Part shown: piece after piece, positions 1 to 64,000 of the stretch
Layout of the letters: each line of letters opens with the position of its first letter
Position numbering within the stretch: position 1 is the first letter of the stretch
IMG/VR virus record: IMGVR_UViG_3300045974_000198
Reading direction: 5' to 3' (one strand)
Source of the DNA: a virus
DNA: 64,000 nucleotides
The notes under the pieces: generated by a model
Database searches by the model: none
Told to the model about the DNA's origin: nothing
The model's input: the letters and a program-made list of their open reading frames with translations, nothing else
Translations under genes and position numbers: made by a program

Positions 1-292
1 ATGACACTCGTAACGTTGATGGTTTGGGCTTTTGGAGTCGTGTGTGGCTATGCACTTCATGGTCTTCTCTATAGAGAATAAAACAACTTGACAAGAAAGG
101 ATAACTAAGCTATGGTTCAGGTCACATTGCGGGAGATTAACAGGCGAGGACGTTTCGAGGAGCTTTGTCAGCACACTGGTATGTTTGGTCCTTGGGATCT
201 TCATAATGGTATTGCTGATCCTGATGAAGTAGTTCAGTTGACCCAAGGTCAAGCGTCTGCTCTTGGATTGAACCCCACAGGCAGGAGAGCTT

Positions 293-850
293 TTGATGAT
301 AATGAGGACCCCTATATTTGTCGATTTCGATGAAACGCTGGTGAATACGGTGGGTGCCGTCTTGGAAAGATTTTTTATCAAGACTGGCATCCGCCTATCT
401 ACCAAAGACATTAAACACTGGACTTGGTTGAGCGATACTTATGGTGAAGAGTTTGCTCATTTCTGGGTTCAGCCTGGATTGTATGATGATGTAGAGCCAC
501 TTCCTGGAGCTATTGAGTTCATTAAAGAGCTTAGGAAAGACTGGCATCCAATTGTATTGACCCACTCGCATAGTTGTGTAATTGAAGAAAAATCTCGTTG
601 CATTGAGAAACTATTTGATTTGCCTTATGTCCACGAGATTGATAAGTGGAAAGTTACTGGCACATTTCCATTGATTGATGATGGACCACATAATATTAAA
701 GCTCAAGTGGAAAACAATGCAGCACCAGCTGTTCTATTCAATTTAGACAATAGTCGTGGCTGGTCTACTTTAGATTTGGTTTCGCCTTTGATGACCAAAG
801 CTTATACTTATAGTGAGGTATTATGTCAAATCGAACAGTTCAGAAAGTAG
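293..850 (+). CDS. HAD-family 5'(3')-deoxyribonucleotidase-like protein
   Basis: DFDETL (DxD) motif I, LT motif II and IDDGPHN motif IV, typical of NT5C-like phage proteins. Confidence 0.7.
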   Translation: MMIMRTPIFVDFDETLVNTVGAVLERFFIKTGIRLSTKDIKHWTWLSDTYGEEFAHFWVQPGLYDDVEPLPGAIEFIKELRKDWHPIVLTHSHSCVIEEKSRCIEKLFDLPYVHEIDKWKVTGTFPLIDDGPHNIKAQVENNAAPAVLFNLDNSRGWSTLDLVSPLMTKAYTYSEVLCQIEQFRK

Positions 851-967
851 AAAGAATTGGTGGAAGATGTCTTCTGTCTAAAAACGAAGATCATCACTGT
901 CCAGCTGCTAATTCTGCTATGCGTTGTGCTAACTTAAAAAATGGTCCATGCTCAAAGGAGAAATCAG

Positions 968-1549
968 ATGAAAGACCTGGCGAATGAAATACATTTGTGT
1001 TTAAGTGCACTATCTGATGCTCCTAATAAGGTTCGTAGAGAAGTAGCAAGCAAAATAACTCTTCACTTTGCTGAGATTACCAGAACATTTGTTGGTCTTA
1101 TTGCTGATGATAAATTTTTGTTTGAAGACTTATTCTTGATGAACTTTAATGAAAAGGAAAAAAGCAGGATCATAGGAAGATATCTTGGTGTAGAACCTTG
1201 GCGGCTTGCAGCTAATGATGTTTTCAGAGATGAGATACAGAGATTTAGCGTTTATGTTTTAGTCTGTGATAATTTAGCTAAGATCTATCCAAGCATAAGC
1301 TCTGCATGCAGTCTTAATATGATTGAGTTTTGTGCCTCATGGAGTGCAATTAATGGCAGCGGTGTTTTAAGAGAGTTACTGTTCTCAAAAATAAAAGACT
1401 CTAGTATGCTCGCTGAACATTTACAAGAACAACATCGCACTTACAAAGAGCGTATTGAGAATGGGACTGATGCTATTGACAGGGCCAATGAAACTTTATT
1501 TTCATTTGGTTTCGATGAAGATGAAGAAGATGAATATGAGGAGGCTTAA
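968..1549 (+). CDS. hypothetical protein with acidic C-terminus
   Basis: Long ORF; GGAG RBS before ATG at 968. Confidence 0.6.
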   Translation: MKDLANEIHLCLSALSDAPNKVRREVASKITLHFAEITRTFVGLIADDKFLFEDLFLMNFNEKEKSRIIGRYLGVEPWRLAANDVFRDEIQRFSVYVLVCDNLAKIYPSISSACSLNMIEFCASWSAINGSGVLRELLFSKIKDSSMLAEHLQEQHRTYKERIENGTDAIDRANETLFSFGFDEDEEDEYEEA

Positions 1550-1773
1550 TGGAAATCTTGTATAAAGGCACTCTACCTGGCGATATGGAGTATCAAGTGA
1601 CATGCATAAATTGCAAGTCTATACTGAAGTTCAAGCGCTGCGAGGCTATAGAAACAACTGATTGGCGTGAAGGTAGTTACTTGCGGGTTACATGTCCGGT
1701 ATGTGAGAGCTCTATTACAAAGAGTGCTTCGGACTATATCAAACCGCATGTAAGCTATTATAGTGCTAAATAA
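1549..1773 (+). CDS. small zinc-ribbon protein
   Basis: CxxC...CPxC; start overlaps the upstream stop. Confidence 0.55.
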   Translation: MEILYKGTLPGDMEYQVTCINCKSILKFKRCEAIETTDWREGSYLRVTCPVCESSITKSASDYIKPHVSYYSAK

Positions 1774-2375
1774 ACGTATTAAAATGTAATGAGGTATGTT
1801 ATGGAAGAAAAAGAAATCAAATTACTTGATGAAGAAGCTGGCGATCTAGAAGAGATAAGAATTTGTGTAAAGAAATATAGCTCTCTGGGTCACGCATGGA
1901 ATGGACACGCTTTTGTGAACCCGTATAATGGTAGTGATGTATCATTTGTGGTTGATAGAAGATTGCTTGATGAATGATGTTATGATCATCATGGGTAATT
2001 ATGAATGCCCTAAGTGCCATGTGATAAACTGGGTATTCATTAGGAATGAAGATGAGTATAATGGACTTCAATGTATGAAGTGCAAATGCTTTATCAATGA
2101 CAAGCTAAAACAAGAGATGATTGACTTCAATGAGGAGTATTGGAAAAATGATATTGGCTTCGGTGACTGATGAGAAAGCATGGATAGAATTCGAAAACAA
2201 TCTCAAACAACATGACTGGTATTTTGAATACAGCGATGATGGTCGTGTCTGGCGTGCCGGTAAAGAGGCGCAGGGAAGAATACGCCATCAACGCAACAGC
2301 CTTGTTCAAGTTGATCCTGAAAGAGCAAATCAGCTCTACGAAAAATACGCAAAAGGATAAATAAAAGGAGGACGT

Positions 2376-3737
2376 ATGCTAGATTTAGCAATGAATTTTT
2401 GTAAAGCTGTAGCTGAAAAAGGCGGACGTCCTTATTTTACGGGCGGTTACGTCAGAGATAAGCTTTTAGGTGTTCCAAGTAAGGATGTAGATTTGGAAAT
2501 ATTTGACTTGACAGCTTTGGAGCTGGAAAGTATAATGGTCTTGTTCGGTAATGTAAACTTCGTTGGTAAACAGTACGGAATTTACAAACTAGCTGGTCTA
2601 GACATCGGTCTACCTCGTCGTGAGCGTAAGACCGGTGTCAAGCACACAGAGTTCCAGTGTACAGTTGATCCACACATGAGCATTCGTGAAGCAGCCATCA
2701 GGCGTGACTTCACGATGAATGCGATCTACTATGATCCCATAGATGAATGTCATATAGATCCATTCAATGGTATACAAGATCTACTGTGTGAAAAGACTAT
2801 TAAGCATGTAGATGCTTATACATTTGTAGAAGATCCTTTGAGGCCTATACGTGCAGCAAGGTTTAGAGCAGTCTATCCATTCCTGAGTATAGCAGATGAT
2901 ACTAGAAAGCTATGTCATCAGATGCCTAGAGACCCTATTGCAGATCTACCAATAGACCGAGTCTTCGGTGAACTTGAAAAGGTTCTTATGAAGGCTAAGT
3001 CGCCTTCTGTCTTCTTTCATGCTTTGGAGTCTATCTACTTACTGGAAACCGTATTCCCTGAGCTTGCCCGTATGCGTTATATAGACCAGGGCAAGAAATG
3101 GCACCCTGAAGGCAGTGTGTATAATCATACACTACTGGCGCTTGATGTGCTATCTGTTGGAGAGCGTGAGCTTGATGTTATGCTTGCTCTGCTATACCAT
3201 GATCTTGGTAAAGAACTTGTGCACGTTGAAGTTGATGGTGATGCGGTTAGGTTTAAAGGTCATGCCTTTAAGACTGCTAATGCCATTAAAGCTCTTCGTA
3301 GAGTTACTCTTGATGGCAACTTAACTGATAGTGTGCTTAGTCTTGTTCAGAGCCATATGAGACCGTATGACTTTAAGAAAGATAGTGTTCGTAAAAAGCA
3401 CATTAGGAGGCTTGCTACTGAGGTAGATGTGCCCAAGCTTGTTAAGGTGCACTATGCCGACAAGGCTGGTAGAGGTGACCTTGGCGAAGACTTTGAATCT
3501 AAAGTTATAACAGCCAATCAAATACTTGACTTGTACCATGAAATCAAAGATGAGATCAAGCCTTTGATGTCTGGTAGGGATTTGATAGACCTTGGTATGA
3601 AACCTAGTAAGGAGTTTAGTGAGATCCTAAAAGTTGTTTATAATAAGCAACTTGACGAAGAGCTTGCCACTCTTGAAGAGTGCATTTACTATGTAAAAGT
3701 CAGATATCTTGATCAGATTTGGGGCCAACAAGGTTAA
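2376..3737 (+). CDS. cca: CCA-adding tRNA nucleotidyltransferase with HD domain
   Basis: GGYVRD..KDVDLE, RRDFTMNA, EDPLRPIRAARF, HPEG..H and YHDLGK motifs; AGGAGG RBS. Confidence 0.92.
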   Translation: MLDLAMNFCKAVAEKGGRPYFTGGYVRDKLLGVPSKDVDLEIFDLTALELESIMVLFGNVNFVGKQYGIYKLAGLDIGLPRRERKTGVKHTEFQCTVDPHMSIREAAIRRDFTMNAIYYDPIDECHIDPFNGIQDLLCEKTIKHVDAYTFVEDPLRPIRAARFRAVYPFLSIADDTRKLCHQMPRDPIADLPIDRVFGELEKVLMKAKSPSVFFHALESIYLLETVFPELARMRYIDQGKKWHPEGSVYNHTLLALDVLSVGERELDVMLALLYHDLGKELVHVEVDGDAVRFKGHAFKTANAIKALRRVTLDGNLTDSVLSLVQSHMRPYDFKKDSVRKKHIRRLATEVDVPKLVKVHYADKAGRGDLGEDFESKVITANQILDLYHEIKDEIKPLMSGRDLIDLGMKPSKEFSEILKVVYNKQLDEELATLEECIYYVKVRYLDQIWGQQG

Positions 3738-3796
3738 TAACATAGAAAGAGCCCAGCTGCGAAAGTGGCTGGGCAACTTTACTTTAAGGGAGCATT

Positions 3797-4165
3797 ATGA
3801 CACAACAAGTAAAATCGACTGACGAGATCCGCATTGGAAACCTCGAAAAGGCTATCACTTCTATCTTTAAGAAGATGAAAAGCCTGGAAGTTTTTAACAA
3901 GTTTTTACTAACAAATCTCATTGAGAATTGCGCTCAGACTTCTGGGACTGTTGACTATTTAATAGCCAACCAAGATGCAACTCTTGATGAACTCTCCTTC
4001 CATTCGGAGATGGCACGAGATGCTATCATCGAGGAAGTATTCAAAGATGGGGTTGTGAATCCTGACGGCCTCGCCATTACGAAACTCAGCAAACCGCCTA
4101 TTGCTACGAAGGTCGAAGAACCAGCTAAGGCCACACCTGCTAAGATGGAACTGAGTATATCGTAA
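3797..4165 (+). CDS. hypothetical protein
   Basis: ORF with GGGAG RBS. Confidence 0.55.
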   Translation: MTQQVKSTDEIRIGNLEKAITSIFKKMKSLEVFNKFLLTNLIENCAQTSGTVDYLIANQDATLDELSFHSEMARDAIIEEVFKDGVVNPDGLAITKLSKPPIATKVEEPAKATPAKMELSIS

Positions 4166-4201
4166 AATAAAAACAAGGAGGACAAGATAATTAAATATCT
4201 A

Positions 4202-4753
4202 ATGACATTTGCCGTATGGCTAATGTTAAGTACGACTGCGTATGCCACTAGATATGTAGATGAACTTGCCTTGCTCAGTAACAACAGTATCACAGAAACA
4301 CAATTGTCACAGTATTTCGATGCTGTGCAGCTTATGGGAAAGATTAAAAGACTGGAGGCTAATCTTGTATTGAAATATAAGAATGACAAGGATCTATTTG
4401 AGACTTGCAAGCTTATATGTAAGTATGAAAATAGCACTTTTAACAGATACCATATAGCAGCTATAATAGCAAAAGAATCAAAGTTCGATAGTAGGGCATG
4501 GAACAAACGTGATGGCGGTAAAGGCCTCACTATGACTATGCCAAAGTATTGGAAGAAGGAACTCCCGTGGTATACAAATCCATGGGACAAAGAGCAAAGT
4601 ATAAAGGCATGTGTTCAAGTACTTAGTATTCTCCACACCGAGCAGCAGAGGAGGACCTGGGAAGCTATCAGGAAGTATAATGGTAGTGCCCCATCGACCC
4701 ATCAGTATGTAGCTGATGCCAAGAGAATCTATGGTCAACTTGTAATATTGTAA
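4202..4753 (+). CDS. SLT-like lytic transglycosylase, signal peptide likely
   Basis: AAIIAKESKF catalytic Glu motif, GL-x-x motif, YNG motif; hydrophobic N-terminus. Confidence 0.7.
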   Translation: MTFAVWLMLSTTAYATRYVDELALLSNNSITETQLSQYFDAVQLMGKIKRLEANLVLKYKNDKDLFETCKLICKYENSTFNRYHIAAIIAKESKFDSRAWNKRDGGKGLTMTMPKYWKKELPWYTNPWDKEQSIKACVQVLSILHTEQQRRTWEAIRKYNGSAPSTHQYVADAKRIYGQLVIL

Positions 4754-4761
4754 CAGAAGTG

Positions 4762-4786
4762 CCCTCTAGCAATGGAGGGCTTTTTG
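4762..4786 (+). terminator. intrinsic terminator
   Basis: GCCCTCT/GGAGGGC hairpin plus T run; implies the ligase starts at ATG 4798, not 4759. Confidence 0.6.
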
Positions 4787-4797
4787 CATGGAGATGT

Positions 4798-6222
4798 ATG
4801 GTATATCTAAGAATACTGGAAGAGCTCGAAAGACTGCAGAAGACCAATGAAAAGTTGGCACTGCTTGAAGAACATAAAGACAATCTCAATCTAAAGGACT
4901 ATTTACAAATAGCTCTTGATGATAGAATAACATTTGGTGTAGCAAAGATTAAAGATATTGCCTTTGCTGACACTGACAATTTTACAGTAAGAGATGGAGA
5001 TGGAACATTTGAATCTTTCCGTCGCCTAGTTTCACTCTTGTATCATCGTGAGCTGACTGGCAATAATGCTCATAAAACCATTAACTGGTTCTTGGAGGGT
5101 TGCAATGATCTTGAGAAGAAATGGTTTAGGAAGTGTATTCAGAAAGACTTGGCTTCTTGTAAAGTTGGTGCCAGTCTTGTCAATCGTGTTTGGCCTCTAC
5201 TTGCATTGGACTTTAAGTGCATGCTTGCTGAGAAAGAGGAGAAGCTTGAAAAGGTAGATTTCTCTCAAGGGGCTGGAGCAGAACTTAAGGGCAATGGCAT
5301 TAGAACTTTCTGGCCTCTAGACTCGGAAGGCAAGGTAACATCTACTAAATGGTATCCTAACTATAAGGGCCCAATTGGAAGAAGCGGTATGCCTCTACCT
5401 CAGTTCATGTTTATGCTACCTCACATTGAGGCAGTAGGCTGGGCTGATCAGATGATTGATACAGAAGTTCACTGTAAGCATTGCTTACCAAATATCCAAA
5501 CTATCATGCAGTTTGAGCCTGCTATCATTGGGGACTTCACTAACGATAAGGGTAAAGTATCTAAGAAGTGGGATGATTATCTTATCAAAGAAAAAGAAGT
5601 TGCAATTCTGCGAGAAGATGTTACAATAAACATTATAGACGTTCTTACGAAGGAAGAGTGGGAAGCTGAGGAATGCGAGCGTGATTATGAAGAGCGCCGT
5701 CTTTACCTTGATAGTCTTGATGTACATCTGTGTGAAACCTTCGGAACTGTTCGCAAAATCTATACTATGCCCTGGGAAAGAGTTGATAGCTATGCTGAAG
5801 CTGTAGCTGTTGCTCAAAAGTGGATTGATATGAAGCTCGAAGGTGCTATCATCAAGCCATTTAGAGGCAAGTATCGTTGGACACGTCATTATGACTGGAC
5901 AAAAGTCAAGGAAGAAGTAGAAGAAGATGTACTCATTATCGGTTACGAAGTAGCTGAACAGACCTATGGAGTAAATGGTGTTGCTAATCCACCTATCCTT
6001 GGTAAGTTCCTTGTAATAGATAGTGAAGGTAGAAAGTTTGGAGTTGGTACTGGTATTGGCTGGACATTTGAATTCTATAGGGAAGCTCTGGAACACATCG
6101 AAGATTTTCACCATAGAGTTATGAAAATTACAGCACAATCTTTTACTAGCAAAGCAGCTATCTGTCCACGGTTTGACTGTTTTCGTGATGATAAAACAGC
6201 CCGAGACATTATCGGTGACTAA
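4798..6222 (+). CDS. lig: ATP-dependent DNA ligase (T4 gp30-like)
   Basis: N-terminal helical domain, ELKGNGIR (KxxGxR), EGAIIK, WTKVK and CPRF OB-fold motifs. Confidence 0.88.
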   Translation: MVYLRILEELERLQKTNEKLALLEEHKDNLNLKDYLQIALDDRITFGVAKIKDIAFADTDNFTVRDGDGTFESFRRLVSLLYHRELTGNNAHKTINWFLEGCNDLEKKWFRKCIQKDLASCKVGASLVNRVWPLLALDFKCMLAEKEEKLEKVDFSQGAGAELKGNGIRTFWPLDSEGKVTSTKWYPNYKGPIGRSGMPLPQFMFMLPHIEAVGWADQMIDTEVHCKHCLPNIQTIMQFEPAIIGDFTNDKGKVSKKWDDYLIKEKEVAILREDVTINIIDVLTKEEWEAEECERDYEERRLYLDSLDVHLCETFGTVRKIYTMPWERVDSYAEAVAVAQKWIDMKLEGAIIKPFRGKYRWTRHYDWTKVKEEVEEDVLIIGYEVAEQTYGVNGVANPPILGKFLVIDSEGRKFGVGTGIGWTFEFYREALEHIEDFHHRVMKITAQSFTSKAAICPRFDCFRDDKTARDIIGD

Positions 6223-6310
6223 TGTACCTGGCGTAAATTTTATTATAGATAGTTATTAACAAACAATAAGTCGTGCTATGCATGACGGAATTGTCTAATG
6301 GAGCAACTGA

Positions 6311-6802
6311 ATGAAATTATCAGAGAAAATTCTTAGATCATTAAATAAGCAGATGAACGAAGAACTGTTCAATAGTATGACATATTTTGCTATGTCATCT
6401 CATGCTAATTATATGGGTTTCTTTGGTGTTGAGTCATGGTTAAAAGCTCAAGCATTACAAGAGCTTGAACATATGCGCAGGTTTGCGTCTTATATAAATG
6501 ATGCTAACTATGTGCTCCAAGTGTCTACAATGACGGCTCCGATAAATTTATTCGATTCGCTCATGGATATATTCACAGCAGCACTTGAAAGAGAAGAAGT
6601 AACAACAAGAAATTGTAACGATATCCGCGCATTGGCAAAAGAAGAAAGAGACCAGAACACCGAAGTATTTATGGACTGGTTCGTTAACGAGCAAACAGAA
6701 GAATTAGCATGGGCAAATGAATATATAGCAATGCTGAAAGTAGCTGGAGATAACCCAGCGGCTCTGTTCTATTTTGATAATGTATTAGCGGAAAAAGTTT
6801 AG
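6311..6802 (+). CDS. ftnA: non-heme ferritin
   Basis: LNKQMNEELFNSMTY, ELEHM and FMDWFVNEQTEE ferroxidase motifs. Confidence 0.9.
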   Translation: MKLSEKILRSLNKQMNEELFNSMTYFAMSSHANYMGFFGVESWLKAQALQELEHMRRFASYINDANYVLQVSTMTAPINLFDSLMDIFTAALEREEVTTRNCNDIRALAKEERDQNTEVFMDWFVNEQTEELAWANEYIAMLKVAGDNPAALFYFDNVLAEKV

Positions 6803-6834
6803 CCAGAGATAGACTGTATATACAGTTCTAAGAG

Positions 6835-6862
6835 AGCCCTGGCATATTGTCAGGGCTTTCTT
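6835..6862 (+). terminator. intrinsic terminator after ferritin
   Basis: AGCCCTGGC/GTCAGGGCT hairpin plus TTCTT. Confidence 0.6.
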
Positions 6863-6882
6863 AGTTAAACCCAGGAGGAATT

Positions 6883-6936
6883 ATGAGTACTTTTGGTTTT
6901 TGTAACACAGAAGTAGTGCGTAGCGGATTACGTTAA
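6883..6936 (+). CDS. 17-aa mini-ORF MSTFGFCNTEVVRSGLR
   Basis: Perfect AGGAGG RBS at normal spacing; overlaps a hairpin element. Confidence 0.35.
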   Translation: MSTFGFCNTEVVRSGLR

Positions 6937-6981
6937 ACGCGCCTTAGATCAGAGGCAGGGCTACTTCACCCACAACTTTTT

Positions 6982-7066
6982 GGATTGTGACCGGCACAGG
7001 TGACTGGACAGGGCTGTAACCCCTCGCTCTTCGGAGCACTAGGTTCGAATCCTAGACAATCCACCA
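6982..7066 (+). tRNA. trnY: tRNA-Tyr(GTA)
   Basis: GGATTGT/ACAATCC acceptor, CTGTAAC loop, long variable arm, encoded CCA. Confidence 0.9.
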
Positions 7067-7075
7067 GATACAAAC

Positions 7076-7192
7076 TTGCAGCACCTTATATGCTTACATG
7101 CACTAGATCAATTGGTAGATCACCAGTATTCAAAACCGGAAGAGCGGTTCAAGTCCGCACGCAAATGAACAAGCATATACAACTCGCTGCAA
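7076..7192 (+). ncRNA. Y-RNA-like element Y1 (non-permuted tRNA body, TCA-centred loop)
   Basis: TTGCAGC/GCTGCAA and ATATGCTT/AAGCATAT helices enclose D arm, anticodon-like arm and T arm; GCTTACATGC motif. Confidence 0.7.
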
Positions 7193-7200
7193 CATAATAC

Positions 7201-7328
7201 GTATGGCACCTATCACGCTTACATGCTAATACTGTTCGAATGGTTCGGACATTTTCCTCGAAAGAAAACGCTTGTGGGTTCGAGTCCCACTATTAACTCC
7301 ATCAAAAGCATGATTAACTAAGCCATAC
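7201..7328 (+). ncRNA. Y-RNA-like element Y2 (non-permuted tRNA body, CGA loop)
   Basis: GTATGGC/GCCATAC helix; TAATA/TATTA, TTTTC-CTCGAAA-GAAAA, GTGGG-TTCGAGT-CCCAC; GCTTACATGC motif. Confidence 0.7.
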
Positions 7329-7355
7329 AACTAACTAGCCTAAAGGAGAACGCCC

Positions 7356-8876
7356 ATGGCAACGGAAGTAAGTAAATTTAACCGTCAGGATCTTATTACC
7401 CATCTTACTAAGAGTAAGCATGGTGACTTCAACTCTTACAAAACTTTTGGTATTCCTGCCACCCAACATGACCCTGAGTTTTTAGCTCATCTTATTACCT
7501 GGAACTTGGTTAAAGGTGAGATTCGTGACTCTAAGGTAGCGCTACCAGTAATCGCTCTGAGAAACCTCGAGCGCACTGATGCTGTTTATGCTGAGAATGC
7601 AGTTGCCAACCTTATGTCGTTGGACCCGCGTAACCTGTATCGGGCGTATAGCTTCAATAAGATTATGTCTGCTGATAAGCTTACCATCGCTGGTGGGCAT
7701 CGTAGAATGCTTGAAAATGCTCTGAAGACCTATCTTGAAATTAGAGAAGGTAATCGTGGCTGGTGGGATAAGACTGCTATTCAGCATCGTGCTTCTTTGA
7801 AGGCTCTTTATGCTGTATCTCACAAGAAGCCTTCTGCTTATGCTCAGGCTGTATTGTTTGAGCGTAAATTTCCTGCTGGCTCTGTCTTTCACAAGATTGC
7901 CAACATGAAGTCTATGCCTGCTCAAGAGGCTGCTGGTGTCATTCTCAACAATAGGCTGCCTGCCCAGATTGTCATGGGAGCCCTCGGGCGGACTAAAGAA
8001 GACCTGATTAAGGATCGTGTTCTTATCATGGCTCTTCTTGAAGGTATGTCCGGTCAGCAACTGGTTAACTCCACTAAGTTTCTTCAGTCTCTTGGTGTGA
8101 TGTCTGATCCAGTGCTATCTTCGGAGTATGCTAAGGCTCTTGAAAGAGCTAAGGGTGACAAGAAGATGTCTACCCTGAAAGCTGGTGTAGCTCTTAAGGC
8201 TATTAAGGAAGCTAATCCTGATGATGCTGTTACAGCAGCTCTGGTGGAGAAACTGTCTCAGGTGCAGGAAGCTCGTGTATCTGCTAAGTGCTCGATTGAT
8301 GGTGATTGGGTTATTCTTGGTGATATGTCTGGCTCAATGAGCCGTGCTGTTACGATGGCTGTTGAGATTGCTTCACTGATTGCTCGGTCTGTAACTGGTA
8401 AGGTATATTTGATCTTCTTCAATACAGCTCCTCGTCTATTTGACGTGACTGGCAAGACCCTTGAAGAAATTCAGAAGGCTTGTGCTGGCATCAGAGCTGG
8501 TGGCGGAACTTCTTGCGGTTGTGGCTTGAAGTATCTTGAAGACCGTAATATCGCTATTCAGGGCATTGCTCATGTTGGCGATGGTGGTGATAACTCCAAT
8601 CCTTTCTTTCATGAGGCTTATAAGTCTTATGCTAAGAAATTTGGCTATGATCCTACTACCTACTTCTTCAAGCTTACTGGTGATAGGGATGCATTCTCTA
8701 TCTGGACCAAGAGCTCTGGCATTGATGTTGAGACATTTGATCTGTCTTCAATGCAAGTTGACCATTATTCGATTCCTAACCTCGTAGCATCTATGAAGGT
8801 TATGAAATATTCCCTAGCGGATGAGATCTTTGATACTCCGCTTCTCACCCTTAACGATGTGTTTACAATCAAATAA
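7356..8876 (+). CDS. rsr: Ro60/TROVE-domain RNA-binding protein with vWA domain
   Basis: TROVE-like helical N-terminus (HDPEFLAHL, RDSKVALP), vWA MIDAS DMSGSM and GGTSCGCGL; flanked by Y-like RNAs. Confidence 0.85.
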   Translation: MATEVSKFNRQDLITHLTKSKHGDFNSYKTFGIPATQHDPEFLAHLITWNLVKGEIRDSKVALPVIALRNLERTDAVYAENAVANLMSLDPRNLYRAYSFNKIMSADKLTIAGGHRRMLENALKTYLEIREGNRGWWDKTAIQHRASLKALYAVSHKKPSAYAQAVLFERKFPAGSVFHKIANMKSMPAQEAAGVILNNRLPAQIVMGALGRTKEDLIKDRVLIMALLEGMSGQQLVNSTKFLQSLGVMSDPVLSSEYAKALERAKGDKKMSTLKAGVALKAIKEANPDDAVTAALVEKLSQVQEARVSAKCSIDGDWVILGDMSGSMSRAVTMAVEIASLIARSVTGKVYLIFFNTAPRLFDVTGKTLEEIQKACAGIRAGGGTSCGCGLKYLEDRNIAIQGIAHVGDGGDNSNPFFHEAYKSYAKKFGYDPTTYFFKLTGDRDAFSIWTKSSGIDVETFDLSSMQVDHYSIPNLVASMKVMKYSLADEIFDTPLLTLNDVFTIK

Positions 8877-8893
8877 CACAGGAGGATAAAATA

Positions 8894-9193
8894 ATGAATG
8901 TTAACCAGCTTAAAATGTTCTTAACAAGAGACAAAACCATTGAAGATATGGTAGTTGCCCGCGTGCAGCTTAAAGCTCTTGCTCAAGGCTACGCAGATGC
9001 TAAGCTTTCTGTGCCTGCGTGGATTGTAGAAAAGGTTAGTCTGATTGACCTTGAAATCGCAGCAGCTGTTCGTGCTGAGAAGATGGCAACTCTGGCTAAA
9101 TACGAGGCACGTCGTTCTGAACTGATGACTACCAGCGAAAAGCGTAATGCGCTTGATGCTGAAATCGCAGCTCTGAGAGCGAGCTTAATGTAA
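8894..9193 (+). CDS. hypothetical coiled-coil protein
   Basis: AGGAGG RBS; directly follows the TROVE gene. Confidence 0.65.
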   Translation: MNVNQLKMFLTRDKTIEDMVVARVQLKALAQGYADAKLSVPAWIVEKVSLIDLEIAAAVRAEKMATLAKYEARRSELMTTSEKRNALDAEIAALRASLM

Positions 9194-9198
9194 TAATA

Positions 9199-9269
9199 AA
9201 CCCTCTAGACTAAGTTAAGTCCGCCAGTAGCCCTGGCAAATACTGGTATCAAATCCAGTGAGGGCCCCA
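9199..9269 (+). ncRNA. degenerate tRNA-like RNA
   Basis: CCCTC/GAGGG acceptor-like stem, GCCAG/CTGGC arm with a 5-nt loop, ACTGG/CCAGT T-like arm, ends CCA. Confidence 0.45.
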
Positions 9270-9275
9270 TTAATG

Positions 9276-9427
9276 AGTAGTGTGGAGCACTTTACAAGCT
9301 TACACGCAAACATTCAGGTTCGAGTCCTGACCCCGGTACTATGCCGGGGTCGCCCAATTGGTAGGGCACTTTCATTCGGAGAAAGCAACAAAGCAAACAC
9401 AGCTTTTATGACTCGCTCCACACTACT
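9276..9427 (+). ncRNA. Y-RNA-like element Y3 (permuted tRNA, TCG loop)
   Basis: 13-bp AGTAGTGTGGAGC/GCTCCACACTACT helix; order T arm, acceptor hairpin CCCCGG/CCGGGG, D arm, CTTTC-ATTCGGA-GAAAG. Confidence 0.8.
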
Positions 9428-9437
9428 TAACTTTAAC

Positions 9438-9581
9438 GAAGGGCACCTTTGTAGCTTACACGCAAATATAGAGGTTCGAATCCTTTAGTCTCCACCATAT
9501 GGGGACTGAGCCTGGTGGTCAGGCACTTCAATGTAAATGAAGCAACAAAAAAGCAAACACAGCTAGACTAACTAGCCCTTC
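9438..9581 (+). ncRNA. Y-RNA-like element Y4 (permuted tRNA, GTA loop, internal ACCA)
   Basis: GAAGGGC/GCCCTTC helix; T arm, TAGTCTCC-ACCA-TAT-GGGGACTG, D arm, CTTCA-ATGTAAA-TGAAG. Confidence 0.8.
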
Positions 9582-9592
9582 AACAAATTTTC

Positions 9593-9660
9593 ACTAGGCA
9601 CAAACTAAACATACACGCTGACATTTGATTTGCTTATAAAGTTTAGTAAACTAGCCTAGT
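9593..9660 (+). ncRNA. Y-RNA-like element Y5 (minimal, no tRNA module)
   Basis: ACTAGGC/GCCTAGT and ACTAAAC/GTTTAGT helices with the same AC/ACTA internal loop. Confidence 0.6.
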
Positions 9661-9673
9661 AATAACTACTCAT

Positions 9674-17689: not shown

Positions 17690-18882
17690 GAAGAAGATGC
17701 TGCTATTGTGGTAAGCTGACTTTTAAGTGGCAGCGTATTAATGGTGGCCCTTGGCATTGTTATGATGGATGCTTTTCTACAACACAGTGGGACCATCGAG
17801 CTGATGATGGAATACCTATCTGGTATAGCAATGAAGAGCGTAAGGCCCATGTCAACAAAGCATAAGAATTTTCACCCTGCTATCTGTGGAATGCTTGACA
17901 TATTTGATGAGTTATATCTTTGTGCCCTTGTAAGGTCTAAGACTATCATCAAGGACGGTGTTGAGGTAGATGAGATAACAAGAGCTAAGGCTGAAGCCAC
18001 AGCAAGTGCTTATGCTTTTATGAAGATGATGCTTATGCAAATGGATAAGGAGCTATAAATATGATACCTGCTAGTTATAGAAAAGCTGAATTACAGGCAT
18101 GCATGCTATGTGTATACTCTGACTATAATATGAAAGAGAATGTATGGAAATGCTGCAAATTAACTGACACAAATGGTAATCCTATACCAGTAAATATGGA
18201 CTATGTTTGTGATGAATTTGCCAAGCCATGATATGTCCAGAAGGCTTGCAATTAGGCACTGACTTTGGTAATTGGCCTGCATGTCTTGAATGTCAGCTTA
18301 ACAAAGTTTATAAAGAGTGTAAAAAGCAACACTATTCATGCTATAGTAAGGTTGGGTTATCTGAAGGTTCAGCTATCTACCTCGCTAAGAAACTTGCCGG
18401 TTCACATTATAAATGCCCATACTGTTTGGATTGGCATGTAAGCACAAGGAGTTTTCCTGGTGTGGATAACTACTAAGATAGAAGACGTTGAAATAAAGTA
18501 TTCGTATGAGCCTCATCAGTTTGTGAAGTTATATAAATCAATACCTTGGCTCGTATGTAAGTCTTGTGGAATGGTTTTATTAAGGAATGATTTTACAAGA
18601 TGGTGTAATAAAATGGGATGTCTAAATGAATATCACCCTGGATATAAGAATGCAATGAGGAAATAATGAAACCTGTATACTGTTGTGATTGTAAGTGGCT
18701 CAAGAGACAAGCGAATAAATGCTATCACTTGTGCAGACACCCAAATAATATATTTGTTTCTAACTACTGGTTTGGCTTCCAAATGAAGTATAAGTCTGAG
18801 CCGCAGGAAAGAAACGGGTGGAATAACTGCGAACTTTATGAGCCTACTCTTTTCGCAAGACTAAAGGCTAAAGGAAAAGAAT

Positions 18883-19230
18883 ATGTGGAACTGCTGGAAA
18901 GCATCGTCAATTGAAGAAATTCCTGAGCTTGAGTTAGCAGCTTGGAAAATATATGAAGTATCTTCTCCATTATGGGAAGGAAGGACACGTCACTTCTCTG
19001 GCTATAACCTTACTGAAATGGAAGGTAGAGCATCTAATGTTATTGTTGATTTTGACTATGATGCTTTTGTAGGTATCACTAAATCAGGTCGTAAGTATCG
19101 TCTTGTTGGTAATCGTGTAACTATGGGCGAGCAAGGTGATGCTGATTATGTCTGGACTTACTATGTAGCGAGCAATCAACTATTTGATGTCGTAGACGTA
19201 AGTGCGGAGTATAAATGCAAATCAGAATAG
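18883..19230 (+). CDS. conserved hypothetical phage protein
   Basis: W-x-I...HF.G...GR.S...GITKSGRKYRLVG pattern. Confidence 0.55.
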   Translation: MWNCWKASSIEEIPELELAAWKIYEVSSPLWEGRTRHFSGYNLTEMEGRASNVIVDFDYDAFVGITKSGRKYRLVGNRVTMGEQGDADYVWTYYVASNQLFDVVDVSAEYKCKSE

Positions 19231-19471
19231 TTGGCATTAGATATAAGGTGGGACACTGTCGTAAATGTGGTGCTTATGGAGAGTTAACTCCAACTGGTCA
19301 GTGCTATCAGTGCTCATGGTGACATATGAGAGAGCATAGGTGTAAAGAGCTAGACTGGTGCATATGTAGCACAACTGCAGACGAGCCTAATGATGAGTGT
19401 CCAGTACATGCTGCTGGTATCTGGCCACCAAGATGTGTTATCTGCGGAAGATTTATGAGGAGATTATACCA

Positions 19472-20503
19472 ATGAATTTAATTATGAAGGCTGTTGCGGG
19501 TTCGCACTTGTATGGCACTGATACTCCTGCTTCTGATAGAGATTGGAAGGGTGTGGCGTTACCAACATGGGAACAAGTTGCTTTAGGTCAAATTCCAAAG
19601 CAGATGGCACATCTATCTACTAATAGTAGCTCTTCAAAGAACTCTGCTGAAGATGTTGACGTTGAGATCTTCAGTATTCATGAGTTTATAAAATTGGCTC
19701 TACAGGGTCAGACAGTAGCATTTGATATGTTACATACACCTGTTGAGTATCAGACCGTTAGAAGTCAAATATGGGATGATCTGATAGCAAATAGACATCA
19801 TTTCTATAGCCGCAATATCCATGCTTTCATTGGCTATGCTCGTGGACAGGCTACTAAGTATGGTGTCAAGGGCAGTCGGCTTAATGATGCTAAGGCTGTC
19901 ATGGAATGGCTAATAGAACAGACGCTTACTAAACATCATAGTGCTCGTATTCTTGAGTGTGACCTTAAGACATTTCCTGTAGGTGAACATATCAGGTGGC
20001 ATGTAGGAGCTTATGTCCCCGTGCTTCCTCCTCAAGAGAATGATGTTAGACAATTTTCTGGCACAGACATGGTTGAGGTATGTAGTCGTAAGATACTACT
20101 TAACAGTTCGCTTGGCTATGCCTATGATATGGTCAAGATCTGGCATGATTCATATGGTGAGAGGGCTAAGAAAGCTGCTACTGATGGTGGTGTTGACTGG
20201 AAAGCTATATCACATGCGTTCAGAGTGACTTATGAAGCTAAAGAACTCTTTGAAATTGGCACTATAACATTTCCAAGACCAGAGCGTGCATTCTTACTTA
20301 ACATTAAGCTAGGTAAGATGCGCTACGACCATATAGGTCCTATGCTTGATGACCTTATTGATGAAGTTGAAAAGCTTAGAGACACTACTTTGCTACCTGT
20401 AAGTCCTAACAAGGAATTCTGGGATGAATGGCTAATAAATGTAATCAAACATTCCGTTGTGCCAAGTGGCATATATGGTAGCGGATATTCACAGAGGCAA
20501 TAA
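19472..20503 (+). CDS. RlaP-like Pol-beta-superfamily nucleotidyltransferase
   Basis: GSHLYGTDTPASDRDWKGV motif and DWKAISHAFR C-terminal motif. Confidence 0.8.
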   Translation: MNLIMKAVAGSHLYGTDTPASDRDWKGVALPTWEQVALGQIPKQMAHLSTNSSSSKNSAEDVDVEIFSIHEFIKLALQGQTVAFDMLHTPVEYQTVRSQIWDDLIANRHHFYSRNIHAFIGYARGQATKYGVKGSRLNDAKAVMEWLIEQTLTKHHSARILECDLKTFPVGEHIRWHVGAYVPVLPPQENDVRQFSGTDMVEVCSRKILLNSSLGYAYDMVKIWHDSYGERAKKAATDGGVDWKAISHAFRVTYEAKELFEIGTITFPRPERAFLLNIKLGKMRYDHIGPMLDDLIDEVEKLRDTTLLPVSPNKEFWDEWLINVIKHSVVPSGIYGSGYSQRQ

Positions 20504-21534
20504 TGAAACAATATGATCTAATAGTAGTTACCGGACGCTTTCAACCATTCCATAATGGTCATTATAGTCTCTTAGCTAAAGCGCTAGAGCTTGCTAAAGA
20601 CGTTCTTGTGCTTATTGGTTCTGCTAAACAGCCAAGGACTATAAAGAATCCCTTTACTGCAGAAGAGCGTGGTGGTATGATAGCGGAAGCATTATCATAT
20701 CCTATAGCTTCTAATGTGCATTTTGGGACATTGATTGATACTCCTTATGATAACAGCAAGTGGGCTCAACAAGTAAAGTGCAAAGTAGGTGCAAGCTTTG
20801 TTTTATGTGGTATTGATAAGCCTAAGATTGGTATCTTGGGTTACAAGAAAGATAACTCTTCATTCTATCTTGACTTGTTCCCTGAATGGGACTTCATTGA
20901 TGCGGCTGAGATCTTTATACCTAAGCTCGATGCTACAGATATAAGACACCATTACTTTAGAGATATCTATCCGCAAGCTGACAAGTATATTGCAGATAGG
21001 TGTCCTCAGTCTACCTTGCGCTTCTTGAAAGAGTTTAGGAAGACATCAATGTATGCTAATCTGGTAATGGAAGATGATTACTATACAAGGTATCATAATG
21101 CATGGGCTAAGGCTCCATATCCTCCGATCTTTGTTACTGTAGATGCCTGTGTATTTCATGGACCTACAGAAACAATTCTTCTCATTAAGCGTAAAAATCA
21201 TCCTGGTAAAGATCTTTGGGCTCTACCTGGTGGCTTTGTAAATTTGGATGAGAAGCTTGATGATGCTGTCTTGAGGGAACTCCAAGAGGAAACTGGGCTT
21301 GTGCTATCTCATGAGCATGAAGGATTTAAAGAAACATTTGACCTTCCAACAAGAAGCCTCAGAGGTAGGAGTATAACTTTTGGCTACCTCTTTATATTAG
21401 AAGGAGAGTGTCCAGAGATAACTGCTGCAGATGATGCAGTTGATTATGTATGGTGGCCAATATATGAAATAGACCAATTGTCTGATATGTTGTTTGAGGA
21501 TCACTTGTCGATTATAAAACGAATGACACGATAG
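20503..21534 (+). CDS. nadM: bifunctional NMN adenylyltransferase / Nudix (NadM-Nudix)
   Basis: GRFQPFHNGH, KNPFTAEER, DATDIR; Nudix box GGFVNLDE..DAVLRELQEETG. Confidence 0.92.
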   Translation: MKQYDLIVVTGRFQPFHNGHYSLLAKALELAKDVLVLIGSAKQPRTIKNPFTAEERGGMIAEALSYPIASNVHFGTLIDTPYDNSKWAQQVKCKVGASFVLCGIDKPKIGILGYKKDNSSFYLDLFPEWDFIDAAEIFIPKLDATDIRHHYFRDIYPQADKYIADRCPQSTLRFLKEFRKTSMYANLVMEDDYYTRYHNAWAKAPYPPIFVTVDACVFHGPTETILLIKRKNHPGKDLWALPGGFVNLDEKLDDAVLRELQEETGLVLSHEHEGFKETFDLPTRSLRGRSITFGYLFILEGECPEITAADDAVDYVWWPIYEIDQLSDMLFEDHLSIIKRMTR

Positions 21535-21549
21535 AAAGGAAAAACGACT

Positions 21550-22971
21550 ATGTCGATGAATACAAATCCGCTGTTCAAGAGTGACAGCTATAAGCTAAGT
21601 CACTGGCTTCAATATCCTCATAATACTTCTAAGTATTTTGGTTATGGTGAGGCTCGTGGTGGTAAGTATAAACAATCTCTGATGTTTGGTATGGAGATAT
21701 TGCTTCAACATAATCTATCCAAGCCTATTAAGGTGGAGCATATCCAAGAAATGGAAGAGTTTGCTGCTTTGCATGGTGAGCCCTTTAATAAAACTGGATG
21801 GATGCACATAGTCAATAAGTATGGTGGATACTGGCCTGTTACTATTATGGCAGCAAAGGAAGGTGAAATCATTCCTGAGCGTAATGTTCTTTATACAGTC
21901 GAGTCTGAAGAAGACCCTTTGGCCTTCTGGGCTGGCTCGTATATTGAAGCACAAGTGCTGCGTGGTATTTATTACCCAACTACGGTGGCTACTAAGTCGC
22001 ACCAATGTAAGGAGACTATTTATCATTTCCTTAAACTCACTGCTGATGATCCTGCCAATGAGCTACTCTTTAAGCTTCATGATTTTGGTGCTCGTGGGGT
22101 TAGTTCTGGCGAAAGTGCTGAAATAGGTGGTTGTGCTCATTTAGTAAACTTCTTAGGTTCTGATACTATGGAAGGTGTCTGGACTGCCAATAAGTTCTAC
22201 AAGAGCGCAATGGCTGGCTTCTCTATACCTGCTGCTGAACATTCTACTATTACTTCTTGGTTAAGAAGTGGAGAGAAGGATGCTTACATCAATATGATTA
22301 AGCAGTATGGTAAGCAGGGTGCTATGTTTGCCGTTGTGTCTGATAGCTGGAGCATCAAGGCAGCTTGTGAAATGTGGGCTGGAGAGCTTAAAGAGCTTGT
22401 TGTTAATTCTGGTGCTACACTTGTTGTTAGGCCTGACTCTGGTGATCCTGAAGCTATTATCCCCATGTGCCTTGAGAGACTAGCTGATGGTTACGGCTAC
22501 ACTATAAATTCTAAGGGCTATAAGGTGCTCAATAATGTGCGTCTTATCCAGGGTGACAGAGTAAGCAACTCTATGATTGCCAATATACTTGGCAAGATGA
22601 TGGTGCTTGGTTGGTCTGCAAGCAATATTGCTTTTGGTATGGGTGGCGAGCTTCTTCAGATTATTAATCGTGATGATGGTGGCTGGGCTATGAAGTGTAG
22701 CTGGCTTGAGGTAGATGGTGAAGGTAGAGATATCTATAAAGACCCTGATACTGAACCATATAAGAAGAGCAAGAAAGGCCAGATGATGCTCTATAAAGAC
22801 TGTGAAGATAAATACTTCAGTGCTGAACCAGGTCTTGATAATGCATCTTGGATGGATAAGGTAGTTCTGCCTACTGCTCAACTTGAACTACGCTTTAAGA
22901 TTGGTGAGATATTTAACTCACCTACTCTCGGAGAAGTGAGATATCCAACATGGTCGAAGTTCGGACAATAA
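21550..22971 (+). CDS. nadV: nicotinamide phosphoribosyltransferase (Nampt/NadV)
   Basis: DSYKLSH, LHDFGARG, IPAAEHS, VSDS, VRPDSGDP, IQGD and KKSKKG motifs. Confidence 0.93.
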   Translation: MSMNTNPLFKSDSYKLSHWLQYPHNTSKYFGYGEARGGKYKQSLMFGMEILLQHNLSKPIKVEHIQEMEEFAALHGEPFNKTGWMHIVNKYGGYWPVTIMAAKEGEIIPERNVLYTVESEEDPLAFWAGSYIEAQVLRGIYYPTTVATKSHQCKETIYHFLKLTADDPANELLFKLHDFGARGVSSGESAEIGGCAHLVNFLGSDTMEGVWTANKFYKSAMAGFSIPAAEHSTITSWLRSGEKDAYINMIKQYGKQGAMFAVVSDSWSIKAACEMWAGELKELVVNSGATLVVRPDSGDPEAIIPMCLERLADGYGYTINSKGYKVLNNVRLIQGDRVSNSMIANILGKMMVLGWSASNIAFGMGGELLQIINRDDGGWAMKCSWLEVDGEGRDIYKDPDTEPYKKSKKGQMMLYKDCEDKYFSAEPGLDNASWMDKVVLPTAQLELRFKIGEIFNSPTLGEVRYPTWSKFGQ

Positions 22972-23088
22972 CGCAGCAGCTTGACGAAGTTATGGCTAAA
23001 CTAACAGAATACCTGATGAGGCCTTCCGAAGATGGGAGGCCCATTAGGCAAGTCTTAAGAAGCGAGCTATACCATATGCTTATGAGAT

Positions 23089-23457
23089 ATGAACTTGGAG
23101 GCAGACATGCAAATGAAACTTGAGATATTATCTCAAAGATGTGCAGATACACATACGTCTGATGATGTGTGGGAGCATCTGGAAGAAGAGCTTGCTGAAC
23201 TATTACTTGCTATCAAGCGTGTTCGTAGACAGAGGTCATTCCTTCCAGAAGTTATTGAAGAGCTTATTGATGTCAAGATAGAAATCAATACAGTTCTTAC
23301 ACAGTTGAATATGTCTGAAGCTACTGATGCTATGCTTGCCAGAAAGCTTGAGAAGTTTGAGACTATGTTGCTTAAGGAAGAAAAAGATGGTAAGTTTCCT
23401 ATAAGCAGATATAGGTCTATACCTTCTATCTACGGTGATGCTACGGCATTAAAATAG
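23089..23457 (+). CDS. MazG-like NTP pyrophosphohydrolase
   Basis: EEELAELL...EELIDV helical motif. Confidence 0.6.
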   Translation: MNLEADMQMKLEILSQRCADTHTSDDVWEHLEEELAELLLAIKRVRRQRSFLPEVIEELIDVKIEINTVLTQLNMSEATDAMLARKLEKFETMLLKEEKDGKFPISRYRSIPSIYGDATALK

Positions 23458-23506
23458 CATATTACTTCATGATTTGTCTTGTAATAGGGCATTAGGATAG
23501 CATATT

Positions 23507-23725
23507 ATGAAAAAGCGAGATATCAGACGACATCATAGAGCGAGACTTCAAGCAAAGCGTAGCAAGTATCACTGGGGAATGAGATTAACAACTGCTGAAC
23601 AAAAGGGAAAGGTTGTAGATACACCTACACCATGTAGCTGTGCTATGTGTGGCAATCCTCGTAAATGGTTTAGGCAGAAAACAATACAAGAGCGTAAATA
23701 CGCACAAGAGGAAACAGATTACTAA
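23507..23725 (+). CDS. basic Cys-containing phage protein
   Basis: PCSCAMCGNPR motif. Confidence 0.55.
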   Translation: MKKRDIRRHHRARLQAKRSKYHWGMRLTTAEQKGKVVDTPTPCSCAMCGNPRKWFRQKTIQERKYAQEETDY

Positions 23726-24360
23726 TGGATATACTTATAGCTGGAACAATTGGATTTTTTATGGCACCTATGATATACTGGAGCCTTCTCGTAATTCTCT
23801 TCATTACGTTAGTGGTATTTGAAGAGAGAGATCTTATTACTGGTGGAACACTAGTTACCCTTGCTATCCTTTGGGTGGCTTCACAGCCTTATGGTGGGTT
23901 GAGTGCTATCTTTGCCGCCATTAAGACTGCACCTATATGGATTGCAATTGGCTTTATTGCCTTCATTGCTGCTGGTGTTGTGTGGGCTTTCTTTAAGTGG
24001 TCTCTGTATATTGGAGATGCAGTAAAGGTATTCCAGTATCTTAAAGTTGAGTTTATGGGTCTCTCGAAAATAGAGACTGAGAGCGAGATACTAGTCCCTG
24101 CTTTCATAGAGTGGCTTAGTCGTCGTAGCACTTACTCGAGTATAAATATCAAAAAGCTGGAAGATGTCATTCCTAGTGCTTCTATGAAGAAAAAGAAGAT
24201 AACCTCATGGATTATGTTCTGGCCTGCATCTGCAGTGTGGTTTCTAGTGAACGATCCTGTCAGGAGAGCTGCTGAATGGGTCTTCGAGAAGATTAAAGGT
24301 GCCTTTGAAGCTATTGCTAAACGTGCTTTTGGTAAAGCATTTAGTGGGATTGGCAAGTAA
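23725..24360 (+). CDS. multi-pass membrane protein
   Basis: Several hydrophobic helices. Confidence 0.65.
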   Translation: MDILIAGTIGFFMAPMIYWSLLVILFITLVVFEERDLITGGTLVTLAILWVASQPYGGLSAIFAAIKTAPIWIAIGFIAFIAAGVVWAFFKWSLYIGDAVKVFQYLKVEFMGLSKIETESEILVPAFIEWLSRRSTYSSINIKKLEDVIPSASMKKKKITSWIMFWPASAVWFLVNDPVRRAAEWVFEKIKGAFEAIAKRAFGKAFSGIGK

Positions 24361-24746
24361 TGGAACCAGTAACTGTTCAGATAGTCATTGATGTAGCAAC
24401 TATTGCTAAGGAGATTGCTGCTGGTGCTATTGCTGTGCATCAACAGACTCATAGTGAAAGAATGTTGCAGTATTACATGGATACGTGTGAGAATATTGTC
24501 GATAGAGTGAAAGAGCTCATCAGCAAATAACAGGTCAAGGAGAAGACATGGCAAAGAGTCGGATTGACACAAAAGAGCAGAGAAAGAAAGAAGCAGAGGC
24601 ACGCAATAATCTGTGGGCTAACAAATCACCTGCAGAGCAACTTGCCAGCCTTGATTATCGTGGTGTAGTTGCAGCAAAACAGAGAGCCAAGATTCAGAAG
24701 AAGATTGGCGAGTAATTTTATACAACTTTTAAAGGAAGGTACTACC

Positions 24747-25091
24747 ATGGAAGCAAAACAAATTATGCCTCCTTACCGCAATGGTCAAGGACACGTTTAC
24801 ATCCGAATGGAAAAGAATCTTATGGAAGGTAAGATGCTTATTCCTGGAACCAAAGAAGGGATCATGTATCTTGATGCCCCTGCACATCGGCGTATTATTG
24901 GTGCCGAAAGAGCTGAAGCAGCAGTTGAATTTCATGATTTTCTGGAAGTTTGCCGTGAAGAAGATCTCGATGTTATCATCTGCCCTAATGGCGTTATCAT
25001 TGTCTCTGATATTGATGACATTCAAGGCGCTGGTGAGACTATCCGTGAAGCCTATTTCCACTATCAAGTGGAACTTGAGAACGCTGAGTAA
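24747..25091 (+). CDS. hypothetical protein
   Basis: AAGGAAGG RBS before ATG 24747. Confidence 0.55.
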   Translation: MEAKQIMPPYRNGQGHVYIRMEKNLMEGKMLIPGTKEGIMYLDAPAHRRIIGAERAEAAVEFHDFLEVCREEDLDVIICPNGVIIVSDIDDIQGAGETIREAYFHYQVELENAE

Positions 25092-25141
25092 TAATATAAT
25101 AAGAAAATATTATAACCTTAGTTATTAACAAGAAAAGATGT

Positions 25142-25215
25142 AGCCCAATAGCTGAGGGGTTTAGCAGAGTCTTGATAAGGCTCAGAGGATGGTTCGAGAC
25201 CATCTTGGGCTACCA
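25142..25215 (+). tRNA. trnI: tRNA-Ile(GAT)
   Basis: GAGTC-TTGATAA-GGCTC; encoded CCA. Confidence 0.82.
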
Positions 25216-25223
25216 AATAATAT

Positions 25224-25298
25224 TCCATCTAACGCGCCGGGTGCGCGAAATGACTGTTAATCATTTGCAGGTAGGTTCAAGCCCTACAGGTGGAGCCA
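25224..25298 (+). tRNA. trnN: tRNA-Asn(GTT)
   Basis: AATGA-CTGTTAA-TCATT; encoded CCA. Confidence 0.85.
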
Positions 25299-25568
25299 AT
25301 GTAAAGAGATTGACCGGCCTAACCCTAAGCGACGGCAAGAGGATTGTAACTGAGTGATATCCCAGGTTACATTAACCGGTCTCTTTACGATAAAGGATAA
25401 AACAATGAGACCAGGTCCACTAATGTATGCATGTGTAGTCTTCTTTGTGCTATCAATTGGATCAATAGCCGCAGATGATGGTAAAGCAAAATTTGCAAGG
25501 CCATATATGGTAGGATGCTTACTAGCAGGGTGTATGGCTGCAGCATGTAAAGAAGATTAAATAATTGA

Positions 25569-25645
25569 TGCGAAGTATGGAAGTGGTCTATCCGCCGAGG
25601 TTCATATCCTCGGAATCGTTGGTTCGAATCCAACCTTCGCTCCCA
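25569..25645 (+). tRNA. trnM: tRNA-Met(CAT), initiator-like 1-72 mismatch
   Basis: CGAGG-TTCATAT-CCTCG; unpaired first base; encoded CCA. Confidence 0.8.
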
Positions 25646-25762
25646 ATTGTTCTGGTTTATAGTTCTTTGGATGATATTCGCACCAAGTGCACCTGACAGC
25701 AATTCCGTGTTTCATTAAATATCTAAATATTCCACATTTATCATTGTCAGGTATTACCATAG

Positions 25763-25969
25763 CTAACTCCTCTTTGTGTTTCTATAGCTTGTAGCACAAG
25801 ATAAGTTACAGAATTTCTTAGCTCGTGCATCCTTCACTTTCATTGTTTCTGTGACATCAATAATTTTGTCACATAGTAGACATCTGTTAGGATCAGCATA
25901 ATAGCGAGTAAGCGCTTCATTTCTCAACTTAGCAGCAGTGATCTTTCCACCTGTAGATTGTTTAGACAT
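25763..25969 (-). CDS. zinc-binding protein resembling an HNH N-terminal module
   Basis: GGAGG RBS on the minus strand; CLLC and FCNLSCA motifs. Confidence 0.6.
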   Translation of the reverse strand: MSKQSTGGKITAAKLRNEALTRYYADPNRCLLCDKIIDVTETMKVKDARAKKFCNLSCATSYRNTKRS

Positions 25970-26009
25970 AAATTCACCTCCGAGTGATTTGTGTGTTAAT
26001 AACTGTATA

Positions 26010-26028
26010 CAGCTACCCCCTGCGCTTG
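26010..26028 (+). repeat. GCTACCCCCTGCGCTTG motif, copy 2
   Basis: Identical core to 10323 and 34504. Confidence 0.75.
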
Positions 26029-26246
26029 TTGAAATCCTTATAAAAACTTTTTTGATTTTTACAAAATTTTCATACAGAGGAAAACATGGACCGTTTAGAT
26101 ATTGAATATGCCCTTAAGATAGTGAAGACCGGTGACTACGATGGTAGAGAGGTCTGGGTATCACGAGTGTTAGCTTCTGAGTTGTTAAGATTGAGATTAA
26201 TTATAAAAGAAGCATTCAATGATTCTTGTCAGCATGAAAAGATTTA

Positions 26247-26272
26247 GCTTCCATAGCTCAGTAGGGAGAGCA
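26247..26272 (+). pseudogene. orphan 5' half of a tRNA (Thr-like body)
   Basis: GCTTCCA + D arm; complementary to TGGAAGC at 26894-26900. Confidence 0.7.
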
Positions 26273-26318
26273 CCTTAGTTATTAACAGCTAGGCTATATG
26301 CCACTGGAGGTAACTAAG

Positions 26319-26801
26319 ATGAAAGTTTGTGCAAAATGTGGTAATGAATTTAAGCTTTTCATAAAGATTGATGGTAAGCAGAGAAACTTAAAGAACAGAA
26401 AGTTCTGCTTAGATTGCTCACCATTTGGAGAACATAATACAAGAGGATTGATCTCAGACAAGAAAATACATGAAAGTGTTTGTATATCATGTGGTCGAGA
26501 TTTTGTATATGTGAGAGAAGCTGGGCATAGTAAAGGCAAGTGTAATACTTGCTGGACTAATGAAAAACGAAGAGCACTAAAGATTAAGGCTATTGAATAT
26601 TTAGGTGGCCAATGCTCAGTTTGTGGTTATAGCAAATGCACGGGTGCACTTGACTTCCACCATAAGGACCCTAAAGCAAAAGAGTTTGGCTTATCACATA
26701 AGAATTATATTAAGTGGGAAGCTATGAAAGCTGAATTAGATAAATGTATACTATTATGTGCTAATTGCCATAGAGAATTGCATTCTGGGCTGTTAGCTTA
26801 G
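26319..26801 (+). CDS. HNH homing endonuclease (paralog of 10554-10892)
   Basis: YLGGQCSVCGY, LDFHHKDP, KCILLCANCHRE; TAG stop lies inside the following tRNA. Confidence 0.85.
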   Translation: MKVCAKCGNEFKLFIKIDGKQRNLKNRKFCLDCSPFGEHNTRGLISDKKIHESVCISCGRDFVYVREAGHSKGKCNTCWTNEKRRALKIKAIEYLGGQCSVCGYSKCTGALDFHHKDPKAKEFGLSHKNYIKWEAMKAELDKCILLCANCHRELHSGLLA

Positions 26802-26862
26802 TGGCTTAAAGCAGGGCTCTCTAAAAGCCCGACCATGGGTTCAAGTCCCATACAGCTCACCA
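26787..26862 (+). tRNA. amber suppressor tRNA (CTA anticodon)
   Basis: Canonical 76-nt cloverleaf: GGGCTGT/ACAGCTC, GGGCT-CTCTAAA-AGCCC, ATGGG-TTCAAGT-CCCAT, ACCA. Confidence 0.88.
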
Positions 26863-26872
26863 ATTACGCTTC

Positions 26873-26904
26873 GGTCGTCGGTTCGACTCCGACTGGAAGC
26901 ACCA
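26873..26904 (+). pseudogene. orphan 3' half (variable loop, T arm, acceptor strand, ACCA)
   Basis: GGTC-GTCGG-TTCGACT-CCGAC-TGGAAGC-ACCA. Confidence 0.75.
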
Positions 26905-26949
26905 AGAAGTCCTACGAAAGTAGGCATATTACATCAAAAGGAGTTTCCT

Positions 26950-26982
26950 ATGAAAACGCTTTAGGTTGCAAGGCCTCCATAA
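26950..26982 (+). CDS. leader mini-ORF MKTL(TAG)VARPP(TAA)
   Basis: AAGGAG RBS 6 nt upstream; internal amber at codon 5. Confidence 0.45.
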
Positions 26983-27073
26983 CTCCATAAATTTAGGATA
27001 GCTCGAATTGACGCATAGAGAGAAATCTCTAGGATGAGGCTCTTAACCAATCCACTAAATTTGGAGAATAACT

Positions 27074-27370
27074 ATGGAAAGCATATTTGAGACAAGAGAA
27101 GAATATTTCGCCTTCGTTAAGGCATGGAAAACAACGTATAATTCTGAAGACAGGAGCCAGCTTACTTTTCAGCACTATCTATTATATAGGCTGTTTAAGG
27201 GCAAGGATCCTGAGGCATGTATAGCCAAGACCAGTTCTCAGTTTACAAAACAGAGAGCAAAGCACTGGTTGGAAAAATGTAAGCCTGAAAACCTTTCCTT
27301 GTGGCCGTTCGGTGGGTCAATCACCCCTGAGATGGCAACTAAAGCAAGAGTAATTATGGGGTATATATAA
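27074..27370 (+). CDS. hypothetical protein coupled to the Pth-like gene
   Basis: GGAG RBS; TAA overlaps the next ATG (TAATG). Confidence 0.7.
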   Translation: MESIFETREEYFAFVKAWKTTYNSEDRSQLTFQHYLLYRLFKGKDPEACIAKTSSQFTKQRAKHWLEKCKPENLSLWPFGGSITPEMATKARVIMGYI

Positions 27371-27690
27371 TGTAGACTCCATATACATATGTCTTTGTCC
27401 GCAAAGATATACCGCTAGCAGCTCAACTAGTTCAAAGTAGTCACGCAGCTCTTGAGCTTGGTCTTCAACTCCCTAAGCACAAGAGTCCCTCAAAGGTGTC
27501 TTCGTTAATTATGCTTAGCATCGCTAATGAAGAAAAGCTACTAATGATTAAAGATGAGCTCGATGAAAGAGGCATTCAAAGTTATATGTTCTTTGAGCCA
27601 GATTATAACATGGGATATACTGCTATTTGCACTGAACCCATTTATAACGACGATAGAAAATATTTCAAGAAGTTTCAACTCTGGAAATGA
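27370..27690 (+). CDS. Pth2-like peptidyl-tRNA hydrolase with in-frame TAG at codon 2
   Basis: ATG TAG then TPYTYVFVRKDIPLAAQLVQSSHAALE...FFEPD..GYTAIC, in frame with track ORF 27496-27690. Confidence 0.75.
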
Positions 27691-27863
27691 TGATGTAGAA
27701 GGCCTTTAGTATGCCTATTGAAATACTAGCCCAGACACCTACTGGTTAAAAGTGGGAACGACTCCGTGACCTGACAGTGTAACGGAAAGAAATCTAGGTT
27801 AACTGCTATCAAGGCGATACCTGCCAGCCTGGCTAAGTGGTATGACTGATGGAGAGACATCAC

Positions 27864-27882
27864 CAGCTACCACCCCCGCTTG
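27864..27882 (+). repeat. variant of the GCTACCCCCTGCGCTTG motif
   Basis: CAGCTACCACCCCCGCTTG followed by an A/T tract like the other copies. Confidence 0.55.
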
Positions 27883-27922
27883 GGTGGTCTACACAAAAAC
27901 TTTTTTTCAATTTACTAAATTT

Positions 27923-27999
27923 GCACCCATAACTCAGTTGGTAGCAGTAGGGAGCTTTTAACTCTCAAGTCGTTCGTTCAAGTCGAACTGGGTGCACCA
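27923..27999 (+). tRNA. trnK: tRNA-Lys(TTT)
   Basis: GGGAG-CTTTTAA-CTCTC; encoded CCA. Confidence 0.88.
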
Positions 28000-28024
28000 A
28001 AAAACTTTTAAGGAGTAACACAAA

Positions 28025-28384
28025 ATGGATAATGTAATTCGTGAATCAATTCAAACTGGTGACAGTCTCTCAGCAATCAAGAAAGCTTTTGAGCTTGGTA
28101 TGAAAGCAGCTTCATCACATCTTTCTCCGTCTGTGAGACCTATTATCGCTACAGCTATTCCTGCAGAGCTTGCTAAGTTTGCACCTTATAGCCTTGTAGG
28201 ACGTCGTGTTCTCAAGCAGACTGGCACTCCTGCTGTGCAGCTTGTGCAGCTTAAAGATGCTTATGAGAACATCTGTTTTGTTCCCAAGGCTTCCTATCGC
28301 ACTACTCAGTTTCCTGGTATGCAGGTTGTTGGTGAAGTGACTCGCCCTGGCACTGAGCAGATGACTGTTGTTGTAGAAGTCTAA
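28025..28384 (+). CDS. hypothetical protein
   Basis: AAGGAG RBS. Confidence 0.65.
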   Translation: MDNVIRESIQTGDSLSAIKKAFELGMKAASSHLSPSVRPIIATAIPAELAKFAPYSLVGRRVLKQTGTPAVQLVQLKDAYENICFVPKASYRTTQFPGMQVVGEVTRPGTEQMTVVVEV

Positions 28385-28386
28385 TA

Positions 28387-28737
28387 ATGCTATTGACACT
28401 TATAATAGGCCTTATTCTCATGACTGCAGCAGGATTTGCTTTAACCTTTAAGGTATATACTTTACGAGCTGACCTTAAAATGTCTGAGGATAGTCGCCGC
28501 GAATTAGGAGATGGGTTAAGTAGCTTGCATTCTGCGCTTAAAGATGTAAAGCCTGTTATGAGTGCTGAGCTTGACTTTGAGAGAATGAAAGCTTTCAGTG
28601 TTGAAAGAAATGCTGATGGCAGAACTGTCGTTGGGTATATTGCAGAAGGCAAAGTGAAAGAGTGGTTTTTACAAACTAATGATGAAATCCATTCAGATAT
28701 AATCGCTAAGTTTAAGTTGCACTTAGCAAAACAATAA
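28387..28737 (+). CDS. membrane-anchored coiled-coil protein
   Basis: N-terminal TM helix. Confidence 0.6.
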   Translation: MLLTLIIGLILMTAAGFALTFKVYTLRADLKMSEDSRRELGDGLSSLHSALKDVKPVMSAELDFERMKAFSVERNADGRTVVGYIAEGKVKEWFLQTNDEIHSDIIAKFKLHLAKQ

Positions 28738-28743
28738 TGTTGA

Positions 28744-28840
28744 GGAAGGTCTGACCCCATTGGCTGCGGGAACCACTCTTGAAAAGTGGGGAACATCTGA
28801 GCAAGGTGTTTTGAGGGTTCGAATCCGTCACCTTCCTCCA
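28744..28840 (+). tRNA. trnS: tRNA-Ser(TGA)
   Basis: CCACT-CTTGAAA-AGTGG, long variable arm, encoded CCA; T stem imperfect. Confidence 0.82.
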
Positions 28841-28861
28841 TTTATTAACAAGGATACATAG

Positions 28862-29350
28862 ATGATTCAACGTGATATTGATAGGCTGAATAAGCTTATA
28901 CGGCATATCAAGGGCGTACAGGACAGTGCTATTATCCTTGGTGAAAAGCTGATTGATAAAGGTCAGTTCAACTTAGGCAAGACTTTAATAGCTAACTGTA
29001 TGAAGCATGATAATAGTAAGTTCTATGGCACAGAGTGGGATTATCTGTCTGTAGATGGAACTGATATACATGATTTAAAGATAGCTGTTGGTCAGCACAA
29101 TCATACTAATAGACACCATCCTGAGTTCTATGATAAAGGTATACATGATATGCCTCTTGAAAATATAGCTGAGATGGTATGTGATTGGAAAACTAGGTCT
29201 GCTGAGAGAGGTACGTCTTTAAGAGATTGGATACTTGACGAGGCTACTAAGAGATATAGCTTCTCTATAGAAGATGATGCTTATGGAGCTATAATGAGCT
29301 TTGTTGACTTATTAGTTGAGCCACCTCTAAGGAATGTAAAGGAGCTCTGA
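28862..29350 (+). CDS. HD-like (DUF5662-type) protein
   Basis: KHDNSKF, HNHTNRHHPEF and EMVCDW motifs. Confidence 0.6.
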   Translation: MIQRDIDRLNKLIRHIKGVQDSAIILGEKLIDKGQFNLGKTLIANCMKHDNSKFYGTEWDYLSVDGTDIHDLKIAVGQHNHTNRHHPEFYDKGIHDMPLENIAEMVCDWKTRSAERGTSLRDWILDEATKRYSFSIEDDAYGAIMSFVDLLVEPPLRNVKEL

Positions 29351-29538
29351 TGTGTGTAGGCGATTACTTTGTTAATTGTGATAGCTGTGGCAAGGGCCTT
29401 TGCATAGAAGAAGGCTGGTCCCAAACAACTGAGGTTGGCAAGCAGATAATTGGTTTTAAATACCATGGAATCTACTGTAAGAAATGCTATCCTGCGGAAC
29501 TCATAAAGATACAAAAGAAAGATAAGTTTGCACGCTAA

Positions 29539-29629
29539 GGAAGGTTACTCAAGTCCGGCTTAAGAGAGCGCACCGCTAACGCGCCAGGGTGTAACAGCTG
29601 CAAAGGTTCAAATCCTTTACCTTCCACCA
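29539..29629 (+). tRNA. trnS: tRNA-Ser(GCT), C33
   Basis: GGAAGGT/ACCTTCC, loop CCGCTAA, long variable arm, encoded CCA. Confidence 0.78.
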
Positions 29630-29635
29630 AATAAT

Positions 29636-29711
29636 ATGCCCTTCGTTCAATGTAAAGGACACTGGGACCTTTAACCAGTGAATGTAGGTTCAAATCCTAC
29701 AGGGCATACCA
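29636..29711 (+). tRNA. atypical tRNA with 9-nt anticodon loop (GACCTTTAA)
   Basis: ATGCCCT/AGGGCAT acceptor, good T arm, ACTGG/CCAGT stem, encoded CCA. Confidence 0.6.
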
Positions 29712-29988
29712 AGGATAAATATGATATCAGTCATATGTTTTATATGCGCTGCTGTAATGGCATGTAACGGAGTAAGTGGCTGGGGCTGGTTCTTATTCGC
29801 GGGTATTTTTGCCATAGGATATTAATATGTTAAGTTGCTATCCAGAACCAAGTTGTGAGTTCTGCTCAAAACAAAAAGACTGTACCTTGCACGCGAACTC
29901 ACCACTGTCTTATTGCAGTGACTTCGATTGTCCAAGAGACAGTCAGTTGTATGAAGACTGGTGGAAGACCGCCAGTAGATAAGGTTGT

Positions 29989-30064
29989 GCCCCGGTAGCT
30001 CAGAGGCTAAGCGTCGGTCCTACAAACCGAAGTCAGACTGATTCGAATTCAGTACGGGGTACCA
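29989..30064 (+). tRNA. trnV: tRNA-Val(TAC), C33
   Basis: TCGGT-CCTACAA-ACCGA; encoded CCA. Confidence 0.78.
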
Positions 30065-30070
30065 AATCTA

Positions 30071-30226
30071 TTAAACTTCTTTGACTTCTTTGTGTTCAAC
30101 AAGGCCTTTAGCCATGCCAAAGATAGTCATAGCTGCAGGGATAAGTTGAAGAGTTACTATAAGTGCACAGAAGCCTAAGAATATCCAAGTGCTGATTTGT
30201 CCTGCTAAGAAAGAAAGTGTTAACAT
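30071..30226 (-). CDS. 51-aa membrane protein
   Basis: AAGGAG RBS on the minus strand; WIFLGFCALIVTLQLIPA hydrophobic helix. Confidence 0.7.
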   Translation of the reverse strand: MLTLSFLAGQISTWIFLGFCALIVTLQLIPAAMTIFGMAKGLVEHKEVKEV

Positions 30227-30265
30227 GGTGTATCTCCTTGCGGAAGTGTCCGCTATTATATCTGT

Positions 30266-30281
30266 AGCATATACCGTGCCA
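30266..30281 (-). promoter_or_regulatory. sigma54 (-24/-12) promoter
   Basis: TGGCACGGTATATGCT = GG-N10-GC about 40 nt upstream of the start. Confidence 0.65.
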
Positions 30282-30312
30282 AGATGTGAATGTAGCATAA
30301 TCAATAAGTTAG

Positions 30313-30341
30313 TTGCTTTAACTTTCTATTAAGTGTATAAT
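30313..30341 (+). promoter_or_regulatory. sigma70-type promoter
   Basis: TTGCTT-N17-TATAAT with extended -10 TG. Confidence 0.65.
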
Positions 30342-30372
30342 ATATACAGTAATAGTATAGGAATTTGATACA

Positions 30373-30885
30373 ATGAATGTGTATTTTAGTGCAGATTTTC
30401 ATTTAGGGCACAGTAATATTCTGAAATATTGTGGTAGACCCTTTAAGAATATAGAAGAGCATGATGAAACTATAATCAAGAACTTCCAAGAAGTGCTATT
30501 GCCTGAGGATCATCTCTGGTTGCTAGGAGATATCAGTTTCACTGGTAGAGATCTTCGTGAATATATGAAGAGACTTAAGTGTCATAAGTTTCTTATTAAA
30601 GGAAACCATGATCCTAAGCAGTTTGATAGAGATATCTTTGAGGGTGTCTATGATGTAAAGATGATACAAGTTGGTGAACAAAACATCTGGTTATCACACT
30701 ATGCTCATAGACAATGGCCTCAGAGTCACTATGGAGCCTGGCATCTTTATGGACATGACCATGGAACTTTAATAGATTACTATAGGTCTTGTGATATAGG
30801 TGTAGATAACTGGGAGTTTAAACCTGTGTCTATGGAACAGCTTGAGAAGAGGTTCGTAGGTAGAGAGAAGATGGCACATCACTGA
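30373..30885 (+). CDS. calcineurin-like metallophosphoesterase
   Basis: ADFHLGH, LGD, GNHD, LSHY and HLYGHDH motifs. Confidence 0.88.
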   Translation: MNVYFSADFHLGHSNILKYCGRPFKNIEEHDETIIKNFQEVLLPEDHLWLLGDISFTGRDLREYMKRLKCHKFLIKGNHDPKQFDRDIFEGVYDVKMIQVGEQNIWLSHYAHRQWPQSHYGAWHLYGHDHGTLIDYYRSCDIGVDNWEFKPVSMEQLEKRFVGREKMAHH

Positions 30886-31363
30886 GGATATATGAGAACA
30901 AGAACTGATATTTTGCATGACCTCCAACATGCAAAACGGGAAGCAAATGCTGAGCGCTATGCATTTGAAGATAGGTCTGATGACTATACGGTTATTAGAT
31001 ACTATGAGCGTGAACTTTTAACCCTCGACAAGTCTAAAGGAAACGATAGACTAAAAGGAGCCTGAAAATGGCAAAGACAAGAGACCAAATCGTAAGAAGT
31101 ATTGAACAGGCAAGACGTCACGCTAACGAACCATGTGGTTCATATGAAGATCGTCATGTTGAGAAAGACATCTTGAGAGAGTATGAGAGAGATCTCAGAA
31201 ATTATGATAGCGACTACGCTAGACGTAACCGCTAGGTCTGAAGAAGAGGTGAGGGCATTGATTGATTCGTTACCAACGTGTTGTGAGAGATGCCCTCACT
31301 ATCGGTTTAGTTTTGTAAGCGATGCTTATTGTATTGGCTGCAAACATGCTTACTAACAAATTT

Positions 31364-31442
31364 GGGGGCTGGGAATGCTAGGGGTGTTCGCCTCGCTTGC
31401 ACCGAGGATAACAGATCGGTTCGAATCCGATAGCTTCCACCA
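31364..31442 (+). tRNA. trnA: tRNA-Ala(TGC)
   Basis: CCTCG-CTTGCAC-CGAGG, G3:U70, encoded CCA. Confidence 0.87.
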
Positions 31443-31451
31443 AATTTATAT

Positions 31452-31530
31452 CTCCGTGTAGCTCAGTTTGGTTAGAGCGCTCGCTTTGGGAGCGAGAGGT
31501 TCGCAGGTTCGAATCCTGCTACGGAGACCA
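31452..31530 (+). tRNA. trnP: tRNA-Pro(TGG)
   Basis: CTCGC-TTTGGGA-GCGAG; encoded CCA. Confidence 0.92.
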
Positions 31531-31551
31531 AAACTTTTAAGAAGGAGTAGT

Positions 31552-31944
31552 ATGGATAACGAACGTGATGCTTTGGATAGGATGTCTTCTGATGAAGATA
31601 AGCAGTGTCAGCTTGAACTTCCTTGGGGTGATACAAAAATTATAGGTCAGTCTTATGACTTAACTGATCCTAACGATAAACAGTGGTACATTGAATGTGC
31701 TGCACTTGAGAATGAGAAGCTTGCTCACCGTGCTAGCATAGAAAACTCTAAGCTTGCTAGAGCTGTTACTGAAGCTCATCAGCTTGAGCTAGAGATTGAG
31801 ATGGAGAAAGTTACTGCTGCTAATGTAGCTGAAGTTGTCTTTAATACTGCCTGTAGATGTGGGACTGAGTTTAACTACAATGGTCCTGCTAACGTAGTGG
31901 TCGAGCTGTATGAGATCTTTAGAGCAGATCATAGTGGCTGCTAA
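31552..31944 (+). CDS. hypothetical protein
   Basis: AAGGAG RBS before ATG 31552. Confidence 0.6.
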   Translation: MDNERDALDRMSSDEDKQCQLELPWGDTKIIGQSYDLTDPNDKQWYIECAALENEKLAHRASIENSKLARAVTEAHQLELEIEMEKVTAANVAEVVFNTACRCGTEFNYNGPANVVVELYEIFRADHSGC

Positions 31945-32061
31945 TACATTATATACTCTTCCTTGTGAGTATGCTCATTGTATAAACCATAAGGCTGTAA
32001 GCTGCTCTGAGTGTAGGCTTAACATGAAGTCTTTGCGAGAGCGACTTACTAAATAAGATGT

Positions 32062-32139
32062 GTGAGGGAACGCAATGGTAGGTGAGCGGTTCGGCTGTGA
32101 CCCGGATGTTAGTTGGTTCGACCCCAACCCTGCACTCCA
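32062..32139 (+). tRNA. trnH: tRNA-His(GTG), imperfect acceptor stem
   Basis: TTCGG-CTGTGAC-CCGGA; encoded CCA. Confidence 0.7.
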
Positions 32140-32145
32140 AACTTA

Positions 32146-32221
32146 GGATCCATATCTCAGTGGCTAGAGACCCCAGCTCATAACTGGTTCTACGTTGGTT
32201 CGAGTCCAGCTGGATCCACCA
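32146..32221 (+). tRNA. tRNA-Met/Ile2(CAT)
   Basis: GGATCCA/TGGATCC, loop CTCATAA, encoded CCA. Confidence 0.85.
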
Positions 32222-32385
32222 AAAGGATAATACTATGAAAGAGATTACAAACTTCCGAATACGTTAGGTACACTAACTTACTCGGAGGATAAGATGAAGA
32301 CAGAAGATGTAGTGCTATGCCCTGAATGCAAGAGACGTGTGTCTAAGAAAGGGCTCTGCGACAGATGTAGAAAGGGGCTCAAGCC

Positions 32386-32997
32386 ATGAGACCACCTGAA
32401 TACTATGTGTATGATAAGGTTAAGAAGGATGTAAAGTTCTATGATACTCTAACCGTTCTGCTTAAGTTTATTAAGAGCGCTTGTTTCGATAGTAAATATA
32501 CTAATCGTAGAAGTGGTAGTCGCTCTAACTGGTGGTGGACAGAAGACTACTATAAGCCTTATGATTTCTTTGATAACTATGGACACTGTCCTGGTGATGA
32601 TAAGAGGTTCATGGTTAAAGATAAGTGGGATCGCATTGTTAACAAGAAGGACTTAAGGAAGTGGTATGAAAACTATATTAGTGGTCCCATTCCTGCCAGA
32701 CCTAAACGATATACCCGTTATGGAAAATTCGTTTTCAGACGTGGACCAGTCGAAGGAATACATAACTATGGAAACAATGCTGGACAGGCTTACAGCGGCA
32801 ACCACGGCTCTACAACAAGCGAAATTAGAAGCTACCTTGGAGCAGAAGTAGACATGCGTGAAGATGGTATTAAGTTTAAGCTTAACCGCACACGTAATCC
32901 TGGATACCTTGACTCTTGGGAGTGGGGTGATAGCAGAGGCTGGAATCATATTAAGAAGTCCTGGAAGAGGACACGGAAGGCAAAGCAATGGATGTAG
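32386..32997 (+). CDS. basic hypothetical phage protein
   Basis: 203-aa ORF ending KSWKRTRKAKQW. Confidence 0.6.
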   Translation: MRPPEYYVYDKVKKDVKFYDTLTVLLKFIKSACFDSKYTNRRSGSRSNWWWTEDYYKPYDFFDNYGHCPGDDKRFMVKDKWDRIVNKKDLRKWYENYISGPIPARPKRYTRYGKFVFRRGPVEGIHNYGNNAGQAYSGNHGSTTSEIRSYLGAEVDMREDGIKFKLNRTRNPGYLDSWEWGDSRGWNHIKKSWKRTRKAKQWM

Positions 32998-33112
32998 AAG
33001 ATGTAATAGATATAATAGACATGACTTCATTTATTTGTAATAGAGTAGCTTGGTGGGTTCATACTAACTATATCTACTACGCAATGATATTGTTTGAGAA
33101 GCTTAACGGCAT

Positions 33113-33187
33113 GGCAGTGTAGTCTAGAGGTCAGGCAGCAGACTCATATTCTGTAAGACGCAGGTTCGAATCCTGCCACTGCTACCA
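33113..33187 (+). tRNA. tRNA-Met/Ile2(CAT)
   Basis: GCAGA-CTCATAT-TCTGT; encoded CCA. Confidence 0.85.
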
Positions 33188-33198
33188 AGGAGGAAAAG

Positions 33199-33879
33199 AT
33201 GAATATCTCATGCTATATAGAACAACTTTGGTATAAGTTAAAGTATTTTTACTGGCGCACAGTTACTAGCAAGCCTGGTATGCCGGTAATGAAAAATGTA
33301 AATATGTTTTCTGATGGAACTAATGTCTACTCTGATAGAGATTGTCCTGTTAATGCTAAAGTAATCTTCATTGGAGATAGCATTACTTACTTGGCTAATT
33401 GGAGTAAAGCATTCCCTAATGCACAGGCTTGTAATTTTGGTGTTGGTGGAGACACTACAGCTAAAGTATTAGCTAGACTTGGACAGCTTGGAACTGCTAA
33501 TCCTGAGAAGATTTTCTTGCGGATTGGTATCAATAATCTGCAAGATAACTTAACACCTTGTGAGTATATAGCTTCTTATCGTGAGCTTGTGCGTAGACTT
33601 AAGGTTATGTTTCCTACTGCTAAGCTACATCTGCTATCCTTGCTGCCTATTGGTAAGGAGTTTGATAAGCTGCGCTTTGATATCAAGAGAAGAATACTTG
33701 CTTACAATCAGTTTATACAGGGTGAATCTTTTGCTTCTAATGCTGTGTTCATTGATGATTTCAGATTGCTTGTCGGATATGATGGTTGGTGCACAGATAA
33801 GTATCTTAACGATGGAATACATCCTTCAGTAGATGGATACATGATCATCTTTAATAATCTGGTAAAGTATATAAGATAG
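33199..33879 (+). CDS. SGNH/GDSL hydrolase
   Basis: FIGDSIT, NFGVGGDT, IGINN and DGIHP blocks. Confidence 0.9.
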   Translation: MNISCYIEQLWYKLKYFYWRTVTSKPGMPVMKNVNMFSDGTNVYSDRDCPVNAKVIFIGDSITYLANWSKAFPNAQACNFGVGGDTTAKVLARLGQLGTANPEKIFLRIGINNLQDNLTPCEYIASYRELVRRLKVMFPTAKLHLLSLLPIGKEFDKLRFDIKRRILAYNQFIQGESFASNAVFIDDFRLLVGYDGWCTDKYLNDGIHPSVDGYMIIFNNLVKYIR

Positions 33880-33880
33880 T

Positions 33881-33957
33881 GGTGTCTTAGCTCAGTTGGT
33901 AGTAGCGCGTGCCTGAAGAGCATGAGGTCCTTGGTTCGAGTCCAAGAGATACCACCA
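33881..33957 (+). tRNA. trnF: tRNA-Phe(GAA)
   Basis: CGTGC-CTGAAGA-GCATG; encoded CCA. Confidence 0.9.
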
Positions 33958-34092
33958 AATAATAGAGGTCATATGACTTGTCCTAAATGTAAATCAGAAA
34001 ATACTGGATGGGAAGGAGCGACACATAACGATGAAGTATATCTGTGTTATGATTGTGGTAAAGTCTTCACAGATAAATATAAAGAAAGGTAA

Positions 34093-34168
34093 GCGGGCGT
34101 AACTCAGTGGCTAGAGTGCCGTCCTTCCAAGTCGGAAGTCGAGAGTTCAAATCTCTTCGCCCGCTCCA
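34093..34168 (+). tRNA. trnG: tRNA-Gly(TCC)
   Basis: GCGGGCG/CGCCCGC, loop CTTCCAA, encoded CCA. Confidence 0.9.
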
Positions 34169-34186
34169 AAAATAAGGAGAGAATAT

Positions 34187-34471
34187 ATGGGACAAATAAT
34201 AGCTTCATTTGAAATCTTAATGACCCAGGCTCAGGATGCCGCAACAGACTATTTACGACGCGGCATTGATGAAATAGATTCAATATTTTACGAAGGTTAC
34301 GCTGAGAAACATCCTGAACTTTTAGCAGCATTTATTAATGCTTCCGCTATAGATATGGGCAATAGCACAATGGCAAAATGTTTAGAAGAGGCCCTTGATG
34401 GCGTAGCAGATAAAATTGATATGGTGGCGTGTAGCTTAAGTGATTTAAGCGATACCATATTTAAGAAGTAA
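34187..34471 (+). CDS. hypothetical protein
   Basis: AAGGAG RBS. Confidence 0.6.
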   Translation: MGQIIASFEILMTQAQDAATDYLRRGIDEIDSIFYEGYAEKHPELLAAFINASAIDMGNSTMAKCLEEALDGVADKIDMVACSLSDLSDTIFKK

Positions 34472-34503
34472 CAGATATCCTTTTAGATCGTTACCCACTG
34501 CCC

Positions 34504-34523
34504 GCTACCCCCTGCGCTTGCAG
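34504..34523 (+). repeat. GCTACCCCCTGCGCTTG motif, copy 3
   Basis: Identical core; 30 nt upstream of tRNA-Gly. Confidence 0.75.
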
Positions 34524-34552
34524 GTTTTATACTAAAAATAATTTATAATTTT

Positions 34553-34628
34553 GCGGATGTAATTCAATTGGTAGAATACCTCGTTGCCAACGAAATTGTT
34601 GACGGTTCGAGTCCGTTCGTCCGCTCCA
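34553..34628 (+). tRNA. trnG: tRNA-Gly(GCC)
   Basis: Loop TTGCCAA, weak anticodon stem, encoded CCA. Confidence 0.8.
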
Positions 34629-34751
34629 ATCTACTGTGTTATTCGTGTCAACCACGGCCAGTGCGCGTAGTGGTGTTAAGTTCGTAAGCGAGCGCTGAGT
34701 TAGCTCCTTAAGCGACCAGAACTTATCTGACGGTAATATGGTCTGCAGTGT

Positions 34752-34834
34752 AGGTCCGTAGCTTCAATCCGGAGTGGTCTGGATGTGGACTCCAAACCCA
34801 TCAGCAAGAGGTTCGACTCCTCACGGGCCTGCCA
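34752..34834 (+). tRNA. trnW: tRNA-Trp(CCA), enlarged D region
   Basis: AGGTCCG/CGGGCCT, loop CTCCAAA, encoded CCA. Confidence 0.75.
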
Positions 34835-34838
34835 AATA

Positions 34839-34871
34839 AAAAGCCTGAGTCTATTGTGGACTTGGGCTTTT
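34839..34871 (+). terminator. intrinsic terminator
   Basis: AAGCCTGAGTC/GACTTGGGCTT hairpin plus T run. Confidence 0.65.
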
Positions 34872-34881
34872 GTATACATGA

Positions 34882-34969
34882 GGGTACGTGCTCCAGTCTG
34901 GTCTACGAGGCGAGTCTGCAAAACTCGAGACGCAAGTCATCGTTGGTTCAAATCCAACCGTATCTTCCA
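34882..34969 (+). tRNA. trnC: tRNA-Cys(GCA) with long variable arm
   Basis: CGAGT-CTGCAAA-ACTCG, GAC-GCAA-GTC variable hairpin, U73, encoded CCA. Confidence 0.82.
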
Positions 34970-35161
34970 ACAAAGGATTGCTATCAATGAGAATAGTAAT
35001 ATGTGAAGGAGCTGAATACTGTGGTCAAGGATGTCATCATGATGGACCTCATGAATATAATAGAGACTGTTATGGAAAATGTAGTTATTTTGATGGCATG
35101 TTAGGATGCAATAGTGGATTCCTACTAGACAAAGAACAGTATAAGCGTTTAAAGGAAGCTA

Positions 35162-36352
35162 ATGGCAAGAACAATTAAGTTAATAATGCTAAGTGAGAAC
35201 AATAATAACAAATACTATACTATGACTGACAATGACACTGGCACTTTCAGTGTTGAGTATGGTAGGGTAGGAACTACTAAACAAACTGGTTCTTATCCAA
35301 TTGGTAGATGGAATGCTATCTATCGGGAGAAGACTGGTAAAGGATACAAAGATGTAACAGACCTCTTCAAGGAGGAAGAAGGCAGTGTTGTGGTGGATTT
35401 TGCTGATATTAATGATGCTGCGGTGGCTCAGCTTGTAGCTAGACTACAGGCGTATGCAAGAAAACAAATTGCTACATCATATAGAGTGACTGCAGATGCT
35501 GTTACAAAGAAACAAATAGATGAAGGGCAGTCTATCTTAAACTCATTGTCTGCAGTTGCAGATCATGAAGCAGCTAACAAATATCTACTTGAATTATATG
35601 CAGTAATCCCAAGACGTATGAGTAATGTGAAAGACCATCTGCTCGCTAGTTGGGACAAGGATTACTTTGAACGAATGCTATCTAAGGAACAAGATCTCCT
35701 TGACACCATGGCTGGTCAAGTAAAGCAGGTTGAACTTGTAAAAGAAAATACTGATGATGCATTAACACTACTTGATGCTCTTGGTCTTGAGATTTATAAT
35801 GTAGTCCCTCATGAGGTCGATGATATCAAGACGCGCCTAGCTGATATAGCTCCAAGGTATCAGTCTTCGTTCAGAGTAACTAATAAGAAGACTCAGAAAA
35901 TGTTTGATGATTATGTTGTTAAGGCTGATAACAAAAGAACTGAACTCTTCTTCCATGGTAGTAGAAATGAGAACTGGATATCTATATTAGAGACAGGACT
36001 TATACTGAGACCAACCAATGCTGTAATCTCTGGCAAGATGTTTGGTTATGGAACTTACTTTGCTGACAAGGCAGTTAAGTCTCTTGGCTATACATCTGCG
36101 CGAGGTTCATGTTGGGCACATGGTTCGTCTACCGAAGCATATATGGCTTTGTTTGATGTGCACTTAGGCAATGCATTGCATACTAAGAACCGAGAAAGCT
36201 GGATGGGAAGTCTTAACGAAGCACAGCTAAAGCAGAGGGGTAACTACGACTCGCTTTTTGCTGAAGGTGGAGCTGACTTGAGAAACAATGAGTATATAGT
36301 TTATCGTGAAGAGCAAAGCACAGTAAAGTATATTATTCAACTTCAAGGATAG
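35162..36352 (+). CDS. WGR-domain poly(ADP-ribose) polymerase (PARP)
   Basis: WGR-like (NNNKYY, VEYGRVG), regulatory Y..IP, catalytic FHGS, GKMFGYGTYFAD, SLGY, NEYIVY (H-Y-E). Confidence 0.9.
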   Translation: MARTIKLIMLSENNNNKYYTMTDNDTGTFSVEYGRVGTTKQTGSYPIGRWNAIYREKTGKGYKDVTDLFKEEEGSVVVDFADINDAAVAQLVARLQAYARKQIATSYRVTADAVTKKQIDEGQSILNSLSAVADHEAANKYLLELYAVIPRRMSNVKDHLLASWDKDYFERMLSKEQDLLDTMAGQVKQVELVKENTDDALTLLDALGLEIYNVVPHEVDDIKTRLADIAPRYQSSFRVTNKKTQKMFDDYVVKADNKRTELFFHGSRNENWISILETGLILRPTNAVISGKMFGYGTYFADKAVKSLGYTSARGSCWAHGSSTEAYMALFDVHLGNALHTKNRESWMGSLNEAQLKQRGNYDSLFAEGGADLRNNEYIVYREEQSTVKYIIQLQG

Positions 36353-36420
36353 TGTTGTGCTATCGGTGAAGGAATAACAAGGACACGCTTACTAAAGAGA
36401 CGTGCCAAAGGAATGTTGAG

Positions 36421-36888
36421 ATGAGAAATGGAAAGAAAATTACGATGGATGTCATTGGTATCATTGTTGATTGGGCCTTGCTTGATGCAGGAACAATCAC
36501 TACTCTGGAGATCAAAAACTATCTCCGAAGCAAAGGGTTCGATGCTCGACAGAAAGAGGTAAGTGAGCTATTAAATGCTTACAAAGAAACCTTTATGGCA
36601 AACGGTTGCACGTATGAGATTGATGATAAGGAATATATTATTAATGTCAAAGACACATCTACCAATGGTGTAGCACATCGTCTGTATTATCTTGAAGAAG
36701 TTGGTGGTGCTATCGGTGATGGAGTTGCTGTGTCAACTGCACCTGCTGGACAGTATACATCTATTGCTGATGTAATTGCTGCTTTCCCTGGTGTTAAATC
36801 AAATGCTATTGCAGCACTGTGTCAGTCTGCTGGTATAAGTGCTACTGAATATCAGGTGCGCGGTATCAAAGCTAGTTTGAATAGATAA
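36421..36888 (+). CDS. hypothetical protein, possibly DNA-binding
   Basis: 155-aa ORF. Confidence 0.6.
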   Translation: MRNGKKITMDVIGIIVDWALLDAGTITTLEIKNYLRSKGFDARQKEVSELLNAYKETFMANGCTYEIDDKEYIINVKDTSTNGVAHRLYYLEEVGGAIGDGVAVSTAPAGQYTSIADVIAAFPGVKSNAIAALCQSAGISATEYQVRGIKASLNR

Positions 36889-37073
36889 CAATGAAGAACT
36901 TTGTCTGTTCTGCTGCTGATTTATGTCCGAATGTATGTCCTCACAAAGAGTTACATGATGAGTCTAGAGAGCCTGAGTGTTCAACAATTTCGTGTGGCTG
37001 CGACTGGGCTAGACATCTTGGTTTAAAAATCGTCTGCGTGGAAGTAGATCCACTCAGAAAAAGGAAGTTATAA

Positions 37074-37505
37074 ATGAGTTTGTTTGTAGAGATAAAGGCA
37101 GCACGGATGAAAGCCTTCAAAGAAAAAGATAGCATTGCCAAAGATATTCTTGGTGTGTTACTTGCTGAGTCAAGCAAGGCTGTCAAAGAGCCCGCTGATG
37201 AGCAGGTAATTCAAGCTCTGAAGAAACTGATTGAAAGCAATGCAGATACAATTAAGCTTATGATACAGCAAGATACATATAGTGCTGAAGAAGTCATTAA
37301 GCTTGAATTGCAGGTTGATGCTCTTAAAATATTCTTACCAAAGCAATTGTCTGAAGATGCTATGAAGCAAGCTGTAAAGTATGCTCGGACATTAGGACAC
37401 GATAACCTTGGTGCTATCATGCGATGGATGAAAGAAAATTATAACGGCAGGTACGACGGAACGATCTTGAGTCGACTTGTTAAAGAGGAATTAACCAATG
37501 AGTGA
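37074..37505 (+). CDS. GatB/YqeY-domain protein
   Basis: AMKAF...FLPKQLSED...GAIM pattern. Confidence 0.8.
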   Translation: MSLFVEIKAARMKAFKEKDSIAKDILGVLLAESSKAVKEPADEQVIQALKKLIESNADTIKLMIQQDTYSAEEVIKLELQVDALKIFLPKQLSEDAMKQAVKYARTLGHDNLGAIMRWMKENYNGRYDGTILSRLVKEELTNE

Positions 37506-37750
37506 TAGTAAATTCACAGAAACTCAAGCAGTTAGGGCACTTAGTGCCAAAGGTTGCAAGTTTTCAAGCAGAAGTGTTGATGTGCCTGCTGAAGGACTAG
37601 GAATAAAATCCCTAGCTAAACTTGACTATCTTGTTAACTGGCTGGAGTACCGGGTCAGACTTTTACCTAAGAAGAATAATCCGGTGCTATCTAACGGCGG
37701 GAGTTGAGAGCCATACTTATATAGAGATTATTATTGGAAGAGTAGTAAAG

Positions 37751-37782
37751 GATAGCTACATGCAGAGATGTATGTAGCTGTC
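37751..37782. other. 13-bp hairpin upstream of the RT
   Basis: GATAGCTACATGC-AGAGAT-GTATGTAGCTGTC. Confidence 0.7.
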
Positions 37783-37808
37783 AGTTTAATTCCTCATGGA
37801 GAATAGAA

Positions 37809-38546
37809 GTGATAGACTTAACAGATAAAGCAAGCCTCTATAACATCTTTCATATCAAGAAGCCTAATGGTAAGTACAGGACTATCTATGCGCCATGCGA
37901 TCAGCTAAAGGCTGAACAAAGAGCGATAGCATCAAGACTTGACATCATACAACTCTCTGAACATGCTTACGGTTTCAGGGCTGGTGTCTGTATAGCTGAT
38001 GCTACGCGTCAACACGTAGGAAAAGATTGGGTTATCACAATGGACATCTACAATTTCTTTCCATCTATCACTAGTGATATGATGCCATTTCTCACGGACT
38101 ATGAGAAAGAAGTTGTAACGTTAAGAGGGAGGCTCGTACAAGGCAGCCCTTGTAGCCCAGTAATATCTAATATCATTATGCTAGGAGTTGATGAAGAGTT
38201 TGGAAGACACTTCAATGAACTTGGTATAGAGTATAGTAGATATGCCGACGACATGACGATTAGTGGGGCGGGTAAGCCGTCCTGGCAGTATGTGAACTAT
38301 ATAGGTGAACATCTGCTAAAGATTGGACTTAGACTAAATCGTGAGAAGATAAAGTTTATGTTCAAGAATGAACAACAAAAGGTGTTAGGTCTACGTCTTA
38401 ACGATAAAATAAGTGTAGACAGAACAACAAGAAAGAGGCTAAGAGCCAAGGTAGTGCAGAAGAACCTTACTATATCTGATAGAGGTATGTTGTCGTTCAT
38501 CAAGAGCGTTAACCCTGATCAGTATTACAACATATTAGGACTATAG
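37809..38546 (+). CDS. compact retron-like reverse transcriptase (245 aa)
   Basis: KKPNGKYRTIYAP, HAYGFR, MDIYNFFPSI, QGSPCSP, YSRYADDMTISG, QKVLGL (VTG-like region 7). Confidence 0.9.
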   Translation: MIDLTDKASLYNIFHIKKPNGKYRTIYAPCDQLKAEQRAIASRLDIIQLSEHAYGFRAGVCIADATRQHVGKDWVITMDIYNFFPSITSDMMPFLTDYEKEVVTLRGRLVQGSPCSPVISNIIMLGVDEEFGRHFNELGIEYSRYADDMTISGAGKPSWQYVNYIGEHLLKIGLRLNREKIKFMFKNEQQKVLGLRLNDKISVDRTTRKRLRAKVVQKNLTISDRGMLSFIKSVNPDQYYNILGL

Positions 38547-38554
38547 TAAGAAGG

Positions 38555-39275
38555 GATTGTTGTTTCGACAATCTTAATCTGAACTTCCGTCTGCTAAAAC
38601 CATCCATTGAAGAAGATTCCTCAGAGAATTTCTTCAACATCCCGTTTTAGCAGTGGCTGCAGGCAGCAACTGCAGCTGAAGGATAGCACGAGCATGCTTA
38701 ATCAGACACCCTGATTTGGAAGCTGAAGGCTAGCACACTTCCGGAAGGACATCCCAGCTTAAAGAAGGAAGTGGATCCATCTTGATCCACACCCGGATAA
38801 CTGGAGATCTACCCAATTGTCTGGAGAGGAGCGAAGACGACAACGTCGTGAGACCAAGTCATCCCAGTCCCAGAATAACCATGGCCAAAAGCCATGGCCA
38901 CTAGGCAGCCCGCCTGGTTGGTCCCCTAAAGGACCCGTGGTCCGACTTAGTGTCGGGTTACCCAGGCCCTGGTCACCCAGGAGATGGGCGCTGAATTCCA
39001 GTGAAGCTTCGAGATAACGTGAGACTAACGTTGATATCGAGAGCTCCACCATCGAGTGAAGAACTCGAGCAGGTGCACTAACAAGGTGCACATGCATCTC
39101 GAGAAATCTTCGAATGCATTCTTCGAATGCTTTCAGCTCTGAAAGACAAAAGGGTTATCTCACTCGATGCCACGTGTATATTAAAGCTACATGTGGATGG
39201 TGGGTTAACACACTAGTAAAAGATTGAGATAACAAGTTTTAAAATGTAGCTTTTGTAGGACAAGGTATATCCTTG
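38555..39275. ncRNA. hairpin- and palindrome-dense noncoding region, candidate RT template
   Basis: Long hairpin 38591-38653, many short hairpins, about 30 perfect 6-bp palindromes counted by eye; no credible ORF. Confidence 0.6.
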
Positions 39276-39327
39276 AATGGGCGATGGCATTACGGTGTCA
39301 TCGCTCTACCTGTTTCAAGGAGACAAG

Positions 39328-40260
39328 ATGGACGAGTTTACATTAGCATTTGATGGCACTGAAGATGAAAATCCTTTTGCACCACATAATGACCATGACG
39401 GGGACCGGATAGTCAGAATGGTGATAAGGCATCCACATCCACGTGTTGCTGATGAATATGAAGAGTTGTGCCGCAGAGGCCGCCACGGTATACGGTTAGT
39501 AGATGTAAAAACTATCCCTTTCTGTGGACCTGATCACGCGAATATACTTACAACTTTATTTGGTCCACTGATAAGCAAGATACAGATAAAAGATAAACGT
39601 GTGCTATCAGTGCCAGTGTATAGATTTCTACGTAAGAGTGGTATATCTACGGATGTGCTATCGGTGACGGATGAGCTGTATGCTGCTGGTATGGACTTCA
39701 TACTTGCAGGTGGGAAATTAATAGACTTTTGTAATAATGTTCCTATGGGGCAGTCATTTAATGACTATGATATATGGTTCTTGAATAGAGAAAATCTACT
39801 TAAGACGTGCAGTCTATTAATAGGACAGGGCTACTATATGGTGGCCGATAAGGGTCATGTGATTGAATATGTTCATTTAGAACGTAAGATAAAACTGCAA
39901 CTTATAAAGACCATATACTCATGTATTGAAGAGATACTTGAAGTGTTTGACTTACGATGTTGTGCTGTTGCTTACGATGGTAAAAGAATCCATTGGTTAA
40001 GACATGCGCTTAAAGACATCAAATACAAAAGAATAGTAGTGAAAAACTTGGAACCTTACCCAATGATATGGGTTAGAATTGCCAAGTATATTAGCAAGGG
40101 CTATACATTGACAGCCCCAGATGCTGCCTTAGCTTCCATCGCATTCCTTATGTCTATTGAGAACAAAGCTTCAGAGCTATTCACTCAGAGAGACAGGACG
40201 TGGTTAGACATGGCTGTAGAACGTGCGGATGATGACTATACAAGTAATTATCCAATCTAA
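39328..40260 (+). CDS. Pol-beta/poly(A)-polymerase-like nucleotidyltransferase
   Basis: ILAGG...NDYDIWF, LQLI and FDLRCCAVAYD motifs. Confidence 0.7.
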   Translation: MDEFTLAFDGTEDENPFAPHNDHDGDRIVRMVIRHPHPRVADEYEELCRRGRHGIRLVDVKTIPFCGPDHANILTTLFGPLISKIQIKDKRVLSVPVYRFLRKSGISTDVLSVTDELYAAGMDFILAGGKLIDFCNNVPMGQSFNDYDIWFLNRENLLKTCSLLIGQGYYMVADKGHVIEYVHLERKIKLQLIKTIYSCIEEILEVFDLRCCAVAYDGKRIHWLRHALKDIKYKRIVVKNLEPYPMIWVRIAKYISKGYTLTAPDAALASIAFLMSIENKASELFTQRDRTWLDMAVERADDDYTSNYPI

Positions 40261-40371
40261 CAATTGAATACATATATAAGATGCTATAGCATCAAACACC
40301 TTTCTGTAAAACTTTCGTTGCACTAAATCAAAAATCAAGAAACCGCACATATGCGGAATGAGGAGTCTATC

Positions 40372-40572
40372 ATGGCTATTACTACTACTAAGGTTGAATT
40401 CACGAACGCTTCTGAAGTTGCCACTCTTACCGGCAACGTTGCAGCTGCTACTGTAAAGTCGCAGTTCGTCAGCATCTATCCGTTCCTTGAGAACTGTACC
40501 TTCACTGAGAAGGTTGAAGGTTCTGTGAAGACCATTACGTTCAGCGAGCAGACCGGCACCAAAGGCTGCTAA
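40372..40572 (+). CDS. ubiquitin-like small protein (PRTRC protein C-like)
   Basis: 66 aa, YPFL motif, ends GTKG plus one extra Cys; GAGGAG RBS. Confidence 0.75.
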   Translation: MAITTTKVEFTNASEVATLTGNVAAATVKSQFVSIYPFLENCTFTEKVEGSVKTITFSEQTGTKGC

Positions 40573-40579
40573 GACACGT

Positions 40580-40612
40580 GCGGGGAGATGATGTTTTGTC
40601 TCCCCGCTTTTT
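40580..40612 (+). terminator. intrinsic terminator directly after the Ubl gene
   Basis: GCGGGGAGA/TCTCCCCGC plus TTTTT. Confidence 0.8.
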
Positions 40613-40629
40613 ACTTTAAGGAGAAACTT

Positions 40630-40998
40630 ATGGCAATGTCACAACCTACATCAGATGGTCTGCTGATTGCTTTAACAGCAGCAACTGATGAGTCTGCTGT
40701 ATTAAAAGTAGTAGACTTTAGCTTTCTTGAAGCTGGAATTGAAACTATTCTTAATGCTAATTCTTCTAAGAAGCTCTCACTCATACCTGATATAGAGGAA
40801 CTCATTGCTAAGGGACTCGAAATTATTAGTGAAGCTTTTGAGTCTGTTGAGAGCTATAGAGAACTATTAGATACCTTACAAGGTCTACATAGTAATTGTG
40901 AGTTTGATTATTTCAAGGCCATGCTTATGTTCGAGCCGAATGCCGACAATGGAGAACCAATAGATGATGCAAATAGCGATGTTTCAACAGCTAACTGA
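40630..40998 (+). CDS. hypothetical protein of the Ubl cassette
   Basis: AAGGAG RBS; acidic. Confidence 0.6.
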   Translation: MAMSQPTSDGLLIALTAATDESAVLKVVDFSFLEAGIETILNANSSKKLSLIPDIEELIAKGLEIISEAFESVESYRELLDTLQGLHSNCEFDYFKAMLMFEPNADNGEPIDDANSDVSTAN

Positions 40999-41902
40999 AG
41001 CTGCTAATATATATCTTAGCGCTTATCTTCAAACAAATTTCTTTAACAATAAAATTATTAAGTCAAGCACTTTTCGTCCTGCTGTATCAACGCAAGAGCT
41101 TGAAAGAAAAATAGTTTATTTTCTAAAATCTCTTACAATAAAATCTCTTACAGCAGCAGATTTGCTTAAAGATATATCAAGAGTCTCTGTAAGAAATAAT
41201 AGCCTTACTATCTGCTTTAATTATGCAGCAGTTCTGCCTAATGGCACAATAGATATGAGGAGTATTATCTCGCGGCTTATGAGTGGTGAACTTGAAGCAA
41301 TACTCAATAGGCAGTCTTATCTTGATCTTATCCGTAATGTTCAAGGGGTTGTGGACCGTCGCTTTATGAACCTTGACTGCAGCATACATGACATGCACAT
41401 ATATTTATCACCTTATATCTGGCATAACTCTTCTGTTTCTGATGGATACAATGTATTGGAAAGGCCTATCCTTCAGAAAGCTAAGTTGATATATGATATT
41501 CTTGTTAACGTTGGAGATATTTGTGTTGAGGTAGCGAACTATCGTAATCGCTGCATAAGTATAGTTAATGCTGATGGCACACCTAATGATGCATATCGTT
41601 TTAATATGCTTGAGCTTTATTATATTGCTAAGCAAACTAATGTTGCTTCTATTGGTGATCGTTTGCAGCGAATGATATTCCGTGAAGTTATTGTAAACTT
41701 TACTAGTCTTGTTACTACTGGTGTTGATCTTAAGTCTATTGTATATGACCTTAGCTATTTTGTAGCTGGAGATTTGATACGTATTGGCACAAGGCATGGT
41801 GGTAGTAACTTAGATATGACAAGAATTACAGAACTTAATGTATTTATTAAGGCAAAATGCACTGAGAATAATGTAACAGTGGCAGCTCTTGGAGGGGCAT
41901 GA
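40964..41902 (+). CDS. hypothetical protein of the Ubl cassette
   Basis: 312-aa ORF coupled to neighbours. Confidence 0.65.
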   Translation: MMQIAMFQQLTEAANIYLSAYLQTNFFNNKIIKSSTFRPAVSTQELERKIVYFLKSLTIKSLTAADLLKDISRVSVRNNSLTICFNYAAVLPNGTIDMRSIISRLMSGELEAILNRQSYLDLIRNVQGVVDRRFMNLDCSIHDMHIYLSPYIWHNSSVSDGYNVLERPILQKAKLIYDILVNVGDICVEVANYRNRCISIVNADGTPNDAYRFNMLELYYIAKQTNVASIGDRLQRMIFREVIVNFTSLVTTGVDLKSIVYDLSYFVAGDLIRIGTRHGGSNLDMTRITELNVFIKAKCTENNVTVAALGGA

Positions 41903-41903
41903 G

Positions 41904-42623
41904 ATGAAGATTGAAAATGTTGATATAAAAATTGTTGGCAATGCCGCTGTTATAAGTTTACCGCAAATGGATGGTTCGAGAATGTCGAAGACTGTTAGTT
42001 TGCAAACACTTGTAAAAGCCTTCCAAGAAAATGCAAGCGGTATTGAAACACCAGTGCTACCTTTTGGTGCCATTAAGTATAAAGAGAGAGGAAATACTTC
42101 TATCCTTGCTGTTTATCATGAACCTACGTCTTTTACAGCACGCTTTGATGGTGACTTGAGTGAGAGCACTCAAGCTGTTTATCGTGGCGGCGACGGTATC
42201 TGCACGTTTGAAAATGTTAAACGTGGTGGTATCGTTATGGTATACTATCTGTGCAAGAATAGTAATGGGACATTCTCTATGTCTGATACCAGATGTTATG
42301 GTATCAAAGATCATCCTTTAACATTCAATGATAACACTGAATGTTTTATGGTGCCGTTCCCTAATGTCGGGAAAGATAATGGCTGGGTATGTTGGGGAGA
42401 TAACCGTGTTGGTGGCGAGTATCGTTCTCTCTGTGGCTTTAGAAGCTTTGCAGATATACTCTTCAATTCAAAATTTAACAATGACCTTTTTGACAATCGT
42501 ATCCTTCGTGGGTTTGATATCAACCATCCTATTGACCTTTTTGTCAAGCTACAAGGACTGGAATCTTTTCCTGACGAATATCTTATAATGCCTGGCGCAC
42601 CAATTACCTTAGGAGGTTTCTAA
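41904..42623 (+). CDS. prokaryotic E2-like protein (PRTRC protein B-like)
   Basis: PFPNV..NGWVCWG catalytic-Cys motif, FFNSxFN-like motif. Confidence 0.75.
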   Translation: MKIENVDIKIVGNAAVISLPQMDGSRMSKTVSLQTLVKAFQENASGIETPVLPFGAIKYKERGNTSILAVYHEPTSFTARFDGDLSESTQAVYRGGDGICTFENVKRGGIVMVYYLCKNSNGTFSMSDTRCYGIKDHPLTFNDNTECFMVPFPNVGKDNGWVCWGDNRVGGEYRSLCGFRSFADILFNSKFNNDLFDNRILRGFDINHPIDLFVKLQGLESFPDEYLIMPGAPITLGGF

Positions 42624-42624
42624 T

Positions 42625-43566
42625 ATGCCATGTTTGTTCCCTGTTTATCAAGAGCCACCCGATGGCACGTTGCAGCCGGGTAATATAGCTCAGTATAATA
42701 TTTGTGAGAATGGTATCTTTCTCACCAAGTCTATGTGTGGTGGTGCCATTACCGTTAAGGTTGATGGTCTTCCTGGTTGTGGCACTGGTAGAGAAATTGT
42801 TAAAATTCTCAAGCGCAAGATGCCTATGTCAATCTTCTGGCAGACAGTGGACTTCTTCAAGCATGTTGAAGATCACTTTAAAGAGGATGGACTTGAAGCT
42901 TATATTCTTGTAGGATATGATCCGAAAGAGAATAAGTTCTTCTTGTCCGTGCCACCTCAGAAAGTTGGCTGTGCTTCTGTGGAGTATGATATCTCTACCT
43001 TTAGAGCTGAGCATCCAGGCTGCTATATTGTTATGGATATCCATTCACATACATCACGTATGGGTGCCTTTTTCTCTGGCACTGATGACAATGATGACAA
43101 TAGAGATAGATTTTCTATGGTGCTAGGTATGATTTCGAAGATCATCCCTGAGTATAAGGTGCGCTTCTCTACTATGAGTAGACGTCAGGACTATGACCTC
43201 GAAGATATCTTTGAGGACTCTGACGAAGCTGTTGAGATGGAGTCTGTCGAGACTGCTATGAATAAGATTCTTTATACCAAAGTTTCTTATGTCTACAGTG
43301 GGAAAGGTGCAGCCTATGCTTATGGCTATAATGGGTTTGATTGGGAAGACTACTATTCTTCTGGTGACTACAAGACTGCTAAGCATGAAGGTAATAGTTG
43401 GCAGAATGGTGTCAAGAATAAGTGCTCCGAAAAAAACGAAAAGACAAACGTAATTCCCCTTCGAGCAGACGCACCATCAGCGAAAGATGAAGAGCAAGAA
43501 ATCTATGCAGCAATAGCTTCTAAGCTACAGAATGCAGACGGAATGTTCCTGATTTCAGGACTATAA
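42625..43566 (+). CDS. JAB/JAMM metallopeptidase (PRTRC protein A-like)
   Basis: ENGIFL, conserved E, DIHSHT..GAFFSGTDDNDD. Confidence 0.85.
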   Translation: MPCLFPVYQEPPDGTLQPGNIAQYNICENGIFLTKSMCGGAITVKVDGLPGCGTGREIVKILKRKMPMSIFWQTVDFFKHVEDHFKEDGLEAYILVGYDPKENKFFLSVPPQKVGCASVEYDISTFRAEHPGCYIVMDIHSHTSRMGAFFSGTDDNDDNRDRFSMVLGMISKIIPEYKVRFSTMSRRQDYDLEDIFEDSDEAVEMESVETAMNKILYTKVSYVYSGKGAAYAYGYNGFDWEDYYSSGDYKTAKHEGNSWQNGVKNKCSEKNEKTNVIPLRADAPSAKDEEQEIYAAIASKLQNADGMFLISGL

Positions 43567-43576
43567 AGGAGAGCCA

Positions 43577-44770
43577 GTGGCCAGAACAATTACAAAAACG
43601 GCTGAACCAATACAGAAAATAGTTGCAAATCCTTTTCAGAGTGGTATAATAGCATTTCAAGCTCCAATTGATATGGGTCGCTATAACAGAACCAAGCTTA
43701 TTGTTGTTGGTTGTGGTGGCACTGGTGGCAGGTTAGTTCCTGCCCTAGCTCAACATGTTGCTAATCATAATGCTAATCTTAGAGAGATTATTCGGAATGA
43801 GCCTGGTGCTTTACATAATCCAATGTCTCTGCTGCTGATTGATCCTGATCATGTTGAGCTTAAAAACTTGAAGCGTCAGAACTTCTATAGCTTTGATATT
43901 AATAAAAACAAGGCTGACGTTCTTGCAGAAAGATACTCTGCTCTTTATGGAATTACAGTAGAGTCTTTCCCTGGCTTCTTTGAGGAAGCTAAGAGCTCTA
44001 TCGTCAATAGACATGGTGGCCATAATACAATCATCTTTGACTGCACTGATAATGCTAAAGCAAGAAAGAGTATTGAAGAATATAGTCAGAATGCTTTGCT
44101 TATATCTTGTGGTAATGAAGATACATATGGACAGGTTATTGTTAGCACTATTTGCGATAGCTCCTATATGGGTTCTCGATTGTATGATGCTCTTGCAACT
44201 ATAGAGCGAGCTTTAAAGTTTGAAAATCTTAACGCAATAACAGTTGTTCGTAGCTTGCCTACGCTTCTTGAGCTAGTAAGAGACTTTAGAGACTCTGGAA
44301 CCGAAAGCTGCACTGAAATGCGTTTGTTTAATGATCAGTCTATGCCTATCAATAGTCTAGTTGCCATGCTTGCTTTCAATGTTTTCTATAATGTTGTTGG
44401 TGGTAAACAGTTAAACTATCATCAGGTCAACTGTTCTATTAATAACGTTTCTACTACAAAGTTCATTACAGTGCCTAGAATAGCAAAGAATATGTTTATG
44501 CAAGCATTATATGGCCCTATGACTGAGAACAAAGATGCTCTTCATACACAGTTTACGGCTGAGTATGGTCGTATAATGAACAGTAACTTAACTGAATTTA
44601 AGAACCATATTAATTACTATCACGAGATTATTCTGCCTCATGCTAGACACTATATGCGCAATAGATATCAGTTAAACTCTGAAGAAACTGCAGAGCTTGG
44701 TAATATTATTATGGCGCTTGACCTAGGAACATATGTTCCTAATAGCCAAATTACTGCTGCTGCAGCATAA
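43577..44770 (+). CDS. ThiF/E1-like activating enzyme
   Basis: VVGCGGTGG, IDPDHVELKNLKRQNF, KADVLA, DCTDN..AR, GN...GQV, SC. Confidence 0.88.
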   Translation: MARTITKTAEPIQKIVANPFQSGIIAFQAPIDMGRYNRTKLIVVGCGGTGGRLVPALAQHVANHNANLREIIRNEPGALHNPMSLLLIDPDHVELKNLKRQNFYSFDINKNKADVLAERYSALYGITVESFPGFFEEAKSSIVNRHGGHNTIIFDCTDNAKARKSIEEYSQNALLISCGNEDTYGQVIVSTICDSSYMGSRLYDALATIERALKFENLNAITVVRSLPTLLELVRDFRDSGTESCTEMRLFNDQSMPINSLVAMLAFNVFYNVVGGKQLNYHQVNCSINNVSTTKFITVPRIAKNMFMQALYGPMTENKDALHTQFTAEYGRIMNSNLTEFKNHINYYHEIILPHARHYMRNRYQLNSEETAELGNIIMALDLGTYVPNSQITAAAA

Positions 44771-44779
44771 GGAGATAGT

Positions 44780-44995
44780 ATGCCGATGTTTGATTTAGCA
44801 TGTGATTTATGTGACTGGAAGAGTGAAGTCTTAGAATCATATGAAAAAGCTAAGTCTCATACCTGCCCTGAATGTGGAGCTAGCACTACGCTAGTTCCAG
44901 GTTCAGGTGGATTCCAGATAAGAGGCTTTAGTTCAGCAAATAATTACCATCGTGAGGAGCTAATGTATGATGGCTCACAACCAAGGGACTGGTAA
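44780..44995 (+). CDS. FmdB-like zinc ribbon
   Basis: MPMFDLACDLC...CPECG...GGFQIRG. Confidence 0.7.
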   Translation: MPMFDLACDLCDWKSEVLESYEKAKSHTCPECGASTTLVPGSGGFQIRGFSSANNYHREELMYDGSQPRDW

Positions 44996-45482
44996 GGTTA
45001 TATGTATACATGGGCCTCCACTTTCTGGTAAGACCTATTTGATAAACCAAATACTTAATGAATTTGATGACTTTTATACTATTAACTATGAGATGTTTTT
45101 TAATCCAAATATTCCAACTATAATGAACTATAATAAATTCTACGATTATGCTTATGATTCAATGCATAAGAGTAATCTTATTCTTGAGTCTGCATACAAT
45201 AGAATAACTTCTCCTCATTATAATCAAAATATTCCAGTGCCACATTTCTCTGTGCTATGCTGGCCGAATGTTTCTATCCATCAAGATCGTGTTGATGCTT
45301 TTAGGATATTAGCTGGTAATAGTCTAACACATAGGCGAATTGGTAGTCTTAATATAAGGCATTCAAGGCAAGCTTATACTGCACAATGGCATGCATATGG
45401 TGCAATAAAGACCAATATTATATTCACTGGTGAGAATGTTAACGAAGTCAAAGAAGGAATAAAAGCTTATGTATTTAGTTGA
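44967..45482 (+). CDS. P-loop kinase-like protein
   Basis: GPPLSGKT Walker A. Confidence 0.55.
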   Translation: MMAHNQGTGKVICIHGPPLSGKTYLINQILNEFDDFYTINYEMFFNPNIPTIMNYNKFYDYAYDSMHKSNLILESAYNRITSPHYNQNIPVPHFSVLCWPNVSIHQDRVDAFRILAGNSLTHRRIGSLNIRHSRQAYTAQWHAYGAIKTNIIFTGENVNEVKEGIKAYVFS

Positions 45483-45761
45483 TTTTATCAGGGTTATCAA
45501 AAAAGGTGGCACTGGAGAAGCATCAGTTAGAATTATTGATGATGATGGTAATGCACTGTTGCTTAACAAATTTATTATTGATGTGAACGATGGTGCTGAA
45601 CCTGTTGGAATTCCTAAAGTAAAAGGAACTCCTATATATGCAGGTGCTATCGTTGACAAGATCAAAGGACAGATACTTGACATATTTACTACGCAGCTTG
45701 TAGAGCATAAGAATGGTATATTTAAAGTATCGAGAAACGGTATCGAAAAAGAAGGTGACTA

Positions 45762-46118
45762 ATGGAAATTTCAAGCATGACATTAACACCGTCTACTAAA
45801 GCACAAGGTGCCTTAGCTGGATGGGGAGAAGTTGTATTCGATGAGATTCTGACTATCAGAATTACAGTCATGAAGAATGGAACAGACGGTAGCTTATTCG
45901 TAAGCTGGCCATCTAAACCAAGTACCGGCGATCAAGGCGGGTATTTCAAACTAGTATTATGGGAGAAGAGCCCTGCAACATCAGCTATTGAAGCTCAGAT
46001 TATTGGTGAGTTCAATAAGGCTCTTGGTGTAACAAATGGAAAGGCTGCAGGCAAGAAGCAAGACGAAGCGCCGCCTGCAGAACCAAAAGAAGCCAAGCCT
46101 ATTATAGGCTGGGCATAA
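45762..46118 (+). CDS. SpoVG-like nucleic-acid-binding protein
   Basis: ITVMKNGTDGSLFVSWPSK resembles the SpoVG LFVAMPS motif. Confidence 0.6.
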   Translation: MEISSMTLTPSTKAQGALAGWGEVVFDEILTIRITVMKNGTDGSLFVSWPSKPSTGDQGGYFKLVLWEKSPATSAIEAQIIGEFNKALGVTNGKAAGKKQDEAPPAEPKEAKPIIGWA

Positions 46119-46132
46119 TAAGGAAGTAACCA

Positions 46133-46615
46133 ATGGATCTAAGAATTTATCGTACTACAAGTGTATTAACCCTTACCACATGGGATGAAAAGAACAAAGC
46201 TTTTATCGAACTCACACCTAATCTTGAAGGCGCTTCTAAGGGACAACCTAAGCCTGGAGAGAAAAGATATGACTACGATAAGACACTTCGTATTTCATTC
46301 CAACCTTTAGACATGCTCATTGCTTCTTATAAGCTTGAAGGTATGTCGAAGGGTGCTCCACTCGAACTTCAGAAGTTTGGTGACATGAGTAAGGTAGCAA
46401 ACTCTGAAAGTAAAGATAAGAAATCACTTTCAATTAAGCCTACTGGCAAACCTGAAGGTGGTGTCTATGTAAATCTTTCTGTTGGTGCTGATAAGCAGAA
46501 TATGACACTGAGTAATGAAGAAGCTTATGCTATTTCAAAATGGTTTGAAATCCAAGCTCAGAAATTTATCCTGAAGACAGTGCCTCGTGGTGCTGAAGAA
46601 GACCACGTAGAATAA
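46133..46615 (+). CDS. hypothetical protein
   Basis: 160-aa ORF followed by a terminator. Confidence 0.65.
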   Translation: MDLRIYRTTSVLTLTTWDEKNKAFIELTPNLEGASKGQPKPGEKRYDYDKTLRISFQPLDMLIASYKLEGMSKGAPLELQKFGDMSKVANSESKDKKSLSIKPTGKPEGGVYVNLSVGADKQNMTLSNEEAYAISKWFEIQAQKFILKTVPRGAEEDHVE

Positions 46616-46635
46616 GAATATACATATCGTGTAAT

Positions 46636-46661
46636 AAGCCTAGCTTATAGCTGGGCTTTTT
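46636..46661 (+). terminator. intrinsic terminator
   Basis: AAGCCTAGC/GCTGGGCTT plus T run. Confidence 0.65.
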
Positions 46662-47334
46662 GCATTTAGTGAGGACAATTTTGAAGGCAGCATATGATAA
46701 CACAGAAAAAGTCTTATGCCGCGAAAGTATTGTTAACACTATTAATACTCTTCTCCCTAATGCAGATATAGTAATGCTTGAACTTTTAGGTCTTGGTATA
46801 GGAGCAAATTATTTTGCTGAGAATATACCTAACCTAAAACATCTAGTGCTAATAGAAAAAATTAGGAAGTTATATTATGAATGGTGTATAAATAAGCATG
46901 ATGCTTTTCGGAGTAAGTATAATATTCCAAATCTTGGAGTATATAACTGTAGTCTTGAGAGGTTTATGAGTTCACGTAACTTCACAAACTACAAGTTTAA
47001 TGTCTTTGACTTAGATCTTTGTAAATATTATTATGAGCCTGATGAACAGCCCAGACCACTAGCACCATACCATCTTCTTAATAAGATTTTTCAAAACAAA
47101 ATGATAGCAAATGATGGTTTGCTTTTTACAAATTTTCAGGTGGCCGGTTGGGGCCCTAATATGGCCAAGAGTAAAGGTATCACGCCAATCATTGAGCGGA
47201 GTGCTATCATTGACAGACTTTGTGCTATCGGTGAAGGACACTCTTATGACTTAGACCTTGTATTTGATTGTAGATATAAGTCTACGCATAATAATGTGAT
47301 GCACTGCTTTGGTTTTCAGGTAACAGAATTTTAA
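46660..47334 (+). CDS. possible SAM-dependent methyltransferase fold
   Basis: LELLGLGIG and FDLDLC motifs; start uncertain. Confidence 0.4.
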   Translation: MHLVRTILKAAYDNTEKVLCRESIVNTINTLLPNADIVMLELLGLGIGANYFAENIPNLKHLVLIEKIRKLYYEWCINKHDAFRSKYNIPNLGVYNCSLERFMSSRNFTNYKFNVFDLDLCKYYYEPDEQPRPLAPYHLLNKIFQNKMIANDGLLFTNFQVAGWGPNMAKSKGITPIIERSAIIDRLCAIGEGHSYDLDLVFDCRYKSTHNNVMHCFGFQVTEF

Positions 47335-47352
47335 TGTTATGAGGTATTTAAT

Positions 47353-47820
47353 ATGGCAAATGAAACAGCAACAGTATATCTGGATCAGAATAATATCTTT
47401 TTCAGGTATAAGAAATTAGACTTTCGACTTCTTTTAGAGTATATCAATAATGATTTTGATGTAATCAGAGCAACTTCTTACATGTCTTATGATCCAGAAC
47501 AGTCTGCTCAGAAAGGCTTCATCACTTACATGGCTAACAATGGCTGGAAGTGCAACACTATAAGTATTAAAGATAATACTAACATTGATCATATGCTAAT
47601 GGCTGATATGATGAATGACTTTAGTATACTAAGCCAGCAATGGGTTGTTTTAATAGCTGGTGATGGTGACTATGCTTACATGCTTGACTTGCTTTCTAAG
47701 CGTGGGTGTCGTGTATATGTAATAGGAGCACGTGGTTATATATCTTTAGATCTATTAAAGGTAGCAGACAAAGTAAAATATATAGAAGACCTTGACAAAG
47801 TTATAATCGAAACAGTTTAA
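47353..47820 (+). CDS. NYN-domain (LabA/DUF88) nuclease
   Basis: YLDQNN, D..LMAD and IAGDGDY motifs. Confidence 0.85.
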   Translation: MANETATVYLDQNNIFFRYKKLDFRLLLEYINNDFDVIRATSYMSYDPEQSAQKGFITYMANNGWKCNTISIKDNTNIDHMLMADMMNDFSILSQQWVVLIAGDGDYAYMLDLLSKRGCRVYVIGARGYISLDLLKVADKVKYIEDLDKVIIETV

Positions 47821-47870
47821 TTACTTGAGTGCGGTGCTATCTTTGACGGTCGCACCGCTACGGAGTAGAT

Positions 47871-48506
47871 ATGAAATTAGCTATCGAAGTTAATACGAGC
47901 TCTGACCTTAAACAGGTAGCAGCTTTGCTTGAAAAGTTCCAATCGCTTGAAGTTCAATTCAATTTCACAAAAGCTGAGCTTGTTGATTATGAACTTCCAG
48001 TAGCACCATTTTTATCTGCCTATAATAGCAGAGTTAAATCTCTTAAAAGCATGTTCTCATTTGAAGACACTGTATTTATAGCTTCCAAATTAGAAGATTA
48101 TTTTGATATTCTTTTAGAAGATATAGTTGTTGAGCCTTATGGTAATTGTCGGCATGTTGTAGAGCTATCAGAGTTCTATGAATATGCAAAGAACATAACC
48201 ATTAGATGCAATAGAGATAAGATGCCTAATATGAATAACCCTTTTGCAGTAGCACTATTAAGTAAAGTATCTAACACCAAAATATCTTTTGATACTACGG
48301 TGCTATCGAATGCTTGGTTTGACCGATGTATATTAGATGCTTTGTCAGACTATATCGGTGAGATTTATATGCCTATTACATATTCAACAGAATATCCTGA
48401 TTTCTTAAGTCATATTTTTAATGACTTTAGATTGACAATAAATATTGATCCAGTGTATATTAGTAGAGCTAGTGAATGTATAACTCACGTTATGTCGCGC
48501 CAGTGA
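47871..48506 (+). CDS. hypothetical protein
   Basis: GGAG RBS, 211 aa. Confidence 0.6.
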   Translation: MKLAIEVNTSSDLKQVAALLEKFQSLEVQFNFTKAELVDYELPVAPFLSAYNSRVKSLKSMFSFEDTVFIASKLEDYFDILLEDIVVEPYGNCRHVVELSEFYEYAKNITIRCNRDKMPNMNNPFAVALLSKVSNTKISFDTTVLSNAWFDRCILDALSDYIGEIYMPITYSTEYPDFLSHIFNDFRLTINIDPVYISRASECITHVMSRQ

Positions 48507-48664
48507 CATGACTACCCTGGTTGAACACTTTGTTCTTCCATGCCTCTTTTGCAATACCATCTTTTAGGAAGTTCCTCCCTTTTAAGGGTGCTTAGGCACC
48601 CTTCTGTAACATAATCCCAATAATCAAATAAAAGTTCCGGCTAGAGTTTTAGTAAGGAGTAAGT

Positions 48665-49063
48665 ATGCCTAAAGACCCAAGTAATAATAGATTTGTTTTA
48701 AAAGATTCAGGTACTCGTGAAGCTTATAGCGATACAGGTATGCTGAGAGAAGTGCAAGAAGGTAGAGGTAGATTTGATTTACTTTCACCTATAGCTATGT
48801 TACGCCTAGCTAAGATTTATGAAGGTGGCGCTAAAAAATATGGAGATCGTAACTGGGAGAAGGGTGCGCCCGTATCTAAGTTTATTAACTCAGGACTACG
48901 TCATGCTTTTCAAGCTTTAGAAGGAAGGACTGATGAAGACCATCTTGTCCAGGCAGCTTGGAATTTTTTAGGTGCAGCTCATGTTCTTGAGATGATTGAT
49001 AGAGGTAAGATGCCTCCAGAGTTTAATGACCTACCAGACATGACACCTGTGGAGAAGCTATGA
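48665..49063 (+). CDS. dATP/dGTP diphosphohydrolase-domain (DUF5664-like) protein
   Basis: GRFDLLSP, GAKKYGDRNWEKG, RH, EDHL..AAWN. Confidence 0.85.
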   Translation: MPKDPSNNRFVLKDSGTREAYSDTGMLREVQEGRGRFDLLSPIAMLRLAKIYEGGAKKYGDRNWEKGAPVSKFINSGLRHAFQALEGRTDEDHLVQAAWNFLGAAHVLEMIDRGKMPPEFNDLPDMTPVEKL

Positions 49064-49572
49064 TTTTAATAGACGCTTGTGCTCCGCCTCATTGCTCTTG
49101 TCCGCATATGGAAATATACAAAGAGACAAATACTATCTTGATCATTGATGACGAAGATGATATGGTTAAGATGACAATAGATGAATTCACTTTACTTGCC
49201 GAAAGATTTAAGGCAACAATGGAGAAATAAAATGGACTACAATAAGCTTAACTTTGATGGCAATGGTATCAAAGGAAAGGTGTCACAAGAAGAAATGAAT
49301 ATAGCACCTGAATTTGGTGACTCACTAAAGATACATAATCTTGAGATGGAGTGGCATGTAAAGACCACTAATCCAGGTGACTCAGAAAGAGTTTATACTG
49401 GTGAAACTAAGGTATCTAATCCTCCCAAGGAGTCATGTCGTAAATGTTTTGGTAGAGGATTTACTGGTTACGATATAAAGGCAGAAAAGTTTCAGCTATG
49501 TGCTTGTGTAAATAAGACTGCTAACTTTACTAATAGATCTGAGTCTTATTACAGAAAGGTGAAGGGATACTA

Positions 49573-49899
49573 ATGGAAGCTTTAATTGGTTTAGTATATA
49601 TAGGACTAGTAACTGCATCAATAAGCTCAATGTGGCTATTTAGCCCTATGTTTGAGTTTCTAAGAGAACAATTTTTAGAAGTGCCATACATAAAACACTT
49701 GGCAATATGTCAGATATGCTGTGCATTCTGGATAGCTATACCAGTAACGTTAGTTATTATGGAAGGGCCTACTGTGTTAGGAGTTATCTTGCATGCATTT
49801 TGTGCAGCATTTATATCATGGAGTTTAGGTGCATGGACAACTAAAAATCTTTGGGAGCGTGCCTTCCACCAAAGAACCGTGCAGGAGTATGATAGATGA
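49573..49899 (+). CDS. DUF1360-like membrane protein
   Basis: TM helices flanking C..C..FW. Confidence 0.5.
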   Translation: MEALIGLVYIGLVTASISSMWLFSPMFEFLREQFLEVPYIKHLAICQICCAFWIAIPVTLVIMEGPTVLGVILHAFCAAFISWSLGAWTTKNLWERAFHQRTVQEYDR

Positions 49900-50699
49900 A
49901 ATTAGGGATTGGTATTACTACAAGGAATAGACCTAAGGTCCTTGATATTTGTTTGCAGCATTTTATTAACTTTACTAATCTAGAAGACGTTACCCTATGC
50001 ATTGTAGATGATGAATCAGATTTGAAGTTCTCCTCTGAATATAGAGAGGTTGTAAATAAATATCCTGGTGTGGTTTATTATAGAAATCCCAGACGGCTTG
50101 GTATAGCAAAGTCTAAGAATGAATGTATTAAACGTATTAGACAGTGTGATTATATCTTCATGTTTGATGATGATACTTTCCCTAGACAGGTTGGATGGGA
50201 AGATAAATTTATAAGTGTAACTGAAAAGTATCCTCAACTACAGCATTTAATGTATCTTTCTGATGTATTTACAAAAATTAATACTGAGAAAACTGATGGT
50301 GCAAAAATAGAAATCATTAATCAGTATGATCTATTTGCCGAATATGGTAACTGCTTTGGGATATGCCTTTACTTCACAAAGAATGCTATAGAATTACTAG
50401 GTGGATACTATCCGAAGTTTGGTATCTATGGTTATGAACATGCAGAGTTATCCAAAAGAGCTGAATGGGCTGGACTAACTGGTGGACTAAAGAACTATAT
50501 AGGTCCTAATAATATTAATGAATATATATACTCCTTTGATACTGACTATTATTATTTAAAAGAACTCCCACCGCTAGTTGAAAAACTAGGGTTTGAATTT
50601 GATACATCTTTAGATAGAAAAAAAGAGAGTGTCCAAGGGTATATATCTAACAACCTTAAGGTTTGGCATACTTCTAATAAGCTATGTTATAAGATTTAG
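49896..50699 (+). CDS. GT2 glycosyltransferase
   Basis: ITTRNR, VDD, GIAKSKN, FDDD and YGYEH motifs. Confidence 0.85.
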   Translation: MKLGIGITTRNRPKVLDICLQHFINFTNLEDVTLCIVDDESDLKFSSEYREVVNKYPGVVYYRNPRRLGIAKSKNECIKRIRQCDYIFMFDDDTFPRQVGWEDKFISVTEKYPQLQHLMYLSDVFTKINTEKTDGAKIEIINQYDLFAEYGNCFGICLYFTKNAIELLGGYYPKFGIYGYEHAELSKRAEWAGLTGGLKNYIGPNNINEYIYSFDTDYYYLKELPPLVEKLGFEFDTSLDRKKESVQGYISNNLKVWHTSNKLCYKI

Positions 50700-50707
50700 G
50701 AGACTAT

Positions 50708-51982
50708 ATGATTTCAATTATAATGGCCTATTATGATAGGCTGCCTCAGCTTTTACTTACTTTAGATTCTATTGAAGAAAAAGTTATTAAGCCTGATGAG
50801 GTTATTATTGTAGACGATGCCTCTGTTCCGCCATTATTGCTTGAAGATAAGTATAGCTTTAAAATAATAGTTAAGAACATCCTTCCTGAAGAAAGAACAT
50901 GGGTTAATCCTGGAGCTGTCTATAATATAGCCTATAGTATGGCCATTGGAGATAAGATAATTATACAAAATCCTGAGTGTTTCCATAGAGATGACATTGT
51001 AGAGTATGTAAAAGACCATCTTGTTGATGGTGACTACATGGCATTTGGTTGCTATTCTACAGGCCCAGGTGAGGATCCTAGAAATCCTGCTCTTAACCCT
51101 AGGCCTTTAACCCATGAGGGAGATAGTGCCTGGTATAACCATTCAGCATTTAGACCAGCGGCTTTAAACTTCACTGCTGCTATTACAAGGAATAGTATTG
51201 CACGATTAGGTGGGCTATTTAATCCTATGCTTTTTAATGGCATTGCTTATGATGACACTGAATTTGTGTGGAGAGTAAAAAATCGTGGGCTTAATATAAA
51301 GTTCGTAGATGATTACATCTCTATACATCAATATCATTATCATAAGCCTTCTGCTGCGGCTAGGGTTCCTGCTGGTAGCAATGCTTATTTATATGAAGGT
51401 ATAATAAACGGGACTATAAGTGATAATATGCAAACACAAGTAAATAATATAGTAACTAGATCAATTAGTCCATACGAAATAGTCCAAGTAGCTAATCAAT
51501 ATAATAGTGTGCTAGAAATTGGATGTGGTGAAGGACAATTTATAGGTGCATGTACTGCAGCTAAGAAGATTGGTATTGAAGGTTGTCAAGAGCTAGTAGA
51601 TAGATGTGCAAGTATAAATGCAGCTAATAATGTTGAAGTGCTATGTATGAATATAGTTGATCTGCCAGCTGTTTTACAGCCTAAGTCAATAGAATGTGTT
51701 ATAGCATTGGATATCATTGAGCATTTTGAAATGTGTGATGCTCTTGCTGTCTTGGAAATGTGTGAGATGATAGCCACCAAGGCTGTATTATGTTTTATAC
51801 CTGTTGGAAATCACCCGCAGAAAGGTGACCCACGAGGTGTAGAGAATAGCCTTAACGACCATCTTAGCACGTGGTATTGTGAAGATATGAAAGCTTTAGG
51901 GTATCAAGTCTACTTTGATCCTACTTTTCACAATGAACCTGGCAAAGACAGAGGTGCTATGCTTGCCTATAAATTTCTATAA
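50708..51982 (+). CDS. GT2 glycosyltransferase fused to a class I SAM methyltransferase
   Basis: N-terminal IIVDDAS; C-terminal VLEIGCGEG and DIIEHF. Confidence 0.85.
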   Translation: MISIIMAYYDRLPQLLLTLDSIEEKVIKPDEVIIVDDASVPPLLLEDKYSFKIIVKNILPEERTWVNPGAVYNIAYSMAIGDKIIIQNPECFHRDDIVEYVKDHLVDGDYMAFGCYSTGPGEDPRNPALNPRPLTHEGDSAWYNHSAFRPAALNFTAAITRNSIARLGGLFNPMLFNGIAYDDTEFVWRVKNRGLNIKFVDDYISIHQYHYHKPSAAARVPAGSNAYLYEGIINGTISDNMQTQVNNIVTRSISPYEIVQVANQYNSVLEIGCGEGQFIGACTAAKKIGIEGCQELVDRCASINAANNVEVLCMNIVDLPAVLQPKSIECVIALDIIEHFEMCDALAVLEMCEMIATKAVLCFIPVGNHPQKGDPRGVENSLNDHLSTWYCEDMKALGYQVYFDPTFHNEPGKDRGAMLAYKFL

Positions 51983-51990
51983 GGCGGTAA

Positions 51991-53190
51991 TTGATGATTC
52001 TTTTTATAAACCCATCAACATATAGAATATATGATACGCCAGAGAAAAGACCTATTTTAGAACCTTTATGGGCAGAGCAACTGAGTGCCTATATTGGAAA
52101 TGATTCATATGATATATTTGATATGAATTTAGACTCTGAGTATCCTATATGCAATCCCACCTTTATTTGCATCTCTGTTGTTACTCCTCTATTATTGGAG
52201 GTTAAGGAGATTATAAAAGAGTGTAGAATAAAGTATCCTAATGCTAAAATTATATTAGGCGGCCCACATATCTCTATCTTTAAGGGGCAAGATAGCCTAG
52301 ATGCTAACTATAAAGTTGTTGGTGAAGGAGAGTCTGTCTTTAATAAAATTATTGATGGTGAATATCCAGAAGGTATTATATTCTCACAACAAATAGATAA
52401 CCTTGACTCTATTCCTTTTTCTATAAGAATTGATAGGAAAACATATAGGCTTAATCATAATATAAATGATAACATAGTCTTAGCTTCAGTTATGAGCTCA
52501 CGTTCTTGTCCTTATCAATGCATATATTGCGCTAGCAAAGAAATATTTGGCACTAAGATGAGGTATAGATCCCCTGGAAATGTTCTAGCAGAGCTAGAGC
52601 AGCTACAAGCAATTGGTGTTAATACAGTTATATTCATTGATGATTGTTTTACTCTTTTAAAAGATAGGGTTCATAGAATATGTGACCTTATAATAGAGAA
52701 AGGGCTTAATATTAAATGGTGGATAGATACAAGAGCCGATACTATAGATGAAGATATGCTAGTTAAGATGAAGCAGGCTGGCTGCTCTATGATAGTGTTT
52801 GGCGTTGAGTCAGGCAACCAGAATGTTTTAAATAGGATTAGAAAAAATATAACATTAGATAAAATAGAAAAGGCTTTTGAATTAACTAAGAAAGTTGGCA
52901 TAGAGACTAAATGTAATATGATGCTTGGGCATTTAGATGAAACGAGAGAAGAGATATTAGATACTATTGCTTTCGCTAAGAAGGTTAATCCAACTAAGGC
53001 ATCATTTTATAAAGTTATTCCTTTACCTGGTAGTCCTTTGTATCAAATATGTATAGATAGGAAATTGATAACGGGTGATGAAGAAGAGTTTAAAACTATG
53101 GCTTGGTATAAATCTCCACCAATTATATCTATGGTATCTTCTGCGGAACTAGAAGAGTTACAACAATATGCCTATAAGGAGTTTGTATAA
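51991..53190 (+). CDS. B12-binding radical SAM enzyme
   Basis: ILGGPH B12-binding motif, SRSCPYQCIYC, DDCF, GVESG. Confidence 0.9.
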   Translation: MMILFINPSTYRIYDTPEKRPILEPLWAEQLSAYIGNDSYDIFDMNLDSEYPICNPTFICISVVTPLLLEVKEIIKECRIKYPNAKIILGGPHISIFKGQDSLDANYKVVGEGESVFNKIIDGEYPEGIIFSQQIDNLDSIPFSIRIDRKTYRLNHNINDNIVLASVMSSRSCPYQCIYCASKEIFGTKMRYRSPGNVLAELEQLQAIGVNTVIFIDDCFTLLKDRVHRICDLIIEKGLNIKWWIDTRADTIDEDMLVKMKQAGCSMIVFGVESGNQNVLNRIRKNITLDKIEKAFELTKKVGIETKCNMMLGHLDETREEILDTIAFAKKVNPTKASFYKVIPLPGSPLYQICIDRKLITGDEEEFKTMAWYKSPPIISMVSSAELEELQQYAYKEFV

Positions 53191-54257
53191 TGAGTAAGAC
53201 TGAATACTCACCATATAAAATAGTTCATCATCCATTAATTATGCAGCAGCTTAGAGATAAAGAGCAAGTATTTCCGCTGCAGGTGCATCTAGTTCCAACT
53301 AATAGGTGCAATCAAAACTGTCAGTTTTGTGCATATAGAATGCATGGATATTCTTCATCACAAAACTTTGAAGCTAATAATCATCTGCCAGAAAACAAAT
53401 TGCTAGAAATCATTGATGACCTAGGTAATCATGGCTGTAAAGCTATACAATTTACTGGGGGTGGCGAGCCCCTGGTACACGAAGCTATAGCAAAAGCATT
53501 AGAATTGACATACTTGAAAGGTATGGATGCGGCTATGGTGACAAATGGTCAAGCGTTAAAAGACGATACCATAGATCTGCTTGCTAGGTCTTCATGGGTT
53601 AGAATTAGTGTTGATGCATTTAACCCAAAAACTTATTCGGAAACTAGATCTGTTCCTAGCTCTGTATTTGGTAGTGTTATATCTAATATAGAGAAGCTGG
53701 TTTTAAGAAAATCAAGTAGCACAATAATAGGGGTAGGCTTTGTAGTAACAAAAGAAAATTATACAGAAGTATATCAAGCAGCAAAACTATTTAAAGAAAT
53801 TGGTGCAGATAACATAAGAATAGCTGCAGCTTTTACTACGGAAGGATTTTCATACTTTGATGACTTCTTTGACGAAGCAAGAGATGAAGTATTAAGAACT
53901 GTTGAAGACTTATCTGATGAGAATTTTACTGTCTTTAATTTATTTAATGACAGAGTTAAAGACTTGTTTGAGGGTGCACAAAACTATGATTTCTGTCCAA
54001 TGAAAAACCTTGTGCCATATATAGGCGCGGATCAGAATGTATATACGTGCTGCACGTTAGCCTATAATCGACTAGGTCTTGTAGGTTCAATAAAAGATAG
54101 GAAGTTTAGTGAGCTATGGAATGATGATAATGTTATAGAGTTTATGAAAAATCACAATCCAAGGAAAACCTGTAGACTGCCATGCATGTTTGATATCAAA
54201 AATAGATTTATTAATTATTGCATTTCACATGATGCTAAACATATTAATTTTATATGA
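53190..54257 (+). CDS. radical SAM/SPASM-domain enzyme
   Basis: CNQNCQFC, TGGGEP, C-terminal C...GxD..VY.CC cluster. Confidence 0.88.
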   Translation: MSKTEYSPYKIVHHPLIMQQLRDKEQVFPLQVHLVPTNRCNQNCQFCAYRMHGYSSSQNFEANNHLPENKLLEIIDDLGNHGCKAIQFTGGGEPLVHEAIAKALELTYLKGMDAAMVTNGQALKDDTIDLLARSSWVRISVDAFNPKTYSETRSVPSSVFGSVISNIEKLVLRKSSSTIIGVGFVVTKENYTEVYQAAKLFKEIGADNIRIAAAFTTEGFSYFDDFFDEARDEVLRTVEDLSDENFTVFNLFNDRVKDLFEGAQNYDFCPMKNLVPYIGADQNVYTCCTLAYNRLGLVGSIKDRKFSELWNDDNVIEFMKNHNPRKTCRLPCMFDIKNRFINYCISHDAKHINFI

Positions 54258-54463
54258 TATGCAGGGAGATTTATGAAAGACTTTATCAGATCGCTCTTTG
54301 ATGGAGCGAAGAATGTAGCTAAAGCATTAGACTATAAAAGCATTATTATACCTGGAGTCTTGGTCTCTATGGAATTATTAATGTTTGCTATCAAAAGATA
54401 TGGTCATAAAAATAATGTTGAGTGTGAACCAACCAAGACAACTGATGTATTAAAGAGTTTGAA

Positions 54464-54985
54464 ATGAATGAGTGCAAAGAACACCCTAAGTATCAAGGGC
54501 TAAGGACTCCTAGGTCTGACTGTGCTGGCTGCTGGGATGTATACAGAGCTAAGCATAGTAAACCTGAGCCTGAACCTGTAATGAAAAAGACAAGAAAGCC
54601 TAGAGTAAAGCGTCTGCCACTATTGCCTGACGTATCTAAACTTGTTGTCGAGGCGATTGAGAAGTCTATAGATACAATAGCTACCTCTGAAAACTTAGTA
54701 AAGTGTGAACCACTAGAGCTGCCACCTAAGCAGGTTAAGATTGGCTTCACTAAAGAGGTTGAGAAGGCTATAGAGCTCGCTGTTGAAAAAGCAATGAAGA
54801 GTATAAGATATGAACATCTCCATATACCTATGAGTGAATTCACTATAGCAAAGATGAATGCATTTGAGAAGGATGGGTGGGCTTTTAAAGACTGCCTACG
54901 TGGAGACATAACAAGAAGCTACGGTCTTAAAGTAGACACGGTAGTTCTCACAAGGATAAGAGGGACAAGAAGATGTCAGCTATAA
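54464..54985 (+). CDS. hypothetical protein
   Basis: CKEHPKY..CAGC N-terminal zinc motif. Confidence 0.55.
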   Translation: MNECKEHPKYQGLRTPRSDCAGCWDVYRAKHSKPEPEPVMKKTRKPRVKRLPLLPDVSKLVVEAIEKSIDTIATSENLVKCEPLELPPKQVKIGFTKEVEKAIELAVEKAMKSIRYEHLHIPMSEFTIAKMNAFEKDGWAFKDCLRGDITRSYGLKVDTVVLTRIRGTRRCQL

Positions 54986-55311
54986 TGAAAATTGAAAATG
55001 CAAAAGTGCTATCAATTGAGAAAGGTAATGTCGAGAAGGATGTTGAAGTGCCAGTTATGGCATTCTCGGTTGATGGTGGTGAGGGTGGCCATATTAAGTG
55101 TCTTGTAAAAGGTGATATGGCTAAGGTTGTGTGGGCTACTCTAGGTAGTGGTGAGACTATTGATAGAACTCTTGATTTCAAAGGTATCAAGTCTGTCATT
55201 AGTTCATGTGTAAGTATAGAGGCTGAGTTTAGAGAGATTAGACCTCGTGAACTTGTGCTACAGAATCCTAAGTGCATTAGAGTTTCTCAGACCGTAACAA
55301 TTGGAGAATAA
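54973..55311 (+). CDS. hypothetical protein, possible OB fold
   Basis: 112-aa beta-rich ORF. Confidence 0.5.
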   Translation: MSAIMKIENAKVLSIEKGNVEKDVEVPVMAFSVDGGEGGHIKCLVKGDMAKVVWATLGSGETIDRTLDFKGIKSVISSCVSIEAEFREIRPRELVLQNPKCIRVSQTVTIGE

Positions 55312-55314
55312 TAT

Positions 55315-56127
55315 ATGATAGATTCCTTACAGCTCATTAAGCCTAAGAGACTATCTGATGACTTGAATGTGTTTATAAAGGATGATACATATACTATAGA
55401 CTTTGGAACGAGTAGAGTTGTTGGTGTTAAGGGCGGTGAGAAATCACCGCCTTGTGTCATCTCTACAAAGAACTTGTTTGGCGATAACTTTGAAGCTGCC
55501 AATGTCATAGATAATTTTGAATCTTTTATACCACCTACTGAATGGCATAGTATCATACTCAATGCTACCGATGTTAACCTGTTTAACTCAGTTGCGTCTG
55601 CAGGTGAGGACATGTTTTGGTTCGGACAACTTACTACGCTTGGTAAGCATCTTAAAGTACAGACTGCTGGTCTTGTATACTTTGTAGATTATGTATCACC
55701 CAAGTTAGATCTGCCAGAGATAACAGCACCAATAGATTATAACTTTTACTATTATATGTATCAGCTATTCAAGGGTGTCACTGGAAAGAAGTTGGCAACA
55801 CTAAAGATTACGAAGATTAATAATGTATTAATAGCTACTGATGAACAAGAAACATTCTATATTGTAAGTATGCTAGAGCATCGTGAGTTTAGATTTAAAG
55901 TTGTTAGTGCTACACAAATAGCTCAAGGCTTTGTTAATGGCTCTTATGATACTGGCGGGAAGACAACAAGGAAAGCACGCACTGCTGATGCTGATAGTAT
56001 GCTTAAGCACTTAAGTAAATTTCTTGGTGATGAGTTTCATGCAGCGGAGAACAAAGAGTGGATGAAGCTTTATAATATGCATGGAGCATTATATTTAGGC
56101 AAAAAGAAGGTGCAAGATGGAACTTGA
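55315..56127 (+). CDS. hypothetical protein
   Basis: 270-aa ORF. Confidence 0.65.
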   Translation: MIDSLQLIKPKRLSDDLNVFIKDDTYTIDFGTSRVVGVKGGEKSPPCVISTKNLFGDNFEAANVIDNFESFIPPTEWHSIILNATDVNLFNSVASAGEDMFWFGQLTTLGKHLKVQTAGLVYFVDYVSPKLDLPEITAPIDYNFYYYMYQLFKGVTGKKLATLKITKINNVLIATDEQETFYIVSMLEHREFRFKVVSATQIAQGFVNGSYDTGGKTTRKARTADADSMLKHLSKFLGDEFHAAENKEWMKLYNMHGALYLGKKKVQDGT

Positions 56128-56653
56128 ATTAGATGAATTAGAAAAGCAAGAAGAGGTTCCTGATCTGCAGCTTCCAAGCCTTGACAGGATAACTTATAGA
56201 GGTAAAACTTTGCAAGAATGGCAGGATGAATTCACCATACCGATGCCAAGGTTGCCCTCTACGGCCCATGAAATTACTCAGGTGATAGCTACCCTATATA
56301 ATAAGTATCAAACTGCTTATAACTGTTATTCTGAACTCTTCGTTATAGTCAATGGACTAGAGCGAGAGCTTAAGGCGGCTAAATTTAAGCTGATGGATGA
56401 GCTTGTTGAAGGCTATCGTGAGAAAGGAGCTAAGGCTCCAGGTAAAGATGTGCTTGAGATGTTAGCTTTGAATAAAGAGCCAGCTAAATCTCGCCTTGAT
56501 CAACTTCAAAAGATTGTTGCTATCAAGGAGTTCTTTGAGATACATAAAACAAAGTTAGATAAGGTTGCACCTATAGCTAAGGATATTTCTTATTCTGTTA
56601 ATCAGTCTGATAGGGTGACACATAGGACTGAATATGCAGGGAGTGGGCAATGA
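56117..56653 (+). CDS. coiled-coil protein, possibly UvsY-like
   Basis: Helical pattern only. Confidence 0.4.
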   Translation: MELELDELEKQEEVPDLQLPSLDRITYRGKTLQEWQDEFTIPMPRLPSTAHEITQVIATLYNKYQTAYNCYSELFVIVNGLERELKAAKFKLMDELVEGYREKGAKAPGKDVLEMLALNKEPAKSRLDQLQKIVAIKEFFEIHKTKLDKVAPIAKDISYSVNQSDRVTHRTEYAGSGQ

Positions 56654-57189
56654 AAAAGATTAGTGTAATATATGTAGGACAATGGAATGCGTGGGACTTT
56701 GTGTGGGAACTGTTAGACCAAGCTAAGAGAGCTGGTATAACATATACTGCTTATGACTATTTCACTACAACTATTCTCGAGATGAAGGAGTCTGAGGACT
56801 GTGATGGTTATGTCTATCTTGATATATTTCCTACTGATCAGAGCAAACCATTCACTTGGATCTTTGAAGATGATACTCAAGATGCTATCGTTAAAAAGAT
56901 ACAAGTGTTCGCTGGTCATCTAAAAGAAGGGTATATACAAAAGATTCTACCTAAAGAAGAGGTAATACCAGATGGAGATGAAGTTATTTCTGACTGTCAT
57001 GTGGGCTCTAGCAACCATATTTATGATTCTGTGGTGGCTAGTGTGGCAGCTGGGGAAGTATTTAAAGGTGTGGTCATAGAAGTTGATGGTAAAGAAATAA
57101 CATTAACATCAACAGATATATATAACTTAAGTAAACTACATGGAATGATGGAGCAGTTTGACTATAAAATCAAGAAGTTAATTGTATGA
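56650..57189 (+). CDS. hypothetical protein
   Basis: Coupled ORF. Confidence 0.6.
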   Translation: MKKISVIYVGQWNAWDFVWELLDQAKRAGITYTAYDYFTTTILEMKESEDCDGYVYLDIFPTDQSKPFTWIFEDDTQDAIVKKIQVFAGHLKEGYIQKILPKEEVIPDGDEVISDCHVGSSNHIYDSVVASVAAGEVFKGVVIEVDGKEITLTSTDIYNLSKLHGMMEQFDYKIKKLIV

Positions 57190-58085
57190 TAATACCAGCC
57201 TCATGTGATGTTATCATTAAGATAATATATAAGAAACATGTATCATATCAAAGAGTTAACCTATGGAATTATGATATTATCAGATCTAAACTACCACCTG
57301 ATGCAGACATAAGGATGCTTGTTATGCATAACGCAGACTTTGTATATCATTGGGCTGTACTGCATGGTGCTGAAAAGATTGATAAGATTGAAGTTGATAA
57401 GATAGCTACTAATTTTAGTGGCATCTACGCCTATGTGCCCAAGGGTATGAAGCCAAAGATAATTGAAGTGTCTCAAAATATATTTCCTAATAAAGTTCTT
57501 ACACCAACTGAAATAATTATTGGTGCTATCTGCGCAGATAAAACTAAAGACTTTGAAGTCAAGCTTAATATACGCGGAATTAACTGTCAAAGTCTCACGC
57601 TATTAGAGCTGTTAGATAGAGAGAAAATTAGTAAGTTTCCTAACTTAACTATCAATGGACATGCATTTAAATATAAAGAGTTTTTAGTAGACACAGAGCA
57701 ACAGATTAATATGTATTTGCGTGAATACTTTTCTAGTATAATAGATGTCTATCTAATGCATATACTGTTTAAGAATCATTATCTGCTACCATTACTATTT
57801 ACAAATTTTAACCTATCGGATGTCGTCGAAGGTGATAATCTTACAGTTCCCATAGAATTGTATTGGCTTTTCAAATTAAAGTATGGTAAATTATATAATA
57901 TTCGATCAATGATCAGGCTTAATCCGTCTTATCAAGCATCCGAGTTCAGTCATAATACTGTTCGGTTCAGGATGAGGCGTAAAAAGCAAATTGCATGTGT
58001 CGACAAGGGCATTGATATTAAGATACGGTGGAAGTCAGCGTCACCAGTTGTTATAAGTGGCTTCTTTCCTATGAGGTTTTTGTAA
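57186..58085 (+). CDS. hypothetical protein
   Basis: 299-aa coupled ORF. Confidence 0.6.
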   Translation: MIIPASCDVIIKIIYKKHVSYQRVNLWNYDIIRSKLPPDADIRMLVMHNADFVYHWAVLHGAEKIDKIEVDKIATNFSGIYAYVPKGMKPKIIEVSQNIFPNKVLTPTEIIIGAICADKTKDFEVKLNIRGINCQSLTLLELLDREKISKFPNLTINGHAFKYKEFLVDTEQQINMYLREYFSSIIDVYLMHILFKNHYLLPLLFTNFNLSDVVEGDNLTVPIELYWLFKLKYGKLYNIRSMIRLNPSYQASEFSHNTVRFRMRRKKQIACVDKGIDIKIRWKSASPVVISGFFPMRFL

Positions 58086-58549
58086 TGAGTGATAATTCGG
58101 AGCTCTTGATTATATCAAGAGTGAGTAAGCCTGGTAAACGTGACAGGCATTGGGTAGTAAGAATAGAACAAACTGATCTTGAGATGTTTATTGAGAATGT
58201 CAGTTTTCATGGTGCTATTATTGCTATCTGCAACACGTTTGATGAAGCACGAATAGTAGTAAATAATATAAAATGAGGTAATACAAATGAATAACTGGAA
58301 ACAATACGTTAAGGCAACACATACACTTAAGGCAACTAATACAGTAACCCAACTGACTGACATTATTAACCGTGATTCTATTACTAAGGTAACACTTGGT
58401 CAGGTCCGTGCAGTAAAAGCTCATCTTACAATGGGTCATAATGTTCGCTAATAACATTTAGTTCTGGCGTGGGATGGTAGTGTGATGATAGGGGTGCGAA
58501 AAAGTAGTCGTATAAGCAGGCGGCGTCCCAGAATTAAAGAGAGGTAGCA

Positions 58550-59548
58550 GTGAAACAGATACATTTTATAGCAGCAGATCCATATGCTTGTGGACATTAT
58601 AGATGCACATTGCCAGCTTTAACGCTAGCTAACAGTGATAGGTATAGCGCTACAAGTTATTTTGGACCAGAGATTAAACTAGAAATAGTGCAGAACGCAC
58701 AGATACTTGTGCTTCAAAGACAGGCTGACCCAGCCTTCCATGAAGTAGTTAAGATGTCACATTCATTTGGTAACAAGGTATTGTTTGATCTTGATGATAA
58801 TTTATGGTGTATACCTTCTTATAATTATGCACATAAGTTTTATAATAGACAGATTTTAAAGGCTATGAGTGACTTAATGTCTGTATGTGATGGCATAGTA
58901 ACTTCTACTAAGCCTCTTGGTGACTTTCTTAGTAGGTGGAATAAGAATATTCATGTTATAAGGAATAGGATTAGCTTTCCTACTGTGCCTCATCCTCCAA
59001 AAACTAATGATACTATTAAGATTGGCTGGGCAGGGTCACCTACTCATGTTGGTGATTTCGATAGTAAATGTTTGCATGCTCTTAAAGAGATAAAGAAGAA
59101 GTATAATAATGTTGAATTTGTATTCATGGGTTATTGTCCTCCTGAGCTTCAAGCAGTCTCTACTATGGCTGATATATGTGACGTTAAAGACTATGTTAAT
59201 GTCGTAACTAGTTATAACTGGGATATTGGTATAGCACCATTGCTTGATAACTTCTTTAATGTATGTAAGAGTAATTTAAAATGGATGGAATATGCAGCAT
59301 GCAATATGCCTACAGTAGCGTCACCAGTATATCCATACAAGAATTCTATTGTTCATGGGGAAACTGGGTTCTTTGCAACAAAGTCTACAGAGTGGTTTCA
59401 GTATCTGTCGTTGCTAGTTGAAAATGAACAAGAGAGAAGACGTATAGCAAATAATGCTTTAGATATTATTAGAAGAGACTTCTCATATGAGAATGTGTCT
59501 GACTATGCAGACGAGTGGGATGTTGCCTGTGCTTCAGTGGGGATGTAA
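58550..59548 (+). CDS. GT4-like glycosyltransferase
   Basis: GHYR...P, DLDD, IGWAGS, DIGIAPL..N.FN..KSNLKWMEY. Confidence 0.85.
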   Translation: MKQIHFIAADPYACGHYRCTLPALTLANSDRYSATSYFGPEIKLEIVQNAQILVLQRQADPAFHEVVKMSHSFGNKVLFDLDDNLWCIPSYNYAHKFYNRQILKAMSDLMSVCDGIVTSTKPLGDFLSRWNKNIHVIRNRISFPTVPHPPKTNDTIKIGWAGSPTHVGDFDSKCLHALKEIKKKYNNVEFVFMGYCPPELQAVSTMADICDVKDYVNVVTSYNWDIGIAPLLDNFFNVCKSNLKWMEYAACNMPTVASPVYPYKNSIVHGETGFFATKSTEWFQYLSLLVENEQERRRIANNALDIIRRDFSYENVSDYADEWDVACASVGM

Positions 59549-59712
59549 TATGGACAGAATAGAGAAGGCTGCAAGACTTGCTGAATATGTTACTGATAGC
59601 ATGGACATGAGTGACATATATAGTTATGTCTATCATTCATTAGCTGAAGCCTATGAAGCTATGGATAAGAAAGAGTTCGATGAACTCTATGAAGAATATT
59701 ACGAGGACTAAA

Positions 59713-60879
59713 ATGAGTTATACTCCAATACATATGCACTCAATGTATTCAGTAAGGGATGCTGTTATAAAAATCAAGGATCTTGCTGCTACATGTGCTG
59801 AATATGGTATCGAGTCTTGTGCTATTACTGACCATGGTGGTATGTGGGGAGCTTATAAGCAATACAAGACATTTAAAGACTATAAAATTAAACCTCTTAT
59901 TGGTTGTGAGTTCTATGTCACCGATGACATGTCACTAAAAGAAAAGCATTTTCACTTAGTTGTAATTGCCAAGAATATGAATGGCTTTAAGAATCTATGT
60001 GCACTTAGCTCAGCAGCATATCTACAAGGGTTCTATGGTAAGCCACGTATAGACAAGACACTATTGGCTCAGTATAAAGATGATCTTATCTGTTCGTCTG
60101 CATGTATCTTTGGGCAACCACAACAGTATCTATTGAATGGTCAGCTTGATGAGTGTATTGAAGAGATTAAGGTCTATCAGACTATGTTTGGTGAAGATTA
60201 TTATCTTGAAATAGCAGACCATAATATGGCTGAAGAAGATTTGGTGCGCGATAACTTTAGAAACATTGGTGAACACCTTGGTATTAAGGTAGTGCCTGCT
60301 ACAGACTCGCACTATCTTAAGAAAGAAGATAAAGAATTTCATAATCTATTTAAGCAGTTAGCTTATAATACGGTTGGGAGACATGAAGATGATTTTCCAG
60401 GGACAGGCTATCACTTATGGACGGTTGATGAAATGGCTGCGAAGTTTACGACTGCTGAGATTGCCAATACTAATGAGATAGCTGATAAGTGTAGCACTAA
60501 GTTTGAGTTTTATAAGTATCATCTACCTAAGTTTAAAACGCCTGCTAACTCTGATGCATATGAGCATCTATACCACCTGTCTATGGCAGGTATGGTGAAT
60601 AGAGGTCTAATAGGTAACGAAGAATATGAACAAAGACTTAAGTATGAGATGCAGCAATTGCATCTAACTGAACTAGAGGATTACTTCCTCATTGTGAGTG
60701 ATTATGTTAAGTGGTGTAAGTGCTCTGGCATACCTGTGGGGACCGCTCGCGGGTCTGGCGGTGGCAGTCTTGTTGCTTGGCTGGTGGGAATAACTGAAGT
60801 AGACCCAATAAGATACGATCTTTTATTTGCCAGAGCGATTAATCCAGGAAGAGCTCTGCAGTATGATTTTGGAGTATAA
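59713..60879 (+). CDS. dnaE: DNA polymerase III alpha, N-terminal fragment (PHP domain plus start of palm)
   Basis: HMHSMYS, TDHG, GCEFY, DSHY, RGSGGGSLVAWL.GITEVDP; stops just after the NPGR motif. Confidence 0.85.
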   Translation: MSYTPIHMHSMYSVRDAVIKIKDLAATCAEYGIESCAITDHGGMWGAYKQYKTFKDYKIKPLIGCEFYVTDDMSLKEKHFHLVVIAKNMNGFKNLCALSSAAYLQGFYGKPRIDKTLLAQYKDDLICSSACIFGQPQQYLLNGQLDECIEEIKVYQTMFGEDYYLEIADHNMAEEDLVRDNFRNIGEHLGIKVVPATDSHYLKKEDKEFHNLFKQLAYNTVGRHEDDFPGTGYHLWTVDEMAAKFTTAEIANTNEIADKCSTKFEFYKYHLPKFKTPANSDAYEHLYHLSMAGMVNRGLIGNEEYEQRLKYEMQQLHLTELEDYFLIVSDYVKWCKCSGIPVGTARGSGGGSLVAWLVGITEVDPIRYDLLFARAINPGRALQYDFGV

Positions 60880-61403
60880 GATGATTTCAGAAGTGTGGAT
60901 ACAGAATAATCCTGAAACTTATTTCTTTCTATCTATGATCTTAGAAACAAACAGACAAATAAAAGAAAGAGAGCAGGTAAGAAAATATTATTTAAAGAAT
61001 AAAGAAAAGAAGAAGGCTCAAGTAAAGAAATGGACTTTATCTAATCCTCAAAATATAAGAGATGCGAGTAAAAGGTATGCAGCTAAGACTGGAAAGCTTT
61101 ATTGGCGTGCAAGTGTAAAGTTACATAATTGGCGGGTATCTATATATAAATCATGTAATTCTAAGTGTTTAGTTTGTGGCTCTGATAATGATTTGCAAGC
61201 TCATCATATTTATAACTTTAAAGAATATACTGATCTAAGATATTCTGCTGCGAATGGAGTGCTTTTATGTAAAGCTTGTCATATACTTACTGGCGGATTT
61301 CATTCTTCTTATAGAAATATAAATAATCACCCATTACAGTTTGAAGAGTTTAGAGTTAATAGAGCATGGGAATTAGCTTGTGCATAAATCTTTTGGAGTA
61401 TAA
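60867..61403 (+). repeat. 13-bp direct repeat TTTTGGAGTATAA flanking the HNH gene
   Basis: Copies at 60867-60879 and 61391-61403 (also 10978-10990). Confidence 0.6.
60881..61387 (+). CDS. HNH endonuclease
   Basis: CLVCG..LQAHHI...NGVLLCKACH..FH. Confidence 0.85.
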   Translation: MISEVWIQNNPETYFFLSMILETNRQIKEREQVRKYYLKNKEKKKAQVKKWTLSNPQNIRDASKRYAAKTGKLYWRASVKLHNWRVSIYKSCNSKCLVCGSDNDLQAHHIYNFKEYTDLRYSAANGVLLCKACHILTGGFHSSYRNINNHPLQFEEFRVNRAWELACA

Positions 61404-62421
61404 ATATGAATAAAGACCTAGGAACATTGATCAGTGTATTAAAAGATATTGCTATTTATAAGTATGATGGGCACTATACAATATTCTCTTTTACAACTGG
61501 GTACAGAGTAATGCTTGGTACCCCTGATCTTGATAGCGGAGCTGGCAGGAGAGAACTTGAAGAAGCAACTAACACTTGCTCAACACTCGAAGATGCTATC
61601 ACAAACTGTATTATTAACGAACTAGAATAATATTAACAGGAGAAATAAAAATGGCAATTAAGTATTGTAAAATTGGACTAAGCTTAAACATTGGAAACCG
61701 TAAGGCTTCTATTGGTGAGCCCATCGAACTACCAGAAGGCGAGCTTAACACTAACACATGTGATGGTGAGCTTAATATTCTTGTAGCTAACTTTGCTATG
61801 GCAGTAATGGCTCTACCAAGTGCGGATTCAACATATACATTTGATGGTGTTAAGAATGCTGTAGCTGACTACTTTCAACTGCAACCCATTGTAGGAGAGT
61901 AATATGTATTGGAAATGGATTAGGGTCATCGTAGAGGTTGCGCTAACAATCATTTTAGCACTAATGGTATAAGGTTAATATGCACGATAAAATGCAAGCA
62001 GTAATAAATAGCACTAAGAAGCTTATAGCTTCATTAGAAAACCTAGATATAGAAGGCCCTATTCCGTTTCTTGAGGAAGCAATCTGTAATATTGAACAGG
62101 CTCAGGAAGAGTGGGAGCTATATCATGGTGAGGAAGAAGAGTAATGGATATATATGAAGTTGAACAGTTGCTTGAAAGTAAATTTGAAAACATGGGACAC
62201 AGTTCTAAAGATAGTGTATTCTGCGTTACGCTCGCTGATGTCATTGATATCATGGCTGTAGCTCTTGGGACAGATGCACTAAAGATACATGACCATGACC
62301 TGATTGAGTATCTTAAGAACGTTAAGAACTTACTTGAGGATCACCTATCTCATACTATCTATGCTGCTATCAATGATGATATAGAAGAGACTAGAGAAAA
62401 CAGACTAGCTGAGGGTAAGCA

Positions 62422-63087
62422 ATGAAGATTAAGCTTATAAAGCCATCGTGCACAATGAGCTGTCCTATCCCTGGTAGAGTTATGCTTGACTTGATTGAGC
62501 AGGCTGGTAGGACATGCTATAAGTCTGAGACTAAGATAACAAAGAACTCTTCTGAGGAATTTGTTAGGATGATTATTAAGAGAGGTCATGAGAGTGTTCT
62601 GGAACATCATGGGTTTAGTGTTAGGTTTATCTGTGATCGTGGCATTAGCCATGAGCTTGTGCGTCATCGTATTGCGTCTTTTTCTCAGGAAAGCACCAGA
62701 TATGTAGGGTATAAAGATGCAGCAGAGTTTATTATACCAAGCTGGATGGATCTTGAGCCAGTTGAGTTTGATGCTGAAGATTCTATATTTATATGTGAGC
62801 TTTGGGAAGGTAAATCTCAGGCTGATATATGGTGGATGGGTTCTATGATAGATGCAGCTATTAAGTATAGTTGTCTTCTGAAAGAAAACTGGCGTCCCGA
62901 GCAGGCTCGTAGTATACTACCCAATAGTTTGAAGACGGAGATTGTTATGACAGCGAACCTAAGAGAGTGGAGACACTTCTTTAAGCTAAGAACAAGTGAT
63001 GCAGCTCACCCTGATATGCGTGCTATCACGCGGCCTCTATTAGAAGGCGTGAAGAAGACTATACCAGTGGTATTCGAGGACTTATAA
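62422..63087 (+). CDS. thyX: FAD-dependent thymidylate synthase
   Basis: RGHESVLEH, SHELVRHRIASFSQESTRY, EQAR.ILP, HPDMR. Confidence 0.95.
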   Translation: MKIKLIKPSCTMSCPIPGRVMLDLIEQAGRTCYKSETKITKNSSEEFVRMIIKRGHESVLEHHGFSVRFICDRGISHELVRHRIASFSQESTRYVGYKDAAEFIIPSWMDLEPVEFDAEDSIFICELWEGKSQADIWWMGSMIDAAIKYSCLLKENWRPEQARSILPNSLKTEIVMTANLREWRHFFKLRTSDAAHPDMRAITRPLLEGVKKTIPVVFEDL

Positions 63088-63503
63088 TGTGGCAAACTAT
63101 GGATGGTCCACTTCCTATTGGAAGAAGTAGCTTAGATTTACCAAGCAGTAGTAAACCAGTAAGTTTTAGATATGCACCAACTTGCTTAAGTTGTTACCAC
63201 AAGGGCACAGTAAGCTATCAATATCCTCATGGAGATGGCAAGAATTATGACTATGGTTCTGTTAGAACTTGTAAGTTACATGATTGCACTATTGAAGCAG
63301 AGTATATAGATAATGTTTGTGATGATTTTATCTTGTCTTCTTGGGAGCTGCGTGGTATAAGAAAAAGAGAAGAGCGAATTGCAGTGTTATTAGACTTGCG
63401 TCAGCATGGCATTGAAGTGAAGGGTCCATTCCGCAATATGTATGCTGGAGATATGCTATTAGGTAATCATCCAGACCAAGATAAAGATATATTAGGAGAT
63501 TAA
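63087..63503 (+). CDS. hypothetical Cys-containing protein
   Basis: Coupled ORF with CxxC. Confidence 0.5.
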   Translation: MWQTMDGPLPIGRSSLDLPSSSKPVSFRYAPTCLSCYHKGTVSYQYPHGDGKNYDYGSVRTCKLHDCTIEAEYIDNVCDDFILSSWELRGIRKREERIAVLLDLRQHGIEVKGPFRNMYAGDMLLGNHPDQDKDILGD

Positions 63504-63504
63504 T

Positions 63505-63747
63505 ATGGCACAGTGGCGTAAGAAACCAGTAACAATTGAGGCTGTCCAGTGGACAGGTGATAACTACGAGGAATGTGTCGAGTTCCTTGGTGAAGATAGT
63601 GTAGGTGGTAAGGGTGGTGAGTTGTATATTGATACCATTGAAGGTGTTATGACAGCCAAGAAAGGTGACTTCCTTATCCAAGGTGTTAAGGGCGAGCACT
63701 ATTCATGTAGAGAAGATATCTTCTATCAGACATACGACCAGGTGTAA
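63505..63747 (+). CDS. conserved small phage protein (RKKPVTIEAVQWTG family)
   Basis: IDTIEGVM.A..GDFLIQGVKGE.Y.C..DIF..TY. Confidence 0.7.
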   Translation: MAQWRKKPVTIEAVQWTGDNYEECVEFLGEDSVGGKGGELYIDTIEGVMTAKKGDFLIQGVKGEHYSCREDIFYQTYDQV

Positions 63748-64000
63748 GAATGGCACAAGCTGACGTGTGGTCTGGTCGAATATCATTAAGAAGAGTATGG
63801 AAAACGTCAAGAAATGGGTCTGTTTGCTATGCTTGTGGGGCTTCAATAAGTATAGGTGAGAAATATTTCTTCTATGACTATTGGCCTAAGTATAATCCTA
63901 AGTTATTCACGCACAGGTCAGCAGATTTATGTAAGTCATGTACACATTCACCAGGAGCCGTAGCTGCAATTGTTAACATAGGATATCAGGAAGAGAAAGA

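Follow-up and report, generated by a model that had tools for sequence, protein, structure and literature searches.

A putative HNH endonuclease-tRNA(CUA) cassette nested in a broken tRNA gene of a large phage

In a 64,000-nucleotide stretch of viral DNA (IMG/VR record IMGVR_UViG_3300045974_000198; "the window" hereafter means this whole stretch), the two fragments of a broken tRNA gene enclose an HNH endonuclease gene and an intact tRNA gene with the anticodon CUA (positions 26247 to 26904, + strand). With moderate confidence, we read this arrangement as a free-standing HNH homing-endonuclease cassette with its own tRNA(CUA) that entered a tRNA gene already resident in a large pond phage and overwrote an older suppressor. 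Our confidence is clearly higher for the core of this explanation, the insertion of a cassette. The proposal that the destroyed gene was the phage's earlier amber suppressor tRNA, so that like replaced like, is about evenly balanced on the sequence comparisons given below. The cassette probably brings no new decoding ability.

RESULTS

Anatomy of the broken tRNA gene and the nested cassette

The layout given in a preliminary description of this DNA was recovered element by element and at the same coordinates, including the halves GCTTCCA and TGGAAGC. From 5′ to 3′, the unit comprises the following:

26247 to 26272, + strand: 5′ fragment of the broken tRNA, GCTTCCA-TA-GCTC-AGTAGGGA-GAGC-A, read from the sequence
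26273 to 26318, + strand: leader of the cassette, with the palindromic motif GTTATTAAC at 26278 to 26286 and the ribosome-binding site GGAGG at 26306 to 26310
26319 to 26801, + strand: HNH endonuclease gene (160 aa), with an ATG start preceded by GGAGG and a TAG stop in the next tRNA gene
26787 to 26862, + strand: cargo tRNA with the anticodon CUA, intact, CCA end encoded (ARAGORN; Rfam tRNA, 60.3 bits)
26863 to 26867, + strand: spacer ATTAC, which separates the cargo tRNA from the 3′ fragment and is assignable to neither tRNA
26868 to 26904, + strand: 3′ fragment of the broken tRNA, GCTTC-GGTC-GTCGG-TTCGACT-CCGAC-TGGAAGC-A-CCA, read from the sequence

The 5′ fragment corresponds to tRNA positions 1 to 26 (acceptor strand GCTTCCA, D arm, and position 26). 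It is the sole partner of the 3′ fragment that has the canonical TA and a G/C-paired D arm, and it aligns with the 5′ parts of tRNA(CUA) genes from relatives. The 3′ fragment consists of the probable 3′ strand of the anticodon stem (GCTTC), the variable loop (GGTC), the T arm, the acceptor strand TGGAAGC, A73, and CCA, and it aligns to positions 39 to 76 of the tRNA(CUA) genes of three relatives (loci L188, L221, and L226). An alternative reading of the 3′ fragment, in which GCTTC pairs with GAAGC to form an acceptor/T-arm minihelix, was abandoned, since in the tRNAs of relatives it is the 3′ strand of the anticodon stem with which GCTTC aligns. The two acceptor strands are complementary at 7/7 positions (chance probability, about 1e-3 per pair). 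Positions 27 to 38, that is, the 5′ strand of the anticodon stem and the loop, are missing, and the anticodon is gone with them. A scan for orphan 5′ and 3′ tRNA halves on both strands of the window returned only this unit and a second one at 10471 to 10973; the same scan of 627 kb of reversed control sequence returned zero units.

The HNH open reading frame does run into the new tRNA, as had been described: its stop codon TAG (26799 to 26801) lies inside the tRNA gene and forms positions 13 to 15 of the cargo tRNA. The anticodon, previously read as CTA, was recovered by ARAGORN in a canonical cloverleaf (loop CT-CTA-AA, G1-C72, G2-U71, and A73), and the score against Rfam RF00005 compares with a cut-off of 29 bits. 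From the nested order, it follows that the tRNA(CUA) must have come in together with the HNH gene. This order is unreachable by ordinary homing into a naive site and requires at least one illegitimate founding event.

Two features lie upstream of the unit:

26012 to 26028, + strand: promoter-like motif GCTACCCCCTGCGCTTG; three copies are exact and a fourth has 3 mismatches, versus 0.02 expected
26086 to 26247, + strand: orphan 53-aa ORF from the ORF list, ending in a stop codon that overlaps the first base of the broken tRNA

A shared motif upstream of both cassettes had been reported at 150 to 240 nt, and we found GCTACCCCCTGCGCTTG 131 and 218 nt ahead of the two 5′ fragments. It is also present, 32 to 40 nt upstream, ahead of a tRNA-Gly (34504) and, with 3 mismatches, ahead of a tRNA-Lys (27866). 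This distribution marks it as a promoter-like motif that the tRNA region uses generally and not as a component of the cassette. When the motif was used to search for relatives of the phage, it gave one chance match, inside a gene of a high-GC contig, and scans for sigma-70 promoters and terminators stayed at the level of chance. The 53-aa ORF had no Pfam or PHROG match and no homolog besides itself. Elsewhere in the window, at 9.3 to 9.8 kb, there are three permuted tRNA-like units, which briefly prompted the idea of an RNA-joining system.

A sister cassette and a tRNA-associated HNH family

The second unit found by the scan is organized as follows:

10471 to 10973, + strand: paralogous cassette, with an Asp-like 5′ fragment (10471 to 10497), an HNH gene (10554 to 10892), an intact tRNA-Asp(GUC) (10868 to 10946), and a 3′ fragment (10947 to 10973)

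The proposed paralogy of the two units holds: the two HNH proteins are 49% identical, the 5′ leaders of their genes are homologous (alignment score of 12 versus 3.7 ± 1.6 for shuffled sequences, reached in 1/2000 shuffles), and orphan tRNA halves are found at both. The leader motif GTTATTAAC has 6 copies in the window, versus 0.5 expected. Although their leaders are homologous, the two cassettes sit in different host tRNA genes; the broken fragments at 10.5 kb have their best match in tRNA-Asp among 538 phage tRNAs, and positions 32 to 48 are missing from them.

Both HNH proteins match phrog_2255 (E = 1.9e-44 for the protein encoded at 26319 to 26801 and E = 3.4e-30 for the one at 10.5 kb), and their matches to Pfam HNH models are weak and below the cut-offs. 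The database holds at least 1,400 relatives. The family-invariant motif GGxCxxCGY...FHH...CxxxCxNCH is present in the 26.3-kb protein with every invariant column (G96, C99, C102, Y104, F113, H114, H115, C143, C147, N149, C150, and H151), which accounts for the conserved His...Asn...His and the Cys pairs of the catalytic beta-beta-alpha-metal motif, and both ORFs of the window are intact, with complete sets of invariant residues. Residues 80 to 160 of an AlphaFold model of the 26.3-kb protein (pLDDT, 85.8) weakly resemble the HNH domains of Cap5, McrA, and Gme HNH (best E value, 0.026), and searches of the PDB by sequence, of NCBIfam, and with Foldseek found no close characterized relative.

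The HNH pair of the window belongs to a family that is tied to tRNA arrays. Among 155 distinct ORFs of this family, 121 have one or more tRNAs in their locus, 66 end within −30 to +80 nt of the start of a tRNA on the same strand, and 41 overlap the next tRNA, including ORFs of the annotated cultured phages Pseudomonas phage M5.1 and Escherichia phage garuso. Cultured carriers of the family include Felix O1-like and Otagovirus phages; the tRNA adjacent to the HNH gene is tRNA-Ile in garuso and Felix O1 and tRNA-Gly in M5.1. Furthermore, like both HNH genes of the window, members of the family sit inside, and disrupt, tRNA genes in six other loci (L009 and L080, each in a tRNA-Asn, and L060, L118, L181, and L050), and in L050 a tRNA-Ile is nested in the split tRNA. 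The preliminary description had proposed a search for this architecture elsewhere, and these 41 ORFs and six loci are what the search yielded. In a comparison of the HNH tree with the isotype of the downstream tRNA, the tree was poorly resolved, with support for 14 of 151 branches; clades share isotypes, but many of the rows are kin.

The split loci also bear on the idea that the two fragments still yield a working tRNA, either split or with an intron, by posttranscriptional splicing or assembly. Such a tRNA would be consistent with the perfect state of the three arms (acceptor, D, and T) and the encoded CCA, as well as with L009 and L080, where all tRNA nucleotides are still present around the HNH insert. 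However, Rfam gave no ribozyme signal (at E values of up to 10, no group I or group II intron family was found in either cassette or in the six related split loci), only about 45 nt of noncoding sequence precede the HNH ORF and none follows it, the gaps at positions 27 to 38 here and 32 to 48 in the sister cassette would leave the product incomplete, and ARAGORN, with introns of up to 1,500 nt allowed, reported no such tRNA. With no ribozyme and positions 27 to 38 missing, the unit is to be regarded as a DNA insertion and not as an intron, and we consider a functional split tRNA extremely improbable.

Search for relatives and cassette-free alleles

A megablast search with positions 25000 to 28000 found no match among GenBank phages. 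In IMG/VR, no relatives of the flanking proteins (98-aa and 473-aa ORFs) were found and the exact 5′ fragment was absent, and the HNH protein reached a top identity of 51% in the JGI metagenomes. Judged by the Pth2-like protein encoded downstream of the cassette, the nearest relative is L190 (85%), a contig of 954 nt that ends short of the tRNA site. Since no close relative of the phage was found, no cassette-free allele was obtained at high identity from GenBank phages, IMG/VR, or the JGI metagenomes. Among sequencing runs, the stretch occurred solely in the metagenome of the pond that is its probable source, and no RNA data set was listed as containing it. The contigs of the source sample contained only the cassette-bearing form and no joint across either cassette, a gap that is uninformative. 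A 178-nt contig from a peat metagenome is 95% identical to the 26.3-kb HNH gene.

The lack of presence/absence polymorphism in the source sample and of close relatives carrying the same cassette would fit a rearrangement relic, in which recombination among neighboring tRNA genes, together with an old, domesticated or idle HNH gene, gave the nested order and the unit has no mobility at present. The loss of the target's anticodon arm on both sides, suggestive of age or imprecise events, points the same way. Yet both HNH ORFs are intact and complete in their invariant residues, the fragments still pair at 7/7 positions and have perfect D and T arms, further tRNA genes are split by members of this HNH family in phages that are unrelated, and the 178-nt peat contig is 95% identical to this HNH gene. 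In view of these points, a relic appears very unlikely to us.

A resident suppressor and its candidate client

Three ORFs follow downstream of the unit:

26950 to 26982, + strand: short leader ORF MKTL-TAG-VARPP-stop with an in-frame amber codon, read from the sequence
27074 to 27370, + strand: conserved 98-aa ORF ahead of the Pth2-like gene; homologs of 91 to 102 aa at the same position in L188, L190, L221, L225, and L226
27370 to 27690, + strand: Pth2-like gene with TAG as the second codon, translated with TAG read through; homologs 50 to 85% identical, one with PF01981

At the same place as the leader ORF, L188 has a similar leader (MK-TAG-IFKKPP-stop), and the early in-frame TAG of the Pth2-like gene is found in the window and in many relatives. 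Judging from these reading frames, the Pth2-like gene is a likely client of the suppressor tRNA, which seems to act on a small number of early in-frame TAGs, namely, those of this gene and of the leader peptide. The Pth2 alignment gave no pointer to the amino acid inserted, because the TAG position is variable in the homologs; the Q found there in many database proteins derives in part from translation with TAG as Q. In the window, TAG is still a stop: it ends 12/69 ORFs of at least 100 aa, reading it through mostly just fuses adjacent genes, and the window ORFs gave no sign of genome-wide TAG recoding ("code 15"). ARAGORN found no second tRNA(CUA) in the 64 kb.

The preliminary description took the suppressor to be a novelty at this locus, and here the relatives say otherwise. 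An uninterrupted tRNA(CUA) is carried by 18 of the 32 loci with Pth2-like homologs, mostly 100 to 900 nt upstream of the same, often TAG-bearing gene, and a CUA-type tRNA lies upstream in three further loci (L221, L225, and L226). None of the 18 has an HNH gene of the phrog_2255 family beside its tRNA(CUA), and they are therefore taken as empty sites, although these relatives are distant (Pth2-like proteins 30 to 65% identical). Since their tRNA(CUA) lies just upstream of the same Pth2-like gene, this site has a suppressor as a resident function.

The broken gene itself had been called Thr-like. With the anticodon and positions 27 to 38 lost, this call does not stand; the remaining D and T arms are generic and common to Asn, Ala, Lys, Thr, and Ile tRNAs. 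The best match of the fragments among 906 unique phage tRNAs was the tRNA(CUA) of L188, contrary to the proposed swap of a Thr tRNA for an amber suppressor, and in this sample CUA tRNAs had a median score of 18 versus 9 for the others (Mann-Whitney, p = 6.5e-6). However, the top isotype varies with the sample (Thr among 538 tRNAs, tRNA(CUA) among 906, and tRNA-Asn in a pattern-selected IMG/VR set, where one tRNA-Asn scored 38 compared to 34 for the tRNA(CUA) of L188), and similarity is therefore only suggestive of the broken isotype.

Accounts in which the cassette hit an ordinary sense tRNA, Thr-like or other, and brought an amber suppressor and, with it, a new decoding ability can draw on several of these observations. 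The D arm of the fragments is typical of bacterial Thr(UGU)-type tRNAs, three of which score 31 in the 906-tRNA sample, a targeted search of IMG/VR for the generic D-arm/T-arm type of the broken gene yielded tRNAs for Asn, Ala, Lys, Thr, and Ile but none with CUA, and the nested order shows that the tRNA(CUA) arrived with the HNH gene. On the other hand, relatives have a tRNA(CUA) at the same place, next to the same TAG-containing Pth2-like gene, so the lineage needed a suppressor before the cassette came. Moreover, the window has no second tRNA(CUA), the top match in the unbiased 906-tRNA sample is a tRNA(CUA), the sister cassette and, as read here, the nested L050 are like for like, and TAG is not recoded in the window. 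A sense-to-suppressor swap is thus unlikely, and replacement of like by like appears the more likely of the two from these comparisons.

DISCUSSION

In sum, we propose that a cassette of leader, HNH gene, and tRNA(CUA) replaced a resident suppressor tRNA gene. If the HNH protein behaves like T4 SegB and other homing endonucleases of the free-standing kind, it would cut or nick the target tRNA gene of a co-infecting relative whose allele is free of the cassette. Recombinational repair would then copy the block of leader, HNH gene, and tRNA gene into the break, and the two ends of the old gene would remain as dead flanks. The cargo tRNA, being divergent in sequence, may escape cutting and restore the lost function. 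The earlier suppressor would have been part of a conserved module in which a tRNA(CUA) upstream of the Pth2-like gene (here joined by the leader peptide) allows the UAG read-through that this gene presumably needs. The sister cassette would likewise replace like with like, Asp with Asp.

Three observations would be explained by a nuclease that destroys a tRNA gene while supplying the replacement itself: the fast turnover of the tRNA sets of phages, the odd tRNA fragments that litter tRNA arrays, and the occurrence of functionally equivalent but sequence-unrelated tRNAs at one locus. In the present case, a conserved Pth2-like gene appears to be gated by the cargo, an amber suppressor, and therefore the same mechanism could spread or exchange stop-codon readers between phages. 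Since the HNH family is large and present in cultured phages, the idea is testable at the bench.

It is imaginable, although we consider it quite unlikely, that HNH-plus-tRNA cassettes are natural "cleave-and-rescue" gene drives on tRNA genes. Such drives do not require the rescue tRNA to be of the same kind as the target, and a suppressor could therefore at times take the place of a sense tRNA or enter a phage that lacked one. The cassettes would then cause a rapid turnover of phage decoding genes and give rise to read-through or reassignment of stop codons, and the great diversity of the tRNA(CUA) scaffolds at the Pth2 locus of relatives, itself conserved, would be the footprint of repeated overwriting. 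The earlier suggestion that HNH-tRNA cassettes are a route to stop-codon reassignment stays speculation, because the Thr-like call did not hold, the suppressor is resident, and TAG is still a stop.

In the literature searched, we found no description of the nested cut-and-replace layout, and the known systems resemble it in part. SegB of phages T4 and T6 is a free-standing GIY-YIG homing endonuclease encoded in a phage tRNA gene cluster; it cuts within tRNA genes, is co-inherited with neighboring tRNA genes, and is associated with tRNAs of many isotypes (PMC2330249; PMC13096335). It resembles the present case as a selfish nuclease encoded within the tRNA array of a phage, but its fold is GIY-YIG and not HNH, it lies between intact tRNA genes, and these papers describe neither a broken target flanking a nuclease and a tRNA nor an ORF that ends inside the next tRNA. 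HNH genes are also found in mycobacteriophage tRNA clusters and upstream of long bacterial tRNA arrays and have been proposed to spread tRNA genes (PMC6409571; PMC8421152). Compared by description, their conserved position next to tRNA arrays is the likeness; in these papers, they are described only as neighbors, and neither split targets nor nested replacement tRNAs nor suppressors as cargo are reported. Stop-codon-recoded phages encode suppressor tRNAs, which are not linked to a homing endonuclease in the paper concerned (bioRxiv 10.1101/2021.08.26.457843). They have in common with the window a phage tRNA with the anticodon CUA, and they differ in that the window keeps TAG as a stop (12/69 long ORFs).

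Free-standing endonuclease genes inside other genes are known from mobE, an HNH gene that splits nrdA of phage Aeh1 and leaves two halves. In both cases, an endonuclease gene without an intron lies within another gene, but the halves of nrdA are two cooperating polypeptides, whereas here they are remnants of an RNA gene, unable to yield a tRNA, and the function would come from a second gene in the cassette. In cyanobacteria, the tRNA-fMet and tRNA-Leu genes harbor group I introns with homing endonucleases, which likewise place an endonuclease gene inside a tRNA gene, near the anticodon arm. There, rescue is by splicing, whereas here no ribozyme is present, part of the tRNA is deleted, and rescue would be by a replacement gene. 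The logic proposed here is that of synthetic cleave-and-rescue (ClvR) or toxin-antidote drives, in which a nuclease destroys a needed resident gene while the drive itself supplies a rescue copy that resists cleavage; ClvR is engineered, uses Cas9, and operates in animals, whereas the present system is natural, HNH based, encoded by a phage, and putative in its function.

Results

The window is strand biased, derives from a large phage of a pond metagenome and carries 25 tRNA genes detected by ARAGORN plus three detected by Rfam. In the CUA cassette (26247-26904), an HNH gene and an intact tRNA with the anticodon CUA are enclosed by two fragments of a broken tRNA gene.

Features of the CUA cassette and the region downstream
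26247-26272: 5' tRNA fragment, read from the sequence as GCTTCCA-TA-GCTC-AGTAGGGA-GAGC-A
between 5' fragment and ORF: leader, 46 nt, containing GTTATTAAC and the ribosome-binding site GGAGG
26319-26801: HNH ORF, 160 codons, phrog_2255 match
26787-26862: intact tRNA, anticodon CUA, overlapping the final five codons of the HNH ORF
between tRNA(CUA) and 3' fragment: five-base spacer, ATTAC
26868-26904: 3' tRNA fragment, GCTTC-GGTC-GTCGG-TTCGACT-CCGAC-TGGAAGC-A-CCA
26950-26982: short leader ORF with an in-frame TAG, downstream of the cassette
downstream of the cassette: 98-codon ORF
27370-27690: Pth2-like gene, second codon TAG

The HNH ORF matched PHROG family phrog_2255 (HNH endonuclease; E=1.9e-44) and has kept all invariant residues of that family. 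Its AlphaFold model (pLDDT 85.8) resembles known HNH domains weakly in the C-terminal half, and no solved or characterised close relative of the family was found in the PDB (by sequence), NCBIfam or with Foldseek. A 178-nt peat-metagenome contig (run X2) has 8 differences from window positions 26405-26582; therefore, a close relative of the HNH gene exists in another habitat. The HNH stop codon, a TAG (from 26799), sits inside the gene of the amber suppressor tRNA travelling with it, and reading through it would extend the protein by 63 residues encoded by the tRNA genes and the spacer, up to 26990; the HNH gene of the sister cassette stops with TAA.

The layout claimed in the preliminary description, with GCTTCCA/TGGAAGC halves, an HNH ORF running into tRNA(CUA) and a similar unit at 10.5 kb, was present in every part. 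That sister unit (10471-10973) is laid out likewise; its HNH paralog is shorter (49% identity), its intact tRNA is tRNA-Asp(GUC), and the 5' leaders of both HNH genes are homologous. The acceptor strands pair 7/7 in each cassette (chance ~1e-3 per pair). A scanner for orphan halves, run with intact tRNAs masked, sought a T arm with its acceptor strand and, upstream, a D arm with an acceptor strand complementary to the first; it matched only these two cassettes on both strands of the window and gave zero matches in 627 kb of reversed control sequence. Because of this pairing and specificity, the fragments of each pair derive from one gene, and their origin as independent decay products, considered in the preliminary description, is ruled out.

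An intron could also separate two tRNA halves. With Rfam (E up to 10), neither cassette gave a group I or II intron, and ARAGORN, with introns allowed, joined no tRNA from the fragments. There is no space for a ribozyme, because the ORF begins 46 nt past the 5' fragment and ends within the cargo tRNA. Part of the target is missing as well: in alignments with related tRNAs, the 5' piece of the CUA cassette extends to position 26 and the 3' piece starts at ~39 with the 3' strand of the anticodon stem, the target's anticodon being absent; the 3' piece of the sister cassette starts only at the T stem. The intron reading was therefore rejected. As read from the sequence, both cassettes are DNA-level insertions that killed their target tRNA genes.

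HNH relatives from IMG/VR and JGI metagenomes comprised 155 distinct ORFs, 121 of them in loci with tRNA genes; 66 end -30 to +80 nt from the start of a same-strand tRNA. The overlap of HNH genes with tRNA 5' ends, which the preliminary description had proposed to look for in other phages, was found for 41 of the 155, with stop codons mostly at tRNA positions 8-10 (conserved T8-A9-G10) or 13-15. The tRNAs that follow belong to many isotypes (commonest Asn, Gly, Gln and Ile), the sole suppressor being tRNA(CUA) of the window. Two cultured phages share the overlap: Pseudomonas phage M5.1 (HNH gene 26882-27250, annotated tRNA-Gly from 27236) and the Felixounavirus Escherichia phage garuso (HNH gene 61176-61661, annotated tRNA-Ile from 61656). 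HNH-family members also split tRNA genes at other phage loci, with insertion points clustering from the end of the D arm to the anticodon loop; Rfam detected no intron in six such loci.

tRNA genes split by HNH-family members
L009: tRNA-Asn, insertion exactly at the 26/27 junction; an intact tRNA-Asn lies 6 nt upstream
L080: tRNA-Asn, insertion within the anticodon
L060, L118, L181: split tRNA genes
L050: split tRNA; an intact tRNA (Ile-UAU) is nested alongside the HNH gene, as in the window

In L060 (3843-3960) and L118 (2063-2170), the sequence following the D arm of the 5' fragment folds into a long stem around two hairpins, one degenerate and anticodon-like (CTGATAA or CTGATAC), the other T-arm-like; this looks like a second, nested tRNA remnant. 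L080 has a weak HDV-like ribozyme match (4041-4109; RF02682, 34.3 bits, under the 44-bit cut-off) directly 3' of a tRNA gene in a phage tRNA array.

A tRNA(CUA) was present in 18 of 32 loci of other large phages with Pth2-like homologs, in most of them 100-900 nt upstream of the Pth2-like gene; none of the 18 has an HNH gene of the phrog_2255 family beside it. A CUA-type tRNA also lies upstream in three more short contigs, which come from closer relatives (~64% identity). Many of the homologous Pth2-like genes have an in-frame TAG within the first five codons, and L188 has a similar TAG-containing leader peptide. The residue at the TAG position of the Pth2-like protein varies among homologs and so does not indicate which amino acid is inserted. 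One group of relatives, L189 (4190-4520), L192, L193 and L194, has tandem tRNA-Gln(UUG) and tRNA-Gln(CUG) genes, then tRNA(CUA), ahead of the Pth2-like gene. From phage to phage the resident tRNA(CUA) scaffolds are very different. Judging from these loci, tRNA(CUA) upstream of the Pth2 gene set is an old, conserved module; a suppressor must therefore already have been present in the window's lineage when the cassette came in. The only tRNA(CUA) detected by ARAGORN in the window is the cargo.

Since TAG ends 12 of the 69 long ORFs in the window and reading it through revealed no hidden long genes there, its genetic code is the standard one, apart from a few in-frame TAGs early in genes.

The palindrome GTTA(A/T)TAAC, a possible operator or -10-like promoter element, occurs six times in the window (0.5 expected; at 3733, 6252, 10515, 25121, 25995 and 26278), 30-55 nt upstream of ORF starts, including both HNH genes, and precedes tRNA-Ile by 12 nt. 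Positions 25115-25130 and 26272-26287 share the 16-mer ACCTTAGTTATTAACA. A conserved 17-mer, GCTACCCCCTGCGCTTG, at 10323, 26012 and 34504 (and at 27866 with 3 mismatches), is followed after ~20 nt by an A/T-rich AAAAACTTTTT-like stretch, and two of the sites precede tRNA genes by 32-40 nt; it is probably a phage promoter or regulatory site. Three tandem units at 9276-9813, adjoining a 506-aa gene, contain tRNA parts whose order is rotated, running from the T arm through acceptor 3' strand and CCA to acceptor 5' strand, D arm and anticodon arm, between conserved leader and trailer sequences. The tRNAs found only by Rfam are at 29636-29708 (odd 9-nt anticodon loop GACCTTTAA), 29989-30061 (by eye Val(UAC)) and 32062-32136 (by eye His(GUG) with an extra 5' G). 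A tRNA-like element called by neither tRNA finder (12060-12135; GGGGTAG...T arm GCAGG-TTCGAGC-CCTGT-CTGCCCT-G-CCA) lies directly upstream of an ORF starting at 12156.

Discussion

Which tRNA was broken was approached by comparing positions 1-26 and 39-73 of the target, whose anticodon is lost, with other tRNAs. In a sample of 906 distinct phage tRNAs, drawn from every locus retrieved before this comparison, the best match was the L188 tRNA(CUA), whose T stem, A73 and CCA are identical; L226 supplied the fifth-ranked match, a CUA-type tRNA, and CUA tRNAs had a median score of 18 versus 9 for the rest (p=6.5e-6). The preliminary description had called the target Thr-like, and three Thr(UGU) tRNAs indeed score almost as high as the top tRNA(CUA), but tRNA(CUA) ranks first. 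A targeted IMG/VR search for the D-arm/T-arm type of the fragment retrieved tRNAs of the Asn, Ala, Lys, Thr and Ile types, among them a tRNA-Asn that outscores the L188 tRNA(CUA); the similarity to CUA tRNAs is thus not diagnostic. In the sister cassette, Asp-like fragments surround tRNA-Asp, a like-for-like replacement, and we read the nested case in L050 in the same way. Because of its position, the prior need of the lineage, the first rank among the 906 and these like-for-like cases, we see an even chance that the broken gene was the phage's older suppressor tRNA, replaced by its like. The proposed swap of a sense tRNA for an amber suppressor is not supported and is less likely than such a replacement: tRNA(CUA) is resident upstream of the Pth2-like gene in relatives, and a suppressor was needed before the cassette came.

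tRNA(CUA) must have arrived with the HNH gene, because the nested order cannot come from HNH insertion beside a resident tRNA. The cassette is best read as a homing-endonuclease unit with a rescue tRNA, the mobile unit of the free-standing enzyme being leader-HNH-tRNA. During co-infection, the HNH enzyme would cut cassette-free alleles of the target tRNA gene, and repair off the cassette-bearing genome would copy the unit into the cut allele. Cargo and target are dissimilar along the whole of the acceptor and D arms, so the cargo would escape cutting; it would also supply the lost tRNA function. Founding of the unit would be a rare illegitimate event, after which it could spread by ordinary homing with the two fragments as homology arms. 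The papers searched contained no description of this nested cut-and-replace layout, with target fragments around HNH and tRNA. Experiments on SegB, in the tRNA region of T4/T6, have demonstrated the homing logic (PMC2330249; PMC13096335), and others have proposed it for HNH genes close to tRNA arrays (PMC6409571; PMC8421152).

What the first reader, a model, noticed from the sequence alone, without database searches (positions are those of the whole stretch)
26787..27690. Amber suppressor tRNA next to a Pth2-like gene that begins ATG-TAG
SEEN: a canonical 76-nt tRNA with CTA anticodon (26787-26862). About 500 nt downstream, a gene coupled to its neighbour by TAATG starts ATG TAG ACT CCA TAT... 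(27370). Codons 3-42 encode YTYVFVRKDIPLAAQLVQSSHAALE, and no ATG/GTG/TTG occurs before that motif, so full-length protein needs amber read-through. TAG still ends many ordinary genes here, so the genome is not recoded. KNOWN: YVxVRxD...Q..HA is the N-terminal core of Pth2-family peptidyl-tRNA hydrolases; prfB uses a stop-codon sensor to autoregulate release-factor activity. INFERENCE: a stop-codon-gated switch in which Pth is made only when the phage suppressor tRNA is active or host RF1 is limiting.
Basis: partly seen in the sequence, partly recalled or inferred. Interest (0 to 1): 0.9.

Follow-up and report, generated by a model that had tools for sequence, protein, structure and literature searches.

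The report
Suppressor-tRNA-gated phage hydrolase operon
A large phage from pond water carries a tRNA that reads the UAG stop codon next to a small operon that appears to be switched on only when UAG is read through, which gives the unexplained suppressor tRNAs of normal-code phages a concrete job.

Summary
A canonical tRNA(CUA) lies at 26787-26862. The gene at 27370-27690 starts ATG TAG, and no start codon follows for 40 codons.

It is neither an error nor decay:
- An independent contig reproduces it exactly.
- 37 of 37 distinct relatives with an early stop use TAG, 1-5 codons after the start. TAG is only 12% of ordinary stops in the same loci.
- The base after the early TAG is A or G in 36 of 37.
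- dN/dS after the TAG is 0.03-0.16.
- A tRNA(CUA) is nearly always nearby, and in nine loci it is the only tRNA within 20 kb.
- Where the stop is TGA or TAA, the neighbouring tRNA is UCA or UUA (three cases).

The window has a second gate: a leader, MKTL-TAG-VARPP-TAA (26950-26982). It ends beside a hairpin that hides the ribosome-binding site of the next gene. Relatives without the in-gene TAG keep this leader.

The protein has a confident Pth2 fold, but the Pth2 catalytic lysine loop is missing, so its activity is unknown. The genome is not recoded.

Most likely the operon is translated only during amber suppression. Its purpose is unknown. I found no paper describing this. This scan has noted the same design on other DNA several times. 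Nothing here is experimental.

The parts
26247..26280 (+). 5' half of a split resident tRNA gene: acceptor strand GCTTCCA followed by the D arm
   Evidence: Read directly from the sequence. Its acceptor strand is complementary to TGGAAGC at 26896-26902.
26298..26801 (+). HNH homing endonuclease ORF (167 aa). Its 3' end overlaps the first 15 nt of the tRNA(CUA).
   Evidence: phrog_2255 HNH endonuclease, E=1.9e-44; ORF list.
26787..26862 (+). Amber-suppressor tRNA: anticodon CUA, type I, discriminator A, CCA encoded
   Evidence: ARAGORN; Rfam RF00005, 60.3 bits. The amino acid it carries could not be inferred.
26868..26905 (+). 3' half of the split resident tRNA: T arm, acceptor strand TGGAAGC, then ACCA
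   Evidence: Read directly from the sequence. Rfam sees a T-arm-like match on this stretch only.
26938..26982 (+). Leader: Shine-Dalgarno AAGGAG (26938-26943), then ATG AAA ACG CTT TAG GTT GCA AGG CCT CCA TAA (26950-26982), which reads MKTL-stop-VARPP-stop. The internal TAG is at 26962-26964.
   Evidence: Leaders of the same design lie 380-590 nt upstream of the homologous gene in L005, L006, L051, L052, L073, L093, L094 and L095. L071 has one with TAA and L056 has one with TGA.
26983..27066 (+). Hairpin. The 5' arm CUCCAUAAAUUUAG (26983-26996) starts at the base after the leader's TAA. The 3' arm CUAAAUUUGGAG (27055-27066) contains the Shine-Dalgarno GGAG of the next gene.
   Evidence: Minimum-free-energy fold. 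The Shine-Dalgarno site is paired with probability 0.99, against a mean of 0.54 for 154 control genes.
27074..27370 (+). orf98: a small helical protein of unknown function. Its TAA overlaps the ATG of the next gene (TAATG).
   Evidence: ORF list. Thirteen homologues sit directly upstream of the Pth2-like gene. Model pLDDT is 86 with no fold match.
27370..27690 (+). Pth2-fold gene (106 codons) with TAG as codon 2 (27373-27375)
   Evidence: The early TAG is conserved in 37 distinct relatives.

Best explanation
The stretch 26787-27690 is a self-contained translational switch made of a phage amber-suppressor tRNA and a two-gene operon that can be translated only while UAG is read as sense. It has two gates in series.

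Gate 1 is a leader with a strong ribosome-binding site. Without suppression, ribosomes stop at its 5th codon (UAG), and a hairpin keeps the ribosome-binding site of orf98 paired. With suppression, ribosomes go on five more codons to Arg-Pro-Pro-UAA. This ending terminates slowly, and it lies directly against the 5' arm of the hairpin. The paused ribosome opens the hairpin and orf98 is translated.

Gate 2 acts on ribosomes that finish orf98. They restart at the overlapping ATG of the Pth2-fold gene and at once meet UAG at codon 2. Only a second suppression event yields the protein.

Shown by sequence and comparison:
- the parts themselves and their conservation;
- the match between stop codon and tRNA anticodon;
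- purifying selection on the frame after the stop;
- the Pth2 fold.

Inferred:
- that the tRNA is made and charged;
- that read-through happens;
- that RPP-stop pauses the ribosome;
- the function of the product.

By analogy with other leader-controlled genes, the most likely purpose is that the hydrolase-like product handles or limits what suppression causes. It might recycle peptidyl- or aminoacyl-tRNA, possibly the suppressor's own. That would let a standard-code phage keep a suppressor tRNA safely.
For: (1) The early stop is conserved and specific. Of 51 loci (50 IMG/VR hits plus the window), 33 have a start codon, 0-4 further codons, TAG, then 3-11 codons before the Y.F.R.D motif, with no start codon in between. 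Cultured phages GAP32, Serratia BF, RsoM2USA, ME3 and Arash show the same. Pooled and dereplicated, 37 of 37 early stops are TAG, whereas TAG is 140 of 1149 terminal stops in the same loci.

(2) The context differs from real terminators. The base after the early TAG is A 27, G 9, C 1, T 0. After terminal TAGs it is T 43, A 35, C 35, G 27. From established knowledge (Bossi 1983; Miller and Albertini 1983), a 3' purine favours amber suppression.

(3) The frame after the TAG is translated: dN/dS is 0.03-0.16 in 24 pairs.

(4) The tRNA is linked to the gene. A tRNA(CUA) lies within 10 kb in 26 of 33 early-TAG loci, and elsewhere in the genome in one more. In nine loci it is the only tRNA in 20 kb. 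GAP32, BF, RsoM2USA and ME3 each carry exactly one.

(5) Stop codon and anticodon vary together:
- L079 has an in-gene TGA and its only tRNA is UCA. It is nested in a well-supported early-TAG clade.
- The L071 leader has TAA, with a tRNA(UUA) 0.6 kb upstream.
- The L056 leader has TGA, with a tRNA(UCA) nearby.

(6) The leader gate is conserved. Nine loci keep Shine-Dalgarno, ATG, 2-5 codons, TAG (twice in L005, L006 and L051), then [R/H/S]-P-P-stop. The Pro codons vary synonymously (CCT, CCA, CCG, CCC). In all of them the next gene's Shine-Dalgarno site pairs with the bases right after the leader stop, although the stem sequences differ between clades. Mean pairing probability is 0.93 against 0.54 for controls (Mann-Whitney p=1.4e-5).

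(7) Homologues that lack the in-gene TAG keep the leader and the tRNA.

(8) The window is not recoded, and this is its only such gene.

(9) The XacN1 authors reported two CUA suppressors with no identifiable target (PMC5852040). Its homologue is preceded in frame by ATG AAG TAG.
Against: Nothing is experimental. Expression and charging of the tRNA, read-through and ribosome pausing are all inferred.

Two genomes rated complete keep the early TAG but have no canonical tRNA(CUA): G001 (a GAP32 relative) and G004. G001 has only an odd tRNA-like element at the syntenic spot.

The suppressor tRNAs are heterogeneous in sequence and discriminator base, so they are not one orthologous partner.

TAG ends 16% of the window's own ORFs, so strong suppression should be costly.

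In XacN1, L054 and L085 an ATG follows the TAG within a few codons, so gating may be optional there.

The catalytic Lys loop of Pth2 is missing, so 'peptidyl-tRNA hydrolase' may be the wrong activity.

The whole-hairpin fold is not exceptional by energy alone (z = -1.55).
Confidence: 0.75

Rival explanations
1. The switch reads release-factor activity, not tRNA supply. The suppressor tRNA is made constitutively, and read-through at the two UAGs reports how much RF1 is free. The hydrolase-like protein is then induced when termination at UAG fails.
For: The architecture measures the competition between tRNA(CUA) and RF1, so either partner could be the variable (inference). A Pth-type enzyme would be useful when peptidyl-tRNA accumulates on ribosomes that cannot terminate (established role of Pth). 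Two complete genomes keep the TAG without a canonical tRNA(CUA).
Against: The tight physical linkage of the tRNA, often as the only tRNA in 20 kb, and the switch of the stop codon together with the anticodon show that the tRNA is the co-evolving partner. TGA variants would have to sense RF2 instead. No RF1 or RF2 gene or inhibitor was seen in the loci read.
Confidence: 0.12
2. The start-(0-4 codons)-TAG element is a mini-ORF that merely damps translation. The real protein starts by reinitiation at a non-canonical codon just after the TAG, independently of any suppressor.
For: Ten of the 37 codons that follow the TAG are ATT or ATC, which are weak starts. Some relatives have an ATG a few codons after the TAG. 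Two complete genomes lack a tRNA(CUA).
Against: The stop is always in frame with the gene and always TAG (37 of 37), although TAA is the commonest stop in these loci. Most codons after it (ACT, AAT, AAC, GTA, GGC) are not starts. The idea does not explain the linked tRNA, the anticodon-stop matches, or the separate leader with the same stop codon.
Confidence: 0.06
3. It is a broken gene or a sequencing error.
For: A stop at codon 2 is what a nonsense mutation would look like. Annotators of GAP32, BF, RsoM2USA and Arash truncated or skipped the gene.
Against: The sequence is identical in an independent contig. The stop is conserved across proteins only 30-49% identical. dN/dS is about 0.1 after the stop. 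The model has pLDDT 95.
Confidence: 0.01

Closest known systems
Stop-codon recoding in phages with phage-encoded suppressor tRNAs (TAG read as Gln 'code 15', TGA read as Trp 'code 4'; bioRxiv 10.1101/2021.08.26.457843; PMC9523058)
   Same: A phage brings its own suppressor tRNA. In-frame stops keep some phage genes silent until the tRNA acts. The proposed role is post-transcriptional control of expression.
   Different: In those phages, dozens of late genes carry many in-frame stops and coding density under code 11 collapses. Here the genome uses the standard code. A single operon is the client, the stop lies in the first six codons outside the conserved fold, and a dedicated leader and hairpin sense read-through.
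Arrest-peptide leaders that unmask a downstream ribosome-binding site (SecM-secA, ErmCL-ermC, the RAPP-type ApdA/ApdP; recalled from the literature)
   Same: A short leader ORF has its own Shine-Dalgarno site and a conserved C-terminal Arg/x-Pro-Pro motif. A hairpin hides the next gene's Shine-Dalgarno site within reach of the paused ribosome.
   Different: The input is neither a drug, a metabolite nor secretion force. It is whether an in-frame stop codon upstream of the arrest motif is read through. The motif sits directly before a stop codon. Arrest itself was not tested.
prfB (RF2) autoregulation through an early in-frame UGA
   Same: An early in-frame stop inside a translation-factor gene makes its expression depend on how that stop is decoded.
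   Different: prfB uses a +1 frameshift, and its product acts on that same stop, which closes a proven feedback loop. Here decoding stays in frame and uses a dedicated tRNA. Whether the product feeds back on suppression is unknown.
Peptidyl-tRNA hydrolase 2 (Pfam PF01981; PDB 3erj, 2zv3, 1q7s, 1wn2, 1xty) and PTRHD1
   Same: The fold is the same (TM 0.75-0.85, Foldseek probability 1.0). The R-x-D and Q-x-x-H-A motifs are shared. PTRHD1 is the best Swiss-Prot structural match, at 24-26% identity.
   Different: The loop that carries the GK(G)K lysine of Pth2 is two residues shorter, and A or Q occupies the aligned position. The window's protein scores below Pfam's cut-off. Its activity is unknown.
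Lambda bar minigenes and Pth (recalled from the literature)
   Same: Two- to three-codon ORFs that end in a stop are known to release short peptidyl-tRNAs, whose recycling needs Pth. The start-x-TAG opening of this gene has that shape.
   Different: The bar minigenes are not fused in frame to a hydrolase gene, and no suppressor tRNA is involved.

Membership tests
Pth2 (PF01981) | Score at or above the Pfam gathering threshold | tested here: not met
   The window's protein scores 19.8 bits against a cut-off of 23. The XacN1 homologue passes with 25.3 bits. A family profile matches solved Pth2 chains at E=6e-5 and 8e-4.
Pth2 (PF01981) | Pth2 alpha/beta fold | tested here: met
   The model has pLDDT 95.4. 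TM is 0.75-0.85 to 3erj, 2zv3, 1q7s, 1rlk and 1wn2, with Foldseek probability 1.0. Archaeal Pth2 and PTRHD1 fill the Swiss-Prot list.
Pth2 (PF01981) | N-terminal motif R-x-D-L ... A-Q-x-x-H-A | tested here: met
   R11, Q22 and H25 are invariant and D13 is nearly invariant in 47 sequences. They align to the same motif in Pth2 chains.
Pth2 (PF01981) | Catalytic Lys in the G-K loop (K18 of Sulfolobus Pth2, recalled from the literature) | tested here: not met
   The profile alignment shows a two-residue deletion of this loop. The aligned position is A18 in the window and Q in the family consensus.
Pth2 (PF01981) | Catalytic Asp of the D-A-G motif (D86 of Sulfolobus Pth2, recalled from the literature) | tested here: inconclusive
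   The nearly invariant E76-P-D78 aligns within one residue of K-D-A-G. No structural superposition of side chains was made.
Pth2 (PF01981) | Hydrolysis of peptidyl-tRNA | not testable with these tools
   This needs an enzyme assay.
Recoded ('code 15') phage | Phage-encoded tRNA(CUA) | tested here: met
Recoded ('code 15') phage | Many genes with in-frame TAG, with coding density restored only when TAG is read as sense | tested here: not met
   Coverage is 0.76 under code 11. The gain is about equal whichever stop is made sense. TAG ends 14 of 86 ORFs. No related locus shows a TAG-specific gain.
Arrest-peptide leader attenuator | Short leader ORF with its own Shine-Dalgarno site upstream of the regulated gene, conserved at the peptide level | tested here: met
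   Nine loci end in [R/H/S]-P-P-stop, with synonymous Pro codons.
Arrest-peptide leader attenuator | Hairpin that masks the downstream Shine-Dalgarno site and lies within the footprint of a ribosome at the leader's end | tested here: met
   The 5' arm starts 0-6 nt after the leader stop. The Shine-Dalgarno site is paired with probability 0.68-1.0 in 9 loci, against a mean of 0.54 for controls.
Arrest-peptide leader attenuator | Ribosome arrest demonstrated at the motif | not testable with these tools
   This needs toeprinting or ribosome profiling.
prfB-type autoregulation | The product acts on the very stop codon that gates its own synthesis | not testable with these tools
   There is no evidence either way. 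The recoding here is in-frame read-through, not a +1 frameshift.

The most novel reading that the evidence does not exclude
The cassette is an autonomous homeostat for nonsense suppression. The leader and the early stop measure how efficiently UAG is being read through. The output is a Pth2-fold enzyme that has lost the classical catalytic lysine, and it acts on the suppressor tRNA itself, either deacylating it or releasing short peptides from it. Suppression is thereby held at a low set level. This would explain three things: how standard-code phages, and some bacteria, can carry a suppressor tRNA at all; why the tRNA and the gene travel together even where the in-gene stop is lost; and why the cassette also sits alone among housekeeping genes in a Planctomycetota chromosome.
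Probability: 0.2. Interest if true: 0.92.

Novelty: new variant of a known kind. Interest (0 to 1): 0.85.

Why it matters
Many standard-code phages carry suppressor tRNAs with no known target. The XacN1 authors looked for a target and found none (PMC5852040). This gene and its leader provide a conserved natural client.

It would also be a natural example of gene expression locked to a private tRNA-codon pair, which is the principle that synthetic biology uses for genetic firewalls. And it would add a new input, stop-codon read-through, to leader-peptide attenuation.

It matters for annotation too. Gene callers truncate or miss this gene in cultured phages, and one record labels the CUA tRNA as tRNA-Phe.

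The family is large: 3701 cluster representatives at E<=0.001. Several host-phage pairs that carry it can be grown, so the model can be tested directly.

Tried and rejected
- **Amino-acid identity of the suppressor.** The 35 distinct CUA tRNAs were compared with 577 other tRNAs of the same loci. The nearest types scatter over Met, Lys, Arg, Phe, Val, Thr and Trp, and the discriminator base varies, so no call was possible.
- **orf98 function.** There are no Pfam or PHROG hits. The model is confident and helical, but it has no fold match in PDB or the ESM Atlas.
- **orf98 with the Pth2-like protein as a complex.** The job returned no verdict, so it is not used as evidence either way.
- **Near-identical DNA in the phage collection.** Only a short HNH-related stretch matched.
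- **A single-protein search of IMG/VR.** It found only 2 loci. The 47-row alignment was too diverse for the locus finder.
- **A client for the window's second suppressor-like tRNA (tca, 7095-7168).** No early TGA gene or TGA leader was found in the window.
- **Promoter and terminator scans around the operon.** They were no better than shuffled sequence.
- **Runs X2-X4.** They hold only small parts of the stretch, from relatives. No habitat or expression claim is based on them. The RNA-library contig (X4) may be DNA carry-over.
- **Homology of the ORF beside the Planctomycetota cassette to orf98.** None was found.
- **Whole-genome search of the window's own genome.** No genome is held for it.
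Full report
**1. The observation**

ARAGORN finds 25 tRNA genes in the window. One is a 76-nt tRNA with anticodon CTA at 26787-26862. Rfam's tRNA model scores it 60.3 bits with a complete cloverleaf and an encoded CCA.

About 500 nt downstream the sequence reads TAATG TAG ACT CCA TAT:
- The upstream ORF (27074-27370) ends in TAA.
- The last A of that TAA is the A of an ATG at 27370.
- Codon 2 (27373-27375) is TAG.
- The frame then runs open to 27690.

The next in-frame start is a GTG 40 codons later. A scan of the whole window for 'start, up to five codons, stop, long open frame' shows this is the only credible gene with no start soon after the stop.

The window is not recoded. ORFs under code 11 cover 0.76 of the plus strand. 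Reassigning TAG, TGA or TAA gives similar small gains. TAG ends 14 of 86 long ORFs.

A Logan contig of a pond-metagenome run, probably the source sample, covers 27038-27431 without a difference.

**2. The protein**

Read through, the product has 106 residues.
- Pfam PTH2 matches weakly (E=9e-4, below the cut-off).
- A profile of 47 relatives hits solved Pth2 chains at E=6e-5.
- An AlphaFold model built on that alignment has pLDDT 95.4. It superposes on archaeal Pth2 structures and human Bit1 with TM 0.75-0.85.
- PTRHD1 is the best Swiss-Prot match.

R11, Q22 and H25 are invariant. D13, E76 and D78 are nearly so. The loop that carries the G-K lysine of Pth2 is two residues shorter, with A or Q at the aligned position. 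The fold is therefore Pth2, but the chemistry is open.

The family is large: 3701 representatives at E<=0.001 among 1.84 billion proteins.

**3. The early stop is a conserved feature**

tblastn finds the family in 40 phage records, mostly jumbo phages, covering residues 5-106. The openings in cultured phages are:

| Phage | Opening codons |
|---|---|
| GAP32 | ATG GCA CAA TAG |
| Serratia BF | ATG ACG CAC TAG |
| RsoM2USA | ATG TTG TAG |
| ME3 | ATG ACT TAG |
| Salmonella phage Arash | ATG CTG TAG |

Annotators truncated or skipped the gene in these records.

A DNA-level search of IMG/VR, which does not depend on gene calling, returned 50 loci. With the window that makes 51:
- 33 have the early TAG with no start codon before the conserved motif.
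- 16 have an ordinary start.
- 1 has an early TGA.
- 1 is unclear.

L097, first scored as ordinary, is a fusion protein that opens ATG TTG TAG.

Pooled and dereplicated, there are 37 distinct early-stop genes:
- All 37 stops are TAG, 1-5 codons after the start. TAG is only 12% of 1149 terminal stops in the same loci.
- The next base is A 27, G 9, C 1, T 0. After terminal TAGs it is T 43, A 35, C 35, G 27.

After the TAG, dN/dS is 0.03-0.16.

On a maximum-likelihood tree the early TAG occurs on both sides of the midpoint root. Ordinary starts are nested in several places.

**4. The tRNA is the partner**

- A tRNA(CUA) lies within 10 kb, on the same strand, in 26 of the 33 early-TAG loci. In nine loci it is the only tRNA in the 20 kb read.
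- One more genome has it elsewhere.
- GAP32, BF, RsoM2USA and ME3 each have one.
- Arash has one that its record labels tRNA-Phe.
- XacN1 has two, for which its authors could find no target. Its homologue is preceded in frame by ATG AAG TAG.

Three loci changed the stop and the anticodon together:
- L079 has an in-gene TGA, and its only tRNA is UCA.
- L071 has TAA in its leader, with a tRNA(UUA) just upstream.
- L056 has TGA in its leader, with a tRNA(UCA) nearby.

Exceptions:
- Two genomes rated complete keep the TAG without a canonical tRNA(CUA).
- Two fragments could not be judged.

**5. A second gate in the window**

A note on this same window (e1-5356674) led me to look between the tRNA and the operon. 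It holds AAGGAG, six bases, then ATG AAA ACG CTT TAG GTT GCA AGG CCT CCA TAA (26938-26982).

Leaders of this design lie 380-590 nt upstream of the homologous gene in nine loci:
- MKL-TAG-I[H/R]PP-TAA in L093, L094 and L095.
- M..-TAG-GF[T/S]-TAG-..RPP-TAA in L005, L006 and L051.
- MKR-TAG-THSNRPP in L052.
- A similar leader in L073, plus the window's own.

The opposite strands of about 1 Mb give seven chance matches. The Pro codons vary synonymously, so the peptide is under selection.

In every case the bases right after the leader's last stop pair with the Shine-Dalgarno site of the next gene, although the stems differ in sequence between clades. That Shine-Dalgarno site is paired with mean probability 0.93, against 0.54 for 154 control genes (p=1.4e-5).

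The loci whose Pth2-like gene has an ordinary start are the ones that keep this leader. The window and L052 have both gates.

The gene after the leader, orf98, has 13 recognisable homologues, always directly upstream of the Pth2-like gene. It is helical and has no known fold match.

**6. Mechanism**

The parts fit a two-step switch.
1. Ribosomes on the leader stop at UAG unless the suppressor acts.
2. If they read through, they reach R-P-P-UAA. From established knowledge, C-terminal Pro-Pro slows termination, and RAPP-type motifs arrest ribosomes. The ribosome then covers the 5' arm of the hairpin and frees the ribosome-binding site of orf98.
3. Termination at the orf98 TAA places ribosomes on the overlapping ATG, where the next codon is UAG again.

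The steps that involve the living cell are all inferred.

What the product is for remains open. By analogy with ermC, tnaC, secM and prfB, a gene induced by a signal usually deals with that signal. I therefore favour a role in handling or limiting suppression, with about 0.2 for a true feedback loop on the suppressor tRNA.

**7. Beyond phages**

Four bacterial MAG contigs carry the same early TAG, and three of them have a tRNA(CUA) within 1 kb. One lies on a 1.68-Mb Planctomycetota contig, between MBOAT/DUF1574 genes and a 2-oxoacid dehydrogenase operon, with no phage genes nearby.

**8. Prior knowledge**

Four full-text searches and four papers read found no description of this gene, its early stop or the leader. 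The known cases concern genome-wide recoding.

This scan has met the same design repeatedly on other DNA. My survey was made independently of those notes, except for the lead to the leader.

**9. Verdict**

I rate it a new variant of known kinds, combining suppressor-dependent expression with leader-peptide attenuation. Interest is high, and it can be tested in cultured phages.

Noticed in passing
window 26247-26905: The HNH gene and the tRNA(CUA) sit between two halves of another tRNA gene. The 5' half carries acceptor strand GCTTCCA and the D arm at 26247-26280. The 3' half carries the T arm and TGGAAGC-ACCA at 26868-26905. The suppressor may therefore have arrived on a homing-endonuclease cassette that split a resident tRNA, or the whole stretch may be an intron-like insert.
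   Followed up: partly
window 7095-7168: ARAGORN calls a second suppressor-like tRNA (anticodon tca, labelled SeC). I found no gene or leader in the window with an early in-frame TGA that it could serve.
   Followed up: partly
L065:14022-14108: This GAP32-like genome is complete and has no canonical tRNA(CUA). The syntenic spot holds a weak tRNA-like element (24 bits). It folds as a cloverleaf with a 6-bp anticodon stem and an 11-nt loop that contains CUA.
   Followed up: partly
L064:12476-12726: Three different tRNA(CUA) genes lie in tandem, 2.5 kb downstream of an early-TAG homologue. They are the only tRNAs in that locus.
   Followed up: no
L112:3980-4980: On a 1.68-Mb Planctomycetota contig, an early-TAG Pth2-like gene, a 153-aa ORF and a tRNA(CUA) form a small island between housekeeping genes (MBOAT, DUF1574, 2-oxoacid dehydrogenase E2/E1). 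No phage genes are nearby.
   Followed up: partly
L107:667-1506 (XacN1 ORF364) and L097:9473-10285: In these two phages the Pth2-like domain is the C-terminal half of a protein of about 270 aa. The N-terminal half has His/Asp motifs (WHDIGK, HFPNHA) that Pfam does not recognise.
   Followed up: partly
L109:2501-2575 (Salmonella phage Arash): The GenBank record labels this tRNA as tRNA-Phe, but ARAGORN reads the anticodon as CTA. The Pth2-like gene is split into a 50-aa 'peptidyl-tRNA hydrolase' and a hypothetical protein.
   Followed up: no
L087:10318-10344: A leader-like ORF, ML-TAG-IHKPP-stop, with a Shine-Dalgarno site lies directly downstream of the Pth2-like gene. It may gate the next gene.
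   Followed up: no
L070:9950-10010: The homologue appears frameshifted near its start. An ATG-led frame ends in TAG one base out of register with the conserved frame. This may be a sequencing error or a damaged copy.
   Followed up: no
window 26961-27150, compared with run X4: A contig from a permafrost RNA library matches the leader's 3' half and the anti-Shine-Dalgarno arm exactly (26961-26989), and matches the Shine-Dalgarno arm plus the start of orf98 (27061-27150). The 71-nt hairpin loop is replaced by 37 other bases, so the stems are kept and the loop is free to vary. DNA carry-over cannot be excluded.
   Followed up: no
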